DNA of 64,000 nt. Source: Cirrosporium novae-zelandiae (taxonomy: Eukaryota). The translations under genes were made by a program, and so were the position numbers. Positions 1 through 64,000 of this stretch are shown here, piece by piece. Position 1 is the stretch's first letter. The number at the start of each line of letters is the position of its first letter. A model generated the notes under the pieces. That model did no database searches. It saw only the letters and a program-made list of their open reading frames with translations, and was not told where the DNA came from. The stretch lies in contig JAPETS010000017.1 in the NCBI GenBank assembly GCA_026023565.1, positions 434,001 to 498,000 of the forward strand, given 5' to 3'.

Positions 1-3000
1 GGAGTGAGCTCTGGGGCCTTGGTTGCGTAGAGCGTGCCAAATATGTCAATGATCAGGTCTTCGATTTGGTCGGGGGGCATGAGGTTGTTATTCAGCTTCT
101 TAAGCTCTACAACGTCACGAAGAATGTCAAGGAGAGGATGGGACGTTGTTTGCTGGTGTGCCCAGGTCTCCAAAGCCGCAGAGTTGGTTGCAAATTCCCA
201 CGGGTTGATGACAGAGGAAGTAAAGTAGTTCTCGCCATTGGGACGGCAATGACTTACGTACCGAAGAAGTTTGAGATTGGCATCCAGAACCTCTCGCCAG
301 ATCTTGTCGAAATCCATAAAGTCGGTGCTTTTCTTTCGGACGCGCTTGGCAAGGGCGTCAAGACCGTTGCGATCAGTGAGCTTGTAGAGTAATTGGGTGA
401 AAAAGAGAACGTAACGACCGGTGTAAACAAAATGACGACCTGGCCTTTCATGCTCAGGTTTCCAAACCTGGCAGGTCATGGTTTTAGTGAAAATCTGTTG
501 CGTAAATTCATGTTTTGCACCCATTGCTGCGGTAACGTTTTGGGAGTCGTCGTAAATCACATGTGCGGCTCGAGCAATCATTCGATGGTGCCAGTTGGCC
601 TTATCAGCGGTTCTCAAATATTTGAGTATGTTCAGCATGTAGTTCTCCCAGTTATCGTCATCCTTGCATTGTGAAACCTTTCTCGCGTAGGGGGTTGCTT
701 GGAGGATCTCACTCCCTGCTGCGGCCGTTATCTCTCCACGGTGAACAAGCTTGTGGACGACTGAAACTAGTTTGAAATGTGGCTCAAGGATTGGATCTTG
801 CCTACTATCGCGTTTCTTTGGGAGTGCTTCAATAGCCCCGACAAATTCATCGATAGCGTCACGATAGCTAATCCTTGGGTTGTTTTGGCGCACATCACCA
901 TCACAACTATACATTTTCCACAAGCATTTCCCCAGCATATAATGAGCCATCCAACGCCTGGGCGTGTCAATCAATGATTTCTGAAGCAGGACACTAGCAA
1001 ACTTCCAGGCTCCATAAAGTTTCAGATTTGGAAACGGCTGCTGTTTATAAATACCACCACCAAGGTGATTGCTACAGAATCTCTTGACATCCTGAAGACT
1101 GAATGCCTCCATTGAAAATGGCTCTCTTGAAGCAGCATAAACCCGGCAACCAAAATGGTAGAAGAGATCTGACATCTCGTTGGCTTGTTCTGGAGTTGGT
1201 TCCGGCGACCTCATTATAATTGCTAGAGCCATAGTGTAACTTTTAATTGTAATGCGTTGGTTCTGTACCAAGACCCCATGCTGATAGCCATTGATCTTAT
1301 CCGCGTTCCATGTGACATCTTCATCAACCTTGGCATCAAATACCTGCCCGTAACGATACCAGGCATTCCAGTTATCTGTATCATGCTCCAGGGCATGAAA
1401 TAAATATGTGCGGGCAAGGTCAAGGTCATCTGTCAAACCGGCCATTGTCCGTTTTTGTGATTGAAATTTTATGAGATGCATCTGGCCTAGCATGTAGTAC
1501 CATCCTCTTTTAGCAATGTATGCGCTATCACCACGGACAGGCGCCGTAGAAAGCTCACCAATACCACTGAGTGCTCTGTAGAGATCGAATGGGTTGATAG
1601 GTGCTTTGAGATAAGCGTTGATAATTCTTCTGTTGAAGGAGTGGCCGCTAGGTGTTTTTGGTAGTCCTAACGCTTCTGACATTTTATCAATCGTCGTCTT
1701 CAATTCTGTCTTCAACACATCTTTCAAACTCATATTCTGTCCATTCGTTATATACTTCACGCAAACCATAACTTGTTCTATCAAATTCATGGCTGTTGGC
1801 CTGTCAAGAGCCACAGACTCACATCCATGATCTCTGATGTCTGTTGGTTGAAAGCAGATTTTAATACCATGTAGGTCAAACAATACCTGCGAAAGCGGTA
1901 GATCAGGAGGATGTCCTTCTTCGTTGGGATTTTCAATCACACGTTGATCCACGAAGCGCATGAGTTCTCCTTTGGAAACTTTGAGGAAGACTTTTTCTGC
2001 AAGTGAGCATTGCATCCGTAAACCCAACGATTCATGAACAACGCTGATATATTTAGCCATATCTTCCGCAAATTCAGTAGTTACTTTAGTGGGTGCGGTA
2101 GGTGGAGGCATCAAAGTCCAGATTCGTGATTGACTATATCCTTCTTGCAGCAAGAAGTATAGGACAAGCCATGCACGAACTGTCATGTGTCGAAGCCTCA
2201 TACTGAAATTTCGAGCTTGCGTGCGACTACGGTCGGATTCGGATATATGGATTCGGCCAATTCTTATCAAATCCTCGTATAGCATAAAACTATGAAGAAG
2301 CCGGCAGAGCTGAACCATAGCACGCAGAGAGGATCGGACATGGTCCAAATCCATAGCTTCAAAGGCATCGAAAGCATTCATGATTAAATGCAGGGTCCGT
2401 GAGAGAAGTCCGTCCAGCAGTTTGAAAATGGTGATTATATGAACTTCTCGATCGGATTTCGAACTCTCACGATACGCACGGCTCTCAAACTCACCCACAA
2501 GGATTTCTATACCCCGGAAATGGCAAGACAATATTTTAGGCTTATAGTCAATAGCCGTATAGGCCTCACGAAGCCTGCGCCACAAGAAAAGTTTCAAAGT
2601 ATATTCACTCCTCTTGACAAAGTCGACAACTTCCTGGATATGAGTATCGCCGTCTAAGCTTGAATTCTCATCATGAAGTTGTGCATTTGCTTCCTCATCA
2701 ATCCCCATCTCTTGATCCAATGGTTTCAAAATTGGCTCAAGGATAGGCTCCAGATTCTCAATGACAGAGATTGGACTGTCTTGATTAACGCTGAAAATCT
2801 TTTCAATAAAACTTTGCGTACTTAACCTAGATATCTCTTGCTCAGCGGAATCCACAGACAATTCCGACATCGCCCTATTATTGGGTAATCTGACTACTAA
2901 TGCATTAGCACCCTTAAGGGTGTCCTTTAGCTCAGTAAAACATTGAACTATTTGGTCGCGGGATATATTTTCTGTTGTTGAGAGCTGCAAGGTCGAAGCC

Positions 3001-5474
3001 CATATATAACGAATTGATAATACGTCCTTCAAATGCTCAGTTTCACCAAGTGAGCTAGAATATGGTCGTAGGAGGTCTCCGGCAAGGAGAGACCAGCGTT
3101 TCAAGGACTCCTCTTGGACATTCCTGTCGAAATCGGAGTCATGATTTCGAGAATTACTTGTAGAGAGGTAGTTATTGAGATGTAGCTCAAACAATGTCTC
3201 AACCATATTTATGAGACCACAGTCTTCAAACGAGTAGGAAAATTTGTACCCAGACGCTATAGTTTCTTGAATTTTATCCTCCAAGGATTGGATCTGTTCT
3301 CTCATAGCTAGGAAGATGAATTTGTCAAACCTAGAGATAAAGTTAAACACCGTCGACTTGAGTTCATCTGACCATAAGTATTCTGTGTATGCTGAACGCC
3401 AATAGCTGAACGGATTATGCTCATTAATCCAACTTCGGGTTGTTCTGGATCCAGGAAGAAGCAAAGTTTCGAGCCATTGAAGCCCAACTTCATGGATAGT
3501 ACAATGACTCTTATTGATATCTTCGACGAACTGTTGGACCCCTTGCTGTTCAGGGTACCGGGGAAGATCGTGATTCTTCGAAACCTTTTTACAATCTTTG
3601 AGAAATCGAGCCATGCCTGCGTCTCTAGAAGTGTGAAACGTCCGTTCAAGCTCGTCTAGTTCATTCGCGCCGACCACAGCTGTTTTTTTCTGCGTATTCC
3701 AGTCCTTGAGAAATCCATGCATATCTTTAAGTGCAATGCGAAAAGTCCCCTCGCCATCTTCTTGGACTAAGGTTTCGCATTGATTACTATCTTTGACGTC
3801 ACCTATTATTTCTCGAAGGTGGTCAATGGAACCTAGGGTGGGACCATCGCATTTTTGTAAGATACTGTTTACCGTATTAAACGTGACATTATCTGTTGCC
3901 ACATATTCGCGAAGTTGATCTTCCCAATATTGCTCAGTGTTGATAAGTGGCCCGGTCTCAATAACCGATGCTTCTGCTAATGACTCGCGAGCCCGGATTC
4001 GCTTGCTTCTGAGACGACCTTGGTCTGCTGGGTCCTCAATAGCAGCAGAGTCTGATGATCGCTTTCGGGGAGATGTGCTGGCTCCTGTTTGCTCATTATT
4101 TGCTTGAGCCTCTGTGGGAGTGTCTCGAGTTGACAATGAGTCCTTGATATACGTACTAGGCGTTTCTTTGTGTTCATTGTGGTGTTGTAAAATCGTTTGC
4201 TGGTTGTTTGAATCATTGGGGATAGTTCGAGCTTCCTTGGACTGATCGTGCTGTTCAGGGCTAGAGTTAGGATCACCCATGGGAACGTCACCACCATTTG
4301 CATCATTTCGATCCTTCAAAGGTTCTGTTTTTAGGCCATCGCTGCAGCCTTCCATCCCCTTACCTGTAACGCTCCGCGTTTCGTCCTCGTGAATATTATG
4401 TTTGGAAGAACTAACAACCCTATCCTGAAGTAATTTGGCATCAAGCCCTGGCGGACCCGTAGACGTATCTTCTCGTGTAGGGAGATGAATTTGTTTCTCT
4501 GCAATAGGTAGAACCAATGACACAATCGTTCCCGCTTGTTTGAATAATCCAGTTTCATAGTCCGACAGGAGTCCTAATATCTTGCTTCCAATTAATGACC
4601 AGGATGCCGCTTCGACCTCAATCCTCATGTGCAGTTTCTCTTCGTAAATTTTTGAGGACATAGAGCCAACATGTTTAAATGCAATGCTCTTAGAAGGTAG
4701 GAATGGGTATGGATCCAGTCGTCCCTTCAAAGCGGCGAGAGGAAATCTGTTAGTGTGCTTCCGCTTTGATAATATTTGAATGGCCAACTCGTCGCCCAAT
4801 TCCCCCGTAAGCCTCCCTAGATATTGGTCGGCAATGCTCTCGTTAAGGCCCATGGCCTCGAGGCTGTCCTTGAATCCATCGCCATCCTCGCTCAGCACAG
4901 CCTCAAGGCAGAATCTCGCGATGCGCTTACTGTCTAGAACACTAGCAATTTTGGCTGCTCGTCTCCATAGTTCCCCGTCTGTTTCGTCCCTGCTGAGGGC
5001 TTCTGAAAAGTCACCCATTACATATTCGATATAGCCCCGATTAATCTTGGAAGTCTCCTCATCAACATCATTATTCAATAGCCGATATTTCAATTCATTT
5101 ATGATAGCCTGCCCTCGGTTCTTGAAAGAGAGGTAGACAATTTGGGCAAGGGTATTCGAAGCCGTATCAGTATTATTCGGAAGAGGAAGGGTATGGGGAG
5201 CTGCGGCGTCTGCTCCATGGTGCTCCTGAGCTTCGTAACCATATTCAATGCGCTGGGCTTGACCAAAGCTCTCTGGGTATTTGAATATCTCAGAAGCGAA
5301 TAATGCTTCGTAAGTGTCTCGTGTCTGATCAAGAAATTGAGGACCCTGAGATTGATACTTGAGCGCAGTCTGATAAAGCTTCAGCGCTTCTTCCGTTTGG
5401 ATTTCTTTGGTATCATCGATTTCTTCTTCACTTTCGCTATCAGGCTCAATATTGAGCGCCACAAAAGTGGACAT
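1..5474 (-). CDS. HIR3: Histone transcription regulator 3 (Hir3/Cabin1 family, HIRA complex); 3' end lies beyond the window edge (>1820 aa here)
   Basis: ATG at 5474 gives MSTFVALNIEPDSESEEEIDDTKEIQTEEALKLYQTALKYQSQGP...LFASEIFKYPE, the typical fungal Hir3 N-terminus. The same frame still reads as protein at the window start (..DLIIDIFGTLYATKAPELT). It is missing from the ORF track, consistent with no stop codon inside the window. Confidence 0.9.
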   Translation of the reverse strand, partial: MSTFVALNIEPDSESEEEIDDTKEIQTEEALKLYQTALKYQSQGPQFLDQTRDTYEALFASEIFKYPESFGQAQRIEYGYEAQEHHGADAAAPHTLPLPNNTDTASNTLAQIVYLSFKNRGQAIINELKYRLLNNDVDEETSKINRGYIEYVMGDFSEALSRDETDGELWRRAAKIASVLDSKRIARFCLEAVLSEDGDGFKDSLEAMGLNESIADQYLGRLTGELGDELAIQILSKRKHTNRFPLAALKGRLDPYPFLPSKSIAFKHVGSMSSKIYEEKLHMRIEVEAASWSLIGSKILGLLSDYETGLFKQAGTIVSLVLPIAEKQIHLPTREDTSTGPPGLDAKLLQDRVVSSSKHNIHEDETRSVTGKGMEGCSDGLKTEPLKDRNDANGGDVPMGDPNSSPEQHDQSKEARTIPNDSNNQQTILQHHNEHKETPSTYIKDSLSTRDTPTEAQANNEQTGASTSPRKRSSDSAAIEDPADQGRLRSKRIRARESLAEASVIETGPLINTEQYWEDQLREYVATDNVTFNTVNSILQKCDGPTLGSIDHLREIIGDVKDSNQCETLVQEDGEGTFRIALKDMHGFLKDWNTQKKTAVVGANELDELERTFHTSRDAGMARFLKDCKKVSKNHDLPRYPEQQGVQQFVEDINKSHCTIHEVGLQWLETLLLPGSRTTRSWINEHNPFSYWRSAYTEYLWSDELKSTVFNFISRFDKFIFLAMREQIQSLEDKIQETIASGYKFSYSFEDCGLINMVETLFELHLNNYLSTSNSRNHDSDFDRNVQEESLKRWSLLAGDLLRPYSSSLGETEHLKDVLSIRYIWASTLQLSTTENISRDQIVQCFTELKDTLKGANALVVRLPNNRAMSELSVDSAEQEISRLSTQSFIEKIFSVNQDSPISVIENLEPILEPILKPLDQEMGIDEEANAQLHDENSSLDGDTHIQEVVDFVKRSEYTLKLFLWRRLREAYTAIDYKPKILSCHFRGIEILVGEFESRAYRESSKSDREVHIITIFKLLDGLLSRTLHLIMNAFDAFEAMDLDHVRSSLRAMVQLCRLLHSFMLYEDLIRIGRIHISESDRSRTQARNFSMRLRHMTVRAWLVLYFLLQEGYSQSRIWTLMPPPTAPTKVTTEFAEDMAKYISVVHESLGLRMQCSLAEKVFLKVSKGELMRFVDQRVIENPNEEGHPPDLPLSQVLFDLHGIKICFQPTDIRDHGCESVALDRPTAMNLIEQVMVCVKYITNGQNMSLKDVLKTELKTTIDKMSEALGLPKTPSGHSFNRRIINAYLKAPINPFDLYRALSGIGELSTAPVRGDSAYIAKRGWYYMLGQMHLIKFQSQKRTMAGLTDDLDLARTYLFHALEHDTDNWNAWYRYGQVFDAKVDEDVTWNADKINGYQHGVLVQNQRITIKSYTMALAIIMRSPEPTPEQANEMSDLFYHFGCRVYAASREPFSMEAFSLQDVKRFCSNHLGGGIYKQQPFPNLKLYGAWKFASVLLQKSLIDTPRRWMAHYMLGKCLWKMYSCDGDVRQNNPRISYRDAIDEFVGAIEALPKKRDSRQDPILEPHFKLVSVVHKLVHRGEITAAAGSEILQATPYARKVSQCKDDDNWENYMLNILKYLRTADKANWHHRMIARAAHVIYDDSQNVTAAMGAKHEFTQQIFTKTMTCQVWKPEHERPGRHFVYTGRYVLFFTQLLYKLTDRNGLDALAKRVRKKSTDFMDFDKIWREVLDANLKLLRYVSHCRPNGENYFTSSVINPWEFATNSAALETWAHQQTTSHPLLDILRDVVELKKLNNNLMPPDQIEDLIIDIFGTLYATKAPELT

Positions 5475-6066
5475 TGTGCTGTGTCGTCTCAAGGAATAGG
5501 TTGTTTATTTATATGGACGATGGTGGAGGGCTTTGGGAGATTATATAGGAATTCATTAACTGTTGAGCTTCCGTGGATCGCCTTGTTTATTCAGTCGGCG
5601 GATCTGTGCTTTGTTTTGTACATGAAATATATATGCTTGCTTATAGCCATGTTTATTAGTTATTACATGTGAAATGGCACCACATCACCAAGTGAAGTTG
5701 AGGGAACCGTGAGAGATTCATCTCGCAACGGCTGGTGTCAAACGCGTCAAAGCTTCAAGGTTCTAGATGCACGGACCACGCTTTAAAGTAGTTCACGATG
5801 CCTCGATGTAAGGCAGGCTCTCCCTCTATTAACTAACGAGAATTATGGAATATTCCTGACATTCAAGAAAGCATAGAAACGATATTTACAACATCAAATT
5901 TTTTTAGGAGGTACGATCCCACTTGGTGCTTTGGATTGGAAATTGCCAACTAAACAAATTATCTGTAGTCTGAAGTACAGTATAATTGGTCCGAACAACT
6001 GGCCTTGAGCTCCGAAGGCCTTTATGCGAAATAATCCCGTTCGATAGACCCAGTATCGCCGTCAAA

Positions 6067-8032
6067 ATGCCTGAAACCGATGATAAGGAAAGGGCTGAGA
6101 AGCTCGCCGCCGCCAAAAAGAGGGTGAGCCGTAATCCCCCCCTCAATACCAATTATTAGCATTGGAGCGCTGAATGGATGAGCGTCATATGCTGACAAGG
6201 CATTCTTTATAATAGGTGGAGGCAATGAAGAAAAAACAAAAGGCTAAAACGAAGAAAGAAGGAGGCAAAGGCCACCATGCAGAGACATCAACCAGCAAGG
6301 CAGAAGACACGACAGCAAATACAGACAAGGTGGAAGAAACGAACCAGGATGAGAAGGCAGAAGAAGTCCCTGAGGAAGAGTTAAACCCAGAGCCAAACCC
6401 AGAGCCAACTCCAGATGAACCTGTAGAAAAAGCAGCGCCATGGGAGTCGGATAGTGCGAGTGCTGAAGAACATGGTCGTTCTCGAACACGCCATGGGCGT
6501 CAACCATCCCTTTCTTTGCAATCAAAGATGAGATCCTCGTCTTTCCGTAGGACTTCTATGTCACACAACTCTCTCTCATCACCACCAAGCTCCACCGCAG
6601 CGCCTGGATTACCGCCTCTGAGCCTTGAGGGAGATACAATGTCTGATATATACCGGAAACAAGCACAACGCTTGGAAGAACTGGAGAAGGAGAACCGACG
6701 GCTTGACAGGGAAGTCAAAGACGGGGAGGTACGATGGAAGAAATCAGAAGAGCAATTAGAAGAGTTGAGGGAAGCAAGCAGCGAGGTAGCAGAGCTCAAG
6801 ACTCGAGCGGACAAGGCGGAAAGAAGTGCTGCGGAAACCGAAAAATTGGTACGCTTGTTAATTACATCCATTAGAACCAATCGTTTGCTTACATTCTAAA
6901 ACAGAAAGCGGAACTCTTATCACTTCAACGCCAAAACTCCCATCTTATATCCTCTAAACGTCATTCCATCTCCCCACAGTCAGCCAATAGCCCCAACTCT
7001 GCCTCAACCCTTCAAGCCCAGCTCGACTCCCAAACCTCAACTATTGACTCCATGTCCCTAGAGATATCCTCTCTACGTGACCAATTTACTTCCTCCAACA
7101 CCACCATTGACACTCAACATGAACAGATTAATGCCCTCGAAGAAAAACTTGCCCGTGCCGAGCGCGTCGCCTCCGCTGCACAGACCGAACTGGCTGACGT
7201 GAAAAAAGCCCTCAATCGTGCCTCTGAAAAGGCCACACTTTCCGGTGCGGAGAAAACAAGCCAGGAAGCCCACATCCACAACCTAGAGCGCGAATGTGCC
7301 TCCTTACGTGAAGAAAACGAGAATTCCATATCACGCATGGGTACTATTGAAAAGAAGCTATCTACTATCACCACGCTTCACAAAGAAGAAGCATCTCGCT
7401 CCTCAGAACGAAAACGTGAGATTGATAATCTATTGAACGAACTCTCTACCCTCAGAACTAAAATGTCCGCCCTCGAAAACACGAACCTCAAACTCCGTGA
7501 ACACGTCCAACAGCACCGGCGGTCGATGGACCAAAACTCCGACCTGTCCGACCTAGAGGATGAAGTTTTGAGCAAGAAAGAGACACGAATCCGGGAGCTG
7601 GAAGCCGAAGTCCGTGCTCTACGTAGTAGAGCAGACGACCACCCCTTTGACGACGTAGACTTAAATGGTCCCTCTAACCACCCCCCCCATCACCACCGCC
7701 GAAGCACGGCATCTCGTCCCGCAGCCACCTTCACATCCGTACTCTCCAGCGGGTTTTCGGCTCTCACGGGTGCCGTTCCGGCCGAACACCAGCGGCAGGG
7801 TAGTTTAGAAGTCTTTGACGGCGACGACGATATGACATTTGGTTTCAACGAAGAGGAATTTAGAAGAGCAAAGGCGGAAGATGAAGCCAGGAAGCAGAAG
7901 GAAAGACTGGAGAGGGTTAGGGAGTTGAAGAGAGAGTTAAATCAATGGAAGGGGTGGAGAGTCGACCTCGTAGAAGGACGGGGTGGTGTAGGTGGAGGAA
8001 TTGGCGGATTAGGACCCGTTTTTGAGGTTTGA
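6067..8032 (+). CDS. Long coiled-coil protein (golgin-like / fungal 'M protein repeat' type), 3 exons
   Basis: Exons 6067-6123, 6216-6848 and 6905-8032, joined in frame by GT-AG introns. N-terminus MPETDDKERAEKLAAAKKR, long heptad-rich segments, C-terminal LNQWKGWRVDLV..GPVFEV motif. Confidence 0.75.
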
Positions 8033-8431
8033 TGGTCGAGCTCCGGTGACCATGCACGGCGTGTAGAATATTGTATTGTGCTTTTGCTGCGAACACAAAG
8101 CTCGGGAGGGCATAAAATTTTGATAAAGGGGTCAAAGTTGTGGTTATGTTATTGCGAATAATTAACGCCTATTAGCAGTCCATCTGTCCTACTTTTGCTT
8201 CATACACGACTTGGGAATTCACAAAGCAAAACTTCAAAGTCATGATTTGGTTGGTAGATGGATTATAATTGTCTATTACAACTGGGTATCCTAACGGTAA
8301 GCCTAATATCCTCCAAAACCAGTACCCGCAAAAAACATGTAGAAAAGCAAAAAAGATTATATCCAACCATCGACTGGAACGCCTTCCATCATGTCTTCCA
8401 TCATATGATATGTCATGATCACTTATCTACT

Positions 8432-11115
8432 TTAAGGGCTCCACTGATCTTCTGTCCCAAGATCCCACTTCCGTGTCGCTAATTTCCGTTGCTTATGCCC
8501 TGTTCTCGGTGTTTTCGCCTTCTTCTCAAGAACCATCTCTGCTTTCTTCTCATTTTCATTGCCACCAAGAGTGCCGCTATCGTCCAAGCTCATGTTACCG
8601 AGTCTATAAACCGTATTATCGATATCCAGGCCTCGTTGTGTAAGAATGGGTTTGTGATTCTCAAAATTTTGTCTCCTTGGCCTCGTTGTCTTTGTTGGAG
8701 ATCGGCAATGGAGCTCTCTTTCCAAGGCATCGAGTTTTCGTCTTAAATCTGCGTTTTCATCTTCAAGTTCTTGGACATGGTCGTCGGCGGAGGATTCGGG
8801 AACATCTTCATATATCGAGATACCTCGGCTCAAAATTTCTAGTTTCTTATCGAGATGTTCATCATTCTTATCGGCTTCTGCGCTCCACGCGCCCTTCCAC
8901 CGTCTTCTTTCTTCTTCGATTTTCTGTTCCATCTCTTCCCAGCATTCCTCTCTTACGTCCATCTCGATATTCTCGGCTCTTTCTTCCGCGGCTCTTCTCG
9001 CCGTCTCTGCCTCTTCTCTAGCAATTTCTTCTTCTGCGAGACGCACAGAAAGAACATCCAGGTCTTCGGATAGGCGAGCAATTTCCGCGATAGCGAGTTC
9101 AAGTTCTTCTGCCATAAGTGGGTTGGGGGTCGAGCGACCGCTCATAGTTGTTCCCGCACATCTGCTTGCACGGGCAGATGCGGTGGTCCCAGAGAGGATG
9201 GTGCTCGTCACGGAAGGGATTCGAGGGACGGTGACTTCACGGGCCAGGGCAGAGTAGCGAAGAATCTGGGATGTGGCATTGAAATCGCCGTGCGGATCAG
9301 CTGTTACGATCATGACCGCCTTTTGTGGAGTTCGGTGGTGGCTTGAGGGTGCATGAGAAGGAAATGAGTTCGAGAATAGGAGCTCTGTTAGTTTGCACTG
9401 TCGGAAGGGAACTATCGCAGGCTAGAGAGATATTAGCTGGATATCCAGCCCAGTATTCAAAATGCGTCTTACCCTATTCCCATCTTGAGCTTCGCTCTGA
9501 ACCTGGAGACATTGACCAAGGTACATCAAACTTTCATTAATTTTTCCAGCTTCTGCTAAAGTTGCGCCAGCTGTCTTTGCATTTCGAGCTCTTTCAGAAC
9601 CTGAACTCTTCTGTCAGCCTTGGTCGATTAGCTTATATATTTACCTTACCTGCCAAATCAACTACGGTCAAAGTACTACCTGACCAGGATTGCTCAACGC
9701 CCGGTCTCCTTGACCTTTTCCGTTTCCGAACCTCCACACAGAAGAAGCCGTGGCTTCTGGAACTCACACTGTTACTTCCTGTTCCAGTAACTCTTCTTTC
9801 CATCAGACCTGTCTCCAATACCATCATAGCTTCTTCATAACTCGAGCAGACAATCTTTCGTAATCCTGCAACTACTTTTCGGTCGGGAGATATTTCAGTA
9901 GACTTAAAGAGAAGTGGTCGACGGCGATTGTCTTTCGATCCTGTCTGGGTGTGTCGCAAACTCCGGAGGGTAAGAGTAGGCATTGGTGAAGACGAAAGAA
10001 GGTCGAATATCCGGTCATTGTATACTTCGTACATGGATACTACAACGGCATAATCGGCATTACTGTCGACATCCATTGCAAACTCGCTGACATCGGGGGT
10101 TTGGGGCAAGGCGCTCAATCGCGGGGGCTTCGGCCGTCTTGTCGAAGAGGGGGGGCCAACTATAGAGCCATAATCCTTTAAATAACCAAATTTCAGTTTA
10201 GCAACACTTTCCGTAATCCTAGATGAATTCCAAAAGGGGAGTTGAGAGGGTAACAAGGGCTTAGGTTTCTCTAGGAGAATTTTCATGGGTTTAGGGATTG
10301 CTTCAGGTGAAATCAGGCGAATAGTAGGCGTCACTTTGATCTTTCCTATGGGAGAGAGTGGTTCCACGTGCACTTGGGGTAGATGGGGGTATAATCCACT
10401 AGAAGTAGGGTGTATGTCAAACGGTGAAAGTGAAGGATCGCGACCTACTGTCATTGGTGTTTGCGCTCTAGACATCATGGGTGTTTGCGCTCTCGAAGTA
10501 GCCCTCGAAGTAGCTCTATCCGTCGTCGGGTCGCCATATACGCATTCCAAGAATGCTGATGCGGGTACAACCTGCGCTTCAGAGGGGTCGGCCAGGGTAA
10601 GGGAAGATATAAGCATTTCGTCGACATCTGGGCTTTGAACAAGACCGTCGAGGGACTGGAAGAGAACATCAAGACTCATTTGGGTCAATCCACGTTGGGT
10701 CTTTGAACCGAGTATCGTGTGGCTCTATTTATGATCAGACTCGAATCCCCAATATGTCTCTATCATGTACTACCTTTCCACTTCCAGTTACACCAAGTGT
10801 AGCTATCAGCCCATCTCTTTGCTCTCCCAGCACACCCCCAACAATTTGCAACGCCTTCGCCCCTGTGAAAATGTCAAGCTGAGATGCAGCTTCTTCGAAG
10901 ACTTTGGTAAATGCGAATTTCTCAACTGCCCGTTTCCGAGAATCTGCAGGTGGTTGTACTGTGATATGAGTTGGAGTGCTTGAATCGATATTCGCCTCGG
11001 GAGCTTCAACTGTGAGAAAGCGCTCGGCCGAAGCTGTTGAACTTGGTGGTGGACGTAGACGTAAATATACCTGGAAGAGGGAAGTTGGTGTACTTGGTTT
11101 TGCTGGAGGCTCCAT
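8432..11115 (-). CDS. Kinesin motor protein, kinesin-6 (Klp9/MKLP-like) type
   Basis: FQVYLRLRP, P-loop GVTGSGK|SHT, SMYEVYNDRIFDLL, switch I NSVSSRSH, switch II VDLAG|SER, INESL, VPFRQCKLTELLF and a C-terminal coiled coil. Introns 10773-10725, 9649-9601 and 9472-9422, plus a probable intron at 10448-10176. Confidence 0.9.
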
Positions 11116-11440
11116 GGTGATTCATTAATAATTATCTCTAGTTTGAAATTTGAGCTGAAGAATTGAAGCTTTTACAAGGTGTAGGTAGACAAAATGGATC
11201 TGGATAGAGAAAGAGATGGGTCTACTGTACTTTAGTAGTTAGTAGGTGAAGTAGTGCCTTGAACTCGGAGACAGCTACAAATCGCATAGTCGTTGCCAGG
11301 CCAACCATATCACTTCCGTGGTTAAGCGCCGAGCTTTAATTCTTTTCTTTTAAAAAAAAATTACAACTGGTTCTTAATCAATCCGATCAAATTCTTCAAC
11401 CAAAGGTACGTTTAAAGCTCTTCTTATTATTCTCTCTTTT

Positions 11441-11527
11441 ATCGACATGATGCTTTGCAATTTATAGTATTTGCTACTTCAGAGCCTTCGAGCCATGAGA
11501 CAAAATCACCAACCAATGCACTGATCC
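11441..11527 (+). ncRNA. snR24: Box C/D snoRNA, U24/snR24 family
   Basis: Box C ATGATG at 11447. TATTTGCTACTT plus D' CAGA at 11468-11483 matches the U24 5' guide as I recall it. C'-like ATGAGA at 11495, ATCACCAA, box D CTGA at 11521-11524. It lies within a GTACGT(11406)...GCTAAT...TTTAG(11593) intron. Confidence 0.8.
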
Positions 11528-12627
11528 TTTCTTTATTAAAGCCTTTGCCCTCTGATCATGATGTGAAATCCCACGTTGCTAATTCCGCTTTAGGTACCTA
11601 CCACTGAGTTTTGCACACCAGATTGTGATTTCTATCAACTGGCCTTTGTATTGTTGGAACGGCGCATAACCTCAAGGTCGTGTACAGCTTTTCATATCAA
11701 TATTGCTGTAGCTACTGTACAGCACACGCTATACTTGATCAATTCCTTTAAGTAGTTTATGAGAACAAATAAAAAAAATTATTATTATTCAGATGTTCTT
11801 TCACCCACTTATTAGTACATTTTCACGTACCTAACTAACCTTAGTTTTTGACATCTACCTAGAGTTTTGTCACCTTACAATATACATTGAAAATTCATTT
11901 CAATCCTCCACCAAACATCTTACTGTGAATGTATGCTAACCCTAGGTAATTCCCTTGCGTAGTATGCTTCACGCTCAGCACAGTCCTTTATAAGGGAGAC
12001 CGCTGCCCGACTTGTAAGGTCATTGTTGGACGCTCCTAAGCTATCAGTATATCTAGCCTATCATCCTTGTCTATATATTTATCTCTAACACGCTCGCTGC
12101 CCCCACACTTACTGAGCATCTATTAAGTAAGAGACTAATGGTTAATGAGGTGATAAAATTCTAAGATAATATACAGCATGGTATTGCTCAAGACAATTTT
12201 CTTTGAGAATTCCGTGGTATATCTCCTTTAGTACAGCTCTGTTTGGTATTCACTGCAGGTACCGTAGGGGAGGCGGGAGGGGCCACATGGCAGCCTAAAT
12301 TCAAGCTAATATCTCACGTGCACCATGCTTTTCTAATTTTAGCCCCTCGTCTAATCCTTCCTTTTCCATCATCCTCGTCTCAAATTGCCTTTTACATCAT
12401 TCATCACCTTCATGACGTCACTAATATAACCAATCAACCCTGAACCAGTATAAAGTACTGTGACAGAGTAAGCTTCCAGTTATTCCCATTTATTATTTTA
12501 TGAATGTTTATTTCCTCTCAACTTTGAAGATTCAAGGGAACATTGGACTATATCGAGTAACCCTTAAGGTCAAATCGTTGTACTAATCAATTATGGATTC
12601 CAGTATCACAAATCATCTATCATTAAC

Positions 12628-13301
12628 ATGCCTACTCTTCGACCAGGCAAGAAATACAAAAGCTCCCTCATAAACTATCAAGATCTACAGAATACCCCCG
12701 TGAGTTATCAAGACCTACAGCATAATTCATACATAGTACAGTGCCTAATGAGAAGTAGGAAGCCCCCATGAGTCAGAATGTAGCTCTTGAAATTATCCCC
12801 CAAGAACTACATGATATGATATGCGCTTCTCTGGACACGAATGAACTGGCTAACTTATGCCTCACGTCAAAGACTCTGCTCGCTAAGACTAACGGGGCAG
12901 GAGGTATGAAGCTTGGCTTTTTGAAAACAGGGGATCCATGGAACATGACATTATTCTTGCTGCGTAATAGGCTATGGATCTTGAAAGAAGAGGATTCAGT
13001 ATTTATATGGCGCAAGACAAGATGGGTGTTCATTGAAGAGAGCAAAGCCTCCGAGTACAAGGAAGAGCCTTCGACAGATTACTACCTTTGTACAACCTTG
13101 AACAAGTTTGTGTTTCATTGCGAATGTTTGAAAGGAGGGATGCAAAGCAACTATAACGACGAAGACTTCGAGACCAATGGGGGTCACCGCTGCCACTACC
13201 ACATAGAAGAGACCAGACAGTTGCGAAGAGTGGATTATGGGAGTCAGATTGAGGAAAATGAAGAAAGCAGGGAAGGTAAGGAAGGAGAGAGTGACGCATA
13301 A
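12628..13301 (+). CDS. Small F-box-like protein, 2 exons
   Basis: Exon 12628-12699, intron 12700-12758 (GTGAGT..CTAAT..TAG), then in frame into LEIIPQELHDMICASLDTNELANLCLTSKTL, an F-box-like pattern. Cys/His-containing C-terminal part. Confidence 0.6.
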
Positions 13302-14705
13302 GCTATTCTGCTGTCTATGGGGCACACTTATACCCCACTTTCGAGCTACTTTATATGTGGCTTGTGATGGATGAGATGTGAACAAAACATGGATAGGGGC
13401 AATACGATACCCCGAGGATATTCTCTCCACTTTAGAGTCATGACTGCATTGACTCTGGAGATCTATGAAGTGTCCATTGGATAAGCATGATTTTTTCTGG
13501 ATGTACGTAGTTTCTTGATAAATACTTTCTCTCATTTTCTCCTTATCCGGTTCCAAGTTCGAAGGATTGTGCACATAACTGGTAGAACTACCGCGATCAT
13601 GCAATTGAAGTTGGCTGTTCCTACGCCTGGAAACAATTGGAAGAGTTATAAGTAAAGTCGTCCTTGATTTTATGAGTCTGTGGGTCTGTTTGTTGTCAAT
13701 ACCTAGGTAATCAGCTGGGGACAATGTAGGTTGTTTGAGAATACTTTTAGTGAGAGATTGAGATTAGAAGCTTAATGATGGATTGACGCCGGTCAAGAGA
13801 GGGAGGTCTTCCGGTCCTGGGCGCGTTTCGGGTCGAGGGGTTCAACCTTTCAACCTTAACAAACCTCAACTACACAACACAAACATCTTGCAAATATCAA
13901 AGAGGCACCAAAAAATAATTAGACTACTGGACCAAAACACCCGATCCTACTATTATGTCCTATCTTGCAAGTCTAACCCACCGTGCATACAAGTAAACTT
14001 CGTGTCTGTCATCATTTGATCAGTCATCATTTATCCCCCTCCTCATAGTTATACAAATACGACTGTGAGAAAAATGCACTTTGAAACACCAATCTTCGAT
14101 GAATCCTCCCGCTGTGAACCGAAACAAAATAGGAAAAGTCATATTCATGCACTGTCCTAGATTTCCCCCGTTATCCCAAACCTAATCAAAAGAAGCGAAG
14201 AAGGATTTATCTCGCCATCCTCGAAGATTTTTATGGATAAGCGCACGTTGCTAGAGGTTTAAGATCTATGCATCAAAGAGATGAAGCACTTGCTAAGGTT
14301 GAATCGAAGCATACCGATGATCTCCAGAGTTCACAGGCTTGCAGATGTCCCAAGATTAGCTCAAATGTCAGTATAGTAGTAGGATCTCCGATAGTGGTGT
14401 TCCACTAAAAGTCAGAGTCTGGTAAATATCCTGGCCCTCATAAGCCCAGTTAATACCTTCCCATATCTCTCTTTTTGTCTTCATCACTTTCTTGCTCATT
14501 TGCTTCATCGCATTCGTTTTATTCGCTCGTTTGGTGCAAAGGGTCCGAGACTCGACACTCACGATCTTTATCTATTTCGCTCATTCATTGAGGTCAAGTC
14601 CTCGAACACTTTTAAATTTACTTCTACCAGCCAGTTCTGGTCTATCGGTCTTTATTTTTATATTTAGTTACTGTCGGACTATATAGCAATTCATCGTCAC
14701 TAGCA

Positions 14706-16857
14706 ATGACAATGCAATTCAGCAGCTTCAGCAGACTAGCGTTAGGGCTTCTGGCCGCCTTTGCGGCTCCCACGGCGGCATTCTGGCGTTTGCCTTGTAA
14801 ATCTCCTCTCGTTGTTGAACGTGCTGATCCTATTGTTACGCCTGGTAAGATCTCTAGCCATGTTCATACCATTATGGGTGGGAATGGCTTCGGATTTACC
14901 ATGAATTATGCTCAGACGCAAGCTTCGACCTGCTCCTCTTGTACTGTGTCAAAAGATATGTCAAATTATTGGACGCCGAATCTGTATTATCATGCCGAGA
15001 ACGGAAGTTTTATCGATGTTGAACAGGTTGGTGGAGTCACCGTTTATTATCTGTAAGTATTTTATATGCATTAATGAAGAAGCACGGCCTAACCTCCTGT
15101 AGACAACGCTCTAGCACGGGCAGCCAACTAGCTTTCCCTAAAGGATTTCGCATGGTTTCTGGCAATCCATTTTTGCGCAACTTTACTGACACAACCGAGG
15201 CGAACGCTGTCAGCTACGCTTGCTTGAACTACGATGGACCCGCAACAGCAGAAACCAACGGATTTCCCACCGTCAATTGCCCAGATGGACTTCGTTCACA
15301 AGTTTACTTTCCTTCTTGCTGGGATGGAGTCAATCTAGATTCTACAGACCACAAATCACATGTTGCCTTCCCGACAGATGGTTATAACGGAGGCATATGC
15401 CCTGATACACACCCTAAGCATCTAGTTTCGATCTTCTTTGAAATTATCTGGAACACAAACGCTTTTACCAACGACTGGTATGGGGATAGTCAACCATTTG
15501 TGTGGGCAATGGGTGATCCAACCGGCTATGGGTTCCATGGCGATTTTGTATTTCTCCCTTCACTATCAGCCTATATGAAACTGCTAATAACCTTTAGGTC
15601 AATGGTTGGGACATAGATACCCTTCAGAATGCGGTAGATACATGCACCAACGATAGTGGCAGAGTAGAGGACTGCCCTGTATTTGACTTGATCTCTGATA
15701 CCCAAGCCGAAGGTTGCAAAATTGGTTCCAGCATTGATGAAACCGTTACCGGAGTTCTTGATGCCCTCCCGGGCTGCAATACAGTCCAAGATGGCCCTGA
15801 ACAGGCTACCGTTGAGACTGCATGTGCCTCAAGTGCAAATGTCACAATTGGCAATCAAGCAACATTCTACACCGACGTGACCCAGACAAAGGATTTTGAG
15901 TACGTTGGATGTGGTACCGATGGCTATGGCACACGTATCCTTACTGGTGCAAACGAAAGCAACGAAAACATGACTGTAGAGAATTGTATTGATTTCTGCG
16001 TTGGACAGGGCTACTCTGTTGCTGGGATGGAATATGCTGATCAGTGCTATTGTGGCGACTCGATCCCTAGCTCTGGTGCACCTACTCCAGGGATTGTTGG
16101 ACAGTGCACATACAAATGCGCTGGTGATTCAACCGAATATTGCGGAGGCTATGGGACGATTTCTTTATACCAGAAGTGCGGCAGTACATGCGAAAATGCA
16201 CAATTTGGGGTCTCAAGCAATTCTACTACTTCAGAGTCTTCGTCATTATCTGGTACATCTTTAGCAGCAGCATCTACCTCTGTTTCCGTGGCGTCTACTC
16301 TCGGAACGTCTACTACTATGACCTCTTCCGTTTCAGTCTCGATTGTTGCATCAACCGCCATTCATATTGCCGTGACATCTAGCACCAAATCTTCAACCCC
16401 TTCATTGACAGCTACCACCGCCGCCTCGCCTTCCGAAGCTTCTGCCAAGGCTTCCAGTACCATTTCCTCTATCAGTTCGTTCCCCACAAAAGTCACCAAT
16501 ATTACCCTTCCTTCAAATTGGCACTACGCTGGTTGCTATACTGATGCCGTAAACCCACGGTCTCTTCCGAATTGGGGTTGGTGGGGCGAGGCCATCACCA
16601 GTTCTGGATGTGCTTCTTACTGTAATGAGAAAGGCTATAGTATTGCGGGCACCGAATACTCTGGACAATGTTTCTGTGGCAATGCACTGGCACAAAGTGA
16701 GGCCTTGGATGAAGGAGAATGTAACATGACATGTGAGGGCGACGCTGGGGAAATCTGCGGAGGTAGTGCGAAGCTGAGTGTGTTTACGAAGCTAGACGGA
16801 AGCGCAAGGAGACACAAGAGACATGGTAGGAGAGATAGGCATGCAGGCGTCTTCTAA
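14706..16857 (+). CDS. Secreted DUF1996 protein with two WSC domains
   Basis: Signal peptide, then FWRLPC..ERADPIV.PG..SSHVHTIMGG, DMSNYWTP, FPSCWDG and GDPTGYGFHGDF (DUF1996). Two WSC domains (YVGC..MTVENC..AGMEYADQCYCG; YAGCYTD..AGTEYSGQCFCG) flank a Ser/Thr linker. Introns 15053-15102 and 15548-15597. Confidence 0.9.
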
Positions 16858-17552
16858 TAGGCTGAGTTTGGTTGGATTAATCGGCAATTAACTTTGGATT
16901 CTAAACCAGACAGGCTTTGTCCATTAACAGATGGATAACACCTAGCGATTATTTGCGTTTTCTGTGTACATTATTTTGGAGAAAAATATGGTTGCGATCG
17001 TCGTGAGGGTTCGACTTGAAGATCATAAAGCAATTTCAGATTCCTTCTTATTTCAATTCGCCCTTTAAATAGCTCTTCTCCTATTCGACAGAATTGCCAG
17101 AGGATAGGAATAGCGTAGTATGTGCATTGTGCGACTATTCGTGATATGATGGGTTTCGAGGATGGGGCTGTCCTTGCTGGTATGGGGTTAACGTATATCT
17201 CTAGGTAGCCTATTGGTGAATTTTAAGGCTATAGGCTTACAATCATGATGATCCATAATAGTAGATTAATAATAAAGAGAAATTCAGAGGAATATTTAGT
17301 AGTATGTAGTATTAATGCCTGAGGCATAAACAAAATTGATGAGGATTTGTCTATAAGTTCCCGAAACGGTCTAGCCTCTCCAAATACCAATGACCTCTCA
17401 ATGTTATTCTTGGACTTGAGAATTTTCAAGATTAGACTCTCCTCTTCGCTCGTTCTGCTTTTGAATTACTATTTTATCTAACCTCTAAGACTGTTGCCAA
17501 GTTGCTTTCATTGACTTTGCCGGATTAGGCCTTATGTGGATTTGCCCTTAGT

Positions 17553-17788
17553 ATTGTTCTTGCCACGGACTTCAGAACTTGAGTTAATACTCGCAGAGGC
17601 TTCTTTGATCAGTTGTCTAGGTGCCTCACTAGATCCAGCAGAATTCTAGATATTGATGAAACATGTGCCTCTCGTTGAGTTGCCATTGTTCCACCATGAA
17701 TGGAGGTGGAGGTGGAGGTGGAGATAGAGGTGGTGGACCAACGATGGTTAACTCCTATTATGGCGAAAGGGATACACATTGTTATAAA
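17553..17788 (+). promoter_or_regulatory. Candidate mating/pheromone regulatory motifs upstream of STE2
   Basis: ATTGTT at 17553, 17685 and 17778; ATGAAACA (pheromone-response-element-like) at 17656-17663; TATAAA at 17783. These are short motifs and could occur by chance. Confidence 0.3.
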
Positions 17789-18107
17789 TCTTGCAATCCT
17801 TATTATTCTAGAGAAAGTGCTCATATTGTCTTCTACCACCAGTGCCATATATATATATTCTACAACTTTTTCTTTCAACTCTCATTTCCATTTCCATTTC
17901 TTGCTTTATCTCATACTCTTCACAATCCCTTTGACCTAAAACCACCATCTCGCAAAGATTTTAGTCTGTATCATTGCTTCTGGCTCTGGCAGCTGTGGCA
18001 AAACTAGTCGCGATACTTGAACTTCTTCCGCTCAAAGATCTATCTCTGCCTGAAGTGTTATATCTCACTCCCTACAAGCAAAATTACAAAGGCCTCCTCC
18101 AGCAACC

Positions 18108-19369
18108 ATGTCTTCCTCACACTCAAACTCAACCTTCGATCCTTTTGATCAGGTCATAACCCTCCAAACCCCTAACGGCGAATCAATTCCGCTCCCCCTT
18201 CCTATCCTGCAAGAATTCATCGACTACCAAACCAAAACCGTCATCAACTATGGCAGTCAGCTCGGTGCCTCTCTGATAGTCCTCATCATTCTACTCCTAC
18301 TCACAAGGCCCGAAAAACGGACTACAATCTTCGTTCTTAATTCCCTGGCGCTCTGTATCAACTTCATCCGATATGTGATTGCATGCTGTTACTTCACCGG
18401 TCCCTGGAGCAACGTCTATGCCTATTTCACTGGCGATTACTCCAGGGTCCGACCAACCGACTACGCACAATCTGTCACTTCGGAAGTGCTTCCCCTTTTC
18501 GTCCTCCTGTGCATCGAAGCATCACTCACGCTGCAAACCCGTGTCATCACGAAGACCATGAAATCTCTATACGGCAGTGTCTTGCTCCTAACCTCGGTGC
18601 TCGTCGCGCTTGTAGCCATCGGCTTTCGCTTCGGTATGGTAGTCACCAACTGCGAGGCAATTCTGAATACGGAGGCATACATAGAGTACCAGTGGCTGCT
18701 TTCAGCAACAAACATCACAACCACGATTAGCATATGCTACTTCAGCGCCATTTTCGGAACCAAGCTCGGCTATACGATTTGGGAACGACGTCGTTTGGGT
18801 CTCCGGCAGTTCGGTCCCATGCAAATCCTCTTTGTGACAAGCTGTCAAACCCTATTCATTCCAGGTACGTACACTTCCTCCCTCCTCCTCTCCTTGTTCT
18901 TTATCCCATCTCCTCATCACATCATCCAATACAAACTAACATAACAACAGCCATTTTCTCCATCCTCCAATACCCCCTCCCCAACGTTCCCGTAATCTAC
19001 ACCAACGTCCTAACTCTAACCTGCATCTTCCTCCCCCTCTCAACCCTCTGGGCCGCCTCCCACACTTCCACCTCCTCCTCCGCCCCCCCGAATTTCCGCC
19101 CCCGCCTTAAGGGAATCCGCCTTCTCCCCTCCTCCTTCTCCGCCTCTTCCTCCTTTTCTGCAAAACGCCACCTCCTATTCGGGAGCTGGATGAACAACAG
19201 CAACAAAAGCAATAGCAGAAGCACATGGGGTGGTAGTGGTGGTGGATCGAATTTGACCTCGACAACAACGGCGGTGGATACGACTGAGATGGGAGAGAGG
19301 GAGCGGGATATGGGTATTTTGGAGGAGGGAGGTATCAGGGTCAATAAATCTTATAGTGTTGCTAGGTAG
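18108..19369 (+). CDS. STE2: Alpha-factor pheromone receptor (Ste2/PreB family 7TM GPCR)
   Basis: FDPFDQVITL, INYGSQLGAS, IFVLNSLAL, EASLTLQ, KLGYTIWERRRLGLRQFGPMQILF..CQTLFIP|AIFSILQY and LPLSTLWA. Intron 18865-18950. Confidence 0.95.
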
Positions 19370-20302
19370 TGAGTGAGTAGTATGTGTGTGTGGCCATCCA
19401 TCTGGGAATCATGATGAAAAATATGAAAAATATAAACCACCACTACTACCACCACTACTGCTACCATCATCATCAACCAGGGGTTTATGGTTTAGTTTAA
19501 TATAGGAACCTTTTTTTTCTTGCGAGCGATATCTAAACCTGAGACACTTAAGACTTGAGACTTGGCTAGCTAGCTATCTCTCCCATCTCTCCCATCTCTC
19601 TCATCTCTCTCATTCCTTACTTTTAAAATCAACTCAATTATCAATTGTTCATTATCATACCAGTCAATTCAATCCAATCCAATATCACTTTCTTATCTTT
19701 TTTTTCTTTCTTATATATATGTATGTAACCAACCCACCAAAAAAAGGAAAGGAAATTCCTTCGAATCGAATCTCTTTCTTTCACGCATTTACATCTATAT
19801 CCACCCCCCATATATATATACACACACATGCATATTTAACTAACACCTCCTCCTTCTCCCACTCACCCATCCACCACCAAAAAACACTCCTTCGAATCTA
19901 TCTTCCCTCTCTCCTCGTTCACACCCACACACCCATATATATATATATACTAACGCCTTCCCCCGCCGCTCTCCTCTACCCACCCCTTCCTCACCCTCAA
20001 TCTCAAGTTCAAGTCTCCAGAATTAAAAATAAGGATAAGAAAAAGAAGAAGAAGAAGAAGAATGGTAATGATAGTACTGTTGATGTTGACGTGGACGTGG
20101 ATAGGTTATAGTTGATTGTGGTTTTTTTATTGTGGGGGAAGGGGGTGTGTTTATTGTGGAGGTAGGGGGGAATTGTGAGAGAGGGGGATGGGGATAGGGA
20201 TTGGGGATTAGGGAAATAACCGAAAAGAAAAGAAATGGAAGGAAGGAATGGGAAAGGAAATGGAATAGCTATATAGATATTTGAATTATTTGTTATACTC
20301 AC

Positions 20303-20337
<35 letters not shown>

Positions 20338-21234
20338 TCCTATTCCCTTCGATCAATACATCATCCATCCCATCCCATCAATCCCCAAACCAAACCAAAT
20401 CCCTTCTTCTATCCCTTCTCCCCCCTTTTCCACTTTCTACTTTCCACTTTCCACTTATTCCTACTTACTATCTATACATACATTCCTCCCCTTCTTTTCT
20501 AAAAAAAAAAAAAAACTACGATTTGATGCATACATAGATAAGATAAGATGGGTAAGACATAACAAAAAAAAGAATGAAAAAGAGAACTTATATAGTGTTA
20601 TAGCGAAGCACAATGTTATATAAATATCTCTAATACTGGGTATGTATCTATATCCGCTCAAGTAATTAGCAGATATCTATCCCACGTCCTTTTTGGTTTT
20701 TGGCTTCGTTAGGTAAGAGTGAGTGTTGGGCCAACCTTGCCTTTCTAACATATATATAGTCAACTGCTTTGATTAATTGGTTATTGTTAAATCAATGCAA
20801 AATTCTCATTTAATAAAAACTATCTATATATCTAGACTATTTGTTTGCTTACTTATTAGTAGCTAAGGGAAGAGGGGAGGGGAACATCAAAACATGCTTT
20901 GTCAATTTGTAACTTGATCCTACTAACTAAGATCAGGGAAAGTCTTGAAGGAAAGGGAAAGGAAAGTAGAGAGAAGGGCATAATGGATTAAATGAAGCCG
21001 AATCGAATTAAAACCTGCGCATATCGGAAAGGAAGGGAAAGGGAGGAAACAAATTGGTTCTTGAGAATGCATGATGTCCGTCCGTCATATGAGATAGTCT
21101 CGCTTCATTGCAATCTCGTCTGCTCCACTGCTTGCTGAGCATCCCTCATCATGACCCTGCATAGGTTTCGCATCGGAGAAGAATAGATAAAGAAGACTGA
21201 GTTAATACACACCATCCACACCGCTCCCGTTTCA

Positions 21235-24200
21235 TCAGAGATAAAACATGCTCTCCGCCAAACTCTTACTCCAAGGTTTCCTCCACGCATCATCACCGTC
21301 TCGCAACTGCACTGGCAAAATCCACCCGTACCTATGATCTTTCTCCATTAGTTGTGCGATGTTGGTTGCATAATTTAGATCGGATGTGCCTCTGCTTTTG
21401 GGGGGGAAGTTGCAGTCGAGATTTGTGTGGCCATCTAAATATTCTTTGATGTATAGCTGGCCGCGGGCGCACATGAGGTCGGCCATGTAAGCGGGAGTGG
21501 CGTAGCTGACAGCTTTGGTGGCACGGGGAAATACGTAGCAGATATTGTTGGTCTGGGAAAGGTTAGTGGGGTTGTTGTGAAATGGAGATGTATTTGGCCA
21601 AAGACGCAAGAAAAAGTAAGTTGGGAACAAGTAGAAATATAGCCCGAGATAAATAACATCTGTATATGATCATAGTATATTGGGGATGTGTCGCCGTAAA
21701 GTCACCAGAGCCTTGTCATTGTTTTTAGTAACATAAGAACTTCAGATGACTTACAAATTTGAAAATCTCTTCGTGCGTCAGCCCAATCTCGTTGAGAAGA
21801 ACAATATAGTGGGCGGGTATGGCGGTTCCCTTGAGAGCGTAATGGCTCTGAAGGTAAAATTCGGGTTGGCACCGACTAGTAATATAGTTGCTGACGAGGA
21901 GGCCACACTTAAAGCTTCCCTCCGATCTGGGACAAGTATCTTTAGGATTAACTGGATAAAAACGCTTTTTGTGACGTTTGGAGCAAATCACAAATGTGAC
22001 TTTTGGCATGTAGCTAGGGAGTTTTTTTGCTTCTGCAAAATCCGCACAAGCTTTTTTGATCTGCGGTATCTCTCCAATGCGGACAGCTTCGTATTGACTA
22101 TCAGCTACGCCGTCGCGATAGAAAACTATATTGTTAGGAAGACAGTCGTTTTTGTTATACCAGGCCTGCAGTCTGTCTCCCATCATTTCGCAAAGGTTAT
22201 GCATAAACTAAAGGTCACCAATGTTTGTGCTTGTGTACTTATATCAAGGAATGCTACTTGCCTCCGAGTTTTTCCTCTGAAGGCGCATCGAGCCCGGATA
22301 AAACCCAAGATTATCATCTACAGTTGCCACCACAGCGTTGATCGATGGAGTGCCCTGGGCACTATTAGGTCTACTATGGGACACGTCGGCCCCCACAATC
22401 ATTGTTGAGAACCTGCCTGTTCTCGGATCCCGGAGTTTTCCTGGGATACATTTCTGATCAAGAAAATGATTGATCCCACCAAGCTTCGCATTAGCTTTGG
22501 AGGCAACATTTGACATTATCGATGCGTGTCTTCCTCCAATGCTTAGAAAGTTTTCTTCTGTCGTAGATACTGTATGGACCCCCACAACTCGGTCTGCTAC
22601 CCGCTTTGCAAATGCATATATCCAGGAGTCTTTATCATTTGGAAGGACCATAAATATGAATCTACTTCCATTTCCGGTCTTGAGGCCTTTAACAATTTCT
22701 GCTAAAAGATTCTGAAGATGATTGGAGAACATCTCCCGGATCCGAGGATCTATATGCAGTTGTTGACTCTGTCTGTCATTGACAGACATGTATTTCATAG
22801 GAGAATCTTGCCGCGAGACCTGAATACCATGGCTTTCGAAAACTGATTTGACCTGATCGGTTTTTCGTTTAAATTTATCGTTTAGGGGGGCTTTACCTAT
22901 CTTAATAAAACCGACGATGGCATGCACAGATTCTCGGAACTTCCTTAAGCCCCCGCTACCATTCGTAAGGTTCCAGGATGCTTGTGGGGATATCGCGACA
23001 GAGTCGTTTCTTTTGTAAAGCATCTTTGGTGTTGCCATGAAGGAGGCTGGTATTTTCAGGGGCTCGCATGCTATCTCAATACCAATGTTTTTCCTCTATT
23101 CATTGTTAGTAATTTCCTTAAAACCTCTTTGTAAGGACTTACAAAATTTGCTTTGGCAAGTCCTGAAATACCGAGGATATTTGCACCCTCACCCTCTACC
23201 AACTTTGCATTAAACCCTGGTCGTTTCACCGAAAAATTTACCAGTCGGCCCCTTTCTGTGGAGTTCAGTTCTGTCTTGCGGCATACCTGGTTCGGCTCTA
23301 TCGTCAAGAACTCAGCGGGGATCCAGATTGGCGTTTTGATAAACCCAATATTAACGGTAGGCAATGCTTGTTTAGTAATTGGCGAACCCTGTTGATTTTG
23401 AAAGTATTCGAGTACGGTGATCTCTTTCTCCCCGCGGTCTGTTTTCATGATAAATTTCTGTTCCATTGGAGGTAACCCAAAGTTAACAAAGGCACCCACA
23501 CCTTCACCTTTAGGATATTTCCACCTCATCTTAACAGATTCCAACAATCTCTCCAATATTTTGCATTAGCCTTCTTTCAGTGCTGTTCTGCCATCAACAT
23601 TACCAAGCGCGCAATATTCTTTGATGACATTCACTAGAGGTATGTTGTGGAAGAATATATGAACGATTGGGTTTACGTTCACAAGGAGGCCAGAAAATCC
23701 ACAGTATGCCGAAGAGAAGATACCCTTTCTAGCGAAGAAGAGTCTACTCAACTCTTGCTTGAATTTGGGATCCTCAACTAGTGGTATGTATTTGTTCCTG
23801 CCAACAGGGATAACATTATCGAACTGGCAAGGAAATTTTGAGATGAATGCGTTTAAAGCAGTTGCAGCCTCAGTGAAGTTGAAAGAATTGTTAAAACTGT
23901 CGCTGAATGCTTTAAGCTTTGCATGATTGATTGTATCTCTGTAGCTTATTGCGAAATCATTAAGGTTCTTATCTTGGCCATTCATAGACCCATATCCAGG
24001 GCCCTTGATTATTTTAACCTTTTCATTGAATGGTTTCTTCACTGAAAAGACGGCTCTGAGGTCGGTTGCCCATTCGTTAGGGTCAACGTTGAACTCCCTG
24101 TGCGTATACTCCTTGAGCGTAGCAAAAATAGCCCTGAGCTTTTCTGGGTTACTGATAGGCTTCACGCCTTCTGTAAGAGCAACATCGTAGATAAATATAT

Positions 24201-24462
24201 CCTTCATAGGATATGTTAGGCGAAAAGAGTTTATTCGAATGTAGACGGAAGACTTGACAGTCAAGTATTTGTCTTCCTTCTGAGGCTTGTAGATGCCATT
24301 ATTATCCACTAAACCTCTAAGCTCATGAGTCATTTGAGGCAAGATACTTCTCTTTGCATCTCGAGGGCCTCCTTGAGCCGCGGGTTTGTTCATTCCAGCA
24401 GAAGGATTTACTGCAGGTGGCTTAATTAGCATCAACTTTTGTTTGGCAAGTTCTCCGTCCAT
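21235..24462 (-). CDS. Argonaute (QDE-2/SMS-2-like; N-DUF1785-PAZ-MID-PIWI), interrupted by one in-frame TAA at 23568-23566
   Basis: PAZ (ITVLEYF..LPTVNIG..WIPAEFLTI.PNQ), MID (YAFAKRVAD..GVHTV, KANAKLGGINH) and PIWI (MIVGADVSH, YRDGVADSQ, FYLQSH..GTAIPAHY, RATKAVSYATPAYMADLMC, MFYL-stop). Introns 23142-23096, 22261-22208 (GC-AG) and 21754-21553. Functional status is uncertain because of the stop codon. Confidence 0.9.
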
Positions 24463-27400
24463 TATGAAGATGTGCTCCAGGTGTCCAAGTAAATAAGGTC
24501 TCAAGTTTGGTAACTTGATCTTTTGATTGAAAAACTGAGTAAAGGGTATCTGAAAATAAATGAATATCGAGACTTGATAACTTGAAAGCCTTCTTAAGAT
24601 AACCTGGAAGAGAGTATCTATTTTATGCTGGAGGGCAGAAGAATAAAAAAGGTAAAGGAAAAAACAGAGAGGGGGTAAGGAAGAGGCAAGGAAGAAATAA
24701 GAAGAGACAAAGGGAGATAGGTATTAGAGCTCCAAAAAGTAAATGATGATTCCACCGTTCGAATTATTGGAAGAGTTGAGCTTGAAGCATGAAATCTCAA
24801 TGCTTAGAGATGTGCTGTTTCTCTAGTGACAAGATGGCAGTTGATTAGGCTCCACTGGTGTTTTTTGATTGCCTAGTTTAGGATATAGATATTTTAATCA
24901 GAGTTAGATGGTCATGAATATCAATATATGAGATGTATTTAGGTGAATGGCTAAAGGGTGAGTGAATATAACTGAAGGTGTTTGTAGTTAGGGAAAAGGA
25001 GGTTTGGATAAAATAGCTCGGAAATTTAGGCTCATTAACCGAGATACTAGACCTATTTGGGATTCAACGCTTCACATCCAAGATATCATAAAATATCTAT
25101 AAATAATAGCTTGCATGTATACTTCGCTCTTAGACTGTAGGCCGCGATTTGCTTTCTACTACACCATATCAACCGCAGGGTGTTGCTATCCCCAAGATAC
25201 GAAATTAATAGTATCTCAAGTATTCAAGTCCTTTAAATGCATTGATTCATTACTTATCGGACATTGTTCTTATCCCATTCGCTCCATTTGTCTCTTATAA
25301 CCCAACCTCAGATTATCAGAGGCTCCTATAGTCCACACGCGCACGTTGATAGCATCAAAGCCCAGTTTCTTACTGAAACTCCATTTAGAAACAGCATAAG
25401 TTCCTCCGGCAACAAAAATTCCCCGAGATTTCGGCCTCGGTGAATTAGAGTGCATCCAGAAATACTGCAGATGTCACAACTATAACCTAAGCTATCGGCT
25501 ATTCAGACATAGTTAAGGACAGTACTAAGAACAGCGACAGTCAGAGTACCAATTACACATCGAATCAATGCTCTTAATACCGGTGCTGAAATCATTGTTA
25601 AATATTCGTCAAAGTTATAGTACGTACCCTTCGGATTATTTATCAGGGTCAATTTTCCGACTCTTGTGACCAGATCTGATCCCCAGTCAAAAAGAGCTCT
25701 CATCATGAGTGATAGACCTTGCATCCTCGAGTCGGTTTCCCAGAGCCATTCGATTTCGGCCAGCTAGTTGCGGAGGACTCAATGCATAGTAATTGCACCC
25801 ATGTAGCTCATTTAATGTGTTGAATATATACCCCTAGGTCTCAGAGGTTTAAGAATGGAAAACACGTCATTCCATAAGCTGTATGGGTTTCTTCCAGCTT
25901 CTCGAAGACTTACTTGCCTTCGTCTTGGATTCTTGTCTCTATGGTAATTGAGTGTATACTGGATAGCAGTCTTCAATTGCGGCTTTTGTATTGAAAGCCA
26001 GAAAACTTCAAACTTCACAGCATTATGAGTAGTTAAGTTCGAGCAAAGGAGGATGGAATTTCCATAGTGATGTCTGTGACGTAAAGATCCTTGTTTCTAA
26101 ACCAAACCAAAGGAAGTATTCTTTAATTTGTCAAAGATCTTTCAACCCCTCCCCCCAGTTATTTATCACATTCTCTATAATCAGATGATTCAGCGTTCTA
26201 CTCTTGCACTGGCTCGCTGGAAATATAAGCCCAATTGCTGACGTCGTTACGGACCATAATTCGGGAGCCAATGGATCTGTCCAACCGGAGGGGGTTAGTT
26301 GCCATTAGGATAGGTTTACTATATATTCGAGATGATGACGAGAGATAGTCCAAGTTTCTCGAAATATATAAATAGGCCAGCTAAATGGTGAAGCACGCGG
26401 AAATTCTAGCCTATAAAATAAAGGAGATATTCACAATTAGCTACCTGGGTGTGTACCCCGCCCGCTAACAAAGACTTGCGTTTCCCCAAGGTGGATTCGA
26501 CTATAACTGTAGATCTCATGGCTGTGTTCCTTCGCAACAAGCAGCTAGCTAGCACATGGAAATGATCAGCAGATAATCAACGACGTGTTCGCTATAACTA
26601 GACAGTCTTAATCGGAGGAAAAAATTTTCATCAAACCTGTTGAATCTTCGGTCATGCAAAATTGAATTGTTTGTGGGTACAGTTGAAATTTTTGAGCTAA
26701 AATTAATATCGAAAGATTTAGGAGTTACCCCATGTTAATCATATCTTTGTCATGCCTGCCGTCATCCCCTATGTCTCTACTAACATACGTAGTGGGCAAG
26801 ATAACCTATAAACTCCTAGCACGTTGTACTAGTCATAGCCTGTATGATATCCTGGTGATCTGCTTTACGGGTTGACAATTTGAGGGTTTAAGGGTGTTAG
26901 GCAGCTTGGTGGTTCGTATCTTACATTGTATGTATAGATAGACTGTGCCTATAAATTCCAAAAGGTGTTAGAGGATACTAGGAAACTCATAATGCCCTTG
27001 TGAAGTAATAACAATTAGGTTCATATATAGAATAATTGATAAGAGTTTATTACGATGCGTGTAATGTATAGAGCAGCGTTTAGATAGAACAGACAGACCT
27101 TGAGGCAATATGTAATTATTTTGAGAAATGTCAACCTTTCATCGATGTTCATTTTTAGTTTCGTGTATGTCTTCAACAGCTTCAACTATTTTATTGAGTT
27201 CCGCCTACAAAACCTACCCCAAAGATTAATAACTCGTCAATATCTCCGCTCTTAAGAAATCCTTTTGATAATACATCTTCCAATCACATCATTCAACGCC
27301 AACATTGAATTTGATATGTAATAGCTTTTATTCGATCTTTGCTCTCGCAAAGAGATCTACCTATATCACCCAAACACATCAATTTGGCACCTAGAAGAAG

Positions 27401-27468
27401 TTTCCTAGTCCATATATCGCTTGTACATACCCTTATTACTTTTCCTGTTTTCATAGTTTCGCCATTAG

Positions 27469-28885
<1,417 letters not shown>

Positions 28886-30375
28886 TTTGATTGATTTATG
28901 AGATTTGCAGGTTCAAGAAGGATACCAAAATGATAGAGAAAACAGAAGAGATGAAAATATGTAGGTATTCTATCATCAAGGTACGAGGTGCCACGAGCGA
29001 TGTAATATGTGCTTGAAATGAAGTGGGGCAAACATCATCGAGGGGAAAAGCAAACTCCGTCAGAGAGGGGCTTCTCGGACTTTGGTACGGACTAAATGAC
29101 AGCCGAATTTTTACTCTTTTGGTTTGCCTGGATCATCATTCTGGGACGTCGGATAATTAGAAATCTTATTGCTTACCTACTGTAACTATTTTCCATTTTC
29201 GCAAAGATCAAGGCTATAAACTTTGAGCGTTTTGTAGCAGCTTCGAGATATGGTAGTCCTCCCCGTCGGCCTCCCCACATATTTAAGGGAAATCTTAATC
29301 TTTCCCGGCCAAAAAGTCCGGATTATCCAGGATGTCGATTTTGTCGTTTGTAAGCCTAGAGATAGGGATTGCATGAGATTGTAACGGTGGAGTCTTGGGT
29401 CAAACCCTGTACCTAATGCTTTTATATAAGGCGCCGTGGGCGCCCAACTAAGATCTCCCTTACCAACAAGATCTATCTATCATTATAAGCATGAAATAGT
29501 CTGAGATATCCTGCAAAATGTGGTCGTAACGTTCAAGACTAAGGGTGGAACCAAAAGTGACGCTACAGTGTGTACCTACACATTACACCTTAAGGGAGCG
29601 TTTAATCAAAACTGATTTTATTTTAAGGCTTCTTTGGTTCCATCCTCGAGCTGCCACGTCCTGGTAATACTAGAGATCTAAATCTCATAGCAACCTATTG
29701 AAGGATGGGCAGAAAAATATAAATATAAATTTGCCGATTTTAGGCCTATGCGATGCAATTAGCAACGATTCCATACTAAAACATAGAGTGGATAACGAAG
29801 GTAGAAGTGCAATATTCTCAAAGGGTCAATCCCGCTCCAGGACCGAAAGACAGAATGCAATGATCCATTTCGTGATATATAGCAAAGAGCATTAGACATA
29901 TGGTCATCGTTATTCGTCCCAAAGGAGCTGCAATGAAAGAAGCCAAGGCCCCTTTGCGATGATTTGCCCCATAGCAAGGAGCCTGTCTGCCCCTAGGATC
30001 AAAATTGATGCCTTGAAACTCAATGGATTATTGTCAACGCAAATTATCCACGCTTTTCTAGCTCTCGGCCTAGCTCTTAATCCTATTGTACAGTACATTG
30101 AAGCGCCTATATCCGCAGTTTATCGTGAATAGTTGCCGATCAACTAGACAAGAAGCTCGCTGAACTTGACATTTTGAAATCATGTCGCTACCTGGACGAC
30201 TTCGTCTTTGCAAATGATGAGATGGCAAGGTAAATAGTCCCAGCAACCCCCAAACCAAACGATAAAGCTATAAAAATGCCGATCCAAGGAAGGGTCATGG
30301 TGAACGCCTTGAGCTTGCTGCCAAATTTGACGATTCTATCATGATCCGACGTGAAACAATAGTCATAGTCCATTT

Positions 30376-30825
30376 CTACCTTCCTGGAAGCTGCCCAGAC
30401 TGCATGATGGCGGCATTTATTTCCTGGAATCTCTGTGTTAGACGTTCTTGGCTTTTCAAGCTCTTATCATAGCATCGCATAACACAGCCTTCTTCTCTTG
30501 ACTGAAGGGACTTGCTCGAGAAATCATTCACGCAATCGCCGAAGCATTTGGAGACCATCTGGTTATATGCCTATGATCAGAGCTCATGTCAGTATTAGGA
30601 AGCTGACAGCAGTGAACAGGAAGCGGAAGCTCGGCATGTAATTAAGAAAAGGAATAGACAAAGGTAAAAGCTACATACAGTCATAATCAACTTCATTGAC
30701 TTCTCAGTCATTCGTTTCTCCAAAGCATTTTGTTCAGTGGGATTAAGACTAAAACCATATTTCATCAGCACTCTATTTTCGATCAAGGTTAGCAGACAAG
30801 GAACAGTGGCAGCTTACCCATCCAT
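30376..30825 (-). CDS. TIM9: Mitochondrial intermembrane-space small Tim chaperone Tim9
   Basis: Exons 30825-30818, 30748-30679 and 30570-30376 give [16 protein letters not shown]...[45 protein letters not shown], with the twin CX3C motif. Confidence 0.9.
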
Positions 30826-31254
30826 TTTGAAATACGGTGTGAGAATATTAAAGGTCTTAGAGGAGCAGAGATTTCTCTTTCAACCAAATAGATGTTTGAA
30901 TGAAGAGGATTTGGAATTGACTGGATAAGTTGAGTCAAAGTCTAAGGGAAGAAAAGCCGGGGGGTGGTGGATCTTGACCTCCGAGAATGACGCTAGGATG
31001 GCTACACGCCAAACAGTACCTTTGAAAGGCCTGCAGAATAAGGGACAGCAAGGCAATATCAGCAAGTACTTAGTTACTGTGTGGTAATTAATCCCAGAAA
31101 TAATTACCAAAAATAGATTTAAAATATATATATGGATGGATATATATATCTATATAATTACATGTATTAATTTCTATATTTTGAAACGGGGAATTTGATT
31201 CAGTACTATGTTCATACAAGTAGAAAGAGAGAGGCAGAGGAAGATAGAGAGGAC

Positions 31255-31258
<4 letters not shown>

Positions 31259-31291
<33 letters not shown>
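31259..31291 (+). repeat. (AG)n microsatellite
   Basis: Direct reading. Similar (TC)/(AG) tracts occur near 20307-20335 and 57211-57237. Confidence 0.9.
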
Positions 31292-31296
<5 letters not shown>

Positions 31297-32207
31297 AGAC
31301 TTGATGACGGAGGCTTTATGCCATGTGTGTGCCATGATCCCCATGATACCACGATGCTTCTTGGACTTGAACTCAGGTACAAGGTACGCAGACTCCGGGC
31401 AACCTCTCTCGCCAACCTAAAAAGTTCTAAACATGGTCGGCCTCTATTTGCGAGGTTACGCTATGTGTTAAAGAGCCGCCAATCAACAACCCCAGTGGAG
31501 AAAGCCAGAAAAGAGGGTGAACACCCGCCTAATTGTGGCATACCCTCCATCCACTTTCGCATTACTTCCTCTCTTTCAACAGCCCGTTTTTTAAGCACAA
31601 CTAAATCATGGTATACAAAGGCTCTATCAAGAGCATTTGAATATTTCACTGCTTTGGTCCTTGCTCATCACATTCTTTTGGGGTGGAAGACTGGCGCACA
31701 CCTCGGTCTTGTCCACTTACCTTTACGCTCGTACGATCGCTCCTCCAGTGCTGCAAGTGCGCTCACTACACATCCTCACATCCCTCAACCCATTATCCTA
31801 TATATCACCCAATAACTTATCCAAACACTACTAGTCATCGCTTGAAAACTGTTTGGCCTTGTTCCTAACAGTTCCTTCGGTCGCAAGCACTGCTTTTCGT
31901 CCAGTCGCGTTTAGTTCAAAACCCTCAAAAACCTTCCTCGTCACTTCTCCGACTTCCCTTCCTACGTATATCGCAACCGCGCATGAATAAACCATTCCCC
32001 ATCCTTAAACATTCAAGAAGAGAAAACCATTGTACATTTCTTGGATACTTGGGCGCTTTCACAGTTCTACATTCATATTTAGAAACACCGCCTACCTCGA
32101 GGATTTTGAGTGACGAGGCTGCTCTCAAAGGCGTTTACTTTGTACACCCGCTTGACAACACTTGATACCACGCCAACCCGTATTAGCTCGTATGCAGCGC
32201 AACAGCC

Positions 32208-34926
32208 ATGGCCTCAACTCCAAACACAAATTCAACAGGTGGCGGTCAACACCCGCTGCCGCCTCACTATACGCACCACGCACCGGCTGCAAGTACCGCC
32301 TCGACACAGAATGCCTCAAGCTCAAACATCAAACGCGATTTAGTAACTTGGTGGAAACAGTTCACGAAAACTACAAAGAAAGAAGATGAGAAAAGTAAGT
32401 ATTTCCTTTTCCCGCTTATTAGATCCTGGTTATTTTATATTGTATGTACTTGTTGCCGGGGCTAGAAATAGCACTCCTTCGTTGCTTGCTCAGGCCAAAT
32501 TCCCAGTAATTATTTTCAGCAGGACTTGTTTAACAATCTTGTTGAAGTAGAAAAGACGGGAAGTATTTTGTGTTTGCTGACTGATCTTATTAGTTAATCC
32601 TACTGGTATTTTTGGTGTCCCACTTCAGGACAGCATACAATATGCGAATGTTGCCATCTCTCTAGTAAATGAAGATGGCCGGCCCTACGTTTATGGATAT
32701 GTCCCAATTGTTGTTGCCAAATGTGGAGTGTTCCTGAAAGAAAGAGGTCCGTTTAATCGTAAACAACTGACATGACTAAACCCTAATATATTGATAGCCA
32801 CGGACGTTCAGGGCATCTTTCGCCTTAGTGGGTCTTCCAAACGTATTAAAGATCTTCAAATCATTTTCGATTCCCCTGATCGTTACGGTAAAGGCCTTGA
32901 TTGGGATGGCTATACTGTACATGATGCGGCAGCAATTCTGAGGCGCTATCTGAATCAGCTGCCTGAACCTATTATTCCTCTGGACTTCTATGATAAATTT
33001 CGAGAACCACTCAAGAGTCACCAAAAACAGGCTGTAGGGAATCTTGAAGCGCCAATAGACGATATCGGTGATTTTGATCGGGACAAAGCTGTATTCACAT
33101 ACCAAAGACTTATCCAGGAAGTCCCCGGATTTAATCGACAGCTCTTGCTGTATATTTTGGATCTTTTAGCCGTCTTCGCTTCGAAGTCAGATCAGAACCT
33201 CATGAATGCTGCAAACCTTTCTGCAATATTTCAACCTGGTATACTATCCCATCCAGATCATGATATGGCACCCGAAGAATATAGACTCAGTCAGGATGTA
33301 TTGATATTCCTTATCGAGAACCAGGACAACTTCATTGTTGGGATGCCAGGAACCGCCGCAGATGAGAAAACCATCAAAGATATTGAGAGTGGTCCTCCCC
33401 CCAACACAACACCTCCAGATGGCAGCTCCCCTCGTGGAACTCTGGGGCGTTCGGGATCAACAGGGAGTGGGGCAGCAGAAGGTAGTTCCGCTCTTGGACG
33501 TCTTCGAAGAAATGTTTCAGTATCATCCAAAGGCTCAAATAACGTACCTAGTCCAAGGACTCCCTCTTCCGGCATCCCCTTTGCAAGCAGTAATGTGGGT
33601 GTCCATCGAAGTAACACCGTTCCCTCAAAAAAGTCTCCAGCCCTGTCCTCGACGAGATTCACTAGACCATCAGATCCTCCTACTCCCAACTCGCCTGGTG
33701 CCGCGCTTCAGTCCATAGTCATGTCTACAGGCCACTCAACACCTAATATAACCCCCTGCGAGAAAATCGTGGCTCCCACACCACCAGCTGAGATTCAATC
33801 CAAGCCAATTTCCCCCGCTACTCTCCACAAAGATCCACCAGAGAGTCGAACCCCAACCACTAGTGTAAAGAACTTAGGTATTCCAGCTGCTGTTCCTGCA
33901 ATACTCCCGAGCCACTCCGCATCTGGAACTCCAAATAAGGAACGTAAGCTTTCTAGTCTGTTCAACAAATCACCTACAAGCGACAACGAGTCAAAAGAAA
34001 AACGAGAGCCAAATAAACTTCGAAAGAGACGTCTTCCTGGCAGTGCAAATGTTAGTGCTCAGAGTTCCACCCACTCCCTACAAAACCCCGACTCGCCACT
34101 TTCTCCTACCTTCCATACGCCAATGGCTACTCCGGGGGTCGGGACTCAAGTACATAATGATCCATTGTTAACTCAAGCAGCTCCAAGAGAGGATGTTGTT
34201 AACTCACCGCCGAGTTCGCCTCCAACGAAGAACGGCCAACAGGAAATGACCAAGAAACTCGAACAGTCTCGCTCGTCATTAGACCCTAATTCTCTTAAGC
34301 CAACCATGTCACCGACAAATTCTACCCGCTCTCGTACTTCTTTTACGGACCAATCTGACCTTGATCAACTCGACGATACTCTTGCAGGGAAACGAAAGAA
34401 GAAGAAACAATGGCGCTTTTCCTCCTCGCACAAGAGCAGTCAAACCCCAACACCTTCTGCTTCAAGTTCTAAAATGGCTTCTAATGCAAACGCAACTACA
34501 AGCATGAGTTCCGTTGGTAGTACTAGTCAACCTCGAAAGAGCTTCACAAATGAGTCTCAGCACCATGGAAGCGAACCTTCTACCAGTGGCTTCGCTGCTA
34601 CCATTCCTAGCTCTAGTCTCGAATCATTAACTGCTAAGGAAGGCTCCGATTCCGAGAATAAAAAGGGGCCATTTGGATGGTTTAAGGCCAAAGTCGCGCA
34701 AAGAAAAGAAGATCTCAATGAACGTAAGGCTGAGAAGGACCGTGCCAGAAGTCCATTCCGTGAGAATGCCACTGATCCTTCCATTTCCCGTCACAGCCTC
34801 ACTGCCTTGATGCAAAGACGTGGGAAGTCAATGGATTTGACTCGAGATGAAGAAGGTAAAAAGGCAGAACGTACACCAGCCCCAATGTCAGATCCTGGTG
34901 ATGCAGAGCTTGAGCCGGCGATATGA
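32208..34926 (+). CDS. Rho GTPase-activating protein (Sac7/Bag7-like)
   Basis: GIFGVPL..SIQYANVAISL, YGYVPIVVAKCGVFLKE, GIFRLSGS (arginine finger), YTVHDAA and NLMNAANLSAIFQPG, followed by a long S/P-rich tail. Introns 32395-32593 and 32747-32797. Confidence 0.92.
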
Positions 34927-35541
34927 AACACATCAACAACTTCTTAGACGCATACATTCGATGTCTGTTATGCCATTCAAGCGTTCTTTTGGGAGTTAGC
35001 CAGGGTCATTGGGATACCCCGATCAAATGATCTGTGTGATCAGACTGTCGTTTCTGCTCCTCTGTGTACGATGTTTGGACGAGTGCTTTTTTTTCATTTT
35101 TTTTTTTCATTGTTCTTCCGTGTGTCTTTTTTAAGGAAATGAGTCTACGATGAGAATAGCATGTGACGTTCACGACGACCGGATGGAGCAATGAAGGGAC
35201 TCTTTTGATGGGGCGAAAAATTGGGCAAGGCTATGGAGAGGGTAAAGGAACTATGGGATTTAGGGTGCGCAACCAGGAACTCTTCACGGGCATGATGATG
35301 TATTGCAGTAGCGGATGAAGTACAAGTATTCATAAGTACAAGATGAAGTTGGACCTAAACTTGGTTAGATGGTGTTCATTGTAGAAGAGGGAGATATGGA
35401 ATTGTCCCGTCCAATGCACAACCGAATCGATATATAATGAATGTATTATCCCATGGTTCACAATAAGGATGTTGAGTGGGGTTTGATTGTATATGAAAGA
35501 GGCAATTGATGGTATGTTATAAAGTAATTATAGTATGAATC

Positions 35542-35595
35542 GTATGAAGAGTATGAAGAGTATGAAGAGTATGAAGAGTATGAAGAGTATGAAGA
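35542..35595 (+). repeat. 9-bp tandem repeat (GTATGAAGA)x6
   Basis: Six perfect consecutive copies read directly from the sequence. Confidence 0.95.
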
Positions 35596-35972
35596 TGACT
35601 TGAATTAGAAAGTAACAATGTTTTCCAGAAAGCTTTAGAAAGAAATTTGCAAGACCAAAGGGAAGAGATAGAAAGGATTAGCTAAGGCACAGTAAGCACA
35701 CGGAAAGATAATTTCATTAGTTGTAGTCTAAGTTGTAACATCTGAGGGGGTTCGGATGTACCCAAAGCCCGAACCTCGGCGGGCGGGGACCCTCAGATTT
35801 TATTACCATTCTCGATAAATAAATATTACTAACCACTTCCTTCGACTGTATAACTTACTTAGCAACTCTCTTCTTGTTTTATATCCGTATATTATTGCTA
35901 TCAGTGTCTTCCAATTTCAATCTGCAACGGTGCTATCTCATCTCAATTGTTCCATCCTTGTCATCATCAACA

Positions 35973-37238
35973 ATGCCGATGATGCCTGAGCCAATTTACT
36001 CCTCTAATCTACTCTCCTCCACAACCATGACCTCCTCTTCCTCCTCCACGAATTCTCTCCTCGATATTCAAGATGGGTCATCTGCCACCGACAGTGTCTC
36101 CAATACTGCTGGCACCAGCACGCCGCCCTCAAGTACATCCTATGACTCCCTCAGCCTTCCCGCCTCCCTCATATCCCCACAAATTACGCCCCCCTCCACA
36201 CCTGGTGGCACTTTTCGCACCTCGACTCCGCTACCCATTCCTATAGCGCATACTACACCTCTCCCTCCCGCCCACAACCTCCTCCCCAAGCTACCCAAAG
36301 TCGACTGCATCGTTCGCGCTCGCATTCCTACCACTGATGGCGCAGAGATGTTCCTGCATTTATATCGCGACAACGTGGATAGCAAGGAACACCTAGCAAT
36401 TGTATTCGGATCACACATTAGAAGTCGAAGTTTAGATGCTGTGAGGCCTGGGGAAACCGAAATGGACAGGATGATCCGGGGTGCATATATAGGGAGGTTA
36501 AGACCAGGCCGAACAAGCAGCCGGATCGATGACACACAGGAACCAAAGGTCAAATCCTCGCAAAATCAGCCTGAATCACAATCGCAGCAGCAGAAATCTC
36601 AAAAAACCAATCTACAGGCCTCCTCGGATGCATTTCCCTCCGACGAACCCCCGCCCCTAGTTCGCATTCACTCGGAATGTTACACGGGCGAAACAGCCTG
36701 GTCTGCCCGCTGCGATTGCGGCGAACAGCTCGACGAAGCTGCACACCTAATGGCCCACCCATCGTCTTTAAACCCATATTCATCGGGAGTGATAATCTAC
36801 CTGCGGCAGGAAGGACGAGGGATCGGCCTTTCCGAAAAGCTAAAAGCATATAATCTCCAAGACCTAGGAAGCGATACTGTAGAAGCGAATCTAATCCTAA
36901 GGCATCCAGCGGATGCAAGGAGCTATGGGCTAGCGACTAGCATGTTGGTGGATTTGGGTTTGGGGGGTGAGAAGGGAATTAGGTTGTTGACGAATAACCC
37001 GGAGAAAGTGAGAGCGGTAGAGGGACCAGGTAGGGAGGTGGTGGTCAAGGAGAGGGTCCCGATGGTGCCTCTAGCTTGGAGGACAAATGGAAAGCGGGGT
37101 GTTCATGGGAGGGAACTGGAAGAGTACTTGAGAACCAAGGTGAGTGCAGCTAATCTTATGAACTCGCTAAAACCATAAGAAACTATATTCGCTAATCAGT
37201 ATGCATTACAGATTGGGAAGATGGGCCACATATTATGA
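35973..37238 (+). CDS. RIB1: GTP cyclohydrolase II (riboflavin biosynthesis)
   Basis: [41 protein letters not shown] (zinc ligands), [30 protein letters not shown] and [13 protein letters not shown]. Intron 37140-37211. The start codon choice is approximate. Confidence 0.93.
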
Positions 37239-38460
37239 TGATAATAATTCATTTTATTATCCATATATCACCCTTGGACTATGACTGACGGACATGGGCC
37301 ACATCCTATAAACCAGCTCAGCTTTCCTCGAACCTATCACTCGATACTCTCGAATCATGACTATACCAAGACATCTTCCCCATATCCAGCCAATATACAA
37401 CCTACCACCCACTTATCAAAATCCACCACCAACACCTCCTACCATCCATCTTATATAGGACTAACCAAATCAAACTCAACAATACCAAAATCATCTAGAG
37501 CCCAGACAAATCACCTCCTTCAGACGGGGCACCTCCCAACCACGCTCACTACCACCAGCCAATCAACCAACAACCAAACCAGCAAATGCCATAATTTACT
37601 TATGTATGTATATATGTAGCTTAGGTTACGCCTTTGTCATCCAATCCATCTAAGATTTTGGTTTTGAGGGAACAAATATACAATGATATACATCCACATA
37701 TACATAGATCCATACGAATATACCAATTTCCACATCACAGACACACAAAGAGAAAAGGAGAAAAAGAGAAGAAAGTCCCCTCAAAAAATTAGAGTCTTTT
37801 TAATTAGATTTGATAATATAGAAAATTAGAAATAGGAAGAAAAAGAGAAGAAGTCCTGGAAGCTGGCGTGCGCTATAATATTTATATATATATATATCTC
37901 TCTCTTATATTTCTATTTCTGAGTTCACTCACTTCACTATTCACTAAGCCTAGACCTAACCCATATTATAAGATATAAAAGGCTTGGTTAGGAACACTTA
38001 CTCTGTTCTACTATCGATACATCTCTCTCTCTCTTTTTTTAAAAAAAAACTGGTAGTAGTAGTATTACTAATCCCGTAGTCCGTAGCCCTTGTAAGTTGG
38101 CTGGTTGATTGATGTTGATTCGATTTCTTATGACCTATAGCCTAGCACGTGCCTAGGTAGTTAGCTAGGGAGATATACTAGTACAATACCTCTACCTCTA
38201 TGGAAATGGAAATGGAAACGGAAATGGGATTTATAGATATGTATGGATGGATGTATGAAGGGTAGGGAGAGGGGAGGATAGGAAAGGTAAGTAGTGTCAG
38301 GTAGGGGGAGGGGATGGATGATGGCCTTAGGAATTACCGTACAAGTTCTATTGTGAGGAGTCAATTGGTTCGCTACATCTATTTATTTATATTTTCACCG
38401 GGGGCCAAATAAACAAATAGATAAAGAAAGAGACAAAGATAAAGGGATCATTATCCCTTA

Positions 38461-38530
38461 TTCTTTATTCTTTATATTCTTTCTTTATTCTTTATATTCT
38501 TTCTTTATTCTTTATATTCTTTCTTTATTC
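38461..38530 (+). repeat. 20-bp tandem repeat (TTCTTTATTCTTTATATTCT)x3.5
   Basis: Direct reading of the sequence. Confidence 0.9.
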
Positions 38531-38792
38531 CCCCTTTGTGCGTGCCGACTGGTAAGTAGATTTTTAGTTTTGGTTTTGGTTTCAATTAATCATAACAATT
38601 CAAGTCAATGCAAAAAAGAAAAAAAGCTTCCCTTTATTTAATTAATACATAGTAATTATAGCAAGGTGATTATAGGTTTGCGGACTAGACTAGGCTAAGT
38701 AGGTAGGTCTATTAGGTCTATTAGGTTCAACTTGGGTTGGGTTGGGTTGGGATTTGATCACATCCCATCACATCAAATGTGGGGTTTTTCGA

Positions 38793-38846
38793 TAGAATAG
38801 TTAGAATAGTTAGAATAGTTAGAATAGTTAGAATAGTTAGAATAGT
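38793..38846 (+). repeat. 9-bp tandem repeat (TAGAATAGT)x6
   Basis: Direct reading of the sequence. Confidence 0.9.
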
Positions 38847-39176
38847 TGTTGTTGATGATGGTCTTGCTTGATCGGGTAACTATAACTTATAGTTAGCAAG
38901 AAACATTCATGTAAAATGAGAATCTAGTTAGTTAACTCGAGAGAGATATTAGACCGGAAGAAAGATAAGGGAAAAGTGAAGTGAAAGTCTTTTCAAGACA
39001 AAAAAAAAAGGCTTCGAATTTTGAATTATAAAATTATTAGAATTCACCGTTAAAGTAGACTTTTATGATTTAAAATCCCGAGAGAAAAAAAGAAGAAAAA
39101 AACGCTCAATAAAATACCCTTTTTTCTACACCAATTAAATACAACGGATATATAACAATATCTCACAATGACCTAC

Positions 39177-39896
39177 CTACCTACCTGGAATAAACTCTGG
39201 AGGTGGAGGCCAAGGAACAAAACAGATGAAAGGATTATGCGGTAACCCCGGTATCTGTATTGGCATTATATGTGGCACGTGAGGTATCTGTGACACCTGT
39301 GGTAACGGATTGAACATGGAGCTCCGTATCTGTGTCTGTGTTGCCTGAATCCCTTGAGTAGCAGCATATTTCTTCCTCTGATCCTCGATTAGGATGAGTT
39401 GTATGGTGAGTAGTGCCGCCTGGACACTATCTACCGTTTCTAAATTGTTTACCAAGACCGCCTGGCGGGTGAGGTTTACCAGAGCGTCGGTGATGGTCTG
39501 GTTGTGTTGTTTGCAGAGGAAAAGTAGGGTCTTGTAGATATAATCCATGCTGGCGTCACAGTCCCAGAACCTTTGTAGTAGATGTCTGAGTGGGTGGGTG
39601 TTCCAGGCATCTGGGGCGTTGACAAGGCGGTGCAGGAGGAAGGCAAGGTATGTCACACATAACGACTGATGGTCGAGGAGTGTCGCTAAATGATTGGGAA
39701 CGTGATGTAGGTCAAAAAGGTGAGAATTTTCGCAATGGAAAAGAGTCTCATCCTTTATACGGTGGAAACCTATGATGCCTTGGCTATTGAGGTAGTCGAG
39801 GAAGTCGCAAATCTTGTTAGCTAGTACCTGATGAATATATGGAGAATCTATGCGGGGTCCTGCCATTTCTGAATTTGTTGGGCAGTGCTCATGCAA
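39177..39896 (-). CDS. Hypothetical (orphan-like) protein, about 230-240 aa, helical core with a Pro/Gln-rich tail
   Basis: A 239-codon ORF that is more GC-rich than its AT-rich flanks. No recognised motif; start codon uncertain. Confidence 0.5.
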   Translation of the reverse strand: MHEHCPTNSEMAGPRIDSPYIHQVLANKICDFLDYLNSQGIIGFHRIKDETLFHCENSHLFDLHHVPNHLATLLDHQSLCVTYLAFLLHRLVNAPDAWNTHPLRHLLQRFWDCDASMDYIYKTLLFLCKQHNQTITDALVNLTRQAVLVNNLETVDSVQAALLTIQLILIEDQRKKYAATQGIQATQTQIRSSMFNPLPQVSQIPHVPHIMPIQIPGLPHNPFICFVPWPPPPEFIPGR

Positions 39897-40939
39897 GGTA
39901 AAGTGGGAGAGTATATTTAACTACTGGTTGGGATGAATTTGAAAGAATATGTTGATTTGAATGCGCCGTCCTGTTGTAGGTTAGTTTGCTGCGGCGGTTT
40001 GGATGATGAGGCAGAAAGTGCGTTCAAAGTTTGAACGATGTAGTTATGCAGTAATGTTTATATAAGAAGGATAAAGACGCGGAACAACAAAGAACAAAAA
40101 ACAATAGATAAAATTAGCACCTGTCAAGGGTTAGTATTAACAAAGGAGTTGATCCAAGATAAAGAAAGATCACAAGGACACTGTTCTAAAATATATCAAG
40201 GATAAAGGAGAGAGCATTCAAGAGTCCTAATGTGGAAACAATGCATTATTGCAAAGCTTTTACTGATCGCAAAATCATGATTCTGCGTACGTGAAGTGTA
40301 GGAGTGGAGAATGACCGTGTTGTGTACATATAGGATGCATTTTAGTGTCTATCGGTTTAGTATGCCTTATACAACATACGTATGCATTAATACTCGAGTA
40401 TTGTTAGCCCAACTCACCTGGAACGAACCGGTGCATGTTTTTCCGATTTCTTAATTAGGCAAGACACGTACCCATGATTCAACCCTCCACCCTCTGGACA
40501 ATCACTCGGGAACTTTTCGTAATTGTTGGGGTTATCCGTATCCCCGCTTTTCGCTGACTCTTACCCCGGACTTCCTCCACACCATCGCTATGCATCTAAA
40601 CCCATTCCTGCAGTTATTTCAGCCACACCAACTCCCCTCCACCTATCCGTTAATTCTGGCCAACTGCCAACCCCGAATAAATTGTTCAATTTCTTGATAG
40701 TAGACTGACACACTAGGGCGAGACAATAAACTCCACCCTGTCGCTCAGCATTATACCGAGAACCCTGGTTCAAAGCGGTGGCCTGCAGGGAAATCTTCAA
40801 CCGAAGCAGGGTAGCTTGCATAGAAATGTAGATATTTAATCGGCTTCCTGGCTATAAATGAGATTAGGACTTTGTATTTCAGAGGAATGCTTGCTGTCAG
40901 GGGATTGATAAACGTATCATTCAGAGGAAAGCTGCGAAG

Positions 40940-42730
40940 ATGGGTCGCTTCTTCAGTCGAAAAATCACCCAATCCGATGATGTTGTCACCACGGCAGTCC
41001 ATCTGACGTTGCGACAGTCACTCATTCCTAATTTTCTTGGTATGAAAGCTTTGTACAACGTGCTGCCACCTAACTAACCATACTAGTGACTATCCTCTTG
41101 TAAGTGTGGATTCCCTCATTTGACAGCGTGAATAACAGTTCACTGATAACACGAAAGCTTCTTATGGGGTTTCGCATATGGTGAGAAACGATTTTCCAAT
41201 TGAACTTATAGCTTTCCCGGCACTTCACTATCGCTGACTCGTATAGGTCTTCTTGACGTTCTTAACTCGCATTTCCAGACAGAACTCAATATCACAGCCA
41301 GTAAATCCTCAGGACTTTCGGCCTCTTATTTCGGAGCATATTTTGTGTGTCCATTGACGATATCGGGATGGATACTCAGGAGGTTTGGATTTAGGGTGAC
41401 ATTCATGACCGGTTAGTTTGTTTCCCATCTCGATACAGCTCCTCATCCCTGACCTCCATCAGGTCTCGCCGTTCTTGCAGTGGGATGCCTCCTCTTTTGG
41501 CCCAGTGGTGTAAAGCGCTCTTTCGGCGGCTTTTGCGGTAGTATGTTCGTTGTCGGTGCCGGCCTATCAACTCTTGAGACAGCTGCAGATCCTTTCCTCT
41601 CTATTTGCGGTCCCCCACGTTACTCGGAAATTCGTCTGAACCTTGCTCAAGCAGTTCAAGGTACAGGCTCATTTGTAGCACCCCTCCTTGCATCCCGTGT
41701 CTTCTTCGCCGACACAGTTGATACCGCGCAAGGCCTAAAGAACGTGCAATGGGTTTACCTTGGGGTCGCCTGTTTCGTGGCTTTACTAATCATTTTGTTC
41801 TTTCTGGCACCGATGCCCGAGGTTACGGACGCAGATATGGCAACAGTGGAAGCTGAAATCGCAGAAATCGATCCTGGACCCTTCAAGAAGCAATATAATC
41901 TATTCTTGGGTGTATGGAGCCAATTTTGCTATGTTGGAGCGCAAGTGGCGTTGGCCAATTATTTCATAAATTTTGCCGAGGAAGCGGGATATTCGGCGTC
42001 AAAGTCCTGTAAGTTTCATTTCACATTCTAACTATGTCCTCACTTCATGTTTCATATACTTGTTTAGAGAGCCGCTTAACTAACGGTTATCTCCAGCGGA
42101 TCTCCTGGCCGTAGGGCAGGGGTTATATGCTTTCAATCGATTCCTCGCAGCTGGCCTCATGACGCTTCCTGTGCCTTTTTTCAAGCCTCGCTATATGCTT
42201 GCCGTCTATCTTGGTCTATGCTTTGTTTTCGCTGTCGCCGCAATGAAAACATCTGGTGCCACAAGCGTCGCAATGGCAATTCTTATTCTATGTTTTGAAA
42301 GTGTATGTTCTTGCCTGCCCTTCCATATCCGATTGTCAAGTTGTAGAAACAATATCAACTGACGATCCATTTTTAGTTATGCTTTGCCACCATCTTTACA
42401 CTGGCTTTACGTGGTCTTGGTCGGCACACTAAGCGCGGAGGCTCTTTCCTTGTAGCTGCAATTTCGGGTGGTGCAGCGTTTCCTCCAATGATGGGAGCCG
42501 TTGTCGACAAACATAATGCTCATATCGCAATGGCGATTCCGATGATGGGATACGTCCTGGCATGGATATTCCCTATATATGTGAATATAATAGGAGGAAA
42601 GAGTATGGATGTGCATAGAAGCACAGACGTGGGAATTGAGGAACACCATCACAAAAAAGAAATTGAAGCGGGCATTGGGACGGAGGAAAGAGTCGAGAAA
42701 TCAAGCGGAGTAGTGGAGGAGGTGCATTGA
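40940..42730 (+). CDS. MFS transporter, L-fucose/glucose-galactose permease (FucP-like) family
   Basis: MGRFFSRK..LTLRQSLIPNFL|VTILF|FLWGFAYG|LLDVLNSHFQ, GLSTLETAADPF, SEIRLNLAQA, SQFCYVGAQV, FES|..FATIFTLALRGLG..KRGGS..AAISGGAAFPP. Multiple introns, with micro-exons at 41087-41099 and 41158-41180. Confidence 0.9.
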
Positions 42731-45268
42731 AAGGAAACTATCCATGGCCAATTCATTTCAGTGGGTTAGTTTGGCGAGGACGTTGATGCAATTCTTCACA
42801 TTGCCTTGATTTTAATTCTAATCACCGCATTGATAATAGCTGCAACTAATATGTGGATGATGTAGAATGAAAACTTTGACAATAAATGTGCATGTCGGTA
42901 TTCATAAAGCACAATGCTCTAAAAACCCTAGTATTATTAACCCAACAGAGTTAGGTCAGTAAGAAGATGCGACGGTACCTATTAGAATTCCCAGGACCAT
43001 TCGACTTTTGAAGAACTTAGTATCATTAAACCATGTTAACTTCTGTAATGAGATTTTCTCTGAGAACGGAGATGATCGGATAAGATATTCTAAGAAACCT
43101 GGAACGTCGGAGAAGCCGGATAAGATTATGACGAAATGCGATTTCTAGCCGGAATACTTTCGCAAGTAGCTGATTGAAAATATCTGAAGGATCGCATCAC
43201 AGTAGAGTACTAGAGTACTTGAATACTTACTACAAGTAGATCCTTCATATTATCCTTACCCGGCTTTGGTTCCGTCCTAAAAACAAAATAGAAGTTTCTT
43301 GCAGTCTTCTTTCCGCCCTAAATCTCTGCTGCATGCAGGGCAACGTATCATCCCAGAAGACGGGCGTCTGGAATCGAGGAACCTAAATTTCGTTGCCCCA
43401 TCACTTACAGTTTCGGTTTTGGGTCTCAAATCCCTGTTTATTTGACAGGATGAACGACGGCAGAAGTGTGGCGTAGTCAGAACGAACTGCAGCATCAACT
43501 TTTTTTATTTCAACTGTACCTGGTGGTTGTCATCGATGCATTCTATGCTCATTTCTTGCTGCTCTAACTTTGAAGGAAGCATCAGGGTTCTTGAGGGTGT
43601 TTCATCAAGCAAAAGTCGACTAGGTATTACATTGAAAACAACTGTTAGGTTAGAAATTCAAGACAGGTCCATGAAACTGTTAGACTTTTTCTTTTTCTTT
43701 TTTTTCTTTTTGAAGAATTTCCACAAGCACCTGATGATGGATTGCGTTTGCTGTTTTGGCTGATAATAGGAAGAGGAGGGTCGGATAAGTAGCCGAGCAG
43801 GGCTATCTCTCTGAAAGGCTTGGAATAGAGGATCGTCGAATAGGTTGGGGGAGGTCTAGAAGTAGAGTAAGAGAGTATTTTGTAGTAGTCAAGAGCGGTC
43901 AAGTTTGTTGGGTTGTCAGAGGATGACAAGGAGATTTCATGGTGATACGAAAAATCAGAGTTGGAAATTAGTTGGGACCTGACTACTGTTTTTCTTTGAA
44001 GCTCTCATGACCGCTTTTCAAGGTCTCATCAAAAGTGAAGTCGCCTCATGTTGGGGTAATTGCTCATAGGGGCGTTGTTTTTAGGCTTCGGGATCAAATT
44101 CGCGGGTGGGTCTTGTCTAGTACGTACTGTACTTAATGTATTCCATGTACAAGTATTTAACGTATTATTTAGATGCCAAGGCGGTAGAAGGCTATGGAAA
44201 GGATATTCCCGAAAAACCTATCAAGTGTATCGAGGATGATGACTGGTACAGGTATGTTAGGTAAGTTAAGTTGCTTAGAGAATAGCCCACAGATAGAGGA
44301 GGCTAGAGCCATAACAGTACACAGTATAGTGGAGACTAGACCTATTACGAACTTGTCAAGCCCCTTGTTCCAATACCCGCCAATTATCCCCAATTCAGCA
44401 TTTCTTCCAAGGGTCATTTATTGAACCAAAAACTTCAAAGGCTGGCCTGGCGGGCTGGAAGGCTGGCTGGCTAGCTAGCTAACCTACCTACAGTACTCAC
44501 TACCTATCTACTTACCTACTTACCTACTTACCTGCCTATCAAAGACGTCGACACCCACCAATTCAATAACCAAAGAAACATATACTAAAGAAACAAGGCA
44601 AAGACTTGAAAAAAAAAAATCTCTGCTTTCTTAATAGCAACCAACAGCCACATCAACAAACACTTCAATCCAGATCTCAAAGGCCAACACCAACACCATT
44701 GACAAGCTCAACCCGAAAAGCTCGCTTGGCGCTTGGAAGGCTTCATTATCTGTGCATTTCCCAAAGTCACTCGTGGACTTGATGATCCGCCTTTAGGTCT
44801 AGTCAAGGTTTAATAGAACCCCCTCGACCCTGGAATTGAATGTCCGATAGTCGTCAGTCACTAAAGCCCGGTCACATCCTCTACTCTACTACTTTATTCG
44901 CTTGTAGCCTCAGTGCCTCAATAGAGTGATGCTGACATAGCACCGCTTCGTGTGTCAGTGAGCTGTTCGGTTTATCTGCAAGTCACTTGGCCTGACCAAG
45001 CAAGCCCTTACTTTACTTCAACTGCTTGCCTTTAAACCCTCCACTGTTCCTTCTTCTTTCTCTTCTTCTTCTTCCTCTTCTTTTCCTCTTCTCCTCTTTC
45101 ATATCCTCCTCTTCAGCTCCATTCCACCGGCTTCCTACTCACAACACCAGCCTCCTCCAAACGCCACCAGCTTCAACCGCCATTTCGAATCTTGAACTGC
45201 TATTACAAGTTCTGCTTAGTATCGGACTGCTAGATACTTTGTAAACACAATCCCAATCAATATACATC

Positions 45269-45862
45269 ATGCGTTCTTCACGGTCTTCCTCCACCTCCTC
45301 CATCTCCTCCATCTCCTCTGCTTTTACATCTTCCGCGGAGCCTGAAGAAACCGTACAGATATTCGTCAAATCTCTTACCGGCGAGAGTGAGTCCAACTTT
45401 CCCTGCTGTTGCTTAAGTTGCCGCAAGGCTAACTATTTTTAAGCAATACCACTATCCATTCCCCCATCAACTACCATTTCCACACTTGCAAACCTTCTGT
45501 CTATACGGACATCGCTCCCCCCAGAATCTCTACGTATCATTCATGCCGGAAAGCACCTCACACATGATCCATCGGCTACGCTGGCCGAAGCAAATATCCC
45601 GGCATCCACTACACTTCAACTAAGCTTTCCAATTCGTGGTGGAATGCCTCCTAGGAAGATACGATGTAGCTTTAAAGATTGCAAGGAATTCGCACAGCGA
45701 ATTGTTGGTGATTGTGGATTTTGCTCAGGACGTTTCTGCGGCAAACATCGGATGTTGGAGGATCATAAATGTAGTGGCCTAGAAGACTGTAGGAAAGAGA
45801 GTCACGAGAGGAATGCAGACAAACTGAACTCGGAGAGAACGGCAGTTATCAAAGGTATATAG
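45269..45862 (+). CDS. Ubiquitin-like domain fused to an AN1-type zinc finger (Tmc1/ZFAND-like)
   Basis: VQIFVKSLTGE|TIPLSI..LRIIHAGKHL..TLAEANI...TLQLSFPIRGG followed by MPPRKIRCSFKDC..GDCGFCSGRFCGKHRMLEDHKC. Intron 45387-45443. Confidence 0.88.
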
Positions 45863-46504
45863 AGGTCCTTTACGCATGGCGATACACGGCGTTGATTGGG
45901 ATTTTTTACCAGCATGGGATATACTGGTTTAATTCGGTTGTTGGGTGACATTGAACTATTAGCGAGCTTTTGATTATCATGTAGTAGAATGAATACTGCC
46001 ACTTCTTATCATTATCAAAGCCGATGTTGTCTCAAAGTTGTAGGCTCGCTTGCTAATTTATCGGCCGTATCGACTGTTAGAACAACTTCTTCACCTCGAC
46101 AGCGAAGACTTCCGACGCCTACAACCATTCTTTATGATTATTTCATCAATATTATTTGCTTCTACCAAAAATTTCGACGGCCGCATGTATGAACCTATTG
46201 GTATAAACTTGATGTTAATGCATTGGGCAAGTCGGTGGCAAAACCTTTTATAACCTCGAGGATTCAGTTTCTACAATATTAATGATCAATAACCAACTTC
46301 GGACTTCTATTGACGAGACATACTAATTATATGTGAATCTGAAGGCTGCTCTCTTGCTTAAAAACCTCTGCTATAGATTTTAACACTCCTATCCACCAGA
46401 GTGGGTACATTACAATTACTCACATCATTCGAAAAGCAATGAACACTAGTTTCAAGCTCTCTGCGAATTCCAACATTGACATTTGGCTATTGACTATTGA
46501 TTAA

Positions 46505-48640
46505 ATGGTCACCATGCCTTCCACTTCTCTGCCTTCTCGTGGTAACGCCGCAATAAAAACATCGTCCAATCCCATCTCCATCCCAGACTTTGCAACACAA
46601 CAAATATCATTACTCCAAGCTGAACTTGATGCTGAAAAAGCAGAAACCACTCTTTTATTTACACATGCTCCTCCTATTACACTCCAACGTGCTGGCTTAG
46701 CAATTACAAATCTACTCCTAAACTCTCAACGAACGGGACTTGGTGGCAAGACCGTGGTGGAATTGGGGAAAGATGCTGCTTTTTCTTCCCCTACGGAGGG
46801 GCTTGGTGAACATGGAATACGTACAGGAGATATTATTCGTGTGGCAACACAACCATCTGGAAGTTCAAAGAAGAAAGAGAAGACTGATCTGGAAGGGAAA
46901 GGCACGGACGGAGTCGTTGTGCGGGTTGGCGAGAAGGCAATCAGTATTGCCCTTGGGAAAGATGAAGTGGACATTCCAGAAGGAAGATTATGGGTTGTAA
47001 AGCTGGCAAATGAGGTTACATACCGAAGAATGGAGGAGACAATGAAGAAACTGCAAGATATTAAAGAAGGTCAAGAAAGCGATATTATGAGGATTTGCTT
47101 TGGGATTACCGATCCTACATCCATTGATTCAGACCTCCTGAAAGATGGCGCTGTGGAATTTATAGACCCTGGATTGAACGAGTCGCAGAAGGAAGCAATT
47201 CGATTTGCAATAGCAGCTCAAGACGTGGCATTAATTCATGGCCCACCAGGAACTGGCAAAACCCACACACTCATTGAATTAACTCTACAGCTGCTGAAGC
47301 TAAACAAACGGATATTGGTCTGTGGGCCTTCTAATATCTCAGTCGACAATATTGTTGAGAGGCTAGCACCGCATAAAATTCCTATTGTACGCCTCGGACA
47401 TCCTGCGCGACTACTTCCATCTGTGCTAGACCATTCCCTAGAAGTACTAACTCGGACATCAGAAGCAGGCTCAATTGTTCGAGATGTCAGAAAAGAGATG
47501 GATGAGAAGCAGAGGAGCATCCGGAAAACAAGAAATGGAAGAGAGAGGAGAGTAATCTATGGAGAGCTGAAGGAGCTGAGGAAGGAGTATAGGCAAAGGG
47601 AAAATAAATGTATTGACGGACTAGTAAGAGGGAGCAAAGTGGTGTTGGCAACACTGCATGGGGCAGGAGGGTTTCAGTTACGAGGCCAACAATTCGACGT
47701 TGTCATCATTGATGAGGCTAGCCAAGCGCTGGAGGCCCAGTGCTGGGTCTCGTTACTATCTGCAAAGAAAGTCGTGCTTGCTGGTGATCATTTACAACTA
47801 CCACCGACAATTAAATCTAAAGACCACCCCAAGGCCTCTAGTAAACCTGCAGAGTCGAAAAGCCACGAGAAGAAAGTTAATGAGAATATTGGAGAAAAGG
47901 GGCCAATCATCGATTTAGAGACTACTCTATTTGACCGATTATTGGCGCTGCATGGATCCTCTATCAAGCGAATGCTAACAACACAGTACAGAATGCATGA
48001 AAAAATAATGAGATTCCCATCTGACATTTTATATGACTCGAAACTTATAGCAGCCGAACATGTTAAAGAACGTCTGCTGAAAGATCTTCCTTATGAAGTT
48101 GAGGAGACCGATGATACATCAGAGCCCATCGTCTTCTTCGACACCCAAGGAGATGCTTTTCCCGAGGATGTCGAAGACGAAACAAAGATGTTGAAGAAGG
48201 GTGCCGTGGGAGAAAGCAAAAGCAATAAGGGCGAAGCACTAATAGTCAAAATGCATGTTCAAAACCTAGTACAGGCAGGAGTCCATAACGAAGACATTGC
48301 TGTAATCACCCCTTACAATGCACAGCTCTCTCTTCTATCTCAGAAGCTCAAAGAGAGTTTCCCAGGTATCGAACTTGGAAGCGTGGATGGTTTCCAAGGC
48401 CGAGAAAAAGAAGCTGTGATTGTAAGTCTTGTTCGCAGTAACGACAAACATGAAGTGGGCTTCCTCTCAGATAAGCGGAGACTCAATGTTGCCATGACTA
48501 GGCCCAAAAGGCATCTTTGTATCATTGGGGATTCGGAGACAATCCGACAGAGCAACAATGAGTTTCTTAAGAAATGGATGAATTTTTTGGAAGAAAATGC
48601 CGAGCTTCGGTATCCAGATAGCGGCGATTTAGAGGATTAA
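46505..48640 (+). CDS. HCS1: SF1B DNA/RNA helicase, Hcs1/IGHMBP2 (SMUBP-2) family
   Basis: Intronless 711-aa ORF with LNESQKEAI, IHGPPGTGKT, PSNISVDNIVERL, DEASQALEA, GDHLQLPPT, QYRMH, TPYNAQ, VDGFQGREKE and RRLNVAMTR. Confidence 0.92.
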   Translation: MVTMPSTSLPSRGNAAIKTSSNPISIPDFATQQISLLQAELDAEKAETTLLFTHAPPITLQRAGLAITNLLLNSQRTGLGGKTVVELGKDAAFSSPTEGLGEHGIRTGDIIRVATQPSGSSKKKEKTDLEGKGTDGVVVRVGEKAISIALGKDEVDIPEGRLWVVKLANEVTYRRMEETMKKLQDIKEGQESDIMRICFGITDPTSIDSDLLKDGAVEFIDPGLNESQKEAIRFAIAAQDVALIHGPPGTGKTHTLIELTLQLLKLNKRILVCGPSNISVDNIVERLAPHKIPIVRLGHPARLLPSVLDHSLEVLTRTSEAGSIVRDVRKEMDEKQRSIRKTRNGRERRVIYGELKELRKEYRQRENKCIDGLVRGSKVVLATLHGAGGFQLRGQQFDVVIIDEASQALEAQCWVSLLSAKKVVLAGDHLQLPPTIKSKDHPKASSKPAESKSHEKKVNENIGEKGPIIDLETTLFDRLLALHGSSIKRMLTTQYRMHEKIMRFPSDILYDSKLIAAEHVKERLLKDLPYEVEETDDTSEPIVFFDTQGDAFPEDVEDETKMLKKGAVGESKSNKGEALIVKMHVQNLVQAGVHNEDIAVITPYNAQLSLLSQKLKESFPGIELGSVDGFQGREKEAVIVSLVRSNDKHEVGFLSDKRRLNVAMTRPKRHLCIIGDSETIRQSNNEFLKKWMNFLEENAELRYPDSGDLED

Positions 48641-50714
48641 GAATGGAGGATTCAGATATATGATAGCATGAATTCTACGACGGGTAGATGAATGAATATG
48701 GCTTGGTTGATGTTCCGTTGGTGAATATGCTCGAGTGTAGTGCTGCCCTTATCCGTCTCCGTCAGGCCGGCTACCTGAACTTTAGCATTTCACGAGGGGG
48801 GAGCTAGAAGCCTAAAATGGCACTGCTTTGGACCAAAACTGCATAACGTGAAGCCAAGGGAACGGAAGCGTAGCACTCCCTGGTATCAGAATGAGACTTG
48901 CAGCTGCGACGACCGAAAAAAGTCTATGCAAGGTACAAAGTGCATTTTGCATTAAATCCAGGGACTAATTATGACAATCATCATTATCAGCATTTGATTT
49001 GATTATCTATCCTACACGTGGACGAGTGAATGAATGCCACGGAATGAAGGAAAGCATTAGTTACTGTACAAGTTACTATGTACTTCAGTTGTTAAGGTTC
49101 GATTGAAGTGCCGTGAGCAGGATCTGACGAAGGTAGCAACTGGGGCGTTCGGTTCTACTGGTACTGTACCAAGAAGGGGGCTTGGTTGGTGTTGATGTCT
49201 TGGTGCTCCGTTCAAGACGAGGTCCTGGCTTCTCCCCCTGGTGTCGGCTTCACACATGGAAATTTGTGGAGGAGTTCAACCTATTTAGGCAAGACGTGTA
49301 AAGAAAAAAACACTTGGATACCAGACTAGTAGAGCCAAGTAGGAAAGTTAGATAAATTACAAGGTGGAATATTAAAGGATGGATGCAATGGGCGAACTAA
49401 AAAAACAGAAAAATTAAAAATAAAAAAAGTAAGGAGGTGAAAAGGCACGAGGATAACTTCAGACTTTTCGTCTGTCAAGTTCAGCTTTGGTTGGGCAATC
49501 AGTTGAAAGGATGGAGGGAGGGGGACAAATCAGCGATCTATTCTTTAACCTACGAACTGGTCTTCCACCAACCGTCGACCATCTTATGTCTACCCTCTAC
49601 ACCATCTTTGAAAATTCCTGACAGCAGTACCAGCCAATAATCTTGAGAGTTGCAAGCGACTTGAGGTTGTGGTTTGACCATGGGTTGACCATTAGGTTCA
49701 GGAAGTTTGGTTGGATTTTACTCGAGTAGAACTTCAGCCTCCCGTAACTTTGTGGGTGTCGACTTATGTGTCCAGAGGTCCGATTTATGCGTGTAGTATA
49801 GATGTATAGATGTGTATATGTGTGTGTAAGAAAAAAGAGATGCGACCAGTCCTTTTTTCCCTTTTTTATTTTATTAAACTTGATATTTGTTGAATTTGAA
49901 AAAAAAAAAAAATATAAAATATAATACAAATACCGTTACAATATGCAAACAGGTGGGGTAAAGGGTAAGAAAGAAAGAAAAGACTCGGAAAGTTGAGGAA
50001 AGAAAGAAAAAAAAAGAACTAGTAGACAATTCAAAACAACGAGCCAACCACCAAAGAAATACAAAAGAAATACGAAATTGAGCCATGATCAAAGTGAGAA
50101 CCATCTCCGCTTGGTCCTTCCTACCCCCCCCCCTGCTTCATTTTCGAAATGGCCCGTTACTCTTTTGAGACATCGTTTGACCTTTCCAATGCTTCTAAAC
50201 CCCATCCTCACCATCTCCTCATCCATTCTTTCACCTTCTCAGCTCAAACTCCCTTCTCCGGATCCTTACTCGTGAGAAAAAAAAAAAGAAAAGACAAAAA
50301 AAGAGCTTAACAACAAAGCAATGTTTGGACCACCACCATGAGAGTGTAACGCAAAAAATCCTCTCCTCTAGCCAGTGTCCTCCTTTCTTTCCATATCATC
50401 TTTTTTAACCATTACTCTCTTAATCCCGTAGCCTTACCGTCTGAGGCTTCCATCTGCCCATCCGGTTGGCTGGCCAATTTGCGATCGACCACCACTCTTT
50501 ACACGTACCCGCTGACGATTTCCCGCTGCTCTCATATCATATCCGCCGCATACCATGAGCCCTGGAAGACTATCACCATCTGATCCTATTATTCGTTTTG
50601 TCTGATTGACCTCACTGGATGATGCCAACACCTACCTTCCTTCCTTGATCCCCCGTCCACTCGTTTATCCCAGCAACGCTTCTACTCAACTTATATTATC
50701 CCCTCCCCAGTATC

Positions 50715-52691
50715 ATGATTGGTCCTCACGACAGCCATGGTCAATTTCCAGTCTCGAACTCGTCGCTGTCCAATTCTGCCACAACCACAGCTCTTCGTCG
50801 AGGGCAATTGAAGATATCAGACCCTATCCCAATCCCTCGTGAAGGTACAGATGGTCTTGGTCCTCAAAGCTCCGTTGCTACTCCTTATATGCGATCGACC
50901 TCTTCCCTTCGACACACCTTTCAGAACCAGAGCATAGATGGGTCGGACGTAATCAGGAACACGTCGCCACATCTATTCAACAGAGCCGCTGCCTCGCCCT
51001 CCCCCCAGAGACAACATAAAAGAGCATTAACTAGTTTGCGCGATACAGGTTCTTGGCGCAACAATAGGCCCCGTGTCCATTCTCCCACCTCCCTTTCGTC
51101 CCTATATGAGACGATGTCAAGCTGCCCTTCTTCGACCATGGACTTGGATAAGAAACGAAGAAATGGCGGCATTAAAACTGTCTTGAAGAAAATATTTGGA
51201 ACTGTGAAAGGAAGAGACAGGCCAAAAACCCCTGGCTCTAGATGCCAACAGCATCATCGAAGTGTCAGTAACCCTAAATGACAGAACCTGAACATCGCTG
51301 ATTAGTTACAGGAACCCATCAATTTCATAAATGTCCCGGCAAATGTTAATTCCCAGCGAACCGTGTCTTTGCCAATATCGGAAATCATACGCAACAGTTC
51401 ATCAGCTACCCATCCTACGTTTGGTCCGAGCGCTGGTAATGAAGCTGGAACCCCTAATTCAACCCTTGAACCTATCCGCGAGAGCCGTCCAAGACCACGG
51501 CGCGCAACAATACCGAGTGTCGTCCTCTCCTCAACAGAAGAAACCGATTTGAAAGACGCCATGTCAAAATTAGGTGTTCGACCGCGAAGTCAAGATGCAA
51601 ATTCAGAAGAGACTCCAGAGAACATAGGCTATGCCGTGACGAGCGGGGGCAGTTCGAAGCGTCGGTCTAGGAGCGTAGATGCTCTAAGAGAGTTGGCTCA
51701 AGAACATAATTCCGGTCAATGGAGGAGGAGAAGTGATGAGATTAAATACTGGAGAGCCAGCACGGCAGATGGCGCGCTTGAGAGGGTCCCGTCATGCCCA
51801 GAAGATACTACAGTGGCAGAAACCCAGAATCCAGAACTTGAGGATTCTGCCAAACCGGATCATGAAGGGAACGGCCTCCTCGGTGACCATCAATCCTTTG
51901 ATTTTGGGCCTACAGTGGGCAATTTCCGGAACCTCGGAACGGCAAGCATTGAAGAGAGAGTCACTACACTGGAGGTGAAGATGGCAGATTTAGAGCGCGC
52001 GATCGTAAGGATACAAAGCTTGATGCCAGGTGCGCGAGCTTTCGCATTAGGCAGACCTCCAAAGCCAGCAGGGCAGCGTTCACGATCGAGTTCAGTCAGT
52101 TCACAGACAATGCTGAAGAAATCGGAATATATAAGAATCCCCCGATATCATCAAAGCGACCCACAACTATTAAAACAATATGCTTCTACTTCTGATTTGG
52201 CTCGAGTTTCTGAGCTGTCTCGAGGACCACCTACATTTCTGTCATCACCTGGGACATCCCCTTCATCTTCACATTTAAACGATTCCGGATATCAAGAGGA
52301 TAAATCCGGTACTCGACAGAAGGGATCTACCTTCTCATCAAACGGCATCCCTGAGGATGCTACTCTTACAATGGAACATTACAATAGCCTCCTTTTGCTT
52401 ATTAAGCGCGAACAATCTGCGCGACGGAATTTAGAAGTCCAGCTCGCGCATGTCCAGCAGGAGGTGAAGACACTTCGGTTATCGCCTGCTATATACAAGT
52501 CAGGCGCTTATCCAACACATAGCCTAGATCATAAAGGACTAGCACCACCACAATCGGAACTGAGTGCGTTTGATAGCACAGGCGATGACTCTGATTCTGA
52601 TGATGGGTATCCGAAAGTCTTTGAGACGCCAGTTGACCCCAAGGGCTCCAAATACGAAATATTGGATGCGCATTATGTTCCAATGATTTAA
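50715..52691 (+). CDS. Hypothetical protein, low complexity with two short coiled coils, 2 exons
   Basis: ORFs 50715-51263 and 51312-52691 join in frame across intron 51264-51311 (GTCAGT..CTGAT..CAG). Motifs RPRRATIPS, RRRSDEIKYWR, IEERVTTLEVK and LIKREQSARRNLE. Confidence 0.75.
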
Positions 52692-53286
52692 TTTTTATTT
52701 ATTTCAAAAGTCAACTATATTTTTGCCCGAGAGGTTTTCTTTTTTTTTTTATATTTAGTCTCCGGGAGGCAGATGGTGGTAGTGGTAATTTTCGAAAGGT
52801 GCTGTGCATCACCTTAGTATTTTATTTCTTTCTGGGAGGTTATACTTTTATTATTTCAAAAAGGAGAAGTTTTGGAGCGCAGCCCTTGTTATTTGGGGGG
52901 AGTTGTGCAACACATACCCTGGCTGGGACAACAATTCCATACCATACTTATTGATGGCTCTATGGCTATATGAAATGTATATAATGTATACATCACGATA
53001 GCGGCATCTTGTGTACAGTAGCAGTGTTCCGTTCGCAGATTAAATAGTAATGATATGGTCCTGGTCAAATTTACCTGGCCCTCCATGTTGATAGTGATGC
53101 CTTAAACCTTTGGAGCTGTAGAGCTTCACTTTTATTTTTGCCAAGTTGGCCTTTCCGAAAACCTCTACCAAAAATAAGCTCCCAACTTCGTAGCTTTCAA
53201 CACCATCAGTAGACATTAGTAGGCATTCCCAGCAAATTGCTCTTTTCCAAAGGTTACTAGGGCCATCAAGGCCCTTGAAACATAAG

Positions 53287-54151
53287 ATGTCGTCTACGAC
53301 CACTACAGCAGCTGTCAAACCTCCCGTCCTTCGTACCATCACCCCCACTACAGCCCCAATCTCCCTCCAGCCCACCACCATCGCACATATCTACTCACCC
53401 ATACACACCCTCCTAGTCCTCGGCCTCTATTTCCTTCGCTTCAATGGCTTGGTGTCTGATCCCATCAGCACGATTGTGCAGAACTCTATAGGTCTGGCGG
53501 TGCTACAAGGACTTTATTGCGCTATTTGTGTCCCGCTGCCGGTAGGAGAAAAGAAGGAGAAAAAAGGCAGGGCTCATGCACATAAGAAGAAGGATGAGGG
53601 CAATGGATTTATTGGAGAGGTGATGAAGGAAATTGTGGTGAGTAAATAAAATCCTTCAAATGATATCCAAGTATATAAAATCTACACTTACTAACAAATA
53701 AATATTTCAGCCGAATTTTCTTTCCCACTTCCTCTCCGTACTTCTAACTCCCTTCCTCCTCGCCCTTCTTACCCTCTTCGGCGCGCCTCTCACCCCCTCG
53801 TCGGCCTTCCAATCAACCTATCTCCTCAGTCTCCACCTCTCAATACTCTCCCTCCCCCCGCTGCTCTACTCACACGTTCTTTCCACCTCCACGGTCCGAG
53901 AAATTTTTGCGGCCATGCTTCCCTTTGATGAGATCTGGGGTGGATGTGTGGGTGTTGTTGTTGGGGCCTGGTTCGGTGCCGTGCCAATCCCATTGGATTG
54001 GGATAGGGACTGGCAGAGATGGCCGGTTACTATTGTGGTGGGGAGTTTGATTGGATGGGGGGTCGGAAGGGCTTTGGGGGGGACTGTTGGTTGGGGCAAG
54101 AGAATTTGGTTTGGAGGGGAGGAGGAGGAGTTGGAGAAGAAAATGCAATAG
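53287..54151 (+). CDS. GPI11: GPI anchor biosynthesis protein 11 (PIG-F family)
   Basis: Multi-TM protein with LFGAP and GAWFGAVPIPLDWDRDWQRWP (PIG-F signature). Intron 53638-53710. Confidence 0.92.
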
Positions 54152-55127
54152 TCTGGATAGGAAAGGGCCTTGGTCTGGAATTTGGTAGGGCTCTAGACAC
54201 CGTTGATAAGGACTTATGCAAACACAACTACATTTAATAAATGCATATACACATATATACACATATATACACATATCAACCAAAAGTACCCAATCGCCCC
54301 AAATAAACCCTCCCACCCATCAAAACCCCTCCCCCCTAAGCAACAACAAGCAAAACACTTAACTCATCCGCTTCCTCTTCCCAGCATTCCACAATACCAT
54401 CCCACCTTATCCCACCTATATCACCACCACACCTTATCCAACCTTTCCCCTTTTCACGCATAAATAAACATATAAATATATAAATACATAAACGAACCAA
54501 AAATTACTTGTTTGTTTGTTAAGACTCGCTAGGGTATGGTGCATGTATATGTACCAACCCCATGCAAAAAAATTACAGATTGGATTTTAGTGGGTAGGAT
54601 TGGTATGGGGTTTGGAAGGGGGAGGTAGGCAGGTAGGTAGGGTTATGTATGGGTATCGACCTGTGTGTGGCCTGGAAAGTGTATCTGGAGTATCTATTTA
54701 GGTACTTAGACATCCACCTTCGGATGGAATAAAAGAGAGAGAAGAGAGAAAGAGAAAGTTACTAGCCACACATTGGCAGAACAGATAGTTACCTAGGTAG
54801 TTAGAGTTTTTTTTTGGGGGAGGGATATGATAGATAGATAGATAGACTTTCCGTTCTACTAATTAAATTGAAAATTCAAGCCTTTTCATTTTTATTTGGG
54901 GGAATTTTTTTTATTTCTGGGTTTTAGTTTAGATATAGTGTAGTAGTTATGTGTGGAGTGGAGTGGACTAATGTAACTTTAATCGTCATAAGAGCTGTGA
55001 TATGATGGCATGGCATGGCATGGTATTTGCTTCAACATCAGCATCATTAATCGGTCAGAGCTGAGCTGAGCTTGCTTTTCCTTTAGATTCATACAGAGTG
55101 TCTGTTGTCTTTACATTTTCAGTTCTC

Positions 55128-55924
55128 AGAAACCTGGACCGATATTGGATTTATTCTTCAATGTTTAATCGTAATGCAGAATCTTGCTTAACAATGGACA
55201 TCCACCACCATGCGATCCCCTTTGACATCGAAGCCTAGGTTAATGCTAGATTTCAGCGCCCGAGCTGGACACTTCATATCTCTAGCAACCTTCAGTCAGG
55301 AAAGACACATGGCCACGGCAGAAAATAATATATAGTTATGGACCTGGGAAAAGAAGATGGATGAGCTGATTCAGACAAAAAAAGACTAGAGATCTTTGTA
55401 GACTTGAAGGATTATCGTCATTATAAATGCCTTACCGACCCAGACAGCAGTAATAATGACGTCTGTCTCCCCCAATACCTTGAAATAGGTCCAGTTTTGC
55501 AACAACAGCATCATCCTTTTCTTACAACTTCCAGGACAGGTCCCATCTACTCATGGCTATGGCTTCTCTGCTTCCGATCCCCGCCAAAACTACACCAAAG
55601 CCAACAGCATTACGCAGTTCGAGAAAATGCTCCGATGGTTACAGGAACATGACGAGGAGGTCAGGAAAATCGCATGCAATAACGTTACTTTCCATGACAT
55701 ATGCCTGACACCTGCTGCAAGATGTGTACTATTGGCAAAGATCCATTTCTGGGTGACATGAGGTTAGCTTTGACCCACAACTGATTTCCGAGACAGGGGA
55801 ATGGCGGAGGGCACCGTTTGAGCGGTATATTATGGAAATACCAGAAATGAATGAAGAACAGGGATTGGAAGTGACTGGCGTATGGAAGGTATGGAATGAT
55901 AGGTTTGCTATTTCTGGTAAATAA
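55128..55924 (+). pseudogene. Decayed glycosyltransferase family 90 (CAP10/DUF821-like) remnant
   Basis: Collinear fragments in three frames: DLKDYRHYKCL; TLK*VQFCNNSII; DPRQNY..FEKMLRWLQEHDEEVRKIACNNVTFHDICLTPAA; DVYYWQRSISG*HEVSFDPQL..EWRRAPFERY. These resemble the GT90 C-terminus (LKYLQNC..; QNYV..DLEEKM.WL.EHD.EA..IA.N..F..YLTPAAEACYW..W.EVSFEP..WRG.PFE). Stops at 55486 and 55754, plus frameshifts. Confidence 0.7.
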
Positions 55925-57209
55925 GGATTTTTTTTTGATATCGAATGATTTCCAGAGTAGAATCAAGCGTATGGCAACCGACATATTCAAGAGGGGTTTT
56001 GATCAAGTTGAGTCATGTCCCAGGGTAACATCGTATATACGGATCGACCACAGCGTTGGATCTCCAAGGAACACGCCTCCGACTTCAAGGGACGTTTCAT
56101 GAAGTCTCGGGTTTGGCTTGCGAGGCTTGAGATTTGACGGTGGTACAAGAAAAGTTCATGAGACGAGTGGCATTCCAACACCTGGGAATGACGGGTTCAC
56201 AAGGCTGTTGGGAGGAAAATTATCAGCCATCAGGGGCAGGTGGTCGGGCATCCGTACTACTTTCCTACACTCTGGATGTGCTGTGACATACGTAGGTATG
56301 AGATCAAGGCACAGTAGTTGTGATCATTCGGGAAGCCGAGGGGCCGTTCACACACACAGAGAGAGAGAGAGTCATGTCTCAATAGACAGTTAGATAGTAG
56401 CATGTGGGGATTCTGAAAAAGAACAATTCATCAAATTCAAAGTCATGCTCATCTGATATTTGGAGGGGGGCTAAAAATGATTCTAAAAAAGTCGTTAGTG
56501 TTACTACTCTTTCAAATTATCCATATTTGGTGAAAAGAGTGTAGATGTTGACATCATAAGAAAAAAAATAGTTGACAAACTTCAACCCAAGTTGTGTGGG
56601 TGTTGTGGACTAGTCGGGGCTAGTTTATCCGTTAGTCTTTCGCTTAGCTTTGGAGGATCATTTTATTAATTAATTTACTAGTCTGCGTCTGTCATGGTTT
56701 CGGCCGAAGCTTGTTAAGTGGATTTTATTTGGGACCATACAGCCACCCATCAAAGATGGCTGAGAGAGGAAGAGAAGAAGAAAAAACAAAGAAAGAATGA
56801 ATGAATGAATGAAAGAAGAAAAAAGGAAGAAAAATAAGGAAAATTAGATGAAAGAAAATAATAATAATAATTAAAAAAATTAATTATTATATAATTACCC
56901 AACCGTTCTTTTGGTCAAATGAGGAAGGTCCTTTATAATTCAGGAGGGAGAACCAACAACCAGAGTTGATCACTCCCCAGTCATAGAATAGCTAACAATC
57001 ATCCCTACTGGCGCTTATCATATATTCCCGGCTGATCAATAATGGGTCCCTCCGTCTTTGGATGAACGCTGACAATCAAAAAAAAGAGTCCCAATATGAC
57101 AAGAATGTTCGGTTATCATCAGACGCTTAGATGATCCGCGGGTTTGAAGTAAGTTGTAAGTGTAAGCATGTCATGTCTGTACACAGTTAGTAGAGAGGAG
57201 AAAGAAAAG

Positions 57210-57241
<32 letters not shown>

Positions 57242-57887
57242 TTGATTTTCCAAGCGGCTATCTCCTGCAAGCCACTTTTTTCTTTTTTTTTCTTGAATTG
57301 GAAAACCAACGGGGGTAATGGTCGACTATTGAGATCCCCGCCTCTCGCTCTCCCATGTTCATCTTTTTTATAAGATTTTCCCTTCTTCCTTTTTACACCA
57401 ATTATCATTTTCCACTTATCCTTTGATAAACATCGCTAAGAGGGGAGGAAGTATAGTGGCATAGTGGCAGAACTTGACTCAAACTCACTTGACCTCCTGA
57501 ATTCTTTTCATTTGACTCGTTCCTAAAGTCAAGACCCATTTAGAAGAAGAAGGGGGACGACCCTTCTTTTCGACCTGGAATCTTGGACCTTGGACCTTGG
57601 ACCCTGTGCCTGTTTTTCCCTTCTTCACACAATTACTTACACAAAATATTCGAAATAATTCAAATCATTTTTCTCCATTATTCTCCTGTGACAACCCCTT
57701 CCCCTCCCCTTCCTGGCTATCTTCAAAATTTAGGATTAACTAGCTGGTTCGATAAAAACAAAAAAATACTTTTACTTGGTATATATTTATCTGTCTACTT
57801 GGTTGGCCACTACATCATCATCGTCATCACCTTCTCTACAAAAAAGTTGACAGAGACCCTTGATTTCATATCTACATATTTCACACA

Positions 57888-59384
57888 ATGGACGAACTAG
57901 ATGCGTTTCCTACTCCTCCTTCCTATACAGCAACGAGGACAAGAAAGTCTCCCAATCATGGGGTACACCAGAACCAAAACCAAAATCAAAACCAAACTCT
58001 TGCCCAACGACGCCGTCAAACCTCCTTCACCCCGCAGCCACTGCAGCCACGGAAGCCTCGTCCCGCACCCGCCGTTCTTACCGAAACCAATACAACCTTG
58101 CGAACACCCAGCGTATCACCAAGGCCACAACTCATGGCGGCACAACTTCCATTCCCCTCGCTTCCCTTATTGGAGCCCGAAGGAGGTTTAGGATTATTGA
58201 ATCACCTTGAAGAGGAAACTGTTGCGAATGGGGAATTCTATCGAGAAAACAATGAACCTTTCGATTTTGAAACTGCACCAATACCCATTGCTATTCCGAC
58301 ATTTGTGTCGCAAAGAGGACCCCACAATAGAAGGAGAGACAATGATCCGATTACGACGCCATTGACTGGAAGAGGTGGACTGTCGGTGGAACGGGGAAGT
58401 TATTTTCCATTTGATGATGACGAGTTGGAAGAATTAAATGGGGAGGATGGGAAACAGGGCCTAGAAGCCAGGGACTCGGAAGAAGAGGATGACGACGATG
58501 ATGCGAATAACGGAGAAGACGGGAATTCAAAATGCCGCCATGACCATGTAATCGATAGTCCCTTATCAGCGTCATTGTTAGAATCCTCTCAAAAAGAGCC
58601 CATCCTTCCCTCTGGGTCTGCTTCATCAACTGAATCCTTTTTCAATCCACCAATCCTACTCCAAAGATCCATATCGAAAATGCATCTCGCAGCAGCTACG
58701 CAACCTACACCAATTTCCCCCGCTTCTGCCACATCTACCAACATTCCTCCCTCACTTTACTTCCCAACTTCTCCTCTCTCTGCAGGTCGCCGTCGTCGTT
58801 GTCGTCCTCCCTCTCGACATTCACCAAATCCTTCGTACTCCCGTGGCCTCCCACGTTTTCACCCCGCAAACTTTACCCAACCATACACATCAAACCCCAC
58901 GCCGCCAACCACAAATCCTCTTCCAACCCCAGTTATTCCTGTAACTACAAGCAATGCTCCTCCGCTACATCAACTCCACGCCTATCAACGGGCCCTCATC
59001 GCCACCGCTATCCACACGTCTCTCCAAGCAAGCACACCAAACTCATCCAAACCCCTCTCTCCTCGTCTCCTTCCTCTCGGCTCTCCCATTGAGTCGCCAT
59101 CGAATCCCATGACTCCACTCGAGCTGGATATTGAACGGCACGGAGGGCATTCTCGACACAGCAGTTCTGGGGCGGGAGGATATTTTCTCGTGGGGTCAGG
59201 ACAAAGGGCCAGACCGGGAGGCGAAGAGGAAAGAGAGCTGGTGGAGATGCTTATCAGGAGAGAACGAGAGAGAGAAAGAGATATGAGATTGAGCGTTGGA
59301 CCCGGGATGCTGGGTCACAGTCATAGTTCAGGAGAGAGCCCTGTGCATAGTCCACAGCCGGTAAGCCCAGCCGGGGGGATGTGA
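57888..59384 (+). CDS. Hypothetical Pro/Ser-rich, probably disordered protein (498 aa)
   Basis: Long intronless ORF with short motif-like islands (GLPRFHPANF, LHAYQRALI, KPLSPRLLPLGSP..MTPLEL, GGYF). No domain recognised. Confidence 0.75.
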   Translation: MDELDAFPTPPSYTATRTRKSPNHGVHQNQNQNQNQTLAQRRRQTSFTPQPLQPRKPRPAPAVLTETNTTLRTPSVSPRPQLMAAQLPFPSLPLLEPEGGLGLLNHLEEETVANGEFYRENNEPFDFETAPIPIAIPTFVSQRGPHNRRRDNDPITTPLTGRGGLSVERGSYFPFDDDELEELNGEDGKQGLEARDSEEEDDDDDANNGEDGNSKCRHDHVIDSPLSASLLESSQKEPILPSGSASSTESFFNPPILLQRSISKMHLAAATQPTPISPASATSTNIPPSLYFPTSPLSAGRRRRCRPPSRHSPNPSYSRGLPRFHPANFTQPYTSNPTPPTTNPLPTPVIPVTTSNAPPLHQLHAYQRALIATAIHTSLQASTPNSSKPLSPRLLPLGSPIESPSNPMTPLELDIERHGGHSRHSSSGAGGYFLVGSGQRARPGGEEERELVEMLIRRERERERDMRLSVGPGMLGHSHSSGESPVHSPQPVSPAGGM

Positions 59385-61473
59385 GCTTCGACTTATCAAC
59401 GCATCATTCTTTAAACGAAAAAGAAGGAAGATGCTCAGCCTGACTGATAACCTTCCTGGTCATATTTATTCTACTTTATTCCTAGAGCCTTTTTTCATTT
59501 CCCTTTATACATTCATGCCTTTCGCATCAACATCGGCGTTCCACACTTGCCTGCATTTACGCTTCAATTCAACTTGTCAATCATTTTACAAAGAGGGGGC
59601 TTGTTGATTTGGCTGGAAAACAGTTTGACGGATGAATGAACGAATGAACGAATGAACGAACAAACGAACGGATGGATGGATGGATGGATGGGGAAACTTA
59701 GGAGAGTTCCTGGATGGGTTTATGGGAAATGCATTGGATGGATACTACTTACTTTACTGAACTGAACTACATACGACCTCTCTTGGAATAAAAATGGATG
59801 TTCTATATAAAGCTATTCTTGCTCTTACGTGGTACATGTACACCACATGGGTATCGCTTACTCTGTTACGTGATTGACTCATGGGTTCATTAGACTGCGA
59901 TTGTGATGGTGCTGGCTAGTTGCTTAAGTTGATAAGAATAGAATTTATTAGAGTCGCTACGGAATCGTTTGAACTATTAATGTGTTTATATAGATAATAG
60001 AATCCTAGTCTTCACTGCTATCCTATTCATATATAGTAGTTAAATGGGTATATATATACATTTGATATATCAAGTTAAGGGTATTAATCATTAAATTAGC
60101 TCTGCATTCATTGAAGTTCTAGCAGTTTTATTGGTTCGTTGACTATGGTGATAGGGGAGGGATTGAGAAGGGTGTGTGTTATGGTATTAAATATTCAGAT
60201 GGAGGTGGGGGATTATACGGTACATGTGCATTAATATTATTAATTTTATTGATATTTTATGTGTAGCTAGGGGATCTTGACAGGGGTGGGTCATCCTTTA
60301 CTGAGCAGAAGCCTTTGGGAACACTTTTTTCGAAACCAACCTTTCTAATTATGACGGGGGTTGACCATTTTCAATGAAGGTTTCTAATGTTCCTAGAATT
60401 GAAAAAAAGGACGAAACGTTGGGGTTGGAACCTTTTTCCCTGCCTTAATTATTTGTTTTGTAACAGTGTTTTCGATGAGGTCACATTGTACTGTATAGTA
60501 CACTTTGTTGTTCCAGAATATCCGAGCTGATGGATGAACCGACCAGTTTGCGTTTTTTTTTGTAACGTAAAACCTATCACAGTCGCCTTTTCATACTTTT
60601 TTCATCATGTCTAAACGTTTGAAATATGTTTTTTAGAAAAAAAAAATTCAAAGGTTGATTTATTCTCCTTTTCCTTTCCTTTTCCTTCTTTCTTTTCATG
60701 TGTTAAACAATCCATCGGTTTATTTATTTATCGCTCCATTATAATATTATCCCATCCCATCTAGTTTCATGCGGTAGAATGAGAACCATTTAACAGTCAT
60801 GCCACTACCACCACCACCAAGCTCCAAACCATCTCTAGCGTCCCTACCGTCCATCTCCCCAACCGAAAGCCCATCATCTCAGCACTTGTCCCGCCCAGGA
60901 AAAAAACAATACCAAACCCCCAAACCACCACCCCCACGTCATCATCATCGTTTCCTTATCATGACAAAACCGAAATCAGCTGTTCATCTAAGTAAGTTAT
61001 TTATATATCAAACCATTTTTTCTTTAAAAAAAAAGAAAGAAAAAAACAAATCGTATATGTGTGTGTGTACTCGCGATACGGATATATGATATGAATGTAG
61101 TTTCTTTTATATATACATGATGGGATGTGGATGAACTTTTTTTTTTCTTTTGGCTAACGAGTTTTTACTTGGGTCGTGTGTGATTTAGAAACAACGCTAT
61201 TTAAATGGAAACTCTGGCTTAGAGAGGTTGAGTGGAGGGCTAGTCGAAATATGGGGACTATGACTAGGGATTCGGGGGGGTAGTGGAGAGCTGGTTCATT
61301 AATTAATGGATATTAGGTATGTATGTATGTAATGTTTGAGTCAATGATGACGGATTGATGGATTAGGGGTATTAAGGGAATTCTCTTTTAAAGAAGAAGA
61401 GCAAGGAACAAGAAAAAAAAAGTGAAGAGAGAATATCCTTGGGTGGGGGGGTTCCTGACACTGGTATTTATAA

Positions 61474-62392
61474 ATGGCCTGCCTGCATTTCTCCCATCTC
61501 TCCCCACTATTGCCACTACCACTGCCACTGCAGATCCGCAGATGGTCTACCTACCCACCTAGGAGAGAGGTATTCCAAGATTCGTTCTTCTCACTTAAGG
61601 AGTTGGAGAGCCTCGAGCATGTATATCCATCACTAGGGCGTTATCTCTCCACCTTTAGCTACACCTACCTCTCGTATAGAGAAAGAAGAAGAAGAAGAAG
61701 AAGAAGAAGAAGAAGAAGAAGGAGGAGGAGGAGGAGGAGGGGGGGCATGTGATGTCAATTACATCGTTCCCGATGGCTTTGACGGCGCTGACATTGAATT
61801 AATTAACCAGGCGGCGGAACACGTGGCTGGGCGAATGCGGGAGGAAAGGAGGGTTGAGTTTGGCAAAGGGTGGATCCACCATGGCATCGATAACTTCCCG
61901 AGAACCAGCAGCAAGCGCACAGTTGCTGCATTATATGAGCTAGCAACCGTGCATCCAGATACAGTCGTCTTCCACCAAAAAGGATTGCGACTTCTAGCAG
62001 CACCTTGGCACTTCTGCTTCTGCGTAAAGCTTGCCGAGCTCTTCATATTGCTCAACGTAGATGAGGCCTGTTCTCGACCCATGCGCGATATGCGACCTAA
62101 GATTGTTTCTAATGCGGTGGCATACCTACACCAGCACATCATCATCCAAAGCCATGATAATACCACTAAAGGAAAAAAGGTTTGTGGATTGGAGGAGGTC
62201 TTGAAATGGGTGAGAAGATATAATAATAGGCCGCCGGTGTTAAATGAAGATGATGGGGAAATGATTTCGGTTCTTTTAAAGGAGTTGGATAATCGTTACA
62301 AATATATACATGGGGTTTCTGCTATTGATTTTGGCACATTGAGACAGGAAGAAGAAGATACTGGGAGGGAGTGTCCTTTAAAGAAAGTTTAA
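61474..62392 (+). CDS. Hypothetical protein with a poly-Glu tract; 5' structure uncertain
   Basis: The frame is open from 61637 to 62392 (poly-E, then ..INQAAEHVAGRMR..). The upstream ATG 61474 is in another frame and can be joined by a candidate intron at 61570-61636, or by a 1-nt indel at the GAA repeat. Confidence 0.45.
61685..61740 (+). repeat. Compound (GAA)n(GAG)n microsatellite
   Basis: Direct reading; encodes poly-Glu in the open frame. Confidence 0.9.
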
Positions 62393-64000
62393 TAGTTGAG
62401 CGGAAACTGATGAAGTTGGGTGAAATATTAGGTGCTTCTAAAAATAAGCTTTCGAAGAATGCCAAGGCCTACTACTTGATAGTAACGCCATACCAGACAA
62501 CCTTTTTATATAGATATGCTCCAAGTCTTTGACGCCAGGATTTTGATATAGATATAGCATTTATGAAATTTCTTTGATAGTTATTGTCCGTCAGGGCCTT
62601 CATCCTCTTATCGCCTTGTACTTACCCAGAACATCAGGCTACACATTTTCAAGTGAGAATCCATCAATCCACAGATCTGCCTAACTCTTCGCGTTACACT
62701 TATCCAGGTCTTTTGGTAGTTGTATATATACGAATGCTATTTTGAAATGAAGCGGATCATTTTACTAAGTTACCATTGGGCAAATTACGAGGCCTCCTTA
62801 ACGCCCCCTAGATAATAATCGCATTTGTTTCAGCTTCTATTTCACAAGCCCCTCCAAATTCTTATCCTTGGTTCATATCTATATATCTTGCCATTAGCTC
62901 CACAAGCCTCCATATTTACTTTCCCTTTCCCTTTCCCATCTCCGACGCCCCTTCCCCAAATGCTCAGACCTCACCTCACACCCGATTAACCTGATGACTG
63001 CGTGGGCGGATTTCATGGGACTCTTGGAGATTCCTTCCAGATCTCGTGCTTCATGAAGCAAGCAGTAGACACGAGTCATGGGGAGTTTTAGTAGCCGTAG
63101 TGTACGAGGATGAAAATGGATCCGCGACCAGCGTAGTAGTGGTCAATGAATGCAGGGGAATATATCAAGCACGAAAAGGTAGGAGGTTCATGACATAGCA
63201 TAGTGGGAGATGTTTTTGGGGTGTTACGGTTTTCCTTGGGGAAGTAGGCGATGATAGTGATCGCCGAAAATGGTGAATATTCAAGGGATAGATAATAGTT
63301 CAATTGGTATGCAGCAGCAACAACAAAAATTTCTCTCACAATATAAGAGGAACCATGAGTTTACACGGGAGAATGTATATTTTCATTTTTGTTCACAAAG
63401 AGATGGTAGGAATAGATATGGTTGGTTGGTCGAGATTGGAGTAAGGATATGAAAGGTTTTATAGGGGGTTGAGGTTCTATCGATGAAACAAGCTGGAGCA
63501 ATGGAAATCTACCTAGCTACTCGGGCCTTGTATCCCGAGAATCTTCATTAAGAATTATTTTCAGCCAGATATCACCGTAGCCTCGACCTGCCTACCAAAA
63601 ATAAGCGAAGAGGTGAGGTGGGGGGGGGGGGGGGGTTAGAAAAAAAAGAGCCTCCTCCTCCTCTCGGTCTTCAACTCAAGCCCCCCCTCCTCTTCCCCTC
63701 TTCAACCTTATTTATATACCAATTAACGATACTTAACTCTCAACAGGTGGTAGGTTACTTCGGTCCGATGGTTTAAGTGTTTAAGCAGGCCCCTTTGCTT
63801 CGGGAGCCGCACACATTACCCGCCCATAAAGATCATCCAACATGATGCCCGTTGTTAACGGGGTTCGATTCGCGTGCGGGTCGGGTGCATGCCCTTGAGA
63901 TAATTCCTTCAGATATTTGAAATTCCGTACGTTAGTTAACCCTCTTATAATATGTAGAGGAGCCAACTGATCTTATTTTTTTATTTTTTAAAAAGATGCT

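Follow-up and report, generated by a model that had tools for sequence, protein, structure and literature searches.

A gene predicted to encode a divergent Argonaute in the fungus Cirrosporium novae-zelandiae is interrupted by a single in-frame TAA, at codon 299 of 974. The premature stop is genuine in the DNA. Elsewhere the gene is intact, with its splice sites, the two catalytic Asp residues and the catalytic His preserved. It is probably a young nonsense allele or pseudogene, most likely a recently inactivated copy, rather than a gene that is recoded or switched between stages. The DNA analysed, here called the window, is a stretch of 64,000 nucleotides from contig JAPETS010000017.1. Positions are counted from its first letter, and the features of the gene are listed in Table 1.

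Table 1. Features of the interrupted Argonaute gene, with positions in the window.
Feature	Positions	Strand	Evidence
Whole Argonaute gene: 4 exons, 974 codons + TGA, one internal TAA	21235..24462	-	gene model, Pfam, homologue alignments
Exon 1: N, L1 and PAZ domains; first ATG 24462-24460	23143..24462	-	
ArgoL1 Pfam match PF08699, codons 233-271	23650..23766	-	E 2.3e-4, 21.2 bits, just under cut-off 22
In-frame TAA, codon 299, first turn of first PAZ helix, L1/PAZ junction	23566..23568	-	
ATG of Met312, start codon of public P0003	23527..23529	-	P0003 residues 1-129 = query 312-440, 100% identity
PAZ Pfam match PF02170, codons 334-402	23257..23463	-	E 8.1e-7, 29.5 bits, cut-off 28.8
Intron 1: 47 nt, GTAAGT ... 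TACTAAC ... TAG, phase 0	23096..23142	-	
Exon 2: L2, MID, start of Piwi including first catalytic Asp (GADVSH)	22262..23095	-	
Intron 2: 54 nt, GC-AG (GCAAGT ... TAG), phase 0	22208..22261	-	
Exon 3: Piwi core with YRDGV Asp and PAHY His	21755..22207	-	Pfam Piwi E 3.9e-33; alignment to 2yhb_A
Intron 3: 202 nt, GTAAGT ... CACTAAC ... CAG	21553..21754	-	P0003 shares junction
Exon 4: Piwi C-terminus ...ESMFYL, then TGA 21237-21235	21235..21552	-	aligned to QDE-2

Around codon 299 the minus strand reads GAA GGC TAA TGC AAA ATA. As noted in a preliminary description of this DNA, the two parts of exon 1 are in one frame and are parted by the TAA alone, the stop-to-stop reading frames being 24723-23566 and 23565-23071. 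The starts given there for the two frames, 24504 and 23556, are probably alternative start codons of the listing of open reading frames; position 23556 is the TTG of Leu303. The spliced model contains no further stop or frameshift, again as described. Single stops flanked on both sides by 100 or more open codons occur just three times in the 64-kb window, all six frames counted, and that at codon 299 is the sole TAA among them.

The introns had been described as clean. This holds for introns 1 and 3, which have the donor GTAAGT, whereas intron 2 needs the GC donor GCAAGT in order to retain a conserved segment of Piwi. Spliced as GC-AG, it keeps 28 Piwi residues (FMHNLCEMM...NNIV) whose alignment to homologues is gapless, and its junction is bridged by a single HMMER domain in 194 of these. 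The Pfam matches follow one another along the gene, with ArgoL1 upstream of the TAA, PAZ downstream of it, and Piwi spread over exons 2 and 3 (48.3 and 115.4 bits). The PAZ match covers profile positions 51-116 of 123, and the domain is therefore expected to start about 50 residues earlier, around the TAA.

Judged by its sequence, the protein is a divergent QDE-2-like eukaryotic Argonaute of the AGO clade. Pfam (with ArgoL1 just under its cut-off), the predicted fold and the match to QDE-2 together give the architecture N, L1, PAZ, MID and PIWI, in the same order as in Neurospora crassa QDE-2 and the fungal AGO clade. The best sequence match among solved structures is the MID-PIWI chain of QDE-2 (2yhb_A, E 5.8e-47), in alignment with which GADVSH, YRDGV and PAHY pair with YDVTH, FRDGV and SAHY; the Glu of ...KNSE pairs with the conserved E of homologues. 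These positions, which we take to be the slicer catalytic tetrad (Asp, Glu finger, Asp, His/Asp), suggest that the encoded protein retains the catalytic residues of a slicer. Unlike QDE-2 and the fungal AGO-clade Argonautes, however, this gene does not yield a single uninterrupted reading frame after splicing. An exhaustive search of representative proteins returned the two public models of this locus (discussed below) at 100% identity, and all other matches at 40% or less, mostly 22-34%. No match above 32% identity was obtained with P0003, the larger of the two, among proteins of 350-1115 aa, and the read-through exon 1, used in a word-index search, matched nothing among proteins of 771-2200 aa. 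Its low identity to database proteins, 27-32%, marks it as a long-branch member of the fungal AGO-clade Argonautes.

The TAA sits in coding sequence and not in an intron. A single HMMER domain crosses it in 95 homologues, and in a MAFFT alignment of these the residues 3' of the stop (CKILERLLESVKMRWKY) fit the conserved motif L-x-x-F-L-K-G-L-R-V-x-T-x-H/Y, which represents the conserved first helix and strand of PAZ. The column of the stop itself is variable and filled by ordinary residues (Q 12, D 10, S 9, E 9, N 8, gap 19; n=95). The alignment to Arabidopsis AGO10 (chain 7sva_A) also runs through the stop, with a residue opposite the TAA. AlphaFold predicts the read-through exon 1 to be one N-L1-PAZ unit (mean pLDDT 80.6, pTM 0.74) with a fold resembling human AGO1/AGO2, the best Foldseek match being human AGO1 (4krf_A, E 7.1e-23, TMq 0.64). 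In this model, codon 299 is within a helix (297-306), with a loop before it (284-296) and the first strand after it (311-316).

Two explanations that would remove the stop from the coding sequence have to be weighed against these observations. One is that splicing removes the TAA in phase, within an intron that is small, weak or non-canonical. The branch-like GCTAAT contains the stop, the gene already has one non-GT donor in its GC-AG intron 2, and the length of the loop before the stop differs between homologues. In addition, 203 in-phase GT/GC...AG pairs span the TAA, for example GTGAAT at 23634 to 23551 (84 nt) and GTAATG at 23603 to 23508 (96 nt). It had been stated that GTAATG at 23603 has no in-phase acceptor, but in-phase AGs exist at 23508 and 23502; with either of them the conserved PAZ motif is deleted. 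The accompanying remark that in-phase options need weak donors is borne out, since none of the 203 pairs fits more than four of the six GTAAGT positions, whereas the true donors of the gene are GTAAGT, GCAAGT and GTAAGT. Downstream of the TAA no AG occurs before codon 304, and thus any AG-terminated intron deletes at least C300-E304. This includes Leu303, which aligns with the PAZ motif's first conserved Leu and is lost with every acceptor, and longer candidates delete the entire motif. The read-through sequence, on the other hand, is predicted with high confidence to be a regular helix and aligns to AGO10. The region therefore appears to offer no intron that combines a donor like those of the gene with a removal compatible with homologues; homology and splice-site enumeration disfavour the weak intron proposed earlier, and we regard it as improbable. 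The other explanation, also raised earlier, is an error of sequencing or assembly, the true base giving a sense codon. The record is a metagenome-assembled genome, and only one run carries the stretch. A contig built separately from this DNA run, at a mean word depth of 358, has 0 differing letters over 3801 bases (21000-24800), although the run is probably from the source sample and may be the assembly's own source rather than an independent individual, so that the stop has been read in one genome. The difference at codon 299 would be of substitution type, in GGCTAATGC, where there is no homopolymer. For two further runs from that study, no contig matched the stretch even when 80% likeness sufficed, and no RNA run is on record for 21200-24600; these results are silent on its presence elsewhere and on expression. 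The identical contig at this depth makes a consensus error unlikely, and we see only a slight chance of one.

Of the origins proposed in the preliminary description, a recent point change to TAA is the best supported. The change would have struck a single sense codon within the opening turn of the first PAZ helix, and the ancestral codon was presumably CAA, because this is the sole sense codon one transition from TAA. Gln fits the site, being the commonest residue in the column (12/95) at a position in a predicted helix. The suggestion that the change arose by RIP finds no support. The usual RIP thresholds are about 0.89 for TpA/ApT and about 1.03 for (CpA+TpG)/(ApC+GpT); the gene has values of 0.77 and 1.33, similar to the 0.52-0.74 and 1.23-1.45 of its neighbours, and carries a single lesion only.

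Translation from Met1 would stop after 298 residues, leaving the N and L1 domains only. Such a product, without PAZ, MID and PIWI, would neither bind a guide nor slice, and so the allele would be null: either a pseudogene of very recent origin or a null variant that only the sampled individual carries, whose mRNA may decay or fail to give a product. The inactivation would also appear to be recent. Some 3.5-4% of substitutions would create a stop, and in a model that assumes indel:substitution ratios of 0.05-0.2, the lack of a second lesion would limit neutral divergence after inactivation to about 0.4-1.2%. A single lesion is equally expected of a functional recoded gene, and intactness cannot part a young pseudogene from a gene in use.

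A gene in use could take several forms. The preliminary description raised, among other options, a stage-conditional Argonaute, in which sexual-stage A-to-I editing of the mRNA turns the UAA into a sense codon. Restorative stop editing exists in Pezizomycotina (PMC10776026, PMC11156358), and U, the preferred -1 base, precedes the first A of the UAA. The stop-correction pseudogenes of Fusarium and Neurospora, likewise Pezizomycotina, share with the present gene a single premature stop in an otherwise intact sequence. However, the corrected stops in the passages cited from these papers are UAG, changed in one step to UGG (PMC10776026, PMC11156358), whereas the codon here is UAA. Both of its adenosines must change, although for the second the base at -1 is A, which is disfavoured. 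According to the same passages, TAA served in Fusarium as the engineered, uneditable control allele for stop correction, and with all except two of the tested pseudogenes the TAA alleles gave defects similar to those of deletion mutants (PMC10776026); editing of UAA to UGA still leaves a stop (PMC11156358). Genome-wide editing was there said not to have been identified in Aspergillus nidulans and Botrytis cinerea, and beyond Sordariomycetes and some Pezizomycetes the classes having it were still to be determined (PMC11156358). Repair of this stop by A-to-I editing is thus contradicted, nothing was found in support of a stage-conditional Argonaute, and the proposed route is very unlikely; we give next to no credence to a sense codon arising in this way.

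A different view is that the stop is tolerated and the gene still works, either through low or condition-dependent readthrough of the UAA, giving a tightly dosed Argonaute, or as a two-chain Argonaute split at L1/PAZ. This is unlikely overall. For readthrough, whether low and constitutive or regulated, to give some full-length Argonaute, the frame after the stop must be intact, as it wholly is, and near-cognate decoding gives low basal readthrough at any stop. A fungal precedent for functional stop decoding is the UGA-CU(A) readthrough of Ustilago maydis, found also in animals (PMC4207609). In the passages cited, however, that system has UGA followed by CU at a normal ORF end, giving a short extension, and replacement of UGA by UAG or UAA lowers readthrough (PMC4207609), whereas the present UAA is followed by UGC and lies mid-gene. 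The 126 nt from the stop onward gave no sign of a stimulatory RNA structure (z -0.99; an equal or better fold in 36 of 200 shuffles), so that UAA UGC has neither the leaky context nor the downstream structure of programmed readthrough. The tRNA scan of the 64-kb window returned 0 genes, and the window has no second TAA-interrupted gene, both of which count against readthrough; it seems a doubtful explanation. Genome-wide reassignment of TAA was also considered and is rejected: ORFs of 1834, 716 and 711 codons in the window are open under the standard code and no other long ORF there is interrupted by TAA, which is therefore no general sense codon.

The two-chain possibility is that there are two separate products, a 298-aa N-L1 protein and a PAZ-MID-PIWI protein of about 660 aa from Met312, acting apart or reassembling non-covalently. 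The public annotation does consist of two proteins that correspond exactly, P0002 (298 aa, ending at the codon 299 stop) and P0003 (637 aa, in which the GC-AG intron 2 is mis-spliced). The gene is broken where the L1 domain meets PAZ, directly after the loop predicted by AlphaFold, and there is an in-frame ATG 13 codons downstream of the stop, from which the second piece could be made by an internal transcription start or by reinitiation. However, P0002 and P0003 are automatic predictions, and since their split is forced by the stop, they are no evidence of expression. Met312 is beyond the first PAZ helix and inside the first strand, and the second piece would thus have a truncated PAZ. Reinitiation after an ORF of 298 codons is very inefficient in eukaryotes, and we know of no two-chain eukaryotic Argonaute. 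Relatives with the same split were not found with P0003 as query among proteins of 350-1115 aa. A pair of products of this kind is therefore not likely.

For annotation, to which the case is mildly useful, the locus is better described as one disrupted Argonaute with a GC-AG intron than as two hypothetical proteins. It would have a bearing on regulated silencing only if bypass of the stop were demonstrated in RNA or protein; an Argonaute dosed by readthrough or made of two chains would, if true, represent a novel means by which a fungus gates RNA silencing. The natural inactivation of core RNAi components has a parallel in Cryptococcus deuterogattii, in which, in the passages cited, AGO1/AGO2 are missing and DCR1 and RDP1 are truncated pseudogenes (PMC4778953). 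The lesions there are large deletions fixed across the lineage, whereas here there is one point lesion in one genome. If the Argonaute gene is a young null allele, it would offer a further view of how fungi lose RNAi genes, at the stage of the first lesion and from a poorly sampled class, the Xylobotryomycetes, to which Cirrosporium novae-zelandiae belongs.

The gene is most likely a QDE-2-like Argonaute, judging from its closest match among proteins of solved structure, the MID-PIWI chain of Neurospora crassa QDE-2 (2yhb_A, E 5.8e-47), with which GADVSH, YRDGV and AHY align. After splicing, the frame is 974 codons long, interrupted by a single stop at codon 299. Before it, Pfam places ArgoL1 at codons 233-271 (21.2 bits, slightly below the cut-off of 22). 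After it, PAZ is matched over profile positions 51-116; the domain should therefore start some 50 residues before this match, near the stop. Piwi follows in the two ORFs after the PAZ ORF.

Gene model of the Argonaute and neighbouring features
Feature	Position	Strand	Remarks
Large ORF	3-5504	-	1834 codons; open at window edge; without Pfam hits at E <=0.001
STE2-type alpha-factor pheromone receptor gene	18054-19369	+	Pfam STE2, E 6.7e-90; final profile segment in a different frame ~58 nt on, consistent with a short intron; ~2 kb from Argonaute 3' end
CT-rich simple repeat	20269-20500		SLSLSL... in several frames; ~700 bases past Argonaute stop codon
Argonaute, first ATG	24462	-	gene model
Exon 1	24462-23143	-	gene model
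Intron 1	between 23143 and 23095	-	47 nt, GTAAGT ... TACTAAC ... TAG
Exon 2	23095-22262	-	gene model
Intron 2	22208-22261	-	54 nt, GC-AG, GCAAGT ... TAG
Exon 3	22207-21755	-	gene model
Intron 3	between 21755 and 21552	-	202 nt, GTAAGT ... CACTAAC ... CAG
Exon 4	21552-21235	-	ends ...MFYL then TGA

The predicted GC-AG intron 2 is supported by homology. The model retains 28 residues (FMHNLCEMMGDRLQAWYNKNDCLPNNIV; FMHNLCEMM...NNIV) that align gap-free with homologues, for example EMIDKLEEMFGERLDLWYAKHKNLPDRII of the database protein P0007, and a single HMMER domain crosses the junction in 194 homologues.

Apart from two models of the gene itself, database proteins are at most 32% identical to it, and protein database searches found no orthologue; by sequence comparison, the Argonaute is on a long branch. 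Its nearest relatives (P0152-P0157, 29-32% identical) are Basidiomycota (Amanita, Mycena, Ceratobasidium, Botryobasidium) mixed with Dothideomycetes (Plenodomus). Two short proteins, P0020 (259 aa) and P0101 (332 aa), match the N-L1 part alone (query 64-273 and 66-291) and end close to the same domain boundary as the Argonaute stop, the end of N-L1; these may be truncated by contig ends, or they may be truly short forms.

The minus-strand codons around the stop are CTG AAA GAA GGC TAA TGC AAA ATA TTG GAG, with the TAA at 23568-23566. As the preliminary description had it, two in-frame Argonaute ORFs are parted by a single TAA: the stop-to-stop ORFs 24723-23566 and 23565-23071 (minus strand) share a frame, with this codon as sole separator. 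Over six frames of the whole 64-kb window, a single stop with 100 or more stop-free codons on either side occurs three times, with TAA in this instance alone. Reassignment of TAA is excluded for the window by this lone case and by ORFs of 1834, 716 and 711 codons, which remain open with the standard code. No tRNA genes were found in the 64-kb window.

A consensus error at the TAA, raised earlier as an option, is unlikely because a contig of 10,974 bases, assembled separately and with a mean word depth of 358, has no other letters and no gaps over 21000-24800, although its DNA run, the one run to contain every sampled word of the gene, may be what the assembly was made from and hence does not represent an independent individual. 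The site lies outside any homopolymer.

That the TAA falls within a spliced intron is quite improbable, since homology and predicted structure both run through it. In 95 homologues one HMMER domain crosses the stop. The residues directly 3' of it, CKILERLLESVKMRWKY, match the conserved motif L-x-x-F-L-K-G-L-R-V-x-T-x-H/Y in a MAFFT alignment of these homologue segments, with Leu303 as its first conserved Leu. The alignment to Arabidopsis AGO10 (7sva_A) likewise continues, placing the stop opposite a residue of LSDSDRVKIKKGLRGVKVEV. AlphaFold, given a 45-row alignment (A1) for exon 1 read through, returned a model (pLDDT 80.6, pTM 0.74) resembling the N-L1-PAZ of human AGO1/AGO2 (4krf_A, E 7.1e-23, TMq 0.64), in which codon 299 lies inside a predicted helix (297-306) preceded by a loop (284-296). 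Candidate introns do exist: 203 GT/GC...AG pairs, in phase and 36-400 nt long, span the TAA, but none has a donor agreeing with GTAAGT at more than 4 of 6 positions, and all acceptors lie beyond Leu303. The earliest AG downstream is in codon 304, so any intron would delete Leu303 and longer ones the entire PAZ motif. The donor GTAATG at 23603, previously thought to lack an in-phase acceptor, has them at 23508 and 23502; their use would remove 32-34 codons, PAZ motif included. Two separate products, N-L1 and PAZ-MID-PIWI, are what the public annotation implies, and this too is improbable. An exhaustive representative search gave two matches of 100% identity: P0002 (298 aa), which is codons 1-298, and P0003 (637 aa; 'MAG: hypothetical protein M1834_002247 [Cirrosporium novae-zelandiae]', a species of Xylobotryomycetes, Pezizomycotina, in the NCBI taxonomy), which begins at Met312. 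The public record thus divides the gene at the stop. However, Met312 lies within the first PAZ strand of the AlphaFold model, and a protein search with P0003 found no relative with the same split. P0003 also mis-splices intron 2, using a GT donor close by and an acceptor further on, which loses 28 conserved Piwi residues and gains 2.

Restoration of a sense codon by A-to-I editing is scarcely credible. In PMC10776026, corrected premature stops are UAG, whereas the stop here is UAA, the form used there to make 'uneditable' alleles (TAG to TAA); such alleles gave deletion-mutant-like defects in all tested pseudogenes except two. PMC11156358 adds that editing UAA to UGA still leaves a stop, that neither in Aspergillus nidulans nor in Botrytis cinerea was editing on a genome-wide scale identified, and that the extent of such editing outside Sordariomycetes and some Pezizomycetes is undetermined. 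As for programmed readthrough, the fungal and animal motif in PMC4207609 is UGA followed by CU(A), with lower readthrough upon UAG or UAA substitution, whereas the context here is UAA UGC; the fold of the 126 nt starting at the stop is no more stable than that of shuffled versions (z -0.99).

We consider it probable that this is an Argonaute with a recently gained nonsense codon, a null allele. Translation would end after N-L1, at 298 aa, and since the product would have no PAZ, MID or PIWI, the allele would be null. The simplest single step is CAA to TAA by C-to-T, because CAA alone among sense codons is one transition from TAA; a single change also separates TAA from AAA, GAA, TCA, TTA, TAC and TAT. 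The homologue column is variable (of 95: Q 12, D 10, S 9, E 9, N 8, R 6, gap 19, others) and fails to choose between these candidates. An origin by RIP, suggested from the sequence context, is not borne out: TpA/ApT (0.77) and (CpA+TpG)/(ApC+GpT) (1.33) in the gene are similar to those of neighbouring genes and of the window (0.79 and 1.26), and there is one lesion, not many. Because a second lesion is absent, a simple model (stop-creating share of substitutions in the coding sequence ~3.5-4%, assumed indel:substitution ratios 0.05-0.2) would bound neutral divergence since loss of constraint at roughly 0.4-1.2%.

Decay of RNAi genes has a precedent in fungi: Cryptococcus deuterogattii, as described in PMC4778953, is missing AGO1 and AGO2, and its DCR1 and RDP1 are truncated pseudogenes. 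Given this precedent, loss of the Argonaute here would be ordinary, unless a bypass of the stop is shown.
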